A stretch of DNA of 63,355 bases, filler included, from Octopus bimaculoides (Eukaryota), in assembly GCF_001194135.2 (NCBI RefSeq). It is 10 parts of 8 records of this genome, joined end to end, with 100 filler letters (N's around TTAATTAATTAA, not from the genome) between each part and the next. Parts side by side here need not be neighbours in the genome. Positions count along the whole stretch, not along the records: positions 1 to 13,194 come from NC_068984.1; 9 more parts are not named here. One strand, written 5' to 3'. The notes under the pieces are model-generated. The model had not been told where the DNA came from. It was given only the letters and a program-made list of their open reading frames with translations, and did no database searches. Positions 1-63,355 of the stretch are shown one piece after another. Numbering within the stretch: the stretch's first letter is position 1; each line of letters begins with the position of its first letter. The position numbers and the translations under genes are program-made.

Positions 1-28
<28 letters not shown>

Positions 29-32
<4 letters not shown>

Positions 33-200
33 GCAGCGTGGAAGGTGTATATAAGCCATTTAAAATAACACACAAAAACTGTTAGATTCACTTCAACATA
101 TAAATTTAATTTGTCAAAATATTTTTGTCGCTTTGAGACCGCGACCTGTTCACTGACAAAATTCCGTGCTGCATCTGAGAAAGTAACAGTTAGTTCATGA
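29..200. repeat. ~175-bp interspersed repeat (probable PLE pseudo-LTR), left copy; inverted relative to 4200-4378
   Basis: The reverse complement of 4200-4378 aligns nearly base for base (e.g. aagccatttaaaataacacacaaaaac; gtcgctttgagaccgcgacctgttcactgacaaaatt). Confidence 0.85.
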
Positions 201-419
201 TATATATGTACGTGTGTATGTGTGTGTGTATGTATGTATGTAGGAGAATATACGAATAATAACAACAGACGAGGACAGGTGGTGTAAATAACAAAAGTAT
301 ATATTAGTATGACGCTCGGGAATACGGAAAGTCTTTGACGTTTCGAGCTACATATGTTGAAGAGCTACGCTCTTCAACATATGTATGTATGTGTGTGTAT
401 GCCTCTGTGTACAAAAAAA

Positions 420-1520
420 CAATTTCATAACCACCAACAATGAAATCCCACCCCTGTATGGCATTCGAAAAGGTAAAAAAAACACACAGGTAATGTACTT
501 GGGCCACCTACCCGACCTGTTTGTCGTGCCAACAATGCGAACAACCACAAAATATCGTATTTTCTCTCAGAATTCCTACGACCCTTAATAGAATTATCTG
601 CAGATGTATGTGATAGTACTGAAGACCTCCTTAGCGGGATCCGCGAATGCAACAACGCATGTGACCTCAGTGACCACCTCGTAGGTAGCATGGATGTGGT
701 ATCACTGTATCCTTCCATTGATGTAAACTTTGCTATCGATAAATGTATAGAGATAATTTGTGAAAGTAATATGACATTTAAAAATGTGGACGTATATGAA
801 CTAGGCCTCTTCCTGAACCTGACTTGTACCAATGAATATCTGTCACGGAATAATCTTGTATATGCTTGTCTCACCCGTAACAAACGAGGTAGACCACCTA
901 CCATTACCTCAGCATACAAAAAACCCACTGTGAACGCTGGCATGGCTGGACGAAGCGAGACCACCCACCTTCAGATGCACACGACATCAGAACTACTGTT
1001 GCACATGCCATCGGTGTCAGCCTTAGAACCACCCTTAAAAATCATATTTTTAAATTTAACAATAAACTGTATAAACAGGTGAAAGGCGGTGCTATTGAAG
1101 TAGGGATCGCCGGTGATGTTGCTAACCTCTTCATGGTATGGTGGGACAGACATTTTAAACAGTGCTTAGCGACCCGTAACATCTACTTAGCTATGTACTC
1201 TCGATACGTTGACATTAACCTTGTCGTGAAATGTAATACTAATACAGATATGGACACTCTACTAAATGAGGAACAGGTGATGACAGCTATACAACACATA
1301 GCTGACTCTATTCATACCGTAGACTACCCAGCTAAACACTTCAGTAAGAGATTACCCGCCCTAGATACTGAGCTGTGGATAGAAAATACTGTAATTGACG
1401 GAACTGTTAAATCCTGTCTACTCCACTGACACTACTCTAAACCTATGGCTGATCCACTGGTAACCCGTAGTGACTCTGCGATGTCAGGTACTGCCAAGAT
1501 CAACATCCTCGTAGCAGACT
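420..1520 (+). mobile_element. Penelope-like retroelement RT, Naiad/Chlamys-like, frameshifted
   Basis: Across frameshifts: PPLYGIRK, GPPTRPVCRAN, GSMDVVSLYPSID, LGLFLNLT, KRGRPPTIT, NHIFKFNNKLYKQVKGGAIEVGIAGDVANLFMVWWD, SRYVDINL (one catalytic D missing), LPALDTELW, KPMADP. Clade assignment rests on recalled motifs. Confidence 0.75.
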
Positions 1521-1544
1521 TAGTTAGAATATATATATATATAT

Positions 1545-1575
1545 ACTAGCAGAAATACCCGGCTTTGCCCGGGTT
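1545..1575 (-). mobile_element. Helitron 3' terminus (hairpin plus CTAG)
   Basis: Minus strand reads cccgg-gcaaag-ccggg tatttctg CTAG|T: a GC hairpin shortly upstream of CTAG followed by T. The body runs into the N gap at 1576. Confidence 0.7.
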
Positions 1576-1676
1576 NNNNNNNNNNNNNNNNNNNNNNNNN
1601 NNNNNNNNNNNNNNNNNNNNNNNNNNNNNNNNNNNNNNNNNNNNNNNNNNNNNNNNNNNNNNNNNNNNNNNNNNNT

Positions 1677-1925
1677 TCCTTGCAATTGGGTATGACTCCT
1701 TCGTGTATCACCTGGCTCGCAATACAGGTGACTAGGTTAAAGCCGACACTGCCAGATATTTTGAGCATCTCTGCAGTGATTCCTGATGGGCCGGGGGCTT
1801 TCCCTGTCTTCATGCTCTTAATTGCTTTATCTACCATGGTACTGTCGACTCGGATAGCTGATCCCTCTGTGGGGTCGACATTTGGCAGACTCTCTTTCTC
1901 CCATTCATTCTCTTTATTGAGCAAT
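1677..1925 (-). mobile_element. RTE-clade LINE fragment (RT N-terminal region)
   Basis: VDKAIKSMKTGKAPGPSGITAEMLK; homologous to the RTE segment at 31630-32000. Confidence 0.8.
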
Positions 1926-2190
1926 CTTTCGTAGTGGCGTCTCCAAACCTCATGGCATGTGGAGTCCCCACCACGAAACTTGATATGCTAGTAATAACAG
2001 CTAAACGCGGACAATCCAAATCTTGCATTTACTCAGGAAGTTGAACTGCAAGTTTCACACTTTTTACCAGAGAACATGTATTCGAAAACGAAAAAAAAAA
2101 ATGAAAAAAAAAGAAAGAAAGCCTGTAACTAAATTCGAAAGCAAAAAAAGAAAAAAAAACAAACTAATTTTTACTTTTACCTTTCTGAAA

Positions 2191-3048
2191 TCACTGTGGA
2201 TATATTTTGGCTATGCGCTTGATAAATGTCTGAAAGTTCTCCCACTTCATATCGTAATAATCACGGTACATTGCCTCATCAATATGTGACCATTTCATGT
2301 TACCACATGATCCACTTTTGTATTTCAGTCTACGTTTTATCCGTGACCAGAATGCCTCTACATTATTGGTACATACCCCAGTAACGGGATCAACAAAATT
2401 CTGTGAATGGTTCACGGTACCATGAATGTATCCCAGTTTCTGAAGATTTTGGTAACTGGGCCACATATCCGTGAAAATCGTAGTTCCTGGCTCCACATTT
2501 TCAATGATTGCAGCTTCTAACGTTTCAGCCTTTCTATCGGTTATATGTTGCAGGTAGCCCTTTTTCTGAGTGACATTGTAAAAGCCTATCACCCAAAACT
2601 TTTCAACTATTCTGCCAACCTCATATTTCCTCTTGAAAAGCAGGCTTTCATCCACTTGTACGATGTGGTTCAGTCCACCTCACTATTTCTTATCTTTCAG
2701 TAACTTGGCTGAACATATTTCTCGGCAGTATTCGGACCATTGAATGGCCGTGTCGTTGGTAATATTGTTCCAACTCATGGAACAGGTTACTGGCAATTCA
2801 GATATAAAGTCTGCTATTATTTGAAATAATGTAAACACTGTCAAGTGGTAGTTCTCTAAAAAAGTATTTTTCCTTATAAAGATCATTTTACTGCATGAAT
2901 TACATCGCCAAATAACTCCGTCAATAGCACGTTGAAAAGATTGAATTTTCATTTGACGACGACAAGTACATTCTTTTCTTTTTTTTTGTGCAATTAACTT
3001 GTTTTCTTTCAAAAAATCCAGAAAAATATCCTCCTGTACCTTTTCCAT
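2191..3048 (-). mobile_element. Merlin (IS1595/ISXO2-like) DDE transposase, disrupted by adjacent in-frame TAG TGA
   Basis: ORFs 2683-3048 and 2191-2655 are in the same frame, separated by two stops at 2680-2685. N-terminal CxC..CxxC, then GGLNHIVQVDES, TIFTDMWPSY, HGTVNHSQNFVDPVTGVCTNNVEAFWSRIK. Confidence 0.85.
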
Positions 3049-3153
3049 AATTCAGTACGAGGTGAAGACATTTTGGCAATGTGGGCTTCGAAAAATTTGC
3101 GCGACACACTAGTATCAAAACTTAAATTCAATTGTGAACAATATTGGCGAGAA

Positions 3154-3230
3154 GAGGTCAAGAAAGAGGAAGAGCCCTTTACAGAGAGAGGTCAAGAAAG
3201 CGGAAGAGTCCTTTACAGAGAGAGGCCAGG
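3154..3230 (+). repeat. 34-bp tandem duplication (2 copies plus a partial)
   Basis: gaggtcaagaaag(a/c)ggaagag(c/t)cctttacagaga at 3154-3187 and 3188-3221. Confidence 0.9.
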
Positions 3231-3246
3231 ATCCCGTCTTTTCATT

Positions 3247-3425
3247 TCAAATTGGTAGAGGGAGGTCAACAATTGTCACAATCATCATGTAGTCGGTGCC
3301 CTTGGTTTTAAATGGCAACTTATGAAATTTAACAATTCCATACACGTCAACCACTGTGTCTGGTTTCAAAGTAATTAAGGAGTTGTATGAATAGTTCCCT
3401 CGTTTAAACTTGTTTTTTTTTCCAT
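3247..3425 (-). pseudogene. POT1: 5' fragment of Protection of telomeres 1 (OB1 fold), truncated
   Basis: NYSYNSLITLKPDTVVDVYGIVKFHKLPFKTKGTDYMMIVTIVD aligns without gaps to recalled human POT1 [44 protein letters not shown] (26/44 identical by hand). The frame stops shortly after VD. Confidence 0.75.
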
Positions 3426-3583
3426 TTTTAAAAATCAAAATAGCTTTGCTTTAGGATCAATTGAAATGTTTCAAATTACAGTTTGTTTGTTTTTTAACAA
3501 AAACATTGCCGATTGGATTAAGAAATATTCTTCTCCGCACGCATACACCACAGGAGCGAAAACAAAATTCGAACACATTCTAA

Positions 3584-3862
3584 ATCAGCTGTCCTGCGGA
3601 TGTCAACATCACACTAAAGATTAGAGAAAAAGAGAACAACTACACCAAGCTACAGAGAAATTTGCAGATAGTCCACCCAGACTACAAGTTCAGATTCATA
3701 CCCGTGATTGTTGGGGATTGGGATATGTAACGAACTGCCACAACAAAAACCTGGAAAAATTAGGGTTCTCAAAACCTGAAATAAAAAGGCTGATTAGAAG
3801 ACTACAGATTCAAGCCATCAATGGAACTGCAAAGATATGTAAAACTTTCCAAAAATTTAGCA
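3584..3862 (+). mobile_element. C-terminal restriction-like endonuclease region of a non-LTR retrotransposon (R4/NeSL-like)
   Basis: ISCPADVNITLKIREKENNYTKLQRNLQIVHPDYKFRFIPVIVG, frameshift, LGYV...IQAINGTAKICKTF; resembles recalled RLE tails (KExxY-L, PIIIGALG). Confidence 0.6.
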
Positions 3863-4199
3863 CAGAAATACATATGCATACGCCTAGACATGAAAATACA
3901 TACATAAAAACGCATCCATAAAACAAACATACAAATCTGCGCATTCACTAACCCCAAATACTGCACACACACATATGCACAAATACCTAGATGATGTTGA
4001 TAAAAGTTCCAATGAAGGAGCCTTGAATCTACGTTAGAGTCCGGCTCTCTCTATGGACAAGAAATATAGAAATGAAACTGATTGATAACATACATGCATG
4101 CGTATAGGCATGCACACATGCACATGCGTGTACACAGATGCATACGCACACATGTATACATACATACATACATACATGCATACATACATACGTACATAT

Positions 4200-4440
4200 T
4201 TATCATGAACTAACAGTTAATTTCTCAGACGAAACAGAATTTTGTCAGTGAACAGGTCGCGGTCTCAAAGCGACGAAAATATTTTGACAAATTAAATTTA
4301 GATGTTGGTTGAAGTGAATCTAACGGTTTTTGTGTGTTATTTTAAATGGCTTATAAACACCTTCCATGCTGTAATTGTTTTCGTTCCAGCACACGATCTC
4401 AGATCAGGTCACTTGCTATGCTAGTACTTCTCCGTAACAT
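4200..4440. repeat. Right copy of the PLE-type repeat, carrying a minimal hammerhead
   Basis: Inverted homolog of 29-200. Confidence 0.85.
4241..4291 (+). ncRNA. Candidate minimal type-I hammerhead ribozyme, G3:C8 core variant
   Basis: Stem I tttgtca/tgacaaa; core GUGAACA; one extra G; stem II gtcgc/gcgac; GAAA; palindromic AATATT stem III; UH site UU. Confidence 0.5.
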
Positions 4441-4442
4441 AC

Positions 4443-4485
<43 letters not shown>

Positions 4486-4689
4486 AATAATTTATGAATA
4501 TATGCATATATACGTACATATATGTACATACCTACATCTACATGTATATATAGATGCATACGTGGACAAAATTATAAACAAAGTAATATATAACCCATGC
4601 TAGCATGGAAAGCGGACGTTAAACGATGATGATGATGATGATATTAATATTTCTAAGTCTCTCTAAAGGAGACTATGGCAGTGGTACTA

Positions 4690-5087
4690 GATATTAATAG
4701 TTATTGCCAAGCCAACATGGTAGTCCAAAAAATAGGACAAATGCTGCCATTGCCTCTGGCTAGCTAGAGGCGATGGCCTCTATCTGTGAAAACTAGTGGA
4801 TGTATTCCACTGAATTTAGGTAAATAATCCTTCGTACAGACGGTCAGTAGCGACGCCTGCTGGGTTCGGCTGCTCTACATTGATAAGAGGCAATACCCCG
4901 AAACTAGTCTGTAGATGCCAGATCAGCAAGGTGAAGCGGCTGACCTCCTCTGTTCGAAGGTTATAATGGACACAGTTTCGTGTGTCACATAGCTAGCTAG
5001 AGGCAATGGCCTCTTGGAGCTAATCAACGGCAGCATTTGTCCTAGTTTTTGGACAGCCATGTTGGCTTGGCGATAACTATTAATATC
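4690..5087. mobile_element. MITE-like element with ~59-bp terminal inverted repeats
   Basis: 4690-4748 (gatattaatagttattgccaagccaacatgg...atgctgcc) is the near-perfect reverse complement of 5029-5087; subterminal gctagctagaggc.atggcctct at 4759 and 4992. No TSD found. Confidence 0.8.
4874..4915 (+). ncRNA. Candidate minimal type-I hammerhead ribozyme, U3:A8 core variant, inside the MITE
   Basis: tctaca-UUGAUAA-gagg caata cccc-GAAA-C TA G-UC-tgtaga; stem I tctaca/tgtaga; palindromic ACTAGT stem III. Confidence 0.55.
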
Positions 5088-5477
5088 ACACATATATACA
5101 TATATATTTTAATACCTCGCCACATGGAGTAGTAACCAGAAGATGTTCAGATAAGCAACCTTGTTTTCTAACCAAGAACACATCTAAAACCTTTTTAGCA
5201 CTGATTATAATTACTTTATTATTTCCTTTCATTATCTATCTATGTAAACACAGTTCTGTCTTCCATGTTGTATTTGTAGAAAAAAACTTATGATCCCTTT
5301 GCGCAATCCAACTCTCCCTCCTTCTCCTTTGACACTCATTTATTATTGTCATTTATTCGTTCATTTATATAATCTTGTCCCAGTTTGGTTGATTGAAAAC
5401 TGTTGGCTCTAGTTAAGAATACAAATGCCTAATTCTATCTCATTATTATCATTAATATGTTCTCACCCTGGAAACCT

Positions 5478-6620
5478 GAGCTCTTGCTGTTTCACAGTGC
5501 GCCCAGTCCTTCCCGCCCCCACCACCTGTACTGAAAGTCTCTATCGGATGTCTCTCTCATGAGCACCTCCAAAGGCTTAATGTTCCCCCCATCCCTACTT
5601 AGGGTTTATATCCTATGTAATGTAGTGATTATGTAGCGCATAAAATAATGGTGTAGGGTATGCAGGTTGAAGGCTATTGTATGTTTATGAGTTCTGTCAA
5701 ATGTGAGCTTTCTTTTCAGGTACATGACGCTGCTGTCCCCAATCCCAGGGTCTTGGGGGCCCACACCACCCACACCCACAGAGTTGGCACACTGAAAGGT
5801 AGATCTGGTGAGATTGATGAGATGCTTAAATGGAGACGTGTAGATTTTTGCTGCATTCATGAAGTAAGGTGGAGAGGAAGTTCTGCTAGGCTCCTCACAA
5901 GCAAAGAACATAGATATAAAATTTCCTGGGCAGGGAACACTTTTGGGGTCAGGGGTGTGGGTATACTTCTTGCAAAGAAATGGGTTGATAAGGTAATCGA
6001 GGTAGTCAGAGTCTGTGATAGAATACTTACGATTTAATTAGTGCTGCAATATGGGTTGGCAACCATTATCTCAGCTTATGCCCCTCAGCCAGGGCTACCT
6101 GATGAACAGAAAGATCAATTTTATGACACCCTCTTGCAGACTATCTCATTGATGAATGACAGGGACCTTCTCTTTGTGGCTGGCGAATTCAATGGGCATG
6201 TTGGACAACATGCAGGGGGGCTTCCATGGTGTACATGGAGGCTATGATTTTGGTTTCCACAATGAGGATGAAACCAGGTTGCAATGCAAATGATCTTATG
6301 GTTTGTAATATTAACTTCAGGAAGCCTGTCAAGTCACCTATTCACCTACTGATCTGGTGGACACACTAGTCAAATTGATTACATCCTCATCAGGAAATGA
6401 GAAAGATGGCTACTTGTAAATGCCAAAACCTTCCCAGCTGAAGAATGCACCCCACAACATAGATTAGTAGTTAGTGACTTTAGGATCAGGGCTAAATGGA
6501 TGCCCAGAAGATGACCAGCATGGAGCAGAAGGGTCTGGAAGCTTAAAGATCCTGTGAATGGACAGATTTAGAAACATATTACTTGGAGCTTTTGACAAAA
6601 TAGAAGGGGGTTATAGCATC
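5478..6620 (+). mobile_element. RTE-clade LINE 5' part (5' UTR plus APE endonuclease), decayed
   Basis: VGTLKGRSGEI, CCIHEVRWRG, GVGILL, ISAYAPQ, AGEFNGHVG, QIDYIL; 5' UTR homologous to the reverse complement of 34470-34710. Confidence 0.9.
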
Positions 6621-6629
6621 ACATGATGT

Positions 6630-9600
6630 GGTACCTGATGCAGCTCTTGGCTCAACCTGATCCTATCAAACCAGAACACTGCTTCTAGCGGCAAGATGCG
6701 ACCCCTCTCTGCCATGGCCTTGATTGCTCGATGATACCATTTCCACTCGGCCTGTACGCTGCTCTGAATTAGTGGTGCACCTTCCACTTATCAAGCATAT
6801 CCTTCAATGTCTCTGAATGAAATGCAATGTCATTGTCCATCAACAATTCGTCCACAGGGCTCTGCTTGAGGAATATCTCATTCAGGATTCATGCAATCTC
6901 ATCTGCAGTACCTGTCTTCAATTCCCTCCAAATGGCCATCAGTCAACCATCGAGAGATACATCCCCTGCCGGCAGTGTGTCAAATTCACTGCCAATTGTC
7001 TCCAGTTGTGCTCTACCGAGACGTTTCTCTGATCATGCACACCTGGAGCAGGGTCAATAGATTGACACCTATCACAATTTCAGACTACCTTTTGGATGCT
7101 CTGCCTAGTGACATCGGTGTCAACACTCCTGGCAAGATACAAAGTTCTATCCATACCCATATGATGCATGGCATCTTCTTAGCTCCGAGTAACTGAACCT
7201 ATACACTGCAGCTATCCCCCGTTTTGAATCTTCCGGCTCTGCCAACCAGGCCTTTTTCAACCTGGTTAGAATGTCTGCCTTGTTCCTTTCTGAAGGCACA
7301 AAAACCATGCTCAGCTTCAAACCAAATTCGGCAGCTAGTTCTAGAATCCTTAGGTGGTGCTTTACTAACATCTCTGGTTCGACCCCTTTGGTTCAAACTC
7401 TCTTTTCACGAGTGATCACTGATCCTACTCAACCAAGTATGTTGGCTGAATCGGTTTGGATTTCGATGGAGTACAGGCCCCTCCACCATTTCAGGGCCAA
7501 ATTCACCCCCTTCAGCATTGTGTCCAACTCAGCCATATTGATGTGGTTGTAATCATCAGCTTTTCAAAGCCAGGCTGCGCCCCCCCCCCCATCATATGTT
7601 GACGCCTCCAATTTCCAGTACACCCCCTATCATTATGCTGCTAGCATAGCACTATACGGTCCCATTCTCCAATTTGGGCACGCACCAATTCACTCTTACT
7701 GGGTCTTCTGCTCTTGTCCTCTCTAGGATCTCCCGTGTCATCGCCACTGTCTCCTCTCCCACTGTGTCTCACCAGTTTGCCCCGTCAGTTTGTCTCTTGA
7801 TGTAGCTGCACACTGTCCGCAGTCACCCTGCATTTGAGTAGTGTCCCATGAGTCTCCCACACATCGAGAATAGTTCTTTCCTGCTGATACTGGTACCTAG
7901 TTCTGGGCTCTCATTCCTCCTCTGGAACACCAATGAGCCTGATCTATTTCTTTAAAGCTTGAGCCCCAGTGCAGCTTCTCCAACCATTGGCTCCAGTGGC
8001 TTCACAATCAGCCCAAACTTCTTGAGGTGACTTACAACCTCTGTGACAAACACTACAGTCACATCTACCAAGATATCGTCTATATAGGAGTTGGTGGCCC
8101 TTCTTATCCTGTTCACCTTTCCCAGGATAGACTTGAGCACTATCACTCAACCTAGTCAAACAGTATGTCTGGTTCTTGTATCACACCAGCTGATACTGCC
8201 ATGGTTTCTCATTCACATGGAGCTGCAAATATACTGACTTCAAGTCAACAGTTGTCGCTGCCCTTGTCATCTTCCTCCACTCACACAGCATCTCACTATG
8301 GACGTCAGTTGCCTCACCACTTGTGTGGCACAATACATGACCATTCATCTCCCGAAAGTCCAGTACCGGCCTAACTTTTTCCCTTTGTTGCCTGCACCAC
8401 TGCCATTAGTGGTAACACTCCACTCAACACCTCCCCTTCCACGGGGTAAGGACACCCTCCTTAATCCATCTTTCTATCTCTCCTTCAAACTCACTCCTGG
8501 CATATCCCTTCAAAGTATGCTGGTAGCAGCCCAGCCTGTTCCTCAGCATCAGGGGCTCCCCTTTCCAGTGTCACTCTAACATCGACCACTGCTTGAAAAT
8601 CTTTGTCCTCAACAGTGTAAGCAGTACAGTCCCTCGCAGAGCTCTGCTCTCTCTCATGTTGCAGACCCACGGAACATGACACCCCTGCACCACCAAGCGA
8701 AACGTCTCCACCAATACTGACACCTCCAAGGTGGTTGATCGCATCCATCCCCTTCACCATATCAATTCCATCTATCACATGGTCAATCACAATCACCCGC
8801 AGCCTCAGTGTTGTGCCTTGCTCTGCTACACTTCGCTGCTACCCTTACGTCCAATCTTGCAACTGTTGACGATCCAAACACTACTTGTCCCCTTCCATTT
8901 TTTATCACCCTCAGGGTTACAAGAGATGTCATACAGCCCATATCTATGAGGACTTTGAACGCCTTTTCCCCAGAAAGACTTCCACTATGGACAACGACTG
9001 TACAAGCACCTCTATTTCCTTGTGGCGTTTTCCCTGGCTGCAATTTCAAGCAATATGCCTAGTCTGCCTGCACCGGTAGCAAATGGGTCCGGACTTTATC
9101 TCCACGTAGTCCCTTGCCGCGTGCGGTTCCTGACACTTAAAGCACAGGCCTGTGAATGGTTGCTGTCGCTCCACAGCAGTTTTATCCTCCCTGTTCTTTA
9201 CCGGTCGCTGTACCACACAGTGGGCTTCCACAGCTGACATTGCCACTACCTTCTACCTGATATTTTGTGTCGATACGTGGGCTTGAATGATGAGTCCGCT
9301 CATCACCATTTTCTTGCAGGCTGGCAGTTGTTACAGTTGCACCGATATATTGTTGGGAAAGCTATTTACCAAGGTCAGTCATGCCACCTTCTCTAGGCCC
9401 TTTCTGGTAAAGCCAGACAGTATGGCTAGTCTCCAAACCTCTGCAGCATACTCATTGACCTGTTCCTCTGTCCACCTGAACATTCCTAGCTTAGCAAATG
9501 TAGCATACATCCCCTCTGTATAAGATTCCTTCAAGCACTGCTCAATCTTCGTCATGCTCAGTTGGTCTTCCTCATCCATCCTGAGGTACAGCACCAGAGC

Positions 9601-9720
9601 ACTTACCTACAGGTACAGGGCCATGAGACCTGCTACATCATCGATGCTTTACAACCTGACCAGAACTTTGATCTTATGGATCGAGGCCACTACTTCTCCT
9701 TCACCATAGAAAGGTCTAAG
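6630..9720 (-). mobile_element. Gypsy/Ty3-like LTR retrotransposon internal region (gag-PR-RT-RH-IN), decayed
   Basis: Gag-like ORF; knuckles CFKCQEPH and CYRCRQTRHIA*NC; protease-like VLIDMGC; RT NSYIDDILV; RNase H NKADILTR; integrase HH..CDRCQ. LTRs not identified. Confidence 0.75.
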
Positions 9721-10493
9721 GGCTTCGCTACTGATCCTTATCTTCTCTGCCATCACATGGAAGTGGGTAACAACAATGAAGAAATATACTTTTACATGAT
9801 TGCTGAAATAGCTTGTTGTATGAAGGAACTGTAATGCAGGGAAATAAGAAACAATTCGCCTACCTTCTCATTGTTTTGTCACCCAGCTGTACTCAATCAA
9901 AACTCATGCCAAGCCTGCGCACCTAACAATAGCAGCTACCAGTACCTGTCCCTATCAGCTTGCTTGCCTCACGTCCATTGGTCATGAGCATCCAAGGCAA
10001 AAGAGGATGACCCTGATCTTCCTTCCCTCACTTCCTCTTTCACCCTTCCTGCTCAGGTCAAGCCTCTTGACCATTGACGCTTTCTGTGTTCTGTAAACTC
10101 AAATTCTCAGTTTCGAGCACATCCTTTCTGTCTGTCGTGGCTTGTGCTTGAAGCCAAGAATTTGAGTTTACAGAACATGGGAACAACATTTATACATCAA
10201 CTAAGGAAACACAACTAGATCTCATAATGCAGGAAAACAGTTACATAACCAAATACCTACAAACCTGGAGAACTACGTTGCCTGGAAACAATTGTAGTGA
10301 TTACAAATATATGTTCCTCTGTACTCCTTGTTGACTCCATCTCATTCCATTATCCATTCACACACTACAGAAGCTCCAACGCAAATCTGGCAGTACGTAA
10401 AATACTACTGCTGGATAGCACTGGGTAAAATCTGAAGATGGATGCGCTTTATAGTGTACTCTACTACATTCTTAACAGAATATAACCTAACTT

Positions 10494-10524
<31 letters not shown>

Positions 10525-10959
10525 AATAAATTTAAATAATAAGGGTAAAAATTGATATTAATTAAATTAATATCAATTTAAACCAGTGGCCTAGCATATT
10601 GAAAAAGATCTAAAGATTCAGAAAATTATATTACATACATATAAGAGGAATGACCACTAGGTGGATTCCTAATATGCTAAAGGTAGACCCCATATGGTCT
10701 GACTACTAAGAAAAATTGTTCTCAAGAAATTTTGGCAAACACCAGAACATAAAGCGAGCAAGACAAATGAAAATATACAAAATATAGTGATATATATATA
10801 GTGAGAACAATTTTTCTTAGTGGTCAGACCATATAGTGTCTATCGTTAGCATATTAGGAATCCACCTAGTGGTTATTCCTCTTATATGCATATATATATA
10901 TATCCAAATTCTAAAGTTGGGTTGTTCGTTAGTGGCAAAAATATCAATGCGCTTGCTTA

Positions 10960-12330
10960 ATCCTATTTTTCTGTATTCTCGCATCTTAATCTGGGATCTA
11001 TGTACCATCATCCTCTGGTGAAGACTGTTTTAGCTTGACCAATATATTGTCCTTAACACCCTTAGCAGGTTAATACATATATTAGGTTTTTCAAAGCACA
11101 TGTGAAGTTGTTTTTTACTGTAAAACGTTGACCCTTTATGAGAGAGAATTCTGATCCTTCAATTAGGTTGACACATATACCACAGTTAGGTCTTCTGCAT
11201 TTTTTTACTGTTGGTTTCGATGTTGTTGAGGAGTGTACTTGGGCCTGTGTTAGAGGACTTTTCAATGACTTGGGTTGCCTTTTGCTCTTCATGATGGTGT
11301 GCGTTTGGAGGATTTGATCCATTCTATGGTCCATTTTTAGTAAAGGGATGTTCTGGAGGATGGTGTCGAAGGCCTCTTTGTTTAGGGGGTTGTGTGTGGA
11401 TATGTATGGTAGGGCCTTTGGTTGTAAATCCTTCTTTAGTCTGAAGTGTCTGAGTTCATGGATGTTGAGTTGTAGGGTAAGCCTATATCAATTAGTGGTG
11501 GTGGGTAGTTCCTGCTCATGAGTGTATTCTTTAGCTCATGTAGTCGTATCCCTGGTGCTTGTTTCAGATACTATAGTACAAATCCTTTTTGCCAGCTTGT
11601 AAGGGATATTCATTCTAGTGTGTATGGGGTGGTAAGAGTTGAATGGCAGATATTACTTGGAGTCCGTGGGCTTATAGTAGATGTCTGTTTCTATTTTGTT
11701 GTTGGATTTCTTAAAGAGGATGTCAAGAAATGGAAGTTGTTGGTGGCTATATTCCATTGTAAATTGAATGTTTATGTCAAGTCTATTGAGAGGTGCTTAA
11801 AATTCGTTAACTCTCTCTATACTTTCGTGCCAAAGAATGAAACAGTCATCTAGATATCTTATCCAGTTATTTTCTATGTATGGGTTTTCGTATTTTTCTA
11901 GTACCTTACGATAAAGATTGATTTCTAGGTACCCCATGACTAGGTTAGTAAAGGAGTGGGGGGGGGGGCATTCTCGTACCCATCGCAGTCTCCGATTTCT
12001 GTTGCTAGAAGTTGTCATTAAATATGAAGAAGTTATTCTCTAAGATGAATTTTAGCCCTTCTATTATGAATTCTTTGTTGATGTGGTGTGGGAGTTCATT
12101 GGAGTAATTCTCTAACCAGAATTGGATTGCCCCTATTCCTAGGCTGTGAGGGATATTGGAAAAGAGGTTGACTTCATCAAAAGATACTAGTAGGGTGTTT
12201 TTATTTATTGTTTCAGGAAGGTGATTGAGCATATCCAGGTCGTCCCTTATATAGCTTTTGACATTCTTGAGGAATGGTTTTAAGAGGGTGCCTAAAAAAT
12301 TACTGAGGTGGTGAGAACAATATAGTGGTC
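10960..12330 (-). mobile_element. Penelope-like element (RT plus Cys-linker/GIY-YIG, Neptune-like), decayed
   Basis: LVSFDEVNLFSNIP, ILENNFFIFND, TAMGTRM, WIRYLDDCFILW, YYKPTDSK, KCRRPNCGIC, FTCALKNLIYVLTC.GC.GQYIG. Confidence 0.85.
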
Positions 12331-12914
12331 AAACTAGAAACAGTCTATGCCAGAGGATGACGGTACATAGATCCCAGGTTAACCACTACAGCTACAACCA
12401 TTAAAGAAGAGTCCATAAACAATTTACTGTGTCACAGCCCTCCTATATTTTTCTTTCTTCTTCTCCCTCTTCTTTCCCTACTCCTACTTTTCTTCCTCCT
12501 TCAACTCCTCCTCCTCCTCCTCTTCTTCTTCTTCTTCTTCAACAACTTTTCCTCCTCCCTCAGCAGCTCCTGCTTAAACCATCAATTCGCTGTACCCAAA
12601 CTATTCTTTCAGGTTTACTACTATCCACCTACGAGGCATTCACAAAGAAATAGAGAGAGAGAGAGACAGACTATCTGAAGATGATGGAAATATTTACCTA
12701 TTTAAAGACTATGGAAATATCTTCGAAACATTTTGCTTAAATTTTTTCTCCAATTTAATTATTTTTCTTATTTTACTCTTAGCTGAAACTGGAACTAAAA
12801 TGTACTTCATGATAAAATTACTTTAACATTTTCTATCTTGTCTTATTTTCTTTATACATATTGGCTCGTATGTTACTTTTCTACCTTCTATATATATATA
12901 TATATATATATATA

Positions 12915-13194
12915 CGATGTATATCTAGATAGATACGACCTTAGAGATTTCTGCCCTAGTAGACGTCTAAGAGGTAGACCACCCACAATTACCTCTATGG
13001 CTAGGAAGACCCCTATAGAGAGATGGAGTGGATGGACCAGAGCTATTCGGACTCCCACCAATATCCACCAGGTAAAGAAAATGATCGCACATGCACTAGG
13101 AGCTAGTATAAAGGTCACCCTAAAAGGCCACACCTTTAAATTTAACAACAAATTATACGCCCAGGACGAGGGGGCAGCCATCGGGGTTAGTATC
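12915..13194 (+). mobile_element. Second Naiad-like PLE RT fragment
   Basis: RGRPPTITS..ERWSGW..IAHALG..TLKGHTFKFNNKLYAQDEGAAIGVSI, homologous to 880-1110; cut by the spacer. Confidence 0.75.
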
Positions 13195-13311
13195 NNNNNN
13201 NNNNNNNNNNNNNNNNNNNNNNNNNNNNNNNNNNNNNNTTAATTAATTAANNNNNNNNNNNNNNNNNNNNNNNNNNNNNNNNNNNNNNNNNNNNTATATA
13301 TATATATATAT

Positions 13312-13703
13312 GCACAGGAGTGGCTGTATGGTAAGTGGCTTGCTTACCAACCACATGGTTCTGGGTTCAGTCCCACTGCGTGGCACCTTGGGCAAGTGTC
13401 TTCTACTATAGCCTTGGGCCAACTAAAGCCTTGTGAGGATTTGGTAGACGGAAAATGAAAGAAGCCCATCGTATATATGTACATATATATATGTATGTGT
13501 GTCTGTGTTTGTCCCCCCAACTTCGCTTGACAACCGAGTCTGGTGTGTTTACGTCCCCGTAACTTAGCAGTTCGGCAAAAAGAGACCGATAGAATGAGTA
13601 CTAGGCTTACAAAGAATAAGTCCTGGGGTCGATTTGCTCAACTAAAAGGCAGTGCCCCAGCATGGCCGCAATCAAATGACTGAAACAAGTTAAAGAGTAA
13701 AGA

Positions 13704-13705
<2 letters not shown>
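13312..13705 (+). mobile_element. tRNA-derived SINE, family A
   Basis: gtggctgt.tggtaag..gcttgc...ggttcagtcccactgcgtggcaccttgggcaagtgtcttctactatagcc with A/B-box-like head. Other copies or fragments near 17040-17290(-), 18895-19040, 19215-19630, 19680-19960(-), 25095-25680, 25690-25866(-), 28280-28580(-), 35560-35850(-), 47905-48010(-), 52180-52400. Confidence 0.85.
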
Positions 13706-13776
<71 letters not shown>

Positions 13777-14199
13777 CACATACGGGATTTACTGAAACAT
13801 GAACACTAAAATCTTAATGAGTAAGAACAAGTTAGAAAGTATTTGCTTCAATTAAATGTGTGCTCAAAGCACAGCTGAACAGGACCCTGTGTGCCAATAG
13901 CACTGTCCTACCTGCACTCACACACTTGTGAGACTACTTCGAAGAAGGAAGAACAAAGACTGGATATAATATAAAGAGTCGTGGAAAGATCCATGCTAGG
14001 AATACTTTGTTGGTACACATCTGAAACAAGATTATTTGAGTGGAATGAAGTGAAAGAGATGATCATGAAATAATGAAAGCACAAGGTCTGCTGAGGAGGA
14101 CATGTTGCAAGGTTCATAAAGAGGTGGACTCATGGGGTTGTTATATGGCCTTGTGCTACATTTTCAGACCACATGTATTTTATTTACATGTGGTTTATT

Positions 14200-14600
14200 T
14201 TGAGGTCCACCATTGAACTCTGTAACTCTTGTTGTTATGTTTTGCAGCTGATCTGCGGTTCCTGCAATGAGCAAGACATCATCTGCAAATTGGAGATGCA
14301 CATGTAGTTCACCATTGATATTAATGCCACCTTCCCTATCAATGTCTCTAATGACTATTTCAAGACTTACAGTTAAGACCTTTGGAAAGATGACATCTCC
14401 TTGTTTGATGCCCTTCCAGACCAGAACTCTTACAGGTAAGGACAGTAAAGTTATATCATGGACACATGTTGATTTTGCCCCACTGAGAACTTTAATGTAT
14501 TGTACCTCAACTCATTGCACTTCCTGAGACTTCAGTACAGCTTTCACCTCATAACTATCAAAAGTCTTATCATAATCTACAAAGGGTTCCTTTCTGAGTG
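14200..14600 (-). mobile_element. RTE-1-type RT fragment in the CUL1 intron
   Basis: FVDYDKTFDS, KGIKQGDVIFPKVLT, GININGE, HLQFADDVLLIA. Confidence 0.75.
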
Positions 14601-14654
14601 CAAAAGAAAATACAAAGTACAATGAAAAATAGATTAAATCCCTTTTCAACTTAC

Positions 14655-14822
14655 TGAGTAAATTTCATAGATGCCTTTTGTTCCCTCATCACACTCCCGT
14701 CGTACCCAATGTCTATTTAGATATGCACACACACCATTGAGAACTTTACTAGAAAATTGATAATCTTCCCACTGTTTGGTATAAAATCGTAAAACATTTT
14801 CTTCAAGAAGAGATGTACTATC
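14655..14822 (-). CDS. CUL1: Cullin-1 internal exon (168 nt, phase 0-0)
   Basis: [56 protein letters not shown], flanked by ttcccag and gtaagt; matches recalled CUL1 [44 protein letters not shown]. Confidence 0.95.
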
Positions 14823-14942
14823 CTGGGAAAGAGAAAAAGATTTGCATTATTAACATAATTTGTTTTGATTTTTAAACAAACTTAGTTACAGATATAACAG
14901 GCAAATATTTTCTTTATCTTAACCATTTATTGAATAAATACT

Positions 14943-15552
14943 TTAATCCTTTTAATACCAACCCATTTGAGACCACACCTGGTTCTAAGATAGAAACGTC
15001 CTGCTTTAAAGTGATCTAAATGAAAACCTGTCAAAATTTCATCATCATCATCGTTTAACGTCCACTTTCCATGCTAGCATGGGTTGGACGATTTGACTGA
15101 GGACTGGTGAAACCGGATGGCTACACCAGGCTCCAATCTGATTTGGCGCAGTTTCTACAGCTGGATGCCCTTCCTAACGCCAACCACTCTGAGAGTGTAG
15201 TGGGTGCTTTTACGTGCCACCCGCACGAAGGCCAGTCAGACGGTACTGGCAACGGCCACGCTCAAATGGTGTATTTTATGTGCCACCCGCACAAGAGCCA
15301 GTCCAGGGGCACTGGCAACGATCTCGCTTGAAAGTCCTTACACATGCCACGGGCACAAGTGCCAGAAAGGCGACACTGGGCACAGGTGCCATCCCAATTT
15401 CGCTTTCACTTGCCCCAATAAGTCTTCGCATGTTAATTCCAAACACCAACATAATACTGATAAAATTATTTTATTAAATCCTTTGTAATTTTCAAAATTA
15501 ATCAAAACAAGGCTAGTGTGTTTCAACAGAAATATGGTAACAAAAGGTTTAA
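14943..15552. mobile_element. TTAA-flanked piggyBac-like MITE interrupted by a family B SINE (~15040-15430)
   Basis: Ends ttaa-tccttttaatacca and tggtaacaaaaggt-ttaa; uninterrupted relative at 18655-18870. Confidence 0.65.
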
Positions 15553-15614
15553 ATATTTAGAGAAAAATTTACTTTAAATGAATTTGCAAGAAAGACAAAG
15601 AGAGAAATGATTAC

Positions 15615-15792
15615 CTTCAGTAATTTTACCAAGTAACTTTTTAAGTACTCTTTCAGTCTTTTATAAAGTTCAAGGCCAACAAACTGGGCACCACAAGTGG
15701 GCTGTTTGCCCTTTTTACCAGTAGGTACCCGAGGTTGTTGACCTTGGGCTGTATTTGTTGGTTGTACACTAGTGCAATAGTTGTAAACATAG
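15615..15792 (-). CDS. CUL1: Cullin-1 exon (178 nt, starts in phase 2, ends in phase 0)
   Basis: [11 protein letters not shown]...[26 protein letters not shown] between ttgttcag and gtaatc; joins the 14822 exon in frame. Confidence 0.95.
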
Positions 15793-16299
15793 CTGAACAA
15801 AAATTTAAGGAAATAAATATATTTCATTGAAGTTTAATGTTATCAAAACAAATTTGATTAAAAAAGAGTCATGTAAATTCAAAGTACAAACATCATCCTC
15901 ATCATTTTCAAGTTCAATATTCCATGCTTGCATGGCCAGACAGAATTTTTGAGGCAAATTTTCTATAGCTAGGTACCTTTCATGATGGTGATACTCCTTT
16001 ACAATCATCACATACATATATACAAATACACACACACACACGTGTTCATTCTGTTGTCTGTAAAAAAAAAAAGTCCGTTTTTGTGCTTTATGTTCCCGTT
16101 CCTTTTCTGACGTCCTGTACCCAGATATGCATCTATATATACATGTAGATGTAGGTATGTACATATATGTATGTATACATGCATATGTTCATATATCATT
16201 TGTAGTGTGTGTGTGTCTCTCTCCAGAACAGAGCAGGTTTTTTGCTGTAGAGGAGCCAGCCAGCTCCTCGCATGATAGAAGAGATGGTGAGAATCACTA

Positions 16300-16960
16300 A
16301 AGTGGAGCTGGATGGAAAGAAAAATAGTAGTGACAAGGTGTTAAAGTGGCCCCTCAAGACACCTGGTAAGGAGAAATGAGAGGGAGAGCGGAACAGGAGC
16401 AGTAGGTGGATAGAGATTGCAAGAATGTCTGGGAGTGTGAAAGAGGATTAGAGATAGGGAATGAGTAAGGAAGTGAATATAAGAACAAGTGCTGAAGGTT
16501 GATATGTAGGGAAGGCAGGAAAGAGAGAAGCTTAGGTGGCAACCATAGAAACTGGGCAGGGTTGGGGGTTTTGCTACTAATACAAGAGTTAGGGGAGACA
16601 GGAGGGAAATGATAGACTGCACAGAAAAGAAGTTAGAATGGAGATGAAAAGAAACCGAATAGGAATAGTAAAGTAGACAGGGAAAGGAAGAAATGACATG
16701 TAGTCAGGCAAGTTGTAAGAATATGGAGCAAACATAGTGAAATGGGAATGGGAGAGAAGTATGGTGGAGGAGGAGAGAAAAACAGAGGGTTCGAGAAGAT
16801 GATCAATGTAAAATGTGGATGGAGAGGACAGATAACAAATGAAATGGTTCCAGGAAGTAAGAAGTGGTATTAGAAAAAAGATGGTGAAGTATGCAGCTCT
16901 GTTCATAATTACAGCAGCAGAATAGTGCATTGTGGAAATAAAGTTTGGTGGGAACATCTT
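16300..16960 (-). mobile_element. Highly decayed PLE RT-like fragment
   Basis: Only weak remnants (FYIDH in place of RYIDD; S..H..SC..S.P.S region); strongly purine-biased plus strand. Confidence 0.35.
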
Positions 16961-17919
16961 GACAAGAAAATTGGGCAGGATGTGGCAGAGGTGAGGAGTT
17001 GTGTGTGTGTGTGTGTGTGTGTATCTTGTGTCTTCTTTTTTGTATCATTGCAGCCATGCTGGAGCACCATTTTGAAGAAATTTTAGTTGAACAAACTAAC
17101 CCTAATACTTCATTATTTTTTTTATAGCCTGCTACTTATTCCAATGGTCTCTTTTGACGTAAACACACCAACAACTGGTAGTCAATTGGTGGTGGGGAGC
17201 AAACACTGACAGAAGGACACAAACACACACATGTATGACTGAACCCATGGTTGGGAAGTAAGCTTCTTACCACACAGCCACATCTGTGCCTGTGTGTGTG
17301 AACACACACACACTGTGCTTTCAGAATCAGTTTTGCTGGGCTGGGTGGGTCTTCTCAAGAACCACATATCACCAGTCATCTCAATTGTTCATCATCTCCT
17401 TTGCACTTAAAACAATGGAATCAGTCAATGGCATAGACATGTGGTAGATCGAGATTCAGATGACAACCTCTTGTGGAAATAATAACTTCAGTATAAACTT
17501 AATATACAATACAAAATTGTTTTGTCACTACATCCCTCTTCAACATGCAGATAATTATCTAACCGTTTGAAGTAAACAATGAATCAAGTTTCTATTGTTT
17601 CCTTGTTTCCCAACTGTTGAACAGCTGAAAAAAACAGAGTCATAACCGACCTTAAAATCATCAAAAGAAGGTGGGGGACTCAAAAGTCTTACTAATCTGT
17701 GAAATAATTATTGAAATTTATGGTTTTTACATTGTCAATGAAATTATGAAATTAACCAGTTGTTAAAGCCTTAAATTGATTATCACTGCAGGCATTGCTA
17801 TATTGCTGCGCGATTAAGAAGTTCAGTCCTACTGCATGACATCTTGGATAAGTGCCACCTGTTATAGTCCTGGGCTGAATGTGAGTGGGTTGGCAGGCAG
17901 AAACTAAAAGCAGCAGCAG

Positions 17920-17970
<51 letters not shown>

Positions 17971-17985
17971 AAGAAAGAGAGAGAG

Positions 17986-18027
<42 letters not shown>

Positions 18028-18654
18028 TGTATGTTTATGAATGTGTGCATCTGTTTTTGGCATCAGAGGGTAGTTATAAACAAGCGTTACTGTCATCCAT
18101 ACCAAAACGCTTGTTTCCAGTCTTCCCCGCAAACATGTCCAGTCATGAGGAAATATTACCTCGCTTGGAAGCAGGTGAGGGTTAGTGACAGGGAGGGCAT
18201 CCAGCCAAAACAAATCTGCCTTAATGAATTCTATCTGACCTATGCAAGCATGAGAAAGTGGATGTTATGATAATGATGACATCCAATGTGTAATCATCAT
18301 CATTTAACGTCCGCTTTCCATGCTAGCATGGGTTGGACGATTTGACTGAGGACCGGTGAACCGGATGGCTGCACCAGGCTCCAATCTGATCTGGCAATTG
18401 GTTCCAAATTTTGGCACAAGGCCAACAATTTTTCAGGAAAGGGGTAAGTCATTGACTCCAGTGTTCAACTGGTGCTAATTTTATCGACCCCAAAATGATG
18501 AAAGTCAAAGTTGACCTCAGTGGAATCTGAACTCAGAATGTAGAGACAGGCAAAAAGCCACTAAGCACTTTGCCCACAGTGCTAACTACTCTACTAGCTC
18601 ACCGCCTTTCTCAATATGTAATATTAATTACAGCAAGTTCTAAGAAACAATATT

Positions 18655-18870
18655 TAACCCTTTTGATGCCAAACTGCCTGAGACCAACTCTGTATCTAAG
18701 ATAGAAGTTTTTCATTTTGAAGTGATCTAAATTTTACGTAAATTTAAGTTCCAGACACCAGCTTAATAAAGACAAAGTTATTTCACTAAATTTTTCATTA
18801 TTTTCAAAATTTAGTGAAACAAGTCTAGCATATATCAACAGAAATATGATAACAAAAGAGCTAAACATTA
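18655..18870. mobile_element. TTAA-type MITE, same family as 14943-15552
   Basis: ttaacccttttgatgcca ... tgataacaaaagagctaa. Confidence 0.6.
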
Positions 18871-19371
18871 TTCAACTGGACACAAGTAAAGGCACATGAT
18901 TAACAAATTTGCTTTACAATCATGGAGTCATGGGTTCAATTCCACTGCAAGGTAGTTGGGCATTTTATTTCATAGCTAAAGGTCAACCCAAGTATTTTGA
19001 ATGAAATTGTGTTGTTGAAAACTGTATAAAAGCTTGTCAGAAGATCTAGCTTTGTCATATAATTGTGTTACACTAATTCTGTCTGACAATTACATAAAGG
19101 GTACATGTGTCTATGGAATATTTAGCCACTTACAAGTTAACCTGACAAAGAAATAGTTCAATTCGTCAAAAAACTGAATTAGTGCAGCCAAAATCAACAG
19201 AGGTTTCATCATAAATATAGTGGCTGTGTGGTAAGTAGCTTGCTTACCAACCACATGGTTTCAGGTTCAGTCCCACAGCATGGCATTTTGGGCAAGTGTC
19301 TTCTACTATAGCCTTGGGCCAACCAAAGCCTTGTGAGTGGATTTGGTAGACGGAAACTGAAAGAAGCTTGT

Positions 19372-19432
<61 letters not shown>

Positions 19433-20209
19433 GTTTGTGTCTGTGTTTGTCCCCTCACCATCACTTGACAACCAATGTTGGTGTGTTTATATCCCCATAA
19501 CCTAGCAGTTTGACAAAAGAGACTGATAGAATAAGTACTAGGCTTACAAAGTCCTGGGGTCAATTTGTTCAACTAAAGGCGGTGCTCCAGCATGGTCACA
19601 GTCAAATGACTGGAACAAATAAAAGAATTGAATGAAAACAAATGTTGGTTTCTATCTGATTAGGATTTTTTCATTTTTTTAAATATTTCAGTCACTGGAC
19701 TGTTGCCATGCTGGGGCACCACTTTATCTTTTGTCAAACCACTAAGTTATGTGGAAGTAAACAAACCAACGCCGGTTGTCAAGCAATGGGGAGAGACCAA
19801 CACAAAGAGGCACACACACACACATGATGGGAATCCTCACACAAGACATTGGTTGGCCCAGGACTAAAATAGAAGAGATTTGCCTGAAATGCTGTGCAGT
19901 AGGACTGAACCCGAAGCCAGGCAATGACAAATGAAGCTTCTTAACCACACCCACTTATACCTGTAGCTTAATAAATTAATATGATGCACAACAAAATTTT
20001 TATTTTTTCCTGTTTTTGGTCAGTAAGTGTTATTTCATATTTGCTTCTATCTAGAAACTTTGCTTTTGTGACCAGGACATCAATGTTTTCAAACTGATCT
20101 ATTTTCCATTACATTTTAGACAGATTCAGTACTGAGCTGCTGGAACAGAAAAATTGTTATGGTAAAAATTCTGCTAAATACCACAGATTTACTTGTCAGT
20201 TGCTTTACC

Positions 20210-20495
20210 TTAACCCATTACCTACCAGTGATCTCATATGAGATCACTTAAAAATTACAAATTTCGTAATTATCTGTCAACATTTACACATATCTAACCT
20301 TTTTGCTATATCTACTAAGTATATTTCTCTGATATTCAAATGAGGTTTGCTAATTTTTCGCCCAATATCTCACTTATTTCTATTTAAAATGTTATTTTGA
20401 TCATTCCAGTGTGTTTCTAAGGCTGTTTTATGCTAGAAAACAAAGTTTCATAAAAAAAATTCCTGTTAATAGAATTATGGGAGGTAATGGGTTAA
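20210..20495. mobile_element. piggyBac-like MITE with TTAA target duplication
   Basis: ttaa-cccattacctacca ... atgggaggtaatggg-ttaa; inserted into a repeat whose uninterrupted copy lies at 24085-24560. Confidence 0.85.
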
Positions 20496-20659
20496 CCACA
20501 TGAGCATACCCCTTAGTGGCTGACAACATATGCATCTCTAATCAAGAGTAGGAGTGAGTAGTGGGAGAGCATCATAGCTATGAGTTGAGAGGGATTCTTT
20601 GGGGTTCAAATACATGTAACAAAAGCAAAGTTTGAAGGAAACATTAGACATTTTTCATT

Positions 20660-20950
20660 ACTTTCTTGAGGTAATAGCAGTTGCTACTCAAGGACAAAAA
20701 CCATGTTACACAGTGTTATTTCTTTACTACCCACAAGGGGCTACACACAGAGGGGACAAACAAGGACAGACAAACGGATTAAGTCAATTATATCGACCCC
20801 AGTGCGTAACTGGTACTTATTTAATCGACCCCGAAAGGATGAAAGGCAAAGTCAACCTCGGCAGAATTTGAACTCAGAACGTAGCAGCAGACGAAATACC
20901 GCTAAGCATTTCGCCCGGCGTGCTAACGTTTCTGCCAGCTCGCCGCTTTC
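20660..20950 (-). mobile_element. tRNA-derived SINE, family C
   Basis: Minus strand ggcggcgagctggcagaa (A box) ... gagttcaaattc (B box); relatives at 18397-18610 and 23385-23610. Confidence 0.8.
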
Positions 20951-22154
20951 TCNNNNNNNNNNNNNNNNNNNNNNNNNNNNNNNNNNNNNNNNNNNNTTAA
21001 TTAATTAANNNNNNNNNNNNNNNNNNNNNNNNNNNNNNNNNNNNNNNNNNNNACATAAATGTGAAACAAAGTGGAAAAAAAAGAGTACCAGAGGTAGAGT
21101 AACATGCTTTTTTTTAAAGTAGCAGAAATATAACAAAAAGCTGTTACTCAGAGTTTCACGTTCCCGTTCATGGGAGAGTTTTGTTAGAAGTGGCAGAGGA
21201 ATGACGATGCAATCAAAACTAATATAAAATAAAAACAAAAACAAAAAAACATGGATATGTTTCATTGGTCGTTTCAAATAACGGTCTTAGGTATGCAATG
21301 AACAAAATAAACAAAACGAATGAATTCAATATAGATTCATCCTATTTTTTTTTTAAATCAAAGAAAACCTTAAATTGAAAAGTGAATATCGCTCAATTAA
21401 CACATTAAAATTAAAATTAAATTTACAACAATATGTACGCATACGAGACTATCTACAACATACATATATACATCAAAATACGCAGATGTATGCGTACAGA
21501 CAATATACGTATATGGGCATATATTTTTAAGACATAAATACATGGACGAATACGCAAGTATACAAACACACATATGCACGCAATCATGCGATGCATATCA
21601 TGCTATTATATACGCTAGAGTAGGTAAGGCATGTCATTGATGAGATCGCGGACAGTGACGGAAGGCCTTTGACAAGCCAATAACTGAATGATTGATTGAT
21701 TGATTGATTGATTGACCGTACCATTAATCGAACAATCGATTACCTAATTCTGCAAATAGTTAAGAATTTGACAGAAAACAACAACAAAAACAATAAAATA
21801 AAGTAGTGGAATATAACCAGTGCATGTGTTTATTATTTACATAACGACCTACCCAAGATACAACAAAATATGCTTCAATACACGAGTTCACTCTAAGAAT
21901 CTTACAAACAGATACAAAACCGATCGATATAAGGAGGTGAGGGCGGGGTGGGTACAGCGTTTGGCAGACAGACAGCTCTGATCTCTGTTTAAACGATGTC
22001 AGGTAATATCGAGTTATGTTGGTCGTTTATTTTAGTTAACAATTACAGGGACAGGCTAAATCAGTAATTATTACAATTTCACTCTCGTATATCATAAATT
22101 GTCACATGAAACCGCGTTAAGTAGATGAGCAGATACATAAGCACACATCCGCTC

Positions 22155-22247
<93 letters not shown>

Positions 22248-22437
22248 ACGCAGAGATATAGACACAGGCAAACAAACATAGGCGTATACACACACGTATA
22301 CATACACGTTTACACACACTCGCAAGAATACGTGAAGGCACATGAATGCATATGTCTACATGATTGCAGTTGGTCTGTCTGCCAATCAATTTAAGTCTCT
22401 CTCTTCCCTCTCTATCTGTGTGTATAAGCTTATGCGA

Positions 22438-22477
<40 letters not shown>

Positions 22478-22750
22478 ATGAGTATACTTAAGTGTGTATA
22501 AGTGAGAGTGTGTGTATATATATATATGTGTATATGTATGCATACATACATATATACATACGTATACATAGATATACGTATTATATGTATATGTATAAAT
22601 GTACATATATACCCATATGTACATATATATGCATATCTGTACATACGTATATGCATACACACACGCACACACGTATATATATGCGTACGTATTTACACAT
22701 AGTGTAAAGATGTGTGTGTATCTATATATATAATTATATATACTTCGTAA

Positions 22751-22787
<37 letters not shown>

Positions 22788-22806
22788 GGGTATATATATA
22801 ATATAT

Positions 22807-22877
<71 letters not shown>

Positions 22878-23617
22878 TTTACTGTACATAAAGCATATAT
22901 TAAATTTACAATCTCTTGACGATAGCGGAGGTGTATGAGATGGTAAGTAAGAAAAATAATAAAGAAAGAAAGAAACAGGACAAAAAATAGATAACGCTAG
23001 AAACAAACAAAATGGAGTTTGTCTGATGACAATTCGTTAGTTTCCTGTCGTCCATTTATTACAATTACAGAAGCAGACGACAGCGATATTTCAACAAGCA
23101 ACAGCAAAGCCACAACACAACGGAAACAAACCATAATTATACAGTAAAATAGCAGAAACTTAAGCAGCGATAATCTCACTGACTGGTTTTATCTAACAAT
23201 TGGTCGTCTAAAATTTCTCACTGGATGCGTCGTATATCTAGATTTTATTAGCTGTTCGCGTTGTGGTTGTAGGCCTCGGTTGAATGTTGCCGTTGTTGTT
23301 GTTGTTGTTGTTGTTTAATCTTTCGGGTCAGCTTTTGATCGAACTTAATTCAGCCGTGTCCAGCTGATATATCTGTAGATAATAAATATTGGTTTCAAAT
23401 TTTGGAGCAAGGCCGGCAATTTGGGTGGGGGAAGAGAGAGAGGTAAGTTGATCACATCGACGAGTCCCCACCCTCACCCCACTGGTCCCTAAGGGATGAA
23501 AAACAGAGTCAACCTCAGCGGAATTTGAACTCAGAACGTAAAAAGATGGACGAAATGTCGCTAAGTATTTCGCCCGGCTTACTAACGATTCTGCCAGCTC
23601 GCCGCTTTAAGACTACA

Positions 23618-23697
<80 letters not shown>

Positions 23698-24023
23698 AAT
23701 CTAGGTGTATTGCAAAAATCGACATTACTTGGAACTACACGCACATTGCGTAAAGTACTGTCTGTCTGAAGTCCTTGTGACTTGACAAACGGTAGACACA
23801 ATATCTTCAATCAACAATCTCACAGTTGGTTTGTCAGCCCTGTTAGTTTCGTTAGACCCCAGTGTTGAGCCCAATCCTGGGCCAATAGATTTCGTACCAG
23901 TCAAATATGTTCTGTAATTTTGAATTTTTATCACTTCTTATTTTGAACAAAGACAGACGTATTGTTGAAATATCGTTCAACAAATAAAATATCTTACAAT
24001 CGAATCGCGCTCTTCGTCTTGAC

Positions 24024-24069
<46 letters not shown>

Positions 24070-24084
24070 GAGTGAGAGAGCAAT

Positions 24085-24556
24085 GCATACCATGAAAGTG
24101 ACGCTGGGGTAAAATATACGAAACCCAGTATACCCATCATGACTACCCATCTGATAAGGGTACACCAGGCACATGCATCATAACCATATGTGCGCAGCAT
24201 GTTGATCTCATATGAAGATTAACAGCGCATACCTTGCAGGTGGGACCCAATTAGAATTTTCTTCAGGTCGAGTAACCCATCTCGCTCAATAAGTCCTTGA
24301 ATAATGGTTGTTTAAAGATGTTGGACAAAATACCTATGTTTCCAGAGGCGAATTGTCTAAACCCCAAAGAACTCCTCCCAACACATGGCTATGATGCTCC
24401 CCAACTACTTCTGCTCGTGATTAGAGATGCACATATCGTCAGCCACCAAGGGACATGCTCAACTGGTTAAGGTCAAACAACTGACAAGCAAATCTGTGGT
24501 ATTGAGCAGAATATTTGCTGTAGCCCATCTTTTATACCAAGACAAAACAATGCACA

Positions 24557-24560
<4 letters not shown>
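24085..24560. repeat. ~480-bp unclassified interspersed repeat
   Basis: Reverse-complement homology to 20140-20210 and 20495-20630. Confidence 0.7.
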
Positions 24561-24600
<40 letters not shown>

Positions 24601-25217
24601 CTATGTCGATGTTACTGCCACGACTGAACAATATCGATACATCTGCAACATGATACGATAATTTCAATCAGATAACAATACATCCCAGCCTAGGGTGGCG
24701 GCGATGATGTCGGTGGTAGCGGCGGTGGTGGTTGGTGGTGGTGGCGACGATGGTAGCGGCGGCGGCGGTGGTGTCGTCACGATAGAATTACAAACCGAGG
24801 TTGTCAAATGTCCGCTTGCCTCGAGTGCTCAAACATATCCGTAAACAGTCCATCACTAGAAATAAACAAGAAATAAACTAAAATCTAAAAAAAAAACTCA
24901 GCAATAACGGCAGTGATTAAAAAAAAAACAACATAGTCAAATAGCATCAAATGAGTAAGGCAGAAACTAAAGTTAACAACATCAGTAACAACAACAAAAT
25001 CAACTACGACAACAGTGAGGGTCCACAAGAAAGCCTTTATGTGTTCAACGGATCTGCTAAAACTAGCAGCAAAAGGTGTCTGTCATATTAGGAAGAGAAA
25101 TAACGGGTTCAGTCTCACTGCGTGGCACCTTGGCCAAGTGTCTTCTACTATAGCCTCGCGCCGATCAAAGTCTTGTCAGTGGATTTGGTAGATGGAAACT
25201 GAAAGAAGCCCGTCGTA

Positions 25218-25375
25218 TACGAGGAGGTGCTGAAAAGTTCCTGGCATTGGGTAAAAGAAAACAGGAGGATCAGTTAGTTATGATCTTATTCAATATATTC
25301 AATATATTCCCCTTTCAATTTCACACACTTATTGCGGCGGTCCTTCACTTTTTCTAAACTTTTTAATACCCCCTC

Positions 25376-25380
<5 letters not shown>
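25218..25380. mobile_element. Mariner-like MITE inserted at a TA inside a SINE
   Basis: tacgaggaggtgctgaaaagttcctgg ... aactttttaataccccctcgt; same family as 57712-57920, opposite orientation. Confidence 0.75.
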
Positions 25381-25414
<34 letters not shown>

Positions 25415-26699
25415 TGTATGTATAGGAAAATTGAGCAAGGAGACGAACTCTCGGGATGTTGTTAAACTATTTTATCTTGAATTCTTCTACGTATGTTTCG
25501 ATGGATGCACTACAAAATGTCCGACAGGATAAATTATGGTCCGCAATACATCAATCTTGTTTGTATATGTATGTATGTGTAAGTGTGTGCATAGATGTGT
25601 TTGTCTTTGTGTTTCTTTGTCCCACTATCGCTTGTCAGCCGGTGTTGCTCGTAACATAGCCGTATGTATGTACGGACCTTTTTTACGGACAACAGAATGA
25701 ACACATAGGGACGGGCTTCTTTCAGTTTCTGTCTACCAAATCCACTCAGAAGGCTTTGGTTGGCATGAAGCTAGAGTAGCAGACACTTTGCCCAAGGTGC
25801 CACGCAGTAGGACTGAACCCGGAACCATGTGGTTGGGAAGCAAGCTTCTCACCACACAACCACGCCTAAACCAATGTTATTGCACATACATTTTAACTAC
25901 GAAATCTTGCGTGGAACCCCAACTGCCAAATAGACACTGGTTGAGAACCAATGGTCTAAAAACTGAAACAAATAAAAAAAAAGAAGATAAAAAAAAGATT
26001 AAAAATATATAGGCCTAGAGGATCAGAACCGTTTTGATGTTTATCAGCTGCAGCAACAACAGTAATGACAACAACAATATTAACAGGTTATACTGTATCA
26101 CCATTAACAATCACACATATCACAGCATTATATTCATGTACCTCTACACCAAAGTGTCATATCATCTCTTATTCTCGTGGATCTGGTCTTAAATTTTGGC
26201 TAAAAATACTCGTCTCCACCTATGGAGAGATGGACACGCGTCACTGCCCCATAGAATGACGTATATGGGCGCATGCGCATACATATGCATTTATGCTCAA
26301 ACATACACGTATAGAGTTATGCATATTCATCCGTTATGTGTATGCATCAGCAATGCATGTTGTATAGTGTAGTGCATGCTCGTAAGACAGGTCTGTGAGA
26401 TGGGTGCAGATGCTAGGCAGATCGAAGTGCATATAGGCAAGCGTAGATGCGTACGTAAATGTGTGTATGTAGACACATTCACACAAGTAAAGAGAGGTGC
26501 ATGAAAAGGAGGAAGAGAGGAGAAGGAGGAGCAAGAAGAGGAGGAGTAGGAAGAGGAGAAGGTGAAGGAGGTGGAGGAGGTGGAGGAGGACAAATGAATG
26601 TGGGATGAATATAACAACAGCAATGACAACAACTAGAAGAGAAGCAGAAAGGGCAGGAGTAACGGGAACAACGATAGTAACAAGAACAACAGGGATTAG

Positions 26700-27290
26700 A
26701 ACAAGAGCAACCACAACAACAACAACAACAACGACTGCATCAGCAACAACAGCAACAAAAATAACGACTTAATCTTGCAATATGCAGCACACACTTTTAA
26801 TGTAGATGCACTGGCAAGAAGGATAATAACAAACATAAATGCAACAACAACAACAACAACAACAACAGTAGAAGCAACAACAACAATAACAACAACAGCA
26901 GCAGAAACAGCAGCAGCAGCAGCAGCAGCAGTAGCAACGACAACAAAAAAGACAGTAATTTGATGTTACAAACTACAACTAAAAACTCTTAACGCTGGTG
27001 CATCAACAAGAACAACAAACATAAGTGCAGCAGCAGCAACAACAACAACAACAACAACAACAAAAACAACAGTAGCAGCAACAACAATAACAACAGCAGC
27101 AGAAACAGCAGCAGTAGCAACAACAACAAAAAAGACAGTAATTTGATGTTACAAACTACAACTAAAAACTCTTAACGCTGGTGCATCAACAAGAACAACA
27201 AACATAAGTGCAGCAGCAACAACAACAACAACAGTAGCAGCAGCAGCAGAAACAACAGCAACTAAAACAACAACAAAACAAGAATAAAGG
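26700..27290. repeat. (CAA/CAG)n low-complexity region with a 183-bp tandem duplication
   Basis: gacagtaatttgatgttacaaactacaactaaaaactcttaacgctggtgcatc at 26951 and 27134. Confidence 0.9.
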
Positions 27291-27677
27291 ACCAACTAAC
27301 TCTATAGATGCAGAAAGCAAATATAAAAAAAAGCAGAAACGCTATTACCATTGTCCACCAAAGATGTCAGGACGGTTCCAATGGCAGCCCGGCTGAGAGT
27401 ATAGGGAGAAGAGGAGGCAGGGAAATGGCTCGTGAGCAAAGGGAAAGAAGGGTATTGAGGGACGAACAGACAGACTGACGGACAAATAGATAGACATGGC
27501 GGACAGACGGACAAATAGACACGATATCTTCCAAACATTGGCGTTACGCTTCAGAGATGTCACGGACTGTATGTATACAATCGCACAGCCGCCATTTTGT
27601 TTTCTCTTCTATCTGGACTTAATGTGGAAGAGGATGACAGAGAGAAGGAGAGGTGGATCGAACCCTGACAAATATGC

Positions 27678-27739
<62 letters not shown>

Positions 27740-28137
27740 NNNNNNNNNNNNNNNNNNNNNNNNNNNNNNNNNNNNNNNNNNNNNNNNNNNNNNNNNNNNN
27801 NNNNNNNNNNNNNNNNNNNNNNNNNNNNNNNNNNNNNNNNNNNNNNNNNNNNNNNNNNNNNNNNNNNNNNNNNNNNNNNNNNNNNNNNNNNNNNNNNNNN
27901 NNNNNNNNNNNNNNNNNNNNNNNNNNNNNNNNNNNNNNNNNNNNNNNNNNNNNNNNNNNNNNNNNNNNNNNNNNNNNNNNNNNNNNNNNNNNNNNNNNNN
28001 NNNNNNNNNNTATATATATATATATATAGATAGATAGATAGATATATACATCTATAAATATATATCTATGCGTATATCTATCAATATATATCAATAGAAA
28101 CATACGTGCCTATAAGCTCAATTATATATGTGTGTGT

Positions 28138-28179
<42 letters not shown>

Positions 28180-28464
28180 ATAGTTCAGTACTCAAACATA
28201 TAAATGTATGTATAGACATAAATACGTTTGTGCACACACACACGCACGCACACACATATTATATTTATGTTCTTATTCTCTTACTTGTTTCAGTCATTTG
28301 ACTGCAGCCATGCTGGAGCACAGCATCGACCCCACCCCCGAACTTATTCTTTTTAAGCATAGTACTTATTCTATCGGTTTGTTTTATCGAGCCGCTAGTT
28401 TACAGGGACATAAACACACCAGCATCGGTTGTCGAGCGATGGTGGGGAGACACAAAGATACACT

Positions 28465-28530
<66 letters not shown>

Positions 28531-30059
28531 TATACGACAGCCTTCTTTCAGTTTCCGTCTACCAAATCCAGTCACAAGTAGNNNNNNNNNNNNNNNNNNN
28601 NNNNNNNNNNNNNNNNNNNNNNNNNNNNNNNNNNNNNNNNNNNNNNNNNNNNNNNNNNNNNNNNNNNNNNNNNNNNNNNNNNNNNNNNNNNNNNNNNNNN
28701 NNNNNNNNNNNNNNNNNNNNNNNNNNNNNNNNNNNNNNNNNNNNNNNNNNNNNNNNNNNNNNNNNNNNNNNNNNNNNNNNNNNNNNNNNNNNNNNNNNNN
28801 NNNNNNNNNNNNNNNNNNNNNNNNNNNNNNNNNNNNNNNNNNNNNNNNNNNNNNNNNNNNNNNNNNNNNNNNNNNNNNNNNNNNNNNNNNNNNNNNNNNN
28901 NNNNNNNNNNNNNNNNNNNNNNNNNNNNNNNNNNNNNNNNNNNNNNNNNNNNNNNNNNNNNNNNNNNNNNNNNNNNNNNNNNNNNNNNNNNNNNNNNNNN
29001 NNNNNNNNNNNNNNNNNNNNNNNNNNNNNNNNNNNNNNNNNNNNNNNNNNNNNNNNNNNNNNNNNNNNNNNNNNNNNNNNNNNNNNNNNNNNNNNNNNNN
29101 NNNNNNNNNNNNNNNNNNNNNNNNNNNNNNNNNNNNNNNNNNNNNNNNNNNNNNNNNNNNNNNNNNNNNNNNNNNNNNNNNNNNNNNNNNNNNNNNNNNN
29201 NNNNNNNNNNNNNNNNNNNNNNNNNNNNNNNNNNNNNNNNNNNNNNNNNNNNNNNNNNNNNNNNNNNNNNNNNNNNNNNNNNNNNNNNNNNNNNNNNNNN
29301 NNNNNNNNNNNNNNNNNNNNNNNNNNNNNNNNNNNNNNNNNNNNNNNNNNNNNNNNNNNNNNNNNNNNNNACAAAAGCATGACATTAATGTTTAGCACAT
29401 GTCTTGCTTTTGTATGTTGGTTCCCTGACGATGAATATATGTGCAATTCCAGCACCTCTTACTTCTTTGGAGTAGAGTGCACATGTATTTTGAAACATAT
29501 GTAGGAATTAAAGGAACTTATTGTTTATATGCGTTTTGGTCCATTTATTATTATTATTCATATCTAATCAAAATACATCACTTTAACTTGGCATTTCTAC
29601 CTATAAAACGAAAGTCCTCTGGTTGAGTTCAGTGGAAAATGTGCGTTATAGCAAAATTTAGCTGTTCTAAACGAGTTAATAGGGGTGAGAAATGGGAAAT
29701 TTAGTGTATAAAGTGAATGGAGAGCTGCTCACCGATGAAGCCATAAGTGTTGCCAATTTGCGTAATTTCCTAGAAAATATAAATGAATTTAGTTTCTTAA
29801 TTTTTTGACTGATTTTGTACATTCCTAATTTAAAATGTTGGTGTTGATCTGGAAACATCGTAATCAATATGGCGTTGTGTCGGATTGCGTCCTCATAGCA
29901 TATAGCAATGGGTACATGCAGTATCACTAATCTCAGTCTGAGAATAGGTACCTAATGTTAGCTCCATATAGAGATGGTGCTCAATTGATCTATGAGGATG
30001 GTGGAGGGAGGGATGTGGTGCTTATGTGAGACCTGCTATGCTATACTCACAGAGTGGCA

Positions 30060-30200
30060 TACAGTACAGCCTGATTGGCTGTACTGTAGTAGTACACACA
30101 GTATTTGGATTTCCAAAGTGAGCTCTGATTGGCTGTATGCAAATGAGTTTATTACTGAGTCCGGAACACTAGTGGGAAAACAAAATTTGCGTCCGCCCAT
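30060..30200. promoter_or_regulatory. Candidate promoter: two CCAAT boxes, octamer, ETS-like and GC-box-like motifs
   Basis: ctgattggctgta at 30071 and 30125; ATGCAAAT at 30137-30144; ccggaa at 30161; gtccgccc near 30191. Motif evidence only. Confidence 0.4.
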
Positions 30201-30960
30201 TGCATTGTCATACGTTTATCCTAAACATCCACTCTTGTTTTCAAACTTACAGTTTGCCCTTGTTACATGTGTTCTGAGTAGCATAAAGCTTTCATTTCAT
30301 TATTCCTAAGTTTCTTAAGCTGCTGAGAAAAATTGGGGATGTGTGTCATATACGATACATGGACGCCAGGAAAATATGTCCTATCTACCAAAAGCATTTT
30401 CGTATATTTGTCCTAAACGTCCCCGCTTGATTTTAGACTCTCAGTTGACCCTTGTTTCATTCATTCTGAATAATATAAAGCTTTTCTGTCATTAGTCCCA
30501 AACCACTCAGGTAGTTGAGCAAAAACTGGTAATGTGTTCCATTTATGATGCATTTGTGCCAGTGAAGTTTGTCCTACCTGTTCAAATCATTTTCATAAGT
30601 TTGTTCTAAATGTCGACGCATGTTTTTTTTTTTTTACTCTTAGCCCTTGTTTCACACATTCCGACAAATATAAACCTTTCTTTTCGTAAGTCCAACATTG
30701 CTCACGTGGTTGAACGAATTAGAAACGTGTCTCATATATGGTGCATGAACGCCAGGGAAGTACGTCCAGTCTGCGCAAGGTATTTTCATAAGTTTGTCCT
30801 AAACCTCCACGCTTGATTTCAGATTTATAGTTAACCATTCGTTAACATTCCGAATAATATATAAAGATTTGCTTTCGATAAATCGATGTCACTCCGGTGA
30901 TAGTAAAAACTTGCAAATATGTATTATGAGCGCTAGAGAAATATGTCCCAAGTATCACAT
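30200..30960. repeat. Degenerate ~193-bp tandem repeat, about 4 copies
   Basis: Anchor ttt(a/g)t(c/t)ctaaa at 30215, 30407, 30600 and 30793, with other shared blocks (cccttgtt, ataaag, gccag..aa.t.tgtcc). Confidence 0.8.
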
Positions 30961-31629
30961 ATAATAACAGGATGAGCAGGGTGGAACAATTGAGGGTACA
31001 CACGGAGATGGGAAAATAGTGTGTATTAGCAAATAGATTTAATAGTACAGATGGTGACATCTATTAACGATGGGGAGTTTTTTCTTTTTTTTTTTTNNNN
31101 NNNNNNNNNNNNNNNNNNNNNNNNNNNNNNNNNNNNNNNNTTAATTAATTAANNNNNNNNNNNNNNNNNNNNNNNNNNNNNNNNNNNNNNNNNNNNAGGT
31201 CATTGCCAGTGCCGCTGGACTGGCTTCTGTGCAGGTGGCACGTAAATAACACTATTTTGCGCATGGCCATTGCCAGTACTGCCTGACTGGCCTTCTTTCC
31301 GGTGGCACGTAAAAGCACCCACTACATTCTCGGAGTGGTTGGCGTTAGGAAGGGCATCTAGTTGTAGAAACTCTGCCAGATCAGATTGGAGCGTGGTGCA
31401 GCCATCTGTTTCGCCAGTCCTCCGTCAAATCCTCCAACCCATGCTAGCATGGAAGGTGGACGTGAAACGATGATGATGATGTATATACTCTTTAATTCTA
31501 TTAGATATTTCAGCCTTGAGGCTGCGGCCACAATTTGATGCTACTGTAGTCATTACTCAATAAAACACTTCCCTAACCTTTGTAGTTGTGGAATATTGTT
31601 CTGCTATATATTTTTCCTGCCGTTGCCTT

Positions 31630-34600
31630 ACCTTAAATATAGTATCTCTAGTGCAGATCTCTCCCTCATTAGTTGGGCTCTGACCCTTCCTGTAACTTTC
31701 ATCACCTGATCCACTAATTTGATATCCCTATAGTTATTTCTATCTAAAGCATCACCTATACCCTTGTAGCAGTTGACTATGGTACTGCTAAGCCATTTAT
31801 TGGGTATGACGTCTTCATGAACTACCTGATTTACGATACAGGTAACAAGACCCACATTGCCTTATATTTTAAGTATCTGATCAGTAATTCGTGATGGGGC
31901 AGGTAGTTTTCCTGTTTTTATATCCTAAATTGCTTTATCTACCAGGGTACTGGTAGAATAGGATAACTGGTCTTTCGAGTGGGTCAACCTTTTGCAGACT
32001 CTCCACCGCCCATTCATTCTCCACATTGAGCAGTCTTTCATAATGTTATCTCCAAGCGTCTTTCTTTGCAGAATCATTAAACACATGGGCACCATCATCC
32101 ATGCAGACACATTTTTCTCCTCTCCTAGCATTGTCTTCTCTTAAATGCTGTCTTGCAATCCAAAATACTTCAGTTCTTTCGTCGTCATGACACTGAACAT
32201 TGGCAAACTTTTTTTCTGGTACTCCCTTGGCTATATATACCTGTCTCCTAGCTTCCCCTCTGGTTATCTGATACAGTCCCCTGCTACCCCTAATCTTCCA
32301 GGCTTTCCAGACCTGTTTCTTGCTCTTATGGCTTGGTCTTTCGTCATTGCCTCTGTGAGGCCCAATGTTCGAAGGTTGTGCTTCACCTCCTCATCCCATG
32401 TCTTCCTGGGTCTACCTCTTCCACAGGTTCCCTCTACTGCTAGGGTGTGGCACTTCTCCACACAGCTATCCTCATCCATTTTCGCTACATGACCATACCA
32501 GCGCAGTCGTCACTCTTGCACACCACATCTGATGCTTCTTATGTCCAACTTTTCTCTCAGGGCACTTACACTGTCATGTATGTACTGGTATTACATATCC
32601 AGCGGGGAATACTATCTTCACTTCTTGCAAGCTTACACATGTCCTCAGTAGTCATGGTCTATGTTTCACTGCCGTGTAGCATGACAGTTTGCACACATGT
32701 CATATAACCTACCTTTTACTCTGAGCGAGAGGCCCTTTGTTACCAGCTGATGTAGGAACTCTCTGAACTTTTCCCAGGCTATTCTTATTCTAGCAGCTTC
32801 ACTCTCAGAGCATCCACCCCTGCTACTGACTTGGTCACGAGATAATGGAAGCTAGTAACTACTTTTAGTTTTTCTCTCCTGGCATCTGACGGAAGCTGTT
32901 TTCTACACATTTTCAGTGTTTATTGCACCTGAGCATTTGCCACACACAAAATTATCTTCCCAGTTAGCCTTCCTTTGATATTGCTGCACCTCTTATGTGT
33001 TCATAGCTTACACTGGGTACATGTTATGGAGTTTCTACCTACACCTTTTCTACAGATCAGACAGGACCATCTACCTGAAGATATTTTTGATTTATCTACC
33101 TTCCTTCTTATTAAGACTTTGGTTTTTGCTAGATTGACTCGAAGGCCCTTTGATTCTAGGCCTTGCTTCCATACCTAAAACTTCACTAGTTCTGATAGTG
33201 ACTCAGCTGTTAGAGGAAGGCCATCAGCATAGAGAAGCTACCAGGGGTATCCTGTCTTGAATTCCTCTGTTATTGCCTGGAGGATTATGATAAGAGGGGG
33301 CTGAGGTCTGATCCTTGGTGGAAGCCCTACCCGTACCTGGGACTCTTCACTGTACTTGTTGCCAACCCTCACCTTACTGACAGCGTCTCTGTATATGGAT
33401 CGCACAGCTCTCACTAACCATTCTTCTATCCCTAGTTTCCTCATTGACCATCAGATAAGGGATGGGGGAACCTTGTCAAAGGCTTTCTCCATGTCAATGA
33501 AAGCCAGGTACAGAGGTTTATCTTTGGCTAGGTATTTCTCCTGCCGCTGTCTTACCAGAAATATAGCATCAGTGTTGCTTTTCCCTAGCACAGACACAAA
33601 CTGCATCTCGTCTAAACTAACTCTCTCCAGAATTAGTTGGGCTATGAGCTTCTCTGTGACTTTCATTACCTGATTCAATAACTTGATACCTCTGTCGACT
33701 ATGACATGATTCTCTCTCACGTACTCTCTTGCAACATGAAACACTTCAAGTCTTTGGTCCTAATGATGCAGAACATTGGCAAATTTCTTCTTATTTGCTT
33801 TCCCTTTGGCTAAGTAAACCTGTCTCCTAGCTTCCCTTCTGCCAATCTAATACAATTCCCTGCTACCACATTTCCTCCAGTCCTTCCATACCTGTTTCCA
33901 TCCTCATTACAGGAACCAAAACCATAGCCATGATGTAGGACATGGAAACCCCCTGCATGTTGTCCAATATGCTCAATGAAGTCGCCAGCCACAAAGAGAA
34001 GGTCACTGTCATTTGTTAACGAGTTAGTCTGCAAGACGGTGTCATAAAATCGGTTTTTCTGTTCATCAGGTAGCATTGGCTGAGGGGCATAGGCTGAGAT
34101 AATGGTTGCTAATCCATGTTGCAACTGTAATCTAATCTCAAGTGTTCTATCACAGACTCTGACTACCTCGATTACCTTATGAACCCATTCTCCGCAAGCA
34201 GTATACCCATGCCCCCGACCCCATCAGTGTTCCCTACCTAGAAAATCTTACACCTATGTTCTTTGTCTGTGAGAACCTAGCAGAACTTCCTCTCCACCTT
34301 ACTTCTTGTATGCAGCACAAATCTGCACGTCTCCATTCAATCATCTCAACAATCTCACCAGACCTACTTTTCAATGTGCGAACATGAAGTGTGCCAACTC
34401 TGAGTGTGTGGAAGGTGTGGGCCCGCGAGACCCTAGGATGGGGGACAGCAGCATCATGTACCTGAAAAGAAAGCATGAATCTGGCAGAACTCATAAACCT
34501 ACAGTAGCCTGCATACACTACACTATTATTTTATGCACTACATAACCACTACATTGCATAGGAGATAAACCTTAAGTAGAGATGGGTCAGTATTAAGCCT

Positions 34601-34710
34601 TTGAAGGTGTTCAGGAGAAAGACATCCGATAGAGGTCAGAGGCTAAAGGCTTCCAGTACAAGTGGTGGGGGTGGAAAGGGCAGGTACACCGCGAAACAGC
34701 AAAGACTCAG
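31630..34710 (-). mobile_element. RTE-clade LINE, internally deleted and rearranged
   Basis: 5' UTR and APE 33900-34710; RT (AFIDMEKAFDKVP, WLVRAVRSIY, LLYAD) 32330-33750; extra pre-RT segment 31630-32330. Confidence 0.85.
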
Positions 34711-35029
34711 GCTGCTGGTGTGAAAGAATAGTAATAATGATAATGAGATTAGAACTGGGCAGGAGGATTCTAATGTGAAGATAAGCTGATATCTCAAATT
34801 GTCTAAATGGGCCACTGAAGGATAACAAATAAGCCTACCTCAAACAAACATCATTCGATGCCACTGCCTGGAATCAAACACAGTATCTTGGGGTTAGTAG
34901 CCCGCGCTCTTAACCAATATGCCATATGCCCATGGGTAATAATGGAGTGAATTTTAGGGCTTATAAATCTAATATTTTCCTATCCTTCCTTAATACTGAT
35001 TCCCATATGCTACTCATATCTGCACTCCG

Positions 35030-35440
35030 TCTGCTTAGGAGGTTGTTGTGTCCTCGCATATGTGCTGCAACTTTTAATTTTCTATTAGCGTTCTCTGTCT
35101 ATTATTTTAACTTCATCTCACAGGGGGAGGTGGTCTCCATTTTTCCATACATAATCAGCTATACCCAATTTATCAATATCTCCTCATGTCACAGCTTTGC
35201 AATGTTCGTCTAGCCTTATTTTGAGAGGGCGGCTTGTTTTGCCTTTGTATAACGTACCACAGCTGCATGGGATGTAGTATACACAGTCTTTGGTCATATT
35301 CTCTTCTCTTGGTGGTTTTTCTCGAAGTAGATCTTTGCGAAGTGTTGTATTACTCTTGAATACTGTCCTGATGTCATATGGGCCGCATATCTTTTGTATC
35401 TTTTTGGAGAGGCCTTTCACATATGCAGGTCGCATAAAAT
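35030..35440 (-). mobile_element. PLE GIY-YIG endonuclease fragment (Poseidon/Penelope-like)
   Basis: YVKGLSKKIQKICGPYDIRTVFKSNTTLR...CVYYIPCSCGTLYKGKTSRPLKIRLDEH. Confidence 0.85.
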
Positions 35441-38400
35441 TGAATGTTTTATGAAAATACATTTGCTGTGCATGTTGTCAAGATATGTACTTTTCCTTGT
35501 TTCCTCCATTGCTGGGTTACTGCTTCGAAGAGTTTAGTTGAATTAAGTCAGTACTTATTTATTAAAGCTTGGTGCCTATTCTCTCACTTTCTTTCTTTGA
35601 ACTGCTAGGTTACAGTGATGTTAATACACTAACAGCAACTGTGAAGTGGTGGTGGGGGACAAAGAAAACAGAAACACATTGATATATACATATATTTAAA
35701 CACACATACACATATAGTGAGCTTCTAGTTTTCATCAACCATATTCATTCACAAGGCTTTATTTTCTCTGGGGCTGTAGATGAGGACATTTTCCTGGGGT
35801 TCATAGTGAGACTGAGACCATGGGAGGTAAGCTTCTCAACCACCCATCCACACTTGCATCTTTAAAGAATTGTTTTGTTTGATAGGCTTCTTTGAATTTT
35901 TTTTTACATCCTTCTCTTATCTTATTCTTTTTCTTAATCCTATACTTTGTTCCGGTATTGCATTTCTTATTTCTAGAGCCATAAGTGTAGGCTAATTTTT
36001 ACACTACCTCAGTAAAATATAGAATAAATTTATTTGCTTGAACAAATAGAAAATATTTTAAAATAAATATAAAAACTCAGTTTTTCTCCGGAGATTTCGT
36101 GTATTTTGAAACATCTTTTAAATCATTAATACCTACTTGGAAGAAAAGCCAGTATTTTAAATTCTATATGAATAGCTTATTGTATAAAGTATTAAAGGCT
36201 ATAAACACATTTTGACCCCACTTTTTAGAAATGATTTATTCATGTATTGAATTGCTTTAATTGTTACGACTAGATTCTCATTCTGTTGGACTGATCATAA
36301 CTGCTCATTGCTGCTACATGCTAGCATGGGTGGTTTTCATTGTCTTCCTTTTGTATTGTTGAATTGTAAAGTAAGATATTTGATAAATGATTCTGCAGTG
36401 ACTTCATTTCTGATCTTTATTAAATTATCTTATCTTTGATGTAATTCTCAGACAGCATTATGTTTGGTACCTTTGAAGCTATTGCTTCTTTTGTTACTAT
36501 TATTTATTCTTTGCTTTGAACTTTATTTTACTTGGCATATTTTCTGAATGATGTGAGTATGGTGTGAGTATTTGATATGAATCATTGCATATTTTTGGTA
36601 TAAAGTACTTACCTTTAAGAAACTCTCAAAATTTCATTCTTTCTGATGTTCAATTTTTTAGTTTAGAGATTTAGATTTATGTTCAGCAATATTGAATGAG
36701 CTAAGTCAGTCACCCAAATTATATAAATGCATAATGCTGCTCTATTTTGAAAACACAAGAATATGTATTTTGTTTAAATTACCCACCTTAAATTATTGGA
36801 AATTTGGAATGCTACAGCTTGATCACTCTTTCATCTTCTTCTATTCATAAACTAAAATGCTAATAAATTTTAAAATAACTTGTTTTCCTGTATGTTGTTG
36901 CATATACCGACAAATATAAAAACAATATCTGCACATGTTTTCATACTGACAGCACCACACTCAAAGATCACTGAAATAGCAAAACCCAAATGTACCAAAA
37001 ATAATGCTCTCCAGGAATTACAACAAAGATAAGAAAATTTCTGCATCTCGTGGCTAAGTTCTGTTTTGACTTGCTGTAAAATATTCAGTGAGTTGAAAAG
37101 TCTTAAGCACTTAATGTTATGACCACATAGTTTTAAAATCACCCACTGACTCATATGATTCAAATACAAAATACAGTTGCAGTGCAACAAAGTTATCTTC
37201 AGACCAAAATGGTACTGGGGAGGTTAAAAAAAGAAGGTAAAACAGACTCTGAGACAGTTATGATTTGCATCAGCAAAAACAGTGGATTAAATGGACTGTG
37301 TCTGTAACAAATATGGGTGATCTTATAAATTTTCAGCTATTTTGAACTATGCTGATCACTTTTTTTCTTTATTGAATGGATTACCATACCTATAGTTGTA
37401 CAAAACATAAACTAGATAGATGTCCCAACCACAACTACTATTTTGCATTTCTAAATGCCCTTGAATTTAGATAACTCAGAAAAATATGAAAAGCTTTATG
37501 AAGCAGGAAAGTTAAATTATAATATTCAACATTATTAACTTTAGTCATCTTGAAATTTCAGTTATATTTTTAGAGCTATGTTTTTCGTTTTAATTTTTAG
37601 GGTATAAGAAATAAAATTCTTAGAAGCTATAAAAGAAGATAGTTTTATTTTATTAAAAGAGACTAGTGTATCTTTGCATGACTCAATGATTCAGATTCAC
37701 ATTTTTAAAATTCTATAGACTTGCCACTTAATGTGATTATTTTTTCGTCATATACAGCAACGTAATTATGTAGAGAAAAGAAAACATTTATTTAACTTCA
37801 GTGTTGGGGCTAAGGATTTATCAATGACATGGGAGAAAAAAAGTTCCTAAAAATAATCAAGTACTCTGGTTGTGAAGTTGAGGTCTTAGATTATGGATTG
37901 TATGGTCACCAATTTAAACTTCTACGGCTACTGTATTGTTTCCCATTTGCACAAGTGTGTTGTAAAAACAACTACTCTAAAAGTATGCAAGTGTATATAT
38001 TGTTTATTCATCACATCTTAGGTAGTGTAGAAAAATACATGTAAAATAGTTGAGATAACAATTTAGAAAATCATCTCTACTGCTGTAGATAATTATAAGA
38101 TGGAAGCATAATAATGTCACCATTCACTGTGCTAAAGAAATTTAAAATGTGTTCCTGCATCTATTGAAACCAACACTAGTATGCCAGAACAGCAATGAAG
38201 ACAATTCAGGAAATTAAATCAGTGAAGGCTGCAAGATCTTCCATGAACAAGTTAACTCTTGTCACATGTTTGGCTAACTAAATAATACAAGTAAGAAACT
38301 TGTTGATGATTTTCACTGCAGCATTATTCTTAACAGATGCAAAGCAATGATGATGCTGTGAAGAAAGGAAATTAAGGAAGTTTTAAATTAATAGATTAGG

Positions 38401-41209
38401 AAAGTAATGAAAAAAAAAAAGCATCCGAAGCAAAATAATCAAAGCATCTTAAAGAAGATATACAATAGAATATAAAGAAACACATAAAATATATTAGAAT
38501 TTATACCAAGATACTGTATCATAGGTTCATATTTCTAATGAGACTTTCTGTAAAATAGTGTGCTTTTCTTCATCATGAGAAAGATTTTAAGTCTTGCTAT
38601 TAAGAGAGATTGGTATAAATTAATAGACAGTACAGGCTACTATAACAAAATTGAATGGACTGAATAATTTATGCAATTTAACATGAACTCCATCTTTAAG
38701 GGTTTAAGGAATCAAGTGAATATTCAATGGAACTCTGTTGCTTCATAATCCAAATCTTTTCAGATAATTTGAAGGAATTCATTATTGAATTGTTATTTCT
38801 ATTGACAACATGATAGTCCTTTATTCACTGTATAACAATTCAGAAAAAAACATCACATTACACAGGAGTCTGAAAAGGTAAGAAGATAATATCGCCTAAA
38901 CAACTAAGTTATTAGAAATAAAAAGGAGCACTAGATTGTGACTTAGTTGAAATATGACCAGACTTATTAAGGTAGGAAGAGTTAACAGGAATTTGGTATT
39001 ATTAATTTTTGCCATCTGTACATATACAAAGCTTTTGCAGTTTATGTCTTGGTCCAACAGACATGGTGAACAACCGGAGACTGATTACCTTAATCTTGTA
39101 TGTTTACATCAGGTTTGAGTTATGTTCCTTATTTCACTATTAAATATTTACTGCTAGAATACAAGAATTTAAGAGAATTACTGTTAAAAGGTTTCTTTTT
39201 CTTCAAAGAAATGATTGGTACTATGATAAGAAACCTGTAGGTATTTTTCTTTTTCCTTATAGTAATGGGGCTTATGCTAGTGTAACATAGTGGAACAAAC
39301 ATGCAGTTATGAAACAAACATTGCAAAATGAGAAAGCGATTGTGCTTTAAGGATTAGAAACTCTGGTATAGGATCATAAAAAACTACAACAGATATTGTT
39401 TTAGCTGAGAGAATTCGAAATGTGATATTTAGGTTAGGCTCTGGATAATATGGCTCTTTAAATTCAAGGTCTGGACTTAAGGATATGAGTGGTGTGGGAT
39501 CACAACTTAATTTTTGTCAACACTGAAATACTGATTTAAATTAACGATTGTAGGGAAACAAATTTGCATTAAGATTGTAATCATTACTTAATGAACTGTA
39601 GTTATATGTATTAACATTGAATACCATGGGAAAATACTATATGAAGTTGAATAAGATATAATTGAGGCGATATCATTAGCTCTATCTGCTCTTTGCAGTG
39701 GTTAGGTTTCATAGTGTTTATTACTGTATATTCCTGCTCATAAGATTGCCCACTGATTTGACAGTTCCCCTTTCTTACTCCCTCAATAAGTGGTATTTGC
39801 TTTGAATTTCTTTGAAAAATACATGATTTGACCATAAAAACAATAGATCAGCTAATTACCATATTATCTCATTCTAAGAAATAGAGTTAGAGAAAATCCT
39901 GCTCTGGTTGTTTCACATGCTGAAAATGTTTCCAGCTAAAAAATGGTTTGATTATTAAAAATATCTATCTTAATCCTCTTTGAAGTTTTTTCTTTTCCAC
40001 ATCTATTGGGAGTTTCTGTACAATTTGAGTCCACTGCCTGAGGCAGAAATCTTACCTGTTCATAAAGTAAGTGCACTAGTCACTTGATACTTGATATATG
40101 TTGTTTCCAGTTCTTTAAGCATCTACAGAGCATGGCAGAAAATAGTTGCATTTGTAAAAGTATAGCTAATGGAACAAAGTTCTAAAATGCATTCTTTCAT
40201 TTGTTTTCATTTTACCATGTAGAGCCTGTTCAGTTCTCAGGTTTTACATGGCATCTGATATGGCATTTCTGAATCTGTCCTTCTATCCCCAGTCCCTCAT
40301 AATTTTATCTGCAATGCCAAAAGCCCATTCAGCTGGGCAATTTGGGTTTTGATTAAAATGCTTATTTTCAACTTGAATTTTGCATTATAAGAATTCCATT
40401 TTGTTTTCTGTCAAATGATTCTGGGACAAGATTGCTGTCTTTAAACTGGATAATGACAATTATATTTTTATTGACTAACAACAACTGTAAACTTAATGTA
40501 AAGACTAATTATAAAGCTTCCTATTGCATCTCACCAAACACTGCACTCTTCCATTTATTGATAAATGGTTATGTCAGAATGTCTTTTTTTTTTTTATAGG
40601 GAACAGAGATTTGAAGCCATACTGTTAGCATAGCCAGTAATTTATATTACTTGGTAATGCTAAACGCTGATCTAAAATTAGGCAGTGTTTGCCCATATTT
40701 TCATTATAAACTGGAGAGAAACAAAACAAACAGATTTAAACCTTCATATATTTTTCATGTTCATCAAATATTTCTTGTGAGGGATCATAGACAACGACAT
40801 ACCTATGACTAAATTCATTCCAAAATACCATGTTTAAATAAATCCGGCCAAAAACAAACAAAATGTCTATTTTATTTCATCCTCATCATTATTGTCATCA
40901 TTTAATGTCTGTTTTCCATACTGGCATGGGTTGGACAGTTTGACAGGAGCTTGGCTGAAGAGCTGCCCAAGCTCCATGTCTGCTTTGGCATGGTTTCTAT
41001 GGCTGGATGCCCTTCCTAACACCAACCGCTTTACAGAGTGCATTCATGCAGCACCAGCACAGGTGCATTTACATGGCACTGGTATGGGTGCTTTTTATGT
41101 GGCATCAACTCTCCTGAGCCTACAAGACTGGGAATGCTCAGCTAAAGAGGGATGCAGGGGATATGCCTGTATGCAAGGGCAACCTTGATTTTACTTAGCA
41201 TGGCGTGTC

Positions 41210-41487
41210 TTTTCAAGCACAGCAAACTGCCAGTAGTCTCAGCCCTGTCATCCCTTCTGTGAGGCTCAATATCTGAAAATCTTTTCTCATCACTTCATCC
41301 CACATTTTCCTGGATCTGCTCCTTCCACAAGTTCCCTCCAGAATTAGAAATTGGCATCTCTTCATATAACTGTCATCATTCATACATATTACATTATTGT
41401 ACCAGCGCAGTTTTCTCTCTTGCACACTACATCTGATGCCTTGTATACCCAGTTTTTCTCTCAGATCACTTACACTCTGTCATGTCT
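41210..41487 (-). mobile_element. RTE 3' fragment
   Basis: MQERKLRWYNNVICM...EGTCGRSRSRKMWDEV. Confidence 0.75.
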
Positions 41488-41894
41488 GCAAGAAAATGAC
41501 AAAACATTGCTAAAACGTAAAATATAATTATCAATCCTCTGTATCAATTCCAAAATGTGTTTTTTTTTTAAAAATGACTTTTCTTTTCAAAGTCCTTTCT
41601 AAAATATATTTGATCAATAGTTGTTGTCCCTATCATTTTCAGAAACTCAGCGTGACTGAAAATTCCCCATCTTTTAAGCAGAAATATGTAACAATTGTTA
41701 AATTGATTTCACTGAATATATATCAAGCTTAACTTGAATGGTTACATTGAAACAATAGTTAAGATACTTTATGGTTCTGATACTAACAAATACAGATTTG
41801 AGCAGGTAGTTTTGCAGCATTATATTTACCTTTTATAATCTTACATTTATGTTGTGTGTTCAAGAAATGTTATAATTCATAACAATTATTATAT

Positions 41895-42192
41895 GCATAC
41901 TGGCTCCCGTAGGATTTTCGAGCGAGATCGTTGCCAGTGCCCCTGGACTGGCTTGTGCGGGTGGCACATAAAAGACACCATTTCGAGCGTGGCCGTTTTC
42001 GTGCGGGTGACACGTAAAAGCACCCACTACACTCTCTGAGTGGTTGGCATTAGGAAGGGCATCCAGCTGTAGAAACTCTGCCAAATTAGATTGGAGCCTG
42101 GTGTTGCCATCCGGTTTCACCAGTCCTCAGTCAAATCGTCCAACCCATGCTAGCATAGAAAGCGGACGTTAAACGATGATGATGATGATGAC
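41895..42192 (+). mobile_element. SINE family B ending in a (GAT)n tail
   Basis: ...caacccatgctagcat.gaaagcggacgttaaacgatgatgat; copies or fragments near 4583-4640, 15040-15430(-), 18100-18280, 18293-18395(-), 31197-31480, 40880-41230(-), 44005-44229(-), 44930-45207. Confidence 0.85.
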
Positions 42193-42589
42193 ATAAGATT
42201 TCTACTGTGAATATATTTAGTTATCAATATTCAATATTTTTTCTTGATGATTATATTGTAGACTTACAGGGAGAGATAAAGTTTTCTTGCTGATAATTTT
42301 TTACAATTAAGTTTTCATACTGATAGTTTTTACAAGTCTGGCTATAAGATATAGTTCAATAACATTTCCTTTAAATTCAGTAGCATAAATATAATTTACA
42401 GATAATAGATATCTATTGTGATTTGTAAACTTTCTTTTAGGTTTTTCAATTATAAACCTACCCTCTTGAGACAAATAACATTCACCTAATTTTGTTTTTG
42501 TATCAGAAATACTGATATAGTAAACTGTATCATTTGGCTTTTGGCAATTCTAGTTAATCTAAGAATGGATTGCTGTTTCCACCTCTCCT

Positions 42590-42674
<85 letters not shown>

Positions 42675-44349
42675 TATACACACATATAAATTCAGTCTTA
42701 TATGTGCAACAAAAAGAATATTTGTACATCTAATTCAAAGTATTATTTAATCTTCAAAAAATTTTTTAAATCAGAAAATAAATACGTACCTTTTATGTTT
42801 GAGTCATAAATTATTGTTATATTCTGATATTTTAAAATGCTTCAACATTTACTATTTCAAATTCAATACAGTCTGACATGATTGGTTAAATATGCATATT
42901 AGAGCCAGTATTTTTATAGTTGTACTTCTTTTCTTCTGCCAATTGTGTCTATTTATGGATAATGATGTGTTTTGCTTGGAAATATTCCTATAAATTCATG
43001 ATTAGATTATTATTCAAAATATTTTCACTGTCCCAAGCAGCAGTGAGTTGAGGATATCACTGATGCTCTTTTAAATATTTATACACAACCTAGATAACAA
43101 ATTCACAGCTTTGATTGCCTCCAGTTTACTTAAATGAATATAAATTATTGAACTTGAAATATCGATATTAGCATCCTTTCCCATTTTGCCTTAATATGGA
43201 CTGTGATTCTTGTATTATCAGCTCTATTGGAATACAGTCTTGAATATTTGTGACTCATCATGAAGTTGCCTAATCTTAATTATTCGTCTTGGGCTGCAGA
43301 TGCAAGTGCAAATGCTTATCACTTGGTTTGATGAAGAATTTCATGTTCTCGTGAAGTGGATTCTTTTATGTTGGATAAGCTTAGATAATTTCTCTCTGAC
43401 TAGTGATAGGTTCTATAATAGAATTTATCAGTGAAACATAGGACTTATCTCCTATTTGAGTTATTTTTTGTCTTGATGCTTTTTTAATGCAATGTCTATT
43501 GTATCTGATGTAATATTCTATGATATCTGCTATAGCATTCTGTTTCTCTAGAAGTTGTTTTGTGGTTATTCTTTGCCAAATGGCATATCTATTCATTGTT
43601 TACACTCTTCCAAATTTTGGGAGAGATTCTGCTTTAAGACAATCTGTTGTAGTGGCATCTGTGACACTGAAATACCTTTTCAGCTTGAGTTGCAGAGTCA
43701 TGTTTTGCATAATATATGAATTTGTTGAATAGACTGTTAGACATATTCAAAGGACATCTAAACTTAGGATTGTTTCAGAAGTGAACAAGACAGTTATGTA
43801 TTGAAATATGTTGAAACAGACTACATTATGTGGAGGTTTACACTGTGTTATTGTGTTTGCTTTATATATGGATGCCACAAATCCTGTGTTGTCTCTTCTG
43901 CAATCTACTCATGTGGTCAAAATGCTTTACCAAAATATATACTGAGATCTTTCATGCACTTTTTAATTTTGCTTGGATTTCTAATGCCTTTTTCAACTCA
44001 TCATAATCATCATCATCATCGTTTAACGTCCGCTTTCCATGCTAGCATGGGTTGGACGATTTGACTGAGGACTGGTGAAACCGGATGGCAACACCAGGCT
44101 CCAGTCTGATTTGGCAGAGTTTCTACAGCTGGATGCCCTTCCTAACGCCAACCACTCAGAGAGTGTAGTGGGTGCTTTTACGTGTCACCCGCACGAAAAC
44201 GGCCACGCTCGAAATGGTGTCTTTTATGTGCCACCCGCACAAGCCAGTCNNNNNNNNNNNNNNNNNNNNNNNNNNNNNNNNNNNNNNNNNNNNTTAATTA
44301 ATTAANNNNNNNNNNNNNNNNNNNNNNNNNNNNNNNNNNNNNNNNNNNN

Positions 44350-44520
44350 TAGTATAGAATGGGAAAAAATTAGCATGGCTATACCTTATAAAACAAGGAG
44401 GAAGACTTGTGACTTGTGCCTAGAAAATGTACCATATTTTTACATTTAAACACCTATTGCTAAATAGTAGACAAGGACAGGCCTTGAGATGTTTACATCT
44501 GCATGGTAAAGCCTCTTAGC
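44350..44520 (+). mobile_element. PLE GIY-YIG C-terminal fragment
   Basis: IEWEKISMAIPYKTRRKTCDLCLE resembles the recalled I.W.I...PY....RC.LCL.EK motif. Confidence 0.5.
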
Positions 44521-47034
44521 ATTTTCATACAGGTATTGGGTAGAATGATATCACAGCCTTTTCTCTTGATGTTTAGTTTTTCTGTCTGCACAATTCTGCA
44601 TAAAGAAGTGAAAGTAGATGGTATCTGCAGAAAAGGGAAACCCGAGAAGTCATGAAATGAAGTGGTAAAGGACCAATCTCAGGATGTTGAGCCTAACTGA
44701 AGAAATGACAATGGACTGAAATGTCTGATGATATGAGGTTCTTGAGAAGACCTGCCTATGTTAGTGAAACTGAGTCCTAGAAGTATTGTGTCCCACCACA
44801 GTTAACAAGAAAACTTCTCACACACCCTACCACTACAAACTAAAGCACATTTCTACTTCTCTTCTCTTCCTTGCATTTCCACTTCATGCGCTATGCTTAC
44901 CTTCCACTCCCCAATCTTGTCCTCTTGACCACTTAAAAAGCATCCCGACCACACTGAAAAATGGTTGGCATTTGTAAGGGCATCCAAACCTTGCCAAAAC
45001 TGACCTTGCCTGTGCTTGTGCCACATAAAAACCATTAAGTTCACTCTGGTGAGTGGTTAGTGTTAGGAAGGGCATCCATCTGTAAAAATCTTGCCAAAAC
45101 AATAACAGAAGTCTGGTGCAGGCTTCTGCCTGGCCAGCGCCTATCAAACTGTCCCACCTTTGCCAGCATGGAAAGTGGACGTTAAACGACAACGACGATG
45201 ATGATGTTCATGCATGTTGTCTATACAGCGGAATTTACCTGATGCATTTCTTTCTGGCCTTTTAGCATCCAAAGAGAGAACCGCTCTGTTGTTAACAAAG
45301 GTAGTTGCTCCCTGGACTTTTATAACCTATTCTTACTCCACCTATTATGCTTTCACAACTCATTTCTAATGCTGATTAAGACAGTTAAGTTATGGAAGAT
45401 ATCAACTATTAACAAACTTGAGAAATTTCCTTTATTTCTTGGGAGTGCTTTTATTGCTACTCTTATGAATGAAATCCTCTTCTCTATAAGCCTGTCTTGT
45501 ACTGTTTGTGTACTTATTGTTTACATTGGTTATATAGTATAGAGTGTTTACTGGCTCCCTTTCTACATAATGAGTGTGGCTACATCCAGTTTGGAGTAGT
45601 GTTTTGTTTTATTTTCTGCAAACTAAAAATTTCATTTTTGCTTAATTAACCTTTAGGCCCTTTCATTCTAGGCTCTGCTTTTATGTTAGGAACTTTTCTC
45701 AAAAACCTTTTCCTGATCTGATTATGAGTGTTTATGGCTGCATTTATGTAGAACGTGCTGTTCTTGATGGTTGACCACTTAATATCTTACTTTTTTGCAA
45801 CATGGTCTCTTTGTAATTTGTCTGTCTAACTAAATTCATCTTTCCGCATACTTAAAGGTGAAGTTTGTTTAAAAAAATGGCTAAACAATACCGTAACATC
45901 TAAATAAAGGAACAAATTGGATAATGTGTTCCTATATCCCTAACGTAGTTACTCATAAATTATTGTAGTATTGCCACTATTTATCATGATACTTGTTTAC
46001 ACTATAACTGTGTAGTAACAATAAATATATAATGAAGCAGGGTAACAACGTAACAATACAACAAATGCTCCATGAACTATATATGAACCAACAAATGATA
46101 TTCCGACAAACTCTCCAAATGACACCTTATGACTTTCTGCAATTAATGCTTATTCTCTCTCATTCCGACCACTATTATTTATAGTTGTTCGGTCAAGTCT
46201 ATTCTCACAGGAGGTGTCATGACTCTCGCCACAACACAGGGAAAGGACGAAGAGGTCATAACTAGAATGCTTTTGGTAAAAAGTCTGTTCAATCAAGGCT
46301 AACTTATTATGATGTAATGTTTTTCAGCTTTTTCATAACCTTTAACTTGAGATGATTGACTTAACCATTGAACAGATTGTTTCCTTTCATCTTATATTCA
46401 GTTTCTTGGATGCTGCTCTTGAGTTTGATTTCTAAAATATAGTTGGCATTTCTTATGCATCACAAACTTAGAAAGTATTCTAATTGAATATCTTTTAAAG
46501 TAGGTGGTTGATAAAAGCTTCTTGATTAATATTATGAAATTTATAGATAGATTTGATGTTACATTTTCCCTAAGCAGTTGGTTCAACTAGATAATATTTC
46601 ATTGTCTACACTGCTTCTAGTGCTGGTATTTTTAAGGCATTGCAAAAATAATTTGTCAGTTTTATTAGAACAAATCTCATACTAATATCGATTAGTGCTC
46701 TTGTTGATATCACAGTTTCTCATTCAGCTTTTTATGCAATTGTATTTTCTTGTATGTTACTGCCATTTAAATCTACGCTGAGGTTAGTTGTTTCTCTAAA
46801 TTTTAGGCAAAGTTTCCTAGAATGTTAGTCAAGTTCCCATATATTTATCATATTTAGGGTCTTAGAATAGAACAATTTGCTACTCATTCAAAAATAGGTA
46901 TGGAAGCAGTTAGATAAGCCAAAATGCAAATTTCTTAAAAACAAAACTTACCTTTTGCTGATGAAGTGCTATTAAATTCATAAAATAATTATAAAATAAA
47001 ATATTTACAATATATTCAATCTTATTATTATTAC

Positions 47035-47094
<60 letters not shown>

Positions 47095-47495
47095 ATTATT
47101 CAATATTTGGTAGATTGAGGCAAATTTCTACTGCATCACCTGCTGGGGTGTGTGCAGCATTGTATGTTCTTTCTGCTGTTGGGAGTGTGCAAACTCTTCC
47201 CAGTACGGTACTGTATTAGCCTTTTTTCCCTTGAGGTGTGGTGCTGTCTTTCGTTGTGTTACTGCATATGTGTTGAGAGTGTAATGCTTTGGTTGTTTTA
47301 GCTTGCTGGCGGAAGCATATTTCACTGGGCAAATGATGTATAGAGTGTGTCTTGTATTTGTAGGTTGTTTTGTTTAGGTTGTATTATTGGATTGANNNNN
47401 NNNNNNNNNNNNNNNNNNNNNNNNNNNNNNNNNNNNNNNTTAATTAATTAANNNNNNNNNNNNNNNNNNNNNNNNNNNNNNNNNNNNNNNNNNNN

Positions 47496-47817
47496 GTAAA
47501 GCCTTCTGTTTGTTTTCCTGTCTTGTTTTTTGTCCGCCACTACATTCCTCCATGGCTAGATTTAATTTGCGTATACAGATTTAATCTGCGATCCATGGGA
47601 CGAGCCGTTTTAACGTTGCGTCCTGCCCGAAGCTCGTCGAAACGCCGGTGTTAAAACGTGGGTAGCTGATGAAGTAGAATGTTCTCTATGTGGCTCGTGT
47701 GTTCTCGTCTACGTTTGTTTGCAATGTCCTGTACCCAGATATGCACCTATACATACAGGTGGATGTCGGTATGCACATACCTGTACGTATATATGCATAT
47801 ACTCATTTACTTTTGTT

Positions 47818-47849
<32 letters not shown>

Positions 47850-48220
47850 TATATACATACATGTACATACATATATATATATACATACATATATTCCTTC
47901 AAATCTACCTACAAGGATTTGGTCGGCCCGAAGTTATAGTCGATGATTCTTGTCCAAGCTGCTACGCGGTTGGGCTAAATCTAGAAATATTTGAATGGGA
48001 GGTAAACTTCCACCCACTTATATATCTTTCTGAAAGAGTGAGCGTGTTTGCACGCGCGCCAGCCCGCTTCCATGTATTTGTACGGTTATATGTTTATTTG
48101 TTTGACGTCCTGTGTCATGAAGCTAAACTTTCCCTTATGCCGAGTCAATTCTTCTATCCCCCCCCCTTATATCATGTATAATCGTTTGCTTTGTCGACTC
48201 ATGTGATTAACCAAGCGTCA
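47496..48220. repeat. Unclassified microsatellite-bearing repeat family
   Basis: gtcctgtacccagatatgca.ctata.ataca.gt.gatgt.ggtatg is shared with 16110-16200 and, inverted, with ~4480-4560. Confidence 0.6.
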
Positions 48221-48359
48221 ACCGTTCTGTGATAATGAATGTATGTATAAATATAAATATATATATATATACATATATATGTATGCATGTATGTATGTAT
48301 TTATGTATGTATGTATGTATGTATGTATGCGTACGAGTGTGTGGGTATGTGCCTGTGTA

Positions 48360-48402
<43 letters not shown>

Positions 48403-48488
48403 AAGTGTATATATATACTATATATCGTATAAATATGTATATAGCATACATATATATATATATGTACAATTATATATATATACATATA

Positions 48489-48578
<90 letters not shown>

Positions 48579-48720
48579 TAGATATACATGTATACATATA
48601 TGTCTTTTTTTTGTTTTTTTTTAATTATTACTTTTGCGAGTGAAGATATATAACCTGCCATTAACGATATAAATATTACATGCTCCTGCATAGAAAGCTT
48701 AAACAACCAGATGACCAACA

Positions 48721-48767
<47 letters not shown>

Positions 48768-48808
48768 TAATAATAATAATATTGTTTTGCTCTTGCCTTA
48801 ATTTGATT

Positions 48809-48850
<42 letters not shown>

Positions 48851-49697
48851 ATTATCATCATTATTATTTTATTTATATTTTCATAGCCTATGATTTCTAC
48901 AGAGATATAAACTAACTCTTCTGCAGCTTATTAAATTTACTTTCTTGCTGCGCCGTCGTTAAGCCGTATCAATTATGGGAGTCCGTCAACTTTTAAGTGT
49001 CTCAAAGCTCTGTCCCTCAATTCGGCTCTGCATGAAACCGTCACTATCTAAATTTTTAGATCACTATCGGTGTTATTTCGCAGTGGTTTGGCTCAGGGTA
49101 AATAGAATAGAAATAGAAATAAAAGATAAAAAAAAATAATTGTCACAGTGAGACACACTCATGTGTATTTACACATGTATCCCTGTATGGTGACACGCGT
49201 GCGTTTCACACACATGCATGCTCCCATACGCATCTACATATATATCTATACGCTGCCAAATGCACACAAGCAAATGCAAACATTATGAGACTTACCTTCT
49301 ACATACATGTACAATTTTATATTTGGCACTTGGCGATAAATGAAACAAACTTAAACATCACCAAAAAGATAAATAAATAAAATCAAGGTTAAAAAAAAAG
49401 CTGCTAATGGAGCAGCAGATGTCTCCTTAACTCTGTTCCGCAGTTTAAGTGATCAATCAACTCTTAGTTCATACTGGATGTTTATGAGTGTATAAATTTT
49501 GTTTTACATGTGTGCTTACAGACATGTGTCTGTGTGCATATGTTTGTACTTACGTGTGTTAAAATCCCTCAATGAGACATCACAACGTTCTGAGCTACAT
49601 TAAAATAAACACATTTTGGGCAATGGCGTGTTCCGAATTACCTTGCTTGTTTGAAGTGTATTCACACGCAAACACACACAAAACACACACGCACACA

Positions 49698-49737
<40 letters not shown>

Positions 49738-50208
49738 TATACAGAGAGACATTTACTTGCATGGAAGTATATACAAATGTGATTTTATATGCGAATAAAT
49801 AAATACGTACGGGTACATATATATGCACACAAACGTACACGCACACACGCACACACACACACACACATACACACAGACATAAACACAGAAGTATATATAT
49901 TTACTGCATATATATGCTTACACACAAAGGAGTAAGTAAACAAACCAATGTAAGTAGCATTCATCACATTTGCTTGGAGTTACTTGTGTTTAATAGCAAT
50001 TTGACTCACCTCTTTATTAGTTAAAGATCTGTGGCCCTATATCCTCGTCCTCCTCATAGTATGTTTTATCTCCGAACGTCTATGTAATGACATATCCTAC
50101 GACAACGGAACTTTAAGTGATGTTGAGGTGCGTCAAACAGTTACTGAATATACGTACATACACGCATACACACACAGGCACAAACAAACACGCACACAGA
50201 CATGCACA

Positions 50209-50248
<40 letters not shown>

Positions 50249-50556
50249 NNNNNNNNNNNNNNNNNNNNNNNNNNNNNNNNNNNNNNNNNNNNTTAATTAA
50301 TTAANNNNNNNNNNNNNNNNNNNNNNNNNNNNNNNNNNNNNNNNNNNNTATATATATATATATGTATATATAGATGCGAGTGTGTGAGTATATATACATA
50401 TATGTATACATACATATATACGTTCAATATATATATATATATATATTCATATAGATATCCTCACATATAGACGTGTATGTGTATGTACGTGTGTGTGAAT
50501 GAGTACGTGTGTTGTGTATGAATATACGTATATATGTATATATGTATGTATGTATA

Positions 50557-50618
<62 letters not shown>

Positions 50619-51370
50619 AAGCGGTGTTTGTATGTGCTTATAATACATACAAACATACATACATACTTATGTGCATGTATGCGTATATATATATATACAT
50701 ATGATTTATACATGAATATACATTCATATATAGGTGTATATATACACGAATATATATGTATATATTTATATATGCATATGTATGTGTGTGTATGTATGTA
50801 TGTATATATATCTATCTATCTATAAGGATACACACACAGACACACATGTATAGACACACATTTGTGCATTTGTGCATGTTTATTTATGTAAAGTGAGTCA
50901 GAGAAATCTACGAATAAATACAATCATTTATGTACATAGAAATTCGAATAAAAATAACGTCATTATTCGCTTTATTCCTTCAATTGTGCTTTTTTTGTTT
51001 AGTATTTCCACTTTTAAAGATCATTCTGTATTATCTGAGGTTATAAATTATATTTGATCAATGAGTTTAGTTTTTTCCAGTGATAGGGTGTAGTATATGT
51101 AAGTACAGATCTCAAACGACATTTTTAAAATCATTTCTACTTGTATGAAATGTTATTCAAATACACCCATCCTCTCCAATCACGGTTGTTTGGTTCTCCG
51201 CCAGAAATACACCGTGTTAAACGAATCAGTGATAGGGAATAATTGGATATATGAGAAACAAAGGGTTTCATTCACGAAGCCTATCTTACTTCGCCCCTCT
51301 CCAACCTACCCAAATAATAGCTCCAAACCACTAGGCCACGAACCTTCACACATACATAGGCAGACAGATA

Positions 51371-51424
<54 letters not shown>

Positions 51425-51854
51425 TGGTCATACACACAAACACACACAGACATGCTCACACACGAACATACACACACACATGCTTACGCACAAACACACA
51501 CATGTAATGAAAAATAGCACTCAAACCAAAATATAACAAAAATCNNNNNNNNNNNNNNNNNNNNNNNNNNNNNNNNNNNNNNNNNNNNNNNNNNNNNNNN
51601 NNNNNNNNNNNNNNNNNNNNNNNNNNNNNNNNNNNNNNNNNNNNNNNNNNNNNNNNNNNNNNNNCGGTATGGAACATTTCGCTGAAAGAACGAAAGCTGA
51701 CAACATTTCGTTGATTGGAATAACAGCAGCTTTCCACAATTAATTAGAGAGGCCTACAACAAATATACATAGCGTATCTCTTCTTTGTCCGGAACAGGGG
51801 TACTTTTATTGTCTCATTTAAGCAAGGGTTAGAGACAGCCTTGGCAGACATATT

Positions 51855-52060
51855 TTAACCCTTTAGTATACAGATTACTCTTATTTATTCATTATTTTGA
51901 ATTAATCATGTATTATCTTGTAGCATCAAGATGTCGATAATGTGATTGTTTATTTTTAGAATCAGATTGTGGGATAGATGTAAAAGTCTGGATCTAGTCA
52001 GTCTGAACATAAACTGGTAGAATATTTGGTTGGGTATGGCTGGTTTGAATGCTAAAGGGT
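51855..52060. mobile_element. TTAA-type MITE
   Basis: ttaaccctttagta ... gaatgctaaagggt. Confidence 0.6.
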
Positions 52061-52587
52061 CATGTGATATGTCTTTTATTGGGTAAGAGGGAATATGGCA
52101 CTAAATATGTGACCTTTACAAAAATGGGATGGAGCAAACTGTATGTGACACACGTGACTGTAAGGTGGTCTTTTTGAGTGTGTTTGTTTCAACACCCACC
52201 CACCTACCCACTGCTTGATAATCGATGCTGGTGTGTTTACATCCGCGTAACTTAGCTGTTCGGCGAAAGAGACCGATCGAATAAATATTAGGCTTAAAAA
52301 GTCCTAGGCTTAATAAGTCCTAGGGTCGATTCGTTGGAGTAAAACCCTTCAAGGCGGTGCCCCAGCATGGCCGTTGTTAGATGACTGAAACAAGCAAAAA
52401 CCAAAGAAAAAAATATATATATACATACATACATACATACATACGCGCATGCATACATATATACATACATATATATATAAATATATGTGTGTCTGTGTGT
52501 ATGCATGCATGCACATACTCACAAACACACACGTACAAACATACACACACATATATATTTTTACACACTACATGTGTGTCTATATAA

Positions 52588-52632
<45 letters not shown>

Positions 52633-52873
52633 TGTGTATCTCATACGTTTTAGATGTTCTTTGAAAATCTTTGTTAAGAACATTGATGAATATTTCCGCT
52701 CCTTACTCTTTCACGCAGCCAACCGCTCATCTACATACATACACACACATACATACGTACATACATGCATACATACATGCATACATACATACATACATAC
52801 ATACATACATACATACGTACGTACGTACATATATGCATACATACTTTCATACATACATGTATATGCTTACATA

Positions 52874-52910
<37 letters not shown>

Positions 52911-53239
52911 NNNNNNNNNNNNNNNNNNNNNNNNNNNNNNNNNNNNNNNNNNNNNNNNNNNNNNNNNNNNNNNNNNNNNNNNNNNNNNNNNNNNNNNNNN
53001 NNNNNNNNNNNNNNNNNNNNNNNNNNNNNNNNNNNNNNNNNNNNNNNNNNNNNNNNNNNNNNNNNNNNNNNNNNNNNNNNNNNNNNNNNNNNNNNNNNNT
53101 CCACTTCCAACTAAACGAAAGAAAATATCTTTTCTCAATCTCCAGCATGGAGAACACGTACACACACACACACACATATACGTTCAAAGAAATGCATTCG
53201 AACACAGAGAGACAAAACACATAAGTAACTATTATATAC

Positions 53240-53302
<63 letters not shown>

Positions 53303-55156
53303 NNNNNNNNNNNNNNNNNNNNNNNNNNNNNNNNNNNNNNNNNNNNNNNNNNNNNNNNNNNNNNNNNNNNNNNNNNNNNNNNNNNNNNNNNNNNNNNNNN
53401 NNNNNNNNNNNNNNNNNNNNNNNNNNNNNNNNNNNNNNNNNNNNNNNNNNNNNNNNNNNNNNNNNNNNNNNNNNNNNNNNNNNNNNNNNNNNNNNNNNNN
53501 NNNNNNNNNNNNNNNNNNNNNNNNNNNNNNNNNNNNNNNNNNNNNNNNNNNNNNNNNNNNNNNNNNNNNNNNNNNNNNNNNNNNNNNNNNNNNNNNNNNN
53601 NNNNNNNNNNNNNNNNNNNNNNNNNNNNNNNNNNNNNNNNNNNNNNNNNNNNNNNNNNNNNNNNNNNNNNNNNNNNNNNNNNNNNNNNNNNNNNNNNNNN
53701 NNNNNNNNNNNNNNNNNNNNNNNNNNNNNNNNNNNNNNNNNNNNNNNNNNNNNNNNNNNNNNNNNNNNNNNNNNNNNNNNNNNNNNNNNNNNNNNNNNNN
53801 NNNNNNNNNNNNNNNNNNNNNNNNNNNNNNNNNNNNNNNNNNNNNNNNNNNNNNNNNNNNNNNNNNNNNNNNNNNNNNNNNNNNNNNNNNNNNNNNNNNN
53901 NNNNNNNNNNNNNNNNNNNNNNNNNNNNNNNNNNNNNNNNNNNNNNNNNNNNNNNNNNNNNNNNNNNNNNNNNNNNNNNNNNNNNNNNNNNNNNNNNNNN
54001 NNNNTGTATGCATGTATATATATGTATGAATGTATGTATGTATATATGTGTGTATGTATGTATTTTTCTATCTATATGTGTGTATAGATAATCGTATAGA
54101 TGGATAAATAGCTTGATAGATAAATGGATAGACACAAGATAGATAGGTACAGAAAGACAGACAGATAAACGGACAGATAGATCGATTAAATAGTGGGATA
54201 GAATATTTAGATAGATAGGTAGGTAAATAGATAAATGAGAGAGAGAGAGAGAGAGAGAAAAAGAATGAGTGGGAGATAAACAGTTAGATAGGTAGATAGA
54301 TAAAGAGATAGATAGATAGGGAGAGAGAGAGAGAGATAAACTGATAGTCGACAAATAGATAAACAGATAGATAGATGGGGGAAATATATGAACGGGTGTA
54401 AAAATTCAAAGCTTAAAGAATACATTTCTTTTATCGAAGCCGAACAGCTACAGCAGTAGACGGAAACACTAGTCAAACTCATGCATACGCGGGCGCGCGC
54501 GCGTGTATGCGGTGTATGCGTGTGTGTGTTTAAGTCTTCGAAGACAGTTGCTCCCATAAATACCAAATTAAAATTTTGGATTTATGGAGGCTCAAAGTTG
54601 GGAACAAAAAGAGGACAGTGGAGACATACAAACATGGAGGGTCGTTAGACCAGAACGAAGGGAAAATAGTGAACGCTGAGAGAAATATTTTCTTTGAAAA
54701 GAGAAAGATAGAAGATGTCCAGTCCTTAGAACGTCCGTGCAGGTAAAGAAAGATGGACGATGGTCACGTGTGAGAGCAACGAGAGAGAGAAAAAGAGAAA
54801 GCGGGAAGAGAGAGAGAGAGAGAGAGATATAGAAAATGGTGAAGGTGAGAAAAGGGAAATTAGAGAAGAAGGAGGAGAAAACAGTATAGAGAAGAGTCAC
54901 ATCAAAAAGGTTAAGATAAATTTGGAAATGGATGCGTAGCGTTCAATTAAATAATAATATAAATAATATTTATTTATATTATTATTTAATTGGACGCCAC
55001 GCATTCATTCCCAAGTATATATATNNNNNNNNNNNNNNNNNNNNNNNNNNNNNNNNNNNNNNNNNNNNTTAATTAATTAANNNNNNNNNNNNNNNNNNNN
55101 NNNNNNNNNNNNNNNNNNNNNNNNCTTCGTAGTATATGTAAGTATGTGTGTGTGTG

Positions 55157-55188
<32 letters not shown>

Positions 55189-55255
55189 TGTATGTATGTA
55201 TGTATGCATGCATATATGTATGTATTTATATATGTATGTATCATGTATGTATGTA

Positions 55256-55288
<33 letters not shown>

Positions 55289-56265
55289 GGATGTGTGTGT
55301 GTGTATGTATATATATATGTATGNNNNNNNNNNNNNNNNNNNNNNNNNNNNNNNNNNNNNNNNNNNNNNNNNNNNNNNNNNNNNNNNNNNNNNNNNNNNN
55401 NNNNNNNNNNNNNNNNNNNNNNNNNNNNNNNNNNNNNNNNNNNNNNNNNNNNNNNNNNNNNNNNNNNNNNNNNNNNNNNNNNNNNNNNNNNNNNNNNNNN
55501 NNNNNNNNNNNNNNNNNNNNNNNNNNNNNNNNNNNNNNNNNNNNNNNNNNNNNNNNNNNNNNNNNNNNNNNNNNNNNNNNNNNNNNNNNNNNNNNNNNNN
55601 NNNNNNNNNNNNNNNNNNNNNNNNNNNNNNNNNNNNNNNNNNNNNNNNNNNNNNNNNNNNNNNNNNNNNNNNNNNNNNNNNNNNNNNNNNNNNNNNNNNN
55701 NNNNNNNNNNNNNNNNNNNNNNNNNNNNNNNNNNNNNNNNNNNNNNNNNNNNNNNNNNNNNNNNNNNNNNNNNNNNNNNNNNNNNNNNNNNNNNNNNNNN
55801 NNNNNNNNNNNNNNNNNNNNNNNNNNNNNNNNNNNNNNNNNNNNNNNNNNNNNNNNNNNNNNNNNNNNNNNNNNNNNNNNNNNNNNNNNNNNNNNNNNNN
55901 NNNNNNNNNNNNNNNNNNNNNNNNNNNNNNNNNNNNNNNNNNNNNNNNNNNNNNNNNNNNNNNNNNNNNNNNNNNNNNNNNNNNNNNNNNNNNNNNNNNN
56001 NNNNNNNNNNNNNNNNNNNNNNNNNNNNNNNNNNNNNNNNNNNNNNNNNNNNNNNNNNNNNNNNNNNNNNNNNNNNNNNNNNNNNNNNNNNNNNNNNATA
56101 CTGTCTAATGTATAATTTAGTTTTATTTTTACTTATTTCTGGCATCAGATGCAATACGGCAAGTATTGAATTAGTTTATATGTGTTGTAAGGACTTCTTT
56201 AATATATGCATGAACACACACATGCAACCGCACACATACATACATATTCCCATACATGAATATAA

Positions 56266-56307
<42 letters not shown>

Positions 56308-56384
56308 TTCTGTGGGTGTATGTGTATGTATGTATGTATTTATTCATGTATGTACATACCTACTTACGTTGTTCTGTATATACA

Positions 56385-57710
56385 GATAACTATGTCTTCT
56401 CTTCATTTACATGTACTGACTATTGAGCTACTATTGCGGAAACTAGAGACGTTGAGACGTATATTGCGTGAAGTAGGATGGAAGAATACGCAGACAACGT
56501 CATTGTCATAACGTCGGACACCGTCGAGGAGATCATCACTCCTCCAAAGTACTATGAGTCGATGAAAGGAGCACACATTAATCAAGAAAAGTCAGTGGTC
56601 TTGCAGTTAGGTCAATAGAGCTATAGCTTCATGTGATCCAGTGGTGCTAGACGGACATACCGGTTAAATTGCTGAAGAACGATTAGGACGAGGTGACGAG
56701 CAGAGTGGCTAATCTCACTCAAATCTGGCCGTGACAAAGCTATTCCTAAATGGTCGGGCAGATGTGGCAAACATCTATATCGTCTCCGTCATATGTTATA
56801 GCTTAATCATCGTGTCTTGCTTCAGTTCAGATCTTGCTGAATAGAGCACCTTCTCTTCCACTTTCTGTGGAAGAAACATGTTCCGCTGGTTTGGGGCTCC
56901 GTTTAATGTCAACGTCTGCTGAGTGGGAGGCTTTACATGCCATAATTGATGATACGGAGACATGTTCTGAAACTGCAGTGTGTCCATTTTTCCTGTCGGT
57001 GAACATTTGAGATCGCCGTTTGTCAGACTCACTTTCCCACAGCTCGTATCTCTGACAGAATTGCAGTTCTGAATTGAGCGCAGATAAAGGCAGGGTTTCT
57101 GGTACCTCAAGTATTGTCAGGCGCTCTAAGACTTCTACCAGTCGGGCATTCTGCAATGGGTTGAGTGTGGGCAAGAACGATGACGTTCTTGAGGAAACTA
57201 TAGGTGCCGACGAAAATCAACTGGCTGGCCTTTTACTGGGGAGTTCGGACCGGATAATTTCGAGAGATTGCTGACTTTTCGATGATGCTGGTGAGAAGAG
57301 GTGACATTACCGGTCAGAGATATACTGTAAAAGTATGGAAGTGCCGAATCAGACCTTTACGAGATGCAGACTGAGCAACGAAACTGTTTTATACGTACTT
57401 GTTCAGTGTCTGAACATTCTTAACTTGTGGAGTTAAATGGAATATCTGCTATCGCTTTTAAGACAAATCCAGCTCTCAACAGAGTCAGTTGTGAAGATCG
57501 GATTGCCGTCTACCTTTATTCGAGAACGACAGGCAGTTTTTAACTGTCTGGTGGTCTTAGCGAAAATGATTATTCGGGGCCCAGACTGACATGATTGAAG
57601 ATAGATACCTTCCTCTATGACTAAGCCCTCATCAATATTTTCAAATTTTACTTGAAAAGGAAAGTGAGGCTGGTGAAGAAAGGGTCGTTTTCCAGCAAAT
57701 ATGGTTAAAG
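56385..57710 (+). mobile_element. Tx1/L1-clade LINE RT fragment, decayed
   Basis: LHVLTIELLLRKL, EYADNVIVI, GAHINQEKSV, LFHFLWKKHVPLV, across many stops and frameshifts. Confidence 0.7.
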
Positions 57711-57711
57711 A

Positions 57712-57920
57712 TACGATTGAGTGCTGAAAAGTTCCTGGTTTTAAGGGTGTCTCGAAAGGCTTGGTTAGAGGCTTGGTTCGAGTTCTTTTACAGGACTTAG
57801 AAAAACTGAAGAACCGCTGCAATGTGTGAATTTGAGAAGAGTATATATGAAATAAAATTTTACTTGATCTCCCTGTATTTTCTTTACCCAAAATTAGGAA
57901 CTTTTGAGCAACCCCTCGTA
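57712..57920. mobile_element. Mariner-like MITE
   Basis: tacga..gagtgctgaaaagttcctgg ... aggaacttttgagcaacccctcgta. Confidence 0.75.
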
Positions 57921-58251
57921 CACCAGAGTGCAAAAGATGGCCCGAATATAAAGGCTTGCTCTGAGCCCGCGCCTGAAGATCGAGGGAAAAGAATGGGAAG
58001 AAAGCAATTGATTTAGTGGTCAAGTTGACAGTGGTTTTGTAGAGTTTCCACAAGCAGCACTCTTCGAAATCTTTCCACTTTTTGGAAAGTTTTACCTTGT
58101 TTGATTTCTTTGTTTCTTTATTTAATTATTATATTGTTTGCATTATTTTATGTAACCCAAATTGTAATGTATCATTTTGTACCCTCCTCGATTTTCATCG
58201 AAAGTCTTAGTAGTAAGTAAAGAAAGCATTCTTCTTCTTCTTCTTCTTCTT

Positions 58252-58282
<31 letters not shown>

Positions 58283-58307
58283 TTATTATTATTANNNNNN
58301 NNNNTTA

Positions 58308-58372
<65 letters not shown>

Positions 58373-58577
58373 GGCACAATTCTGAGACTGCGTGAATTAC
58401 TAATCAGATTTTCTCTTCTCGGGGCTTTAGTCGCCTAACACAGGCCACAACAAGCTCCTTGTTGCGACAGGCACAGTTTCAGCTTTGTACAAATAATAAT
58501 ATTCTAATCTACTTAACAGTGTTTTATACTTTCTTTCAGCTTAATTGCAATTTTTAACAGCGTGAAACCACTGTACA

Positions 58578-58608
<31 letters not shown>

Positions 58609-59707
58609 TGTATGTATGTATGTATGTATGTATTGATCTGTACACAGATATGTATGTATACATAAACGTGTAGGTAATAGTAGGCTTTGTTTTTAGTGAT
58701 ATGTTTTATTTTTAGTTACACCCAGTTTTAATTTAATACTTACGATAAAATACAACTGGCCGTGTGTGATAATGTTTAAGCGTGTAGTTGATGGACAACA
58801 TATGTTAAGCATCGCCGCATACAGCCACACGTATCGTTTCATTTATTCACACTCTAATAATACAGAGAGAATCATGTAATATATCGTAGTTTATATTAAA
58901 TTCGACTTATCTTAGACAAATCTAACATGATACCTGTAATACACATTAAAAACGTGCCAGTAATTATTAAATCCTTATTTAATTGTTGTGTTCAAGAAAC
59001 TTATATAGAGAAAAGATGGTTATTTAAACCATCTTTTCTTTATTTCTGGAACACAGCAGTTGTACACGTATAGAAATTTCCAATAAATTGATGAACACGA
59101 CGATATATACTGAATAACTTTTTTTATCTTTTGCTTAAAACTCTAAATAAGATTTCTCGATTGATCACACAGTTGAAGAGTTCACTTCCACAAATTCTAG
59201 ATTCCATCCAAAAATACATTACTATGGGTAAGCACCGTTTAATATCGCTTCGGCATGCCCATAGGCCTGCGAGCGAAATTTGGTAAACGGAAACTCTGAG
59301 GAAATCCGCTTGTATTATAATTCAATTACCCAGCGTTATTACATGCTGTATTACAACTGGATCAGAGAAAGTGTTCCTCCCTTCTTAAAACTAGAAAACA
59401 AAAATATTCCGTGCTAATGAAGATGTTCAAAGTTTAAAAATTTGTGTAAAATATCCTAACAATGTTTATTAAACCATTGTATTGCTATTTTCTTTAGCGT
59501 ACTTTCGTCTATCACTATTTCATAATCTGATGACATCTGTATAGAAATGGTTGGAGATACTCAATTTGTACCAGTTACAAATAGGATGATACTTACACTC
59601 TATAATTGACCTAATATTTTCAATTCAACAACTATATAGTTTAGCGCAATTTCTTAGTCTTCAGCTTGTTTCGACAAACCATTATATTCATTTGGTATTT
59701 CTATTAA

Positions 59708-59805
<98 letters not shown>

Positions 59806-59957
59806 CATTATTATTATTATTATTATTACTATTATTATTATTATTAGTCAAGACGAANNNNNNNNNNNNNNNNNNNNNNNNNNNNNNNNNNNNNNNNNNN
59901 NTTAATTAATTAANNNNNNNNNNNNNNNNNNNNNNNNNNNNNNNNNNNNNNNNNNNN

Positions 59958-61146
59958 AAGAAAAGGTATGAGAAGAAGAAGTAGAAGATGAAGAAGAAGA
60001 ACAACAAGAAAGAGAAGAAGAAGAAAAAAGAAGAAGAAAAAAGAGAAAAAGAAAAAGAAGAAGAAGAAGAAGAAGAAGAAAACGAAAAAAAATAAGAAGA
60101 AAATGAAGAAGAAAAAGCAAAAGAAGAAGAAGAAGAAGAAGAAGAAGGAGGAAGAGAAGGAAGGGGAGGAGGAGGAGGAGAAGAAGAAGAAAAAGAAGAA
60201 GAAGAAGAAGAAGAAACAGTAAAAGAAGGATAGAAGGACGTGCAGGAGAAGATGAAAAACGTTGCTTAACAAAAAGATACCTAATGAAAAAAAGAACAAG
60301 AGGAAAAAGAAGAAGAAGAAGAAGAAGAAGAAGAAGAAGATGAAAAAGAAGGAAAAGAAGAAGAAGAAAAATAAGAAGAAAAAGAAGGAGAAAAAGAAGA
60401 TATAGAAGAAGAAAAAGGATGAGAAGAAGAGGTAGAAGATGAAGAAGAACAACAACAAAGACAAGAAGAAAAAAGAAGAAAAAGGAGAAGAAGAAGAAAA
60501 AGAAGAAGAGGAAGAAAGAGAAGAAAAAGAAGAAAAAAAGAATAAGAAGAAATAGAAGAAGAAGAAGAAGAAGAAGAAGAAGAAGAAGAAGAAGAGGGCG
60601 ACGACGACGACGACAACGACGAAGAAGAAGAAGAAGAAGAAGAAGAAGAAGAAGCAGAAGAAGAAGAAGAAGAAGAAGAAGACGAAGAAGAAGAAGAAAA
60701 AGAAGAAGAAGTAGAAGACGAAGAAAATGAAGTAGAAGAAAAAGAAGAAGAAGAAGAAGGAGGTGGAGGAGGAGGAGTAGGAGGCGGAGGATTAGGTGGA
60801 GGAGCAGAAGAAGAAAAAGAAGAAGAAGAAGAAGAAGAAGAAGAAGAAGAAGAAGAAGAAGAAGAAGAAGAAGAAGAAGAAGAAGATGAAGTAGAAGAAG
60901 AAGAAGAAGAAAAAGAAAAAGAAGAAAGAAGCAGAAGAAGAAGAAGAAGAAAAAGAAGAAGAAGAAAAAGAAAAAGAAAAAGAAGAATAAGAAAAGAAGA
61001 AGAAGAAGAAGAAGAAGAAGAAGACGAAAAAAAAAGAAGAAAAAGTACAAGAAGAAGTAGAAGAAGAAGACAAAGTAGAAGAAGAAGAAGAAGAAGAAGA
61101 AGAAGAAGAAGAAGAAGAAGAAGAAGAAGAAGAAGAAGAAGAAGAA
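59958..61146. repeat. ~1.2-kb degenerate (GAA)n homopurine tract
   Basis: Directly visible. Confidence 0.95.
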
Positions 61147-61342
61147 TTAGTGTATGAATAATCTACTTCTAAATATACAATTATAAGTGATATTTAAGGA
61201 TGCTAATTAGCATTGAACTTGTGGTAATCACCGTACATATTANNNNNNNNNNNNNNNNNNNNNNNNNNNNNNNNNNNNNNNNNNNNTTAATTAATTAANN
61301 NNNNNNNNNNNNNNNNNNNNNNNNNNNNNNNNNNNNNNNNNN

Positions 61343-63355
61343 GCTATCAACTACCTCTAGTTTTTCTCCCTGGAATGAGACACAAGTTGTTTTCTGCATG
61401 TTTTCAGTGTTTATTGCACCTGAACATCTGCCACATACAAAAACTAACTTCCTAGTTAACCTTCCTTTGATATTGCTGCACCTCTTATGTGTCCATAGCT
61501 TGCACTGGGTNNNNNNNNNNAAACTAACTTCCTAGTTAACCTTCCTTTGATATTGCTGCACCTCTTATGTGTCCATAGCTTGCACTGGGTACATCTTATA
61601 GAGTTTCTACCTACACCTTTTCTACAGATCAATCAGGGCCATCTGCCTGAAGTGTTTGTGTTTCGTCTAGTTTCCTACTTATTAGAACTTTGGTTTTAGC
61701 TAAGTTGAGCCTAAGACCTTCGATTCTAGTCCTTACTTCCAAACCAGAAACTTCTCCTCTAGTTCTGATACTGATTCAGCAATTAGTGCAAGGTCATCAG
61801 CATAGAGGAGCTCCCAGGAACATCCTGTCTTGAATTCCTCTGTTATTGCCTGGTGGACTATGATAAATAGGAGGGGGCTGAGGACAGAACCTTGGTGGAC
61901 CCCTACCTCTTCCCGGAATTCTTCATCGTACTCATTGCCAACCCTCACCTTACTGACAGCATCTCTGTACATGGCTCGCACAGCTCTCACTAACCATTCT
62001 TCTATCCCTAGTTTCCTCATTGACCACCAGATAAGGGATCGGGGGACCCTGTCAAAGGCTTTCTCCATGTCAACAAAAGCCAGGTACAGAGGTTTATCCT
62101 TGGCTAGGTATTTCTCCTGATGCTGTCTTACTAGAAATATGGCATCAGTGGTGCTTTTACCTGGCACGAACCCAAACTGCATNNNNNNNNNNNNNNNNNN
62201 NNNNNNNNNNNNNNNNNNNNNNNNNNNNNNNNNNNNNNNNNNNNNNNNNNNNNNNNNNNNNNNNNNNNNNNNNNNNNNNNNNNNNNNNNNNNNNNNNNNN
62301 NNNNNNNNNNNNNNNNNNNNNNNNNNNNNNNNNNNNNNNNNNNNNNNNNNNNNNNNNNNNNNNNNNNNNNNNNNNNNNNNNNNNNNNNNNNNNNNNNNNN
62401 NNNNNNNNNNNNNNNNNNNNNNNNNNNNNNNNNNNNNNNNNNNNNNNNNNNNNNNNNNNNNNNNNNNNNNNNNNNNNNNNNNNNNNNNNNNNNNNNNNNN
62501 NNNNNNNNNNNNNNNNNNNNNNNNNNNNNNNNNNNNNNNNNNNNNNNNNNNNNNNNNNNNNNNNNNNNNNNNNNNNNNNNNNNNNNNNNNNNNNNNNNNN
62601 NNNNNNNNNNNNNNNNNNNNNNNNNNNNNNNNNNNNNNNNNNNNNNNNNNNNNNNNNNNNNNNNNNNNNNNNNNNNNNNNNNNNNNNNNNNNNNNNNNNN
62701 NNNNNNNNNNNNNNNNNNNNNNNNNNNNNNNNNNNNNNNNNNNNNNNNNNNNNNNNNNNNNNNNNNNNNNNNNNNNNNNNNNNNNNNNNNNNNNNNNNNN
62801 NNNNNNNNNNNNNNNNNNNNNNNNNNNNNNNNNNNNNNNNNNNNNNNNNNNNNNNNNNNNNNNNNNNNNNNNNNNNNNNNNNNNNNNNNNNNNNNNNNNN
62901 NNNNNNNNNNNNNNNNNNNNNNNNNNNNNNNNNNNNNNNNNNNNNNNNNNNNNNNNNNNNNNNNNNNNNNNNNNNNNNNNNNNNNNNNNNNNNNNNNNNN
63001 NNNNNNNNNNNNNNNNNNNNNNNNNNNNNNNNNNNNNNNNNNNNNNNNNNNNNNNNNNNNNNNNNNNNNNNNNNNNNNNNNNNNNNNNNNACCTGTCGCC
63101 TAGCTTCCCTTCTGGCAGTCTGATACAATTCCCTGCTACCACCGTTCTTCCAGTCCTTCCAAGCCTGTTTCTTTTGTCTAATAGCCCTGTCTACCTCCTT
63201 GTTCCACCACCACGTTACTTTGGGTCGGGAGGGGACTTTACACCAGCCACAGATCTGGTCGGTGGCTCTGAGAAGGTTGTTCCGCAGAAACTTCCAATTT
63301 TATTTCACGTTGTATGATGCTATATCCCCTTCTATTTCGTCAAATGCTTCGAGTA
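61343..63355 (-). mobile_element. RTE-clade LINE RT region (younger-looking copy) with an internal N gap
   Basis: MQFGFVPGKSTTDAIFLVRQHQEKYL, AFVDMEKAFDRVPR, GVHQGSVLSPLLF, LLYADDLALI. Confidence 0.92.

What the first reader, a model, noticed from the sequence alone, without database searches (positions are those of the whole stretch)
3247..3520. Telomere-protein POT1 OB1 fragment sitting in front of a Merlin transposase
Seen: 44 uninterrupted codons with 26 identities to recalled human POT1 residues 8-51. An ATG at 3425-3423 comes into frame if one A is added to the A9 run (MEKKNKFKRGNYSY). A CCAAT lies ~90 nt upstream. Similarity ends at VD, where a small deletion appears to break a DPSL-like continuation. 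The Merlin ATG follows ~200 nt later on the same strand. As I recall, vertebrate POT1 has an intron within KGT-D; none is present here. Inference: a retro-processed or transposon-captured POT1 5' end that could have supplied a promoter or an ssDNA-binding module to the element. I know of no described Merlin-POT1 association.
Basis: partly seen in the sequence, partly recalled or inferred. Interest (0 to 1): 0.75.

Follow-up and report, generated by a model that had tools for sequence, protein, structure and literature searches.

The report
Truncated POT1 retrocopy beside dead Merlin
This is an intron-less, cut-off and broken copy of the first ~300 bases of an octopus POT1 (telomere protein) messenger RNA, lying in transposon debris next to an inactivated Merlin transposase gene; it is an ordinary processed pseudogene fragment, not a POT1-transposase fusion.

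Summary
The minus-strand ORF at 3247-3438 matches the POT1 OB1 domain: human POT1 residues 8-51, 26/44 identical, E 1e-10; Octopus vulgaris POT1 residues 11-62, 85% identical, E 3e-21.

Comparison with the O. vulgaris POT1 gene shows what the fragment is. Window 3536->3265 is colinear with the spliced mRNA: about 110 nt of 5'UTR, exon 1, exon 2 and the first 29 nt of exon 3. Two introns (887 and 1378 nt in O. vulgaris, same positions in Argonauta) are missing exactly at the exon junctions. Clear similarity stops in mid-exon 3.

It is therefore a 3'-truncated processed copy. It is neither the host's first exon nor a DNA-level capture.

- The ATG is out of frame because of the A9 run.
- A stop follows six codons after VD.
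- Only about a third of OB1 is present.
- Four in-frame stops separate it from the Merlin ATG.
- The Merlin transposase itself carries adjacent TAG TGA stops.
- The CCAAT lies inside the 5'UTR-equivalent, so no promoter was copied.

A probable 5'-truncated LINE abuts the POT1 5' end head-to-head. This suggests twin priming or template switching.

A 90%-identical long inverted repeat brackets the whole 4.4-kb block. Carriage inside a Merlin-family element cannot be excluded without the genome.

The parts
3426..3536 (-). Clear similarity to O. vulgaris begins abruptly at 3536 (GGAGAAG).
   Evidence: Aligns to L001:9879-10000, immediately upstream of the O. vulgaris POT1 ATG. There are 95 matches and 11 mismatches over the 106 nt compared (3531-3426), plus one 11-nt indel in a T run. 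Upstream of 3536 identity drops to about 50%.
3406..3425 (-). Exon-1 equivalent: ATG (3425-3423), an A9 run (3421-3413), ...AAGTTT. It is 20 nt against 18 nt in O. vulgaris, so the ATG is out of frame with the rest.
   Evidence: O. vulgaris exon 1 is ATGGAAAAAAGCAAGTTT followed by the donor GTAAGT (L001:10001-10018). The window continues directly into exon 2 sequence.
3294..3405 (-). Exon-2 equivalent (112 nt, K7..G of D44). The 887-nt intron 1 of O. vulgaris is absent at its 5' edge, and the 1378-nt intron 2 is absent at its 3' edge.
   Evidence: 105/112 identical to L001:10906-11017. The junctions AAGTTT|AAA and GGCACYG|AYTAC are exact. The same intron positions occur in Argonauta hians.
3265..3293 (-). 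First 29 nt of the exon-3 equivalent (DYMMIVTIVD). This is the end of clear POT1 similarity, in the middle of the parental exon.
   Evidence: 26/29 identical to L001:12397-12425. O. vulgaris exon 3 continues ESLIQADEKLKC....
3238..3264 (-). Possible diverged continuation of exon 3 (LPLPI*NEK, with TGA at 3249-3247). Frame and length are kept, and ATGAAAAG matches O. vulgaris at the same offset.
   Evidence: tblastn of P0042 extends to 3238. An 8-mer at the same offset is expected at about 1e-4 to 1e-3 by my own estimate.
3049..3237 (-). Spacer between the POT1 piece and the Merlin ATG. It has further in-frame stops and holds a 34-nt tandem duplication at 3153-3225. It may be the Merlin 5' leader.
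   Evidence: Translation (4 stops in the shared frame). Tandem Repeats Finder gives period 34, 2.1 copies, 94% matches.
2191..3048 (-). Merlin (IS1595-like) transposase pseudogene. It is full length and colinear with intact homologues, and the DDE residues are kept. It is broken by adjacent in-frame TAG TGA at 2685-2680.
   Evidence: Pfam PF12762 DDE_Tnp_IS1595, E 1.6e-17. Homologues of 287-295 aa at 44-59% identity, and 85% identity to an O. bimaculoides fragment. The stops were read.
3584..3921 (+). Probable C-terminal tail of a non-LTR retrotransposon ORF2. It is 5'-truncated and points away from the POT1 piece, so the two 5' ends meet head-to-head near 3537-3583.
   Evidence: The + strand is open for 46 + 67 codons in AT-rich DNA. 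The identity as a LINE tail rests on my recall of the ...IPVIVGALG...LG...GTA.I... motif. Pfam gave nothing.
29..242 (+). Left arm of a long inverted repeat that brackets the whole block. The piece starts inside the flanking (AT)n, so the outer end is not visible.
   Evidence: 218 nt, 90% identical to the reverse complement of 4161-4376; alignment A1.
4161..4433 (-). Right arm of the long inverted repeat. Read inwards, its outer terminus is GGAGAAGTACTAGC....
   Evidence: The same two arms lie back-to-back as a 345-nt foldback at L001:30415-30759 in O. vulgaris.
1680..2050 (-). Fragment resembling the N-terminal part of a non-LTR reverse transcriptase, directly downstream of the Merlin ORF and cut by a 100-N scaffold gap (1576-1675).
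   Evidence: ORF 1520..1924 (GKAPGPSGITAEMLK motif, my reading). Pfam gave no hit. The N run was measured.

Best explanation
Window 3536->3265 (perhaps to 3238) on the minus strand is a 3'-truncated processed pseudogene fragment of the octopod POT1 gene.

Shown:
- A spliced POT1 mRNA was the source. The copy is colinear with the 5'UTR, exon 1, exon 2 and the start of exon 3.
- Both introns are removed exactly.
- The copy lies in a locus that shows no other POT1 sequence.

Shown, on function: it is non-functional as it stands.
- The ATG is shifted by an A-run length change.
- A stop follows soon after codon 53.
- Only about the first third of the OB1 fold is present.
- There is no open frame into Merlin.
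- Merlin itself is inactivated by TAG TGA.

Inferred, on origin:
- A LINE reverse transcriptase made the copy.
- The unusual 'complete 5' end, missing 3' end' shape arose because a cDNA that had reached the 5' end of the POT1 mRNA was joined, 3' end to 3' end, to the cDNA of the neighbouring 5'-truncated LINE. This would be twin priming or template switching, and it gives the observed head-to-head arrangement.
- The alternative is that a longer retrocopy was later cut down by the neighbouring insertions.

Inferred, on the Merlin link: the adjacency to Merlin is positional, a matter of nested transposon debris, and not functional.
For: - POT1 identity: Pfam PF02765; PDB POT1 chains, E 1e-10; 41 POT1-type hits in the representative library; O. 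vulgaris POT1 at 85% over 52 aa, E 2.6e-21.
- Processed nature: O. vulgaris exon/intron map; junction-exact colinearity with the spliced mRNA including 5'UTR; the same two intron positions in Argonauta hians, so the introns are ancestral in octopods.
- Truncation and isolation: no other POT1 segment in 13.2 kb; no similarity to the O. vulgaris POT1 flanks or introns other than dispersed repeats.
- Non-function: frame and stops; Merlin stops.
- Divergence from O. vulgaris is similar in UTR (89.6%) and CDS (92.9%). It gives dN 0.052 and dS 0.163 on only 10 differences, with 5 changes on the window lineage against 3 on the O. vulgaris lineage. This gives no sign of special constraint or decay.
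- 5' inversions ascribed to twin priming are reported in 3 of 23 human polymorphic processed pseudogenes (PMC12016303).
- LINEs, including L1-Tx1, are abundant and recently active in O. vulgaris (PMC13282606).
Against: - No poly(A) tail, and no target-site duplication of 8 nt or more around the POT1+LINE block.
- The LINE identity of 3584-3921 rests on recall, not on a tool.
- The parent gene of the same species was not available. The age of the copy and selection on it are therefore unknown.
- A 90%-identical long inverted repeat encloses Merlin and the POT1 piece together. The adjacency may therefore not be pure chance.
Confidence: 0.8

Rival explanations
1. Cargo of a Merlin-family element. 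The 29-242 / 4161-4433 inverted repeats would be the long TIRs of the Merlin copy. The POT1 cDNA piece, with the RT fragments, would be internal cargo acquired by the element, for example by nested retro-insertion or gap repair. It would have been moved and copied with the element, as in transduplication.
For: - The inverted repeat is 218 nt or longer at 90% identity and brackets the transposase and the POT1 piece.
- The arms occur alone, back-to-back, as a 345-nt foldback in O. vulgaris, as a MITE derivative would.
- The right terminus reads GG... inwards. Merlin TIRs are reported as 24-462 bp with terminal GG (PMC8101967).
- The transposase ORF is well preserved, yet no short TIRs lie next to it.
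Against: - No second copy was seen anywhere. These searches could hardly have found one.
- The left outer terminus and the TSDs are not visible, because the piece starts in (AT)n.
- In the O. vulgaris foldback the two outer ends are not clearly symmetrical.
- The arms end inwards in (TGTA)n microsatellites, as SINE tails do.
- Being inside an element does not show that the composite ever moved.
Confidence: 0.1
2. The genuine 5' end of the host's POT1 gene (or of a DNA-level paralogue) that lost introns 1 and 2. The rest of the gene would lie beyond a new intron or an assembly break after codon 53.
For: - The start codon position and the 5'UTR match the real gene.
- The coding part is no more derived than the O. 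vulgaris gene.
Against: - There is no GT donor at or near the break (GTTGAC|CTCCCT), and the break is inside an exon of O. vulgaris and Argonauta.
- The ATG is out of frame, and an in-frame stop follows.
- The upstream promoter-side DNA and the downstream 3.2 kb bear no resemblance to the POT1 locus and consist of transposon ORFs.
Confidence: 0.03
3. An exapted fragment. It would be transcribed as a short 59-aa peptide (if the A run is really A10), as an antisense or small-RNA source against POT1, or as a 5' leader for Merlin transcripts.
For: - With one more A the ORF starts at the parental ATG.
- dN/dS against O. vulgaris is below 1 (0.32). Most of that path lies in functional POT1 lineages, so the figure says little about the copy.
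Against: - A third of an OB fold is unlikely to fold.
- No promoter was copied.
- Both neighbours are dead.
- No expression data could be obtained.
Confidence: 0.04
4. An assembly artefact. cDNA or chimeric reads would have been joined into repeat-rich sequence.
For: - The scaffold has a 100-N gap 1.6 kb away.
- There is a homopolymer-length problem at the ATG.
Against: - The fragment is embedded without gaps between unrelated sequences on both sides.
- It differs from the only available parent by 7-10%, including a scrambled stretch after codon 53. This looks like an aged genomic copy rather than fresh cDNA.
Confidence: 0.03

Closest known systems
Processed pseudogenes (retrocopies) made by LINE reverse transcriptase, including those with 5' inversion ascribed to twin priming (Esnault et al. 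2000 and Ostertag & Kazazian 2001, as cited in PMC12016303)
   Same: - Introns are missing exactly at the exon junctions.
- The copy is colinear with the mRNA, including UTR.
- It sits at a locus unrelated to the parent and is dead on arrival.
- It lies inverted next to a 5'-truncated LINE, with the RNA 5' ends meeting. This is the geometry twin priming produces.
   Different: - Classical retrocopies keep the 3' end and poly(A) and lose the 5' end. This one keeps the complete 5' end and lacks everything after codon 53-62, and it has no poly(A) or detectable TSD.
- The partner in the inversion is a different RNA (a LINE), not the rest of POT1.
Chimeric retrocopies formed by template switching of LINE RT (e.g. 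U6-L1 chimeras; PMC4476161 listed, not read)
   Same: Two unrelated RNAs are joined in one retro-insertion, one of them a 5'-truncated LINE.
   Different: Those chimeras are head-to-tail, in the same orientation. Here the two parts are head-to-head.
Gene-fragment capture by DNA transposons (Pack-MULE, Helitron or CACTA transduplication; my own knowledge)
   Same: A host gene fragment lies next to a DDE transposase, and possibly between long inverted repeats.
   Different: - Captured fragments are normally genomic DNA that still has its introns. This one is spliced.
- No evidence of multiple copies exists.
- No such case is described for Merlin. I found none in the full-text searches, and the two Merlin papers I consulted by term look-up only showed none.
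Functional POT1 duplicates (e.g. rodent Pot1a/Pot1b; my own knowledge)
   Same: A second POT1-derived sequence in a genome.
   Different: Those are complete, intron-containing, expressed genes. This is a fragment of roughly 300 nt without an intact ORF.

Membership tests
POT1 N-terminal OB fold (Pfam PF02765) | Significant sequence similarity to POT1 OB1 | tested here: met
   Pfam E 8.1e-7, just above the gathering score. PDB POT1 chains, E 1e-10. O. vulgaris POT1, E 2.6e-21.
POT1 N-terminal OB fold (Pfam PF02765) | A complete OB1 domain (about 140 profile positions) in an intact reading frame | tested here: not met
   Only profile positions 3-43 of 140 are present. The ATG is out of frame, and there is a stop at 3249-3247.
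Processed pseudogene / retrocopy | Parental introns absent exactly at exon-exon junctions | tested here: met
   Two junctions were checked against O. vulgaris L001. Introns at the same positions occur in Argonauta L002.
Processed pseudogene / retrocopy | Colinear with the mature mRNA including untranslated region, with similarity ending at the transcript end | tested here: met
   About 110 nt of 5'UTR-equivalent is present, and similarity begins abruptly at 3536. The parental TSS itself is not annotated, so 'transcript end' is an inference.
Processed pseudogene / retrocopy | 3' poly(A) tail | tested here: not met
   The copy ends inside exon 3, and no A-run follows.
Processed pseudogene / retrocopy | Flanking target-site duplication | tested here: not met
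   There is no direct repeat of 8 nt or more between 3205-3270 and 3922-4260. The true right boundary is uncertain because it lies in microsatellite.
Processed pseudogene / retrocopy | An intron-containing parent gene elsewhere in the same genome | not testable with these tools
   No eukaryotic genome search was available. The parent was seen only in O. vulgaris, O. sinensis and Argonauta.
Merlin (IS1595-like) DNA transposon | DDE_Tnp_IS1595 transposase with the DDE triad | tested here: met
   PF12762, E 1.6e-17. The invariant D and E columns are kept in alignment A2.
Merlin (IS1595-like) DNA transposon | Uninterrupted transposase ORF | tested here: not met
   In-frame TAG TGA at 2685-2680.
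Merlin (IS1595-like) DNA transposon | TIRs (24-462 bp, terminal GG) flanked by 8-9 bp TSDs (PMC8101967) | tested here: inconclusive
   No inverted repeat lies close to the ORF. A candidate long pair at 29-242 / 4161-4433 has a GG terminus on the right. The left end is cut by the start of the piece, so TSDs are not visible.
Transposon-captured gene fragment (transduplication) | The same fragment present in several copies of the element | not testable with these tools
   The exact-product look-up and the metagenome scan found nothing. Neither covers octopus genomes adequately.
Twin-priming / template-switch chimera | Inverted segment whose RNA-5' end abuts the 5'-truncated end of a LINE, within one pair of TSDs | tested here: inconclusive
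   The orientation fits. The LINE identity rests on recall only, and no TSD was found.

The most novel reading that the evidence does not exclude
The POT1 cDNA piece would be internal cargo of a long-TIR Merlin-family element (about 29-4433) and would have been mobilised with it. This would be the first case of a Merlin element carrying a spliced host-gene fragment. It could feed antisense or small RNAs against a telomere-protection gene.
Probability: 0.08. Interest if true: 0.5.

Novelty: new member of a known kind. Interest (0 to 1): 0.2.

Why it matters
It matters little for telomere or transposon biology. The fragment cannot make a DNA-binding domain, is not fused to the transposase, and brought no promoter with it.

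Its modest value lies elsewhere:
- It is a clean, junction-exact example that host mRNAs are reverse-transcribed and inserted in an octopod genome.
- It has an unusual shape, with the 5' end kept, the 3' end lost, and a head-to-head join to a truncated LINE. This points to twin priming or template switching by cephalopod LINE machinery.
- It is a caution for gene annotation. Such fragments can seed false 'POT1-like' or chimeric gene models.

If the block turned out to be a mobile Merlin composite, it would be a new kind of cargo for that superfamily.

Tried and rejected
No runs could be found, read laying was not used, and transcription and read support for the A9 run are untested.
- The search for homologous proteins with the 57-aa peptide found no candidate because of the word-index limit. 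The exhaustive representative search did work. Its top hit, P0001, is a repeat-inflated false positive (8 stretches, 32% identity).
- Exact-product look-ups found nothing on record for the two Merlin ORFs, the 63-aa POT1 ORF and O. sinensis POT1.
- A metagenome scan for the exon 2-3 junction gave 0 hits.
- A search for short Merlin TIRs around the ORF found none. Logan contigs of a 58%-identical Merlin relative showed no TIRs and no non-coding similarity.
- A search for an upstream non-coding POT1 exon in the window's 3532-3620, against 10 kb upstream in O. vulgaris and 5 kb upstream in Argonauta, found nothing.
- A search for other copies of the putative LINE tail in the window, L001 and L002 found none.
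- Pfam on neighbouring ORFs gave only sub-threshold hits. The RT, LTR and Penelope labels are therefore my reading of motifs.
- Rfam and tRNA scans gave only microsatellite-driven sub-threshold hits and no tRNA.
- The first BLAST impression that the CDS (97%) is far better kept than the UTR (82%) was rejected. It was an artefact of local alignment ends. Full alignments give 92.9% against 89.6%.
- TSD search: none of 8 nt or more.

Full report
**1. What is in the sequence**

On the minus strand, the ORF at 3247..3438 (63 aa) reads MIFKNGKKNKFKRGNYSYNSLITLKPDTVVDVYGIVKFHKLPFKTKGTDYMMIVTIVDLPLPI*.

- It hits Pfam PF02765 (POT1/CDC13 ssDNA-binding OB). E is 8.1e-7 and the score is 29.4 bits against a cutoff of 29, but only profile positions 3-43 of 140 are covered.
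- It hits the human POT1 chains in the PDB at E 1.1e-10. Query 14-58 aligns with residues 8-52, and I counted 26 of 44 identities.
- An exhaustive HMMER search of 1.84 billion representatives gave 41 hits. Those I read (P0002-P0007) are POT1 proteins. The exception is the top hit, P0001, a repeat-inflated false positive.
- The ATG at 3425-3423 is one base out of frame because of the run G+A9+C. One more A gives MEKKNKFKRGNYSY.
- The CCAAT is at 3516-3512, 87 nt upstream of the ATG.
- The Merlin ATG (3048) lies 199 nt beyond the POT1-frame stop. It is in the same frame, but four stops intervene.

**2. Whose POT1 it is**

The best relatives are cephalopod proteins. Argonauta hians POT1-like (P0002) is 65% identical. 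Octopus vulgaris and O. sinensis POT1 (P0042, P0062) start MEKSKFKTRTYSYNSLITLKPNTVVDVYGIVKFHKLPFKTKGTDYLMIVTIVDESLIQADEK.... A tblastn of P0042 on the window gives 44/52 identities, E 2.6e-21, and no other POT1 segment anywhere in the 13.2 kb.

The window is therefore octopod DNA. It is not identical to O. vulgaris. Its Merlin is 85% identical, over the aligned part, to an O. bimaculoides protein fragment. I could not determine the species.

**3. The decisive comparison**

I fetched the O. vulgaris POT1 locus (L001, gene 10001-39411) and mapped its exons:

| Feature | L001 coordinates | Sequence landmarks |
|---|---|---|
| Exon 1 | 10001-10018 | ATGGAAAAAAGCAAGTTT, then donor GTAAGT |
| Intron 1 | 887 nt | |
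| Exon 2 | 10906-11017 | ends ...AAGGGCACTG, then donor GTAGGG |
| Intron 2 | 1378 nt | |
| Exon 3 | from 12397 | ATTACTTGATGATTGTGACAATTGTTGATGAATCA... |

The window's minus strand reads ...AAGTTT|AAACGAGGG...GGCACCG|ACTACATGATGATTGTGACAATTGTTGAC. Exon 1, exon 2 and exon 3 sequences are joined exactly at the exon boundaries, with both introns absent.

Upstream of the ATG, about 110 nt align with the O. vulgaris sequence just before its ATG. Over the 106 nt compared there are 95 matches and 11 mismatches, plus an 11-nt T-run indel. The similarity then stops abruptly at window 3536 (GGAGAAG).

Argonauta (L002) has introns at the same two positions, after codon 5 and at KGT|D. The introns are therefore ancestral, and their absence here is derived.

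Clear similarity ends after GTTGA(C) at codon 53, in the middle of parental exon 3, with no GT donor there. The next six codons differ (LPLPI* against ESLIQA). Frame and length are kept, and ATGAAAAG ((N/D)EK) matches at the same offset. The copy may therefore extend to 3238.

No other part of the window resembles the O. vulgaris POT1 flanks or introns, apart from dispersed repeats.

Conclusion: this is a 3'-truncated processed (mRNA-derived) copy of the POT1 5' end. It is neither the host's first exon nor a DNA-level capture.

**4. Functional state**

- Only about a third of OB1 is present.
- The ATG is out of frame. Exon 1 is 20 nt here against 18 nt in O. vulgaris.
- A TGA follows at 3249-3247.
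- Four stops lie in the shared frame before the Merlin ATG.
- The CCAAT lies within the 5'UTR-equivalent, downstream of where the mRNA-colinear part begins. It reads CCAAC in O. vulgaris. No promoter was copied.

Divergence from O. vulgaris:

| Region | Identity |
|---|---|
| Codons 7-53 | 131/141 (92.9%) |
| 5'UTR | 89.6% |

dN is 0.052 and dS is 0.163, based on only 10 differences. Polarised with Argonauta, 5 changes fall on the window lineage, 3 on the O. vulgaris lineage, and 2 are ambiguous. Without the same-species parent this says nothing about selection on the copy. It shows only that the copy and O. vulgaris POT1 are 7-10% apart. That figure is compatible with a species difference: PMC13282606 gives 13-33 My for O. 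vulgaris against O. bimaculoides.

**5. The neighbours**

*Merlin.* The ORFs 2683..3048 and 2191..2655 are in one frame and are separated by TAG TGA plus nine sense codons. The second ORF hits PF12762 DDE_Tnp_IS1595 at E 1.6e-17. Read through, the 283 codons align end to end with intact 287-295-aa homologues, and the invariant D and E columns are kept. This is a young-looking but inactivated Merlin transposase. I found no short TIRs near it.

*Upstream of the POT1 5' end.* The + strand at 3584-3921 is open for 46 + 67 codons. It reads ...DVNITLKIREKENNYTKLQRNLQIVHPDYKFRFIPVIVG/GYVTNCHNKNLEKLGFSKPEIKRLIRRLQIQAINGTAKICK.... From memory I recognise this as the C-terminal tail of a widespread invertebrate non-LTR ORF2. 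No tool confirmed it. If it is right, a 5'-truncated LINE and the POT1 copy meet head-to-head within 3537-3583.

*Downstream of Merlin.* There are further RT-like fragments and a 100-N gap.

**6. How the odd shape could arise**

Ordinary LINE-made retrocopies keep the 3' end. This copy keeps a complete 5' end and loses the 3' end.

A head-to-head join of the POT1 5' end to a 5'-truncated LINE is the geometry expected in one of two cases:
- The second DNA strand primed on a POT1 mRNA and ran to its 5' end while the first strand copied the LINE (twin priming).
- The LINE RT switched onto the 3' end of a POT1 first-strand cDNA.

5' inversions are reported in 3 of 23 polymorphic human processed pseudogenes (PMC12016303). 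I found no TSD of 8 nt or more and no poly(A), so this step is inference, at roughly 0.3. The alternative is a longer retrocopy later cut down by the neighbouring insertions.

**7. Is it inside a Merlin element?**

A long inverted repeat (29-242 against 4161-4376, 218 nt, 90% identical, with the right arm running on to 4433) brackets the transposase, the POT1 piece and the RT debris. The same arms lie back-to-back as a 345-nt foldback at L001:30415-30759. The right terminus, read inwards, starts GG. Merlin TIRs are described as 24-462 bp with terminal GG and 8-9-bp TSDs (PMC8101967).

These arms could therefore be the TIRs of this Merlin, which would place the POT1 piece between them. Against this:
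- The left outer end is cut by the start of the piece.
- No TSDs are visible.
- The O. vulgaris foldback's outer ends are not clearly symmetrical.
- The arms end inwards in (TGTA)n, as SINE tails do.

Even if the piece is inside, a nested retro-insertion is not the same as capture and mobilisation. Only copy number can tell, and I could not test it.

**8. Comparison with known things, and verdict**

This is a processed pseudogene fragment, a known kind, with an uncommon 5'-retaining, inverted-next-to-LINE structure.
- It differs from Pack-MULE-type capture, where introns are kept and copies are multiple.
- It differs from functional POT1 duplicates, which are complete genes.

I found no described Merlin-POT1 association in the full-text searches I ran. 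The evidence here gives no reason to propose a functional one.

Interest is low (0.2). The most novel reading not excluded, a mobile Merlin composite carrying a spliced host fragment, has a probability of about 0.08.

**9. Limits**

There is therefore no read or RNA evidence.
- No eukaryotic genome-wide DNA search was available.
- All TE labels other than Merlin rest on my reading of motifs.

Noticed in passing
window 29-242 and 4161-4433; L001:30415-30759: A long inverted repeat (218 nt aligned, 90% identical) brackets a 4.4-kb block that holds the Merlin ORF, the POT1 piece and RT fragments. The same two arms lie back-to-back as a 345-nt foldback inside an intron of O. vulgaris POT1. They may be Merlin TIRs with a MITE derivative, or an unrelated SINE/MITE pair.
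   Followed up: partly
window 2680-2685 (-): The Merlin transposase is otherwise full length and colinear with intact homologues. Its only defect is two adjacent in-frame stops (TAG TGA), at the position where homologues have K-M, K-L, Q-L or L-L.
   Followed up: yes
window 3153-3225: A 34-nt unit (AGAGGTCAAGAAAGAGGAAGAGCCCTTTACAGAG) is repeated 2.1 times at 94% identity, between the POT1 piece and the Merlin ATG. Its origin is unknown.
   Followed up: no
window 3584-3921 (+): An open stretch of 46 + 67 codons with one frameshift. It looks like the C-terminal tail of a non-LTR retrotransposon ORF2, followed by a 3' region that ends in ACAT/GCAT-type microsatellite (4089-4205).
   Followed up: partly
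window 349-385: A near-perfect 37-nt palindrome (catatgttgaagagc tac gctcttcaacatatg) just inside the left inverted-repeat arm.
   Followed up: no
window 7147-9594 (-): A run of minus-strand ORFs with LTR-retrotransposon-like motifs: CCHC zinc knuckles (Pfam zf-CCHC E 0.004, below cutoff), YIDD, and NKADILTR. The region's GC content (about 0.47-0.51) is higher than in the rest of the piece.
   Followed up: partly
window 690-1429 (+), 11062-12232 (-), 12838-13194 (+): RT-like fragments. Two of them share the motif RGRPPTITS. The ORFs at 11062-11334 and 11797-12232 carry GIY-YIG-like and YLDD motifs reminiscent of Penelope-like elements. Pfam hits were all sub-threshold.
   Followed up: partly
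window 5660-6247 (+): Two consecutive ORFs that read like the apurinic-endonuclease domain of a LINE. There was no Pfam hit at E<=1.
   Followed up: partly
L001 and L002: In both O. vulgaris and Argonauta hians, POT1 is followed tail-to-tail by an ITIH-like gene (VIT, VWA, ITI_HC_C). Both also have a strong acceptor-like site shortly upstream of the ATG exon, which hints at an unannotated non-coding first exon.
   Followed up: no
representative-library hits P0003, P0010, P0013, P0020, P0032 and others: Many POT1-type proteins have the OB1 match starting at residue 150-200. In P0003 the N-terminal extension of about 150 aa itself looks OB-like.
   Followed up: no
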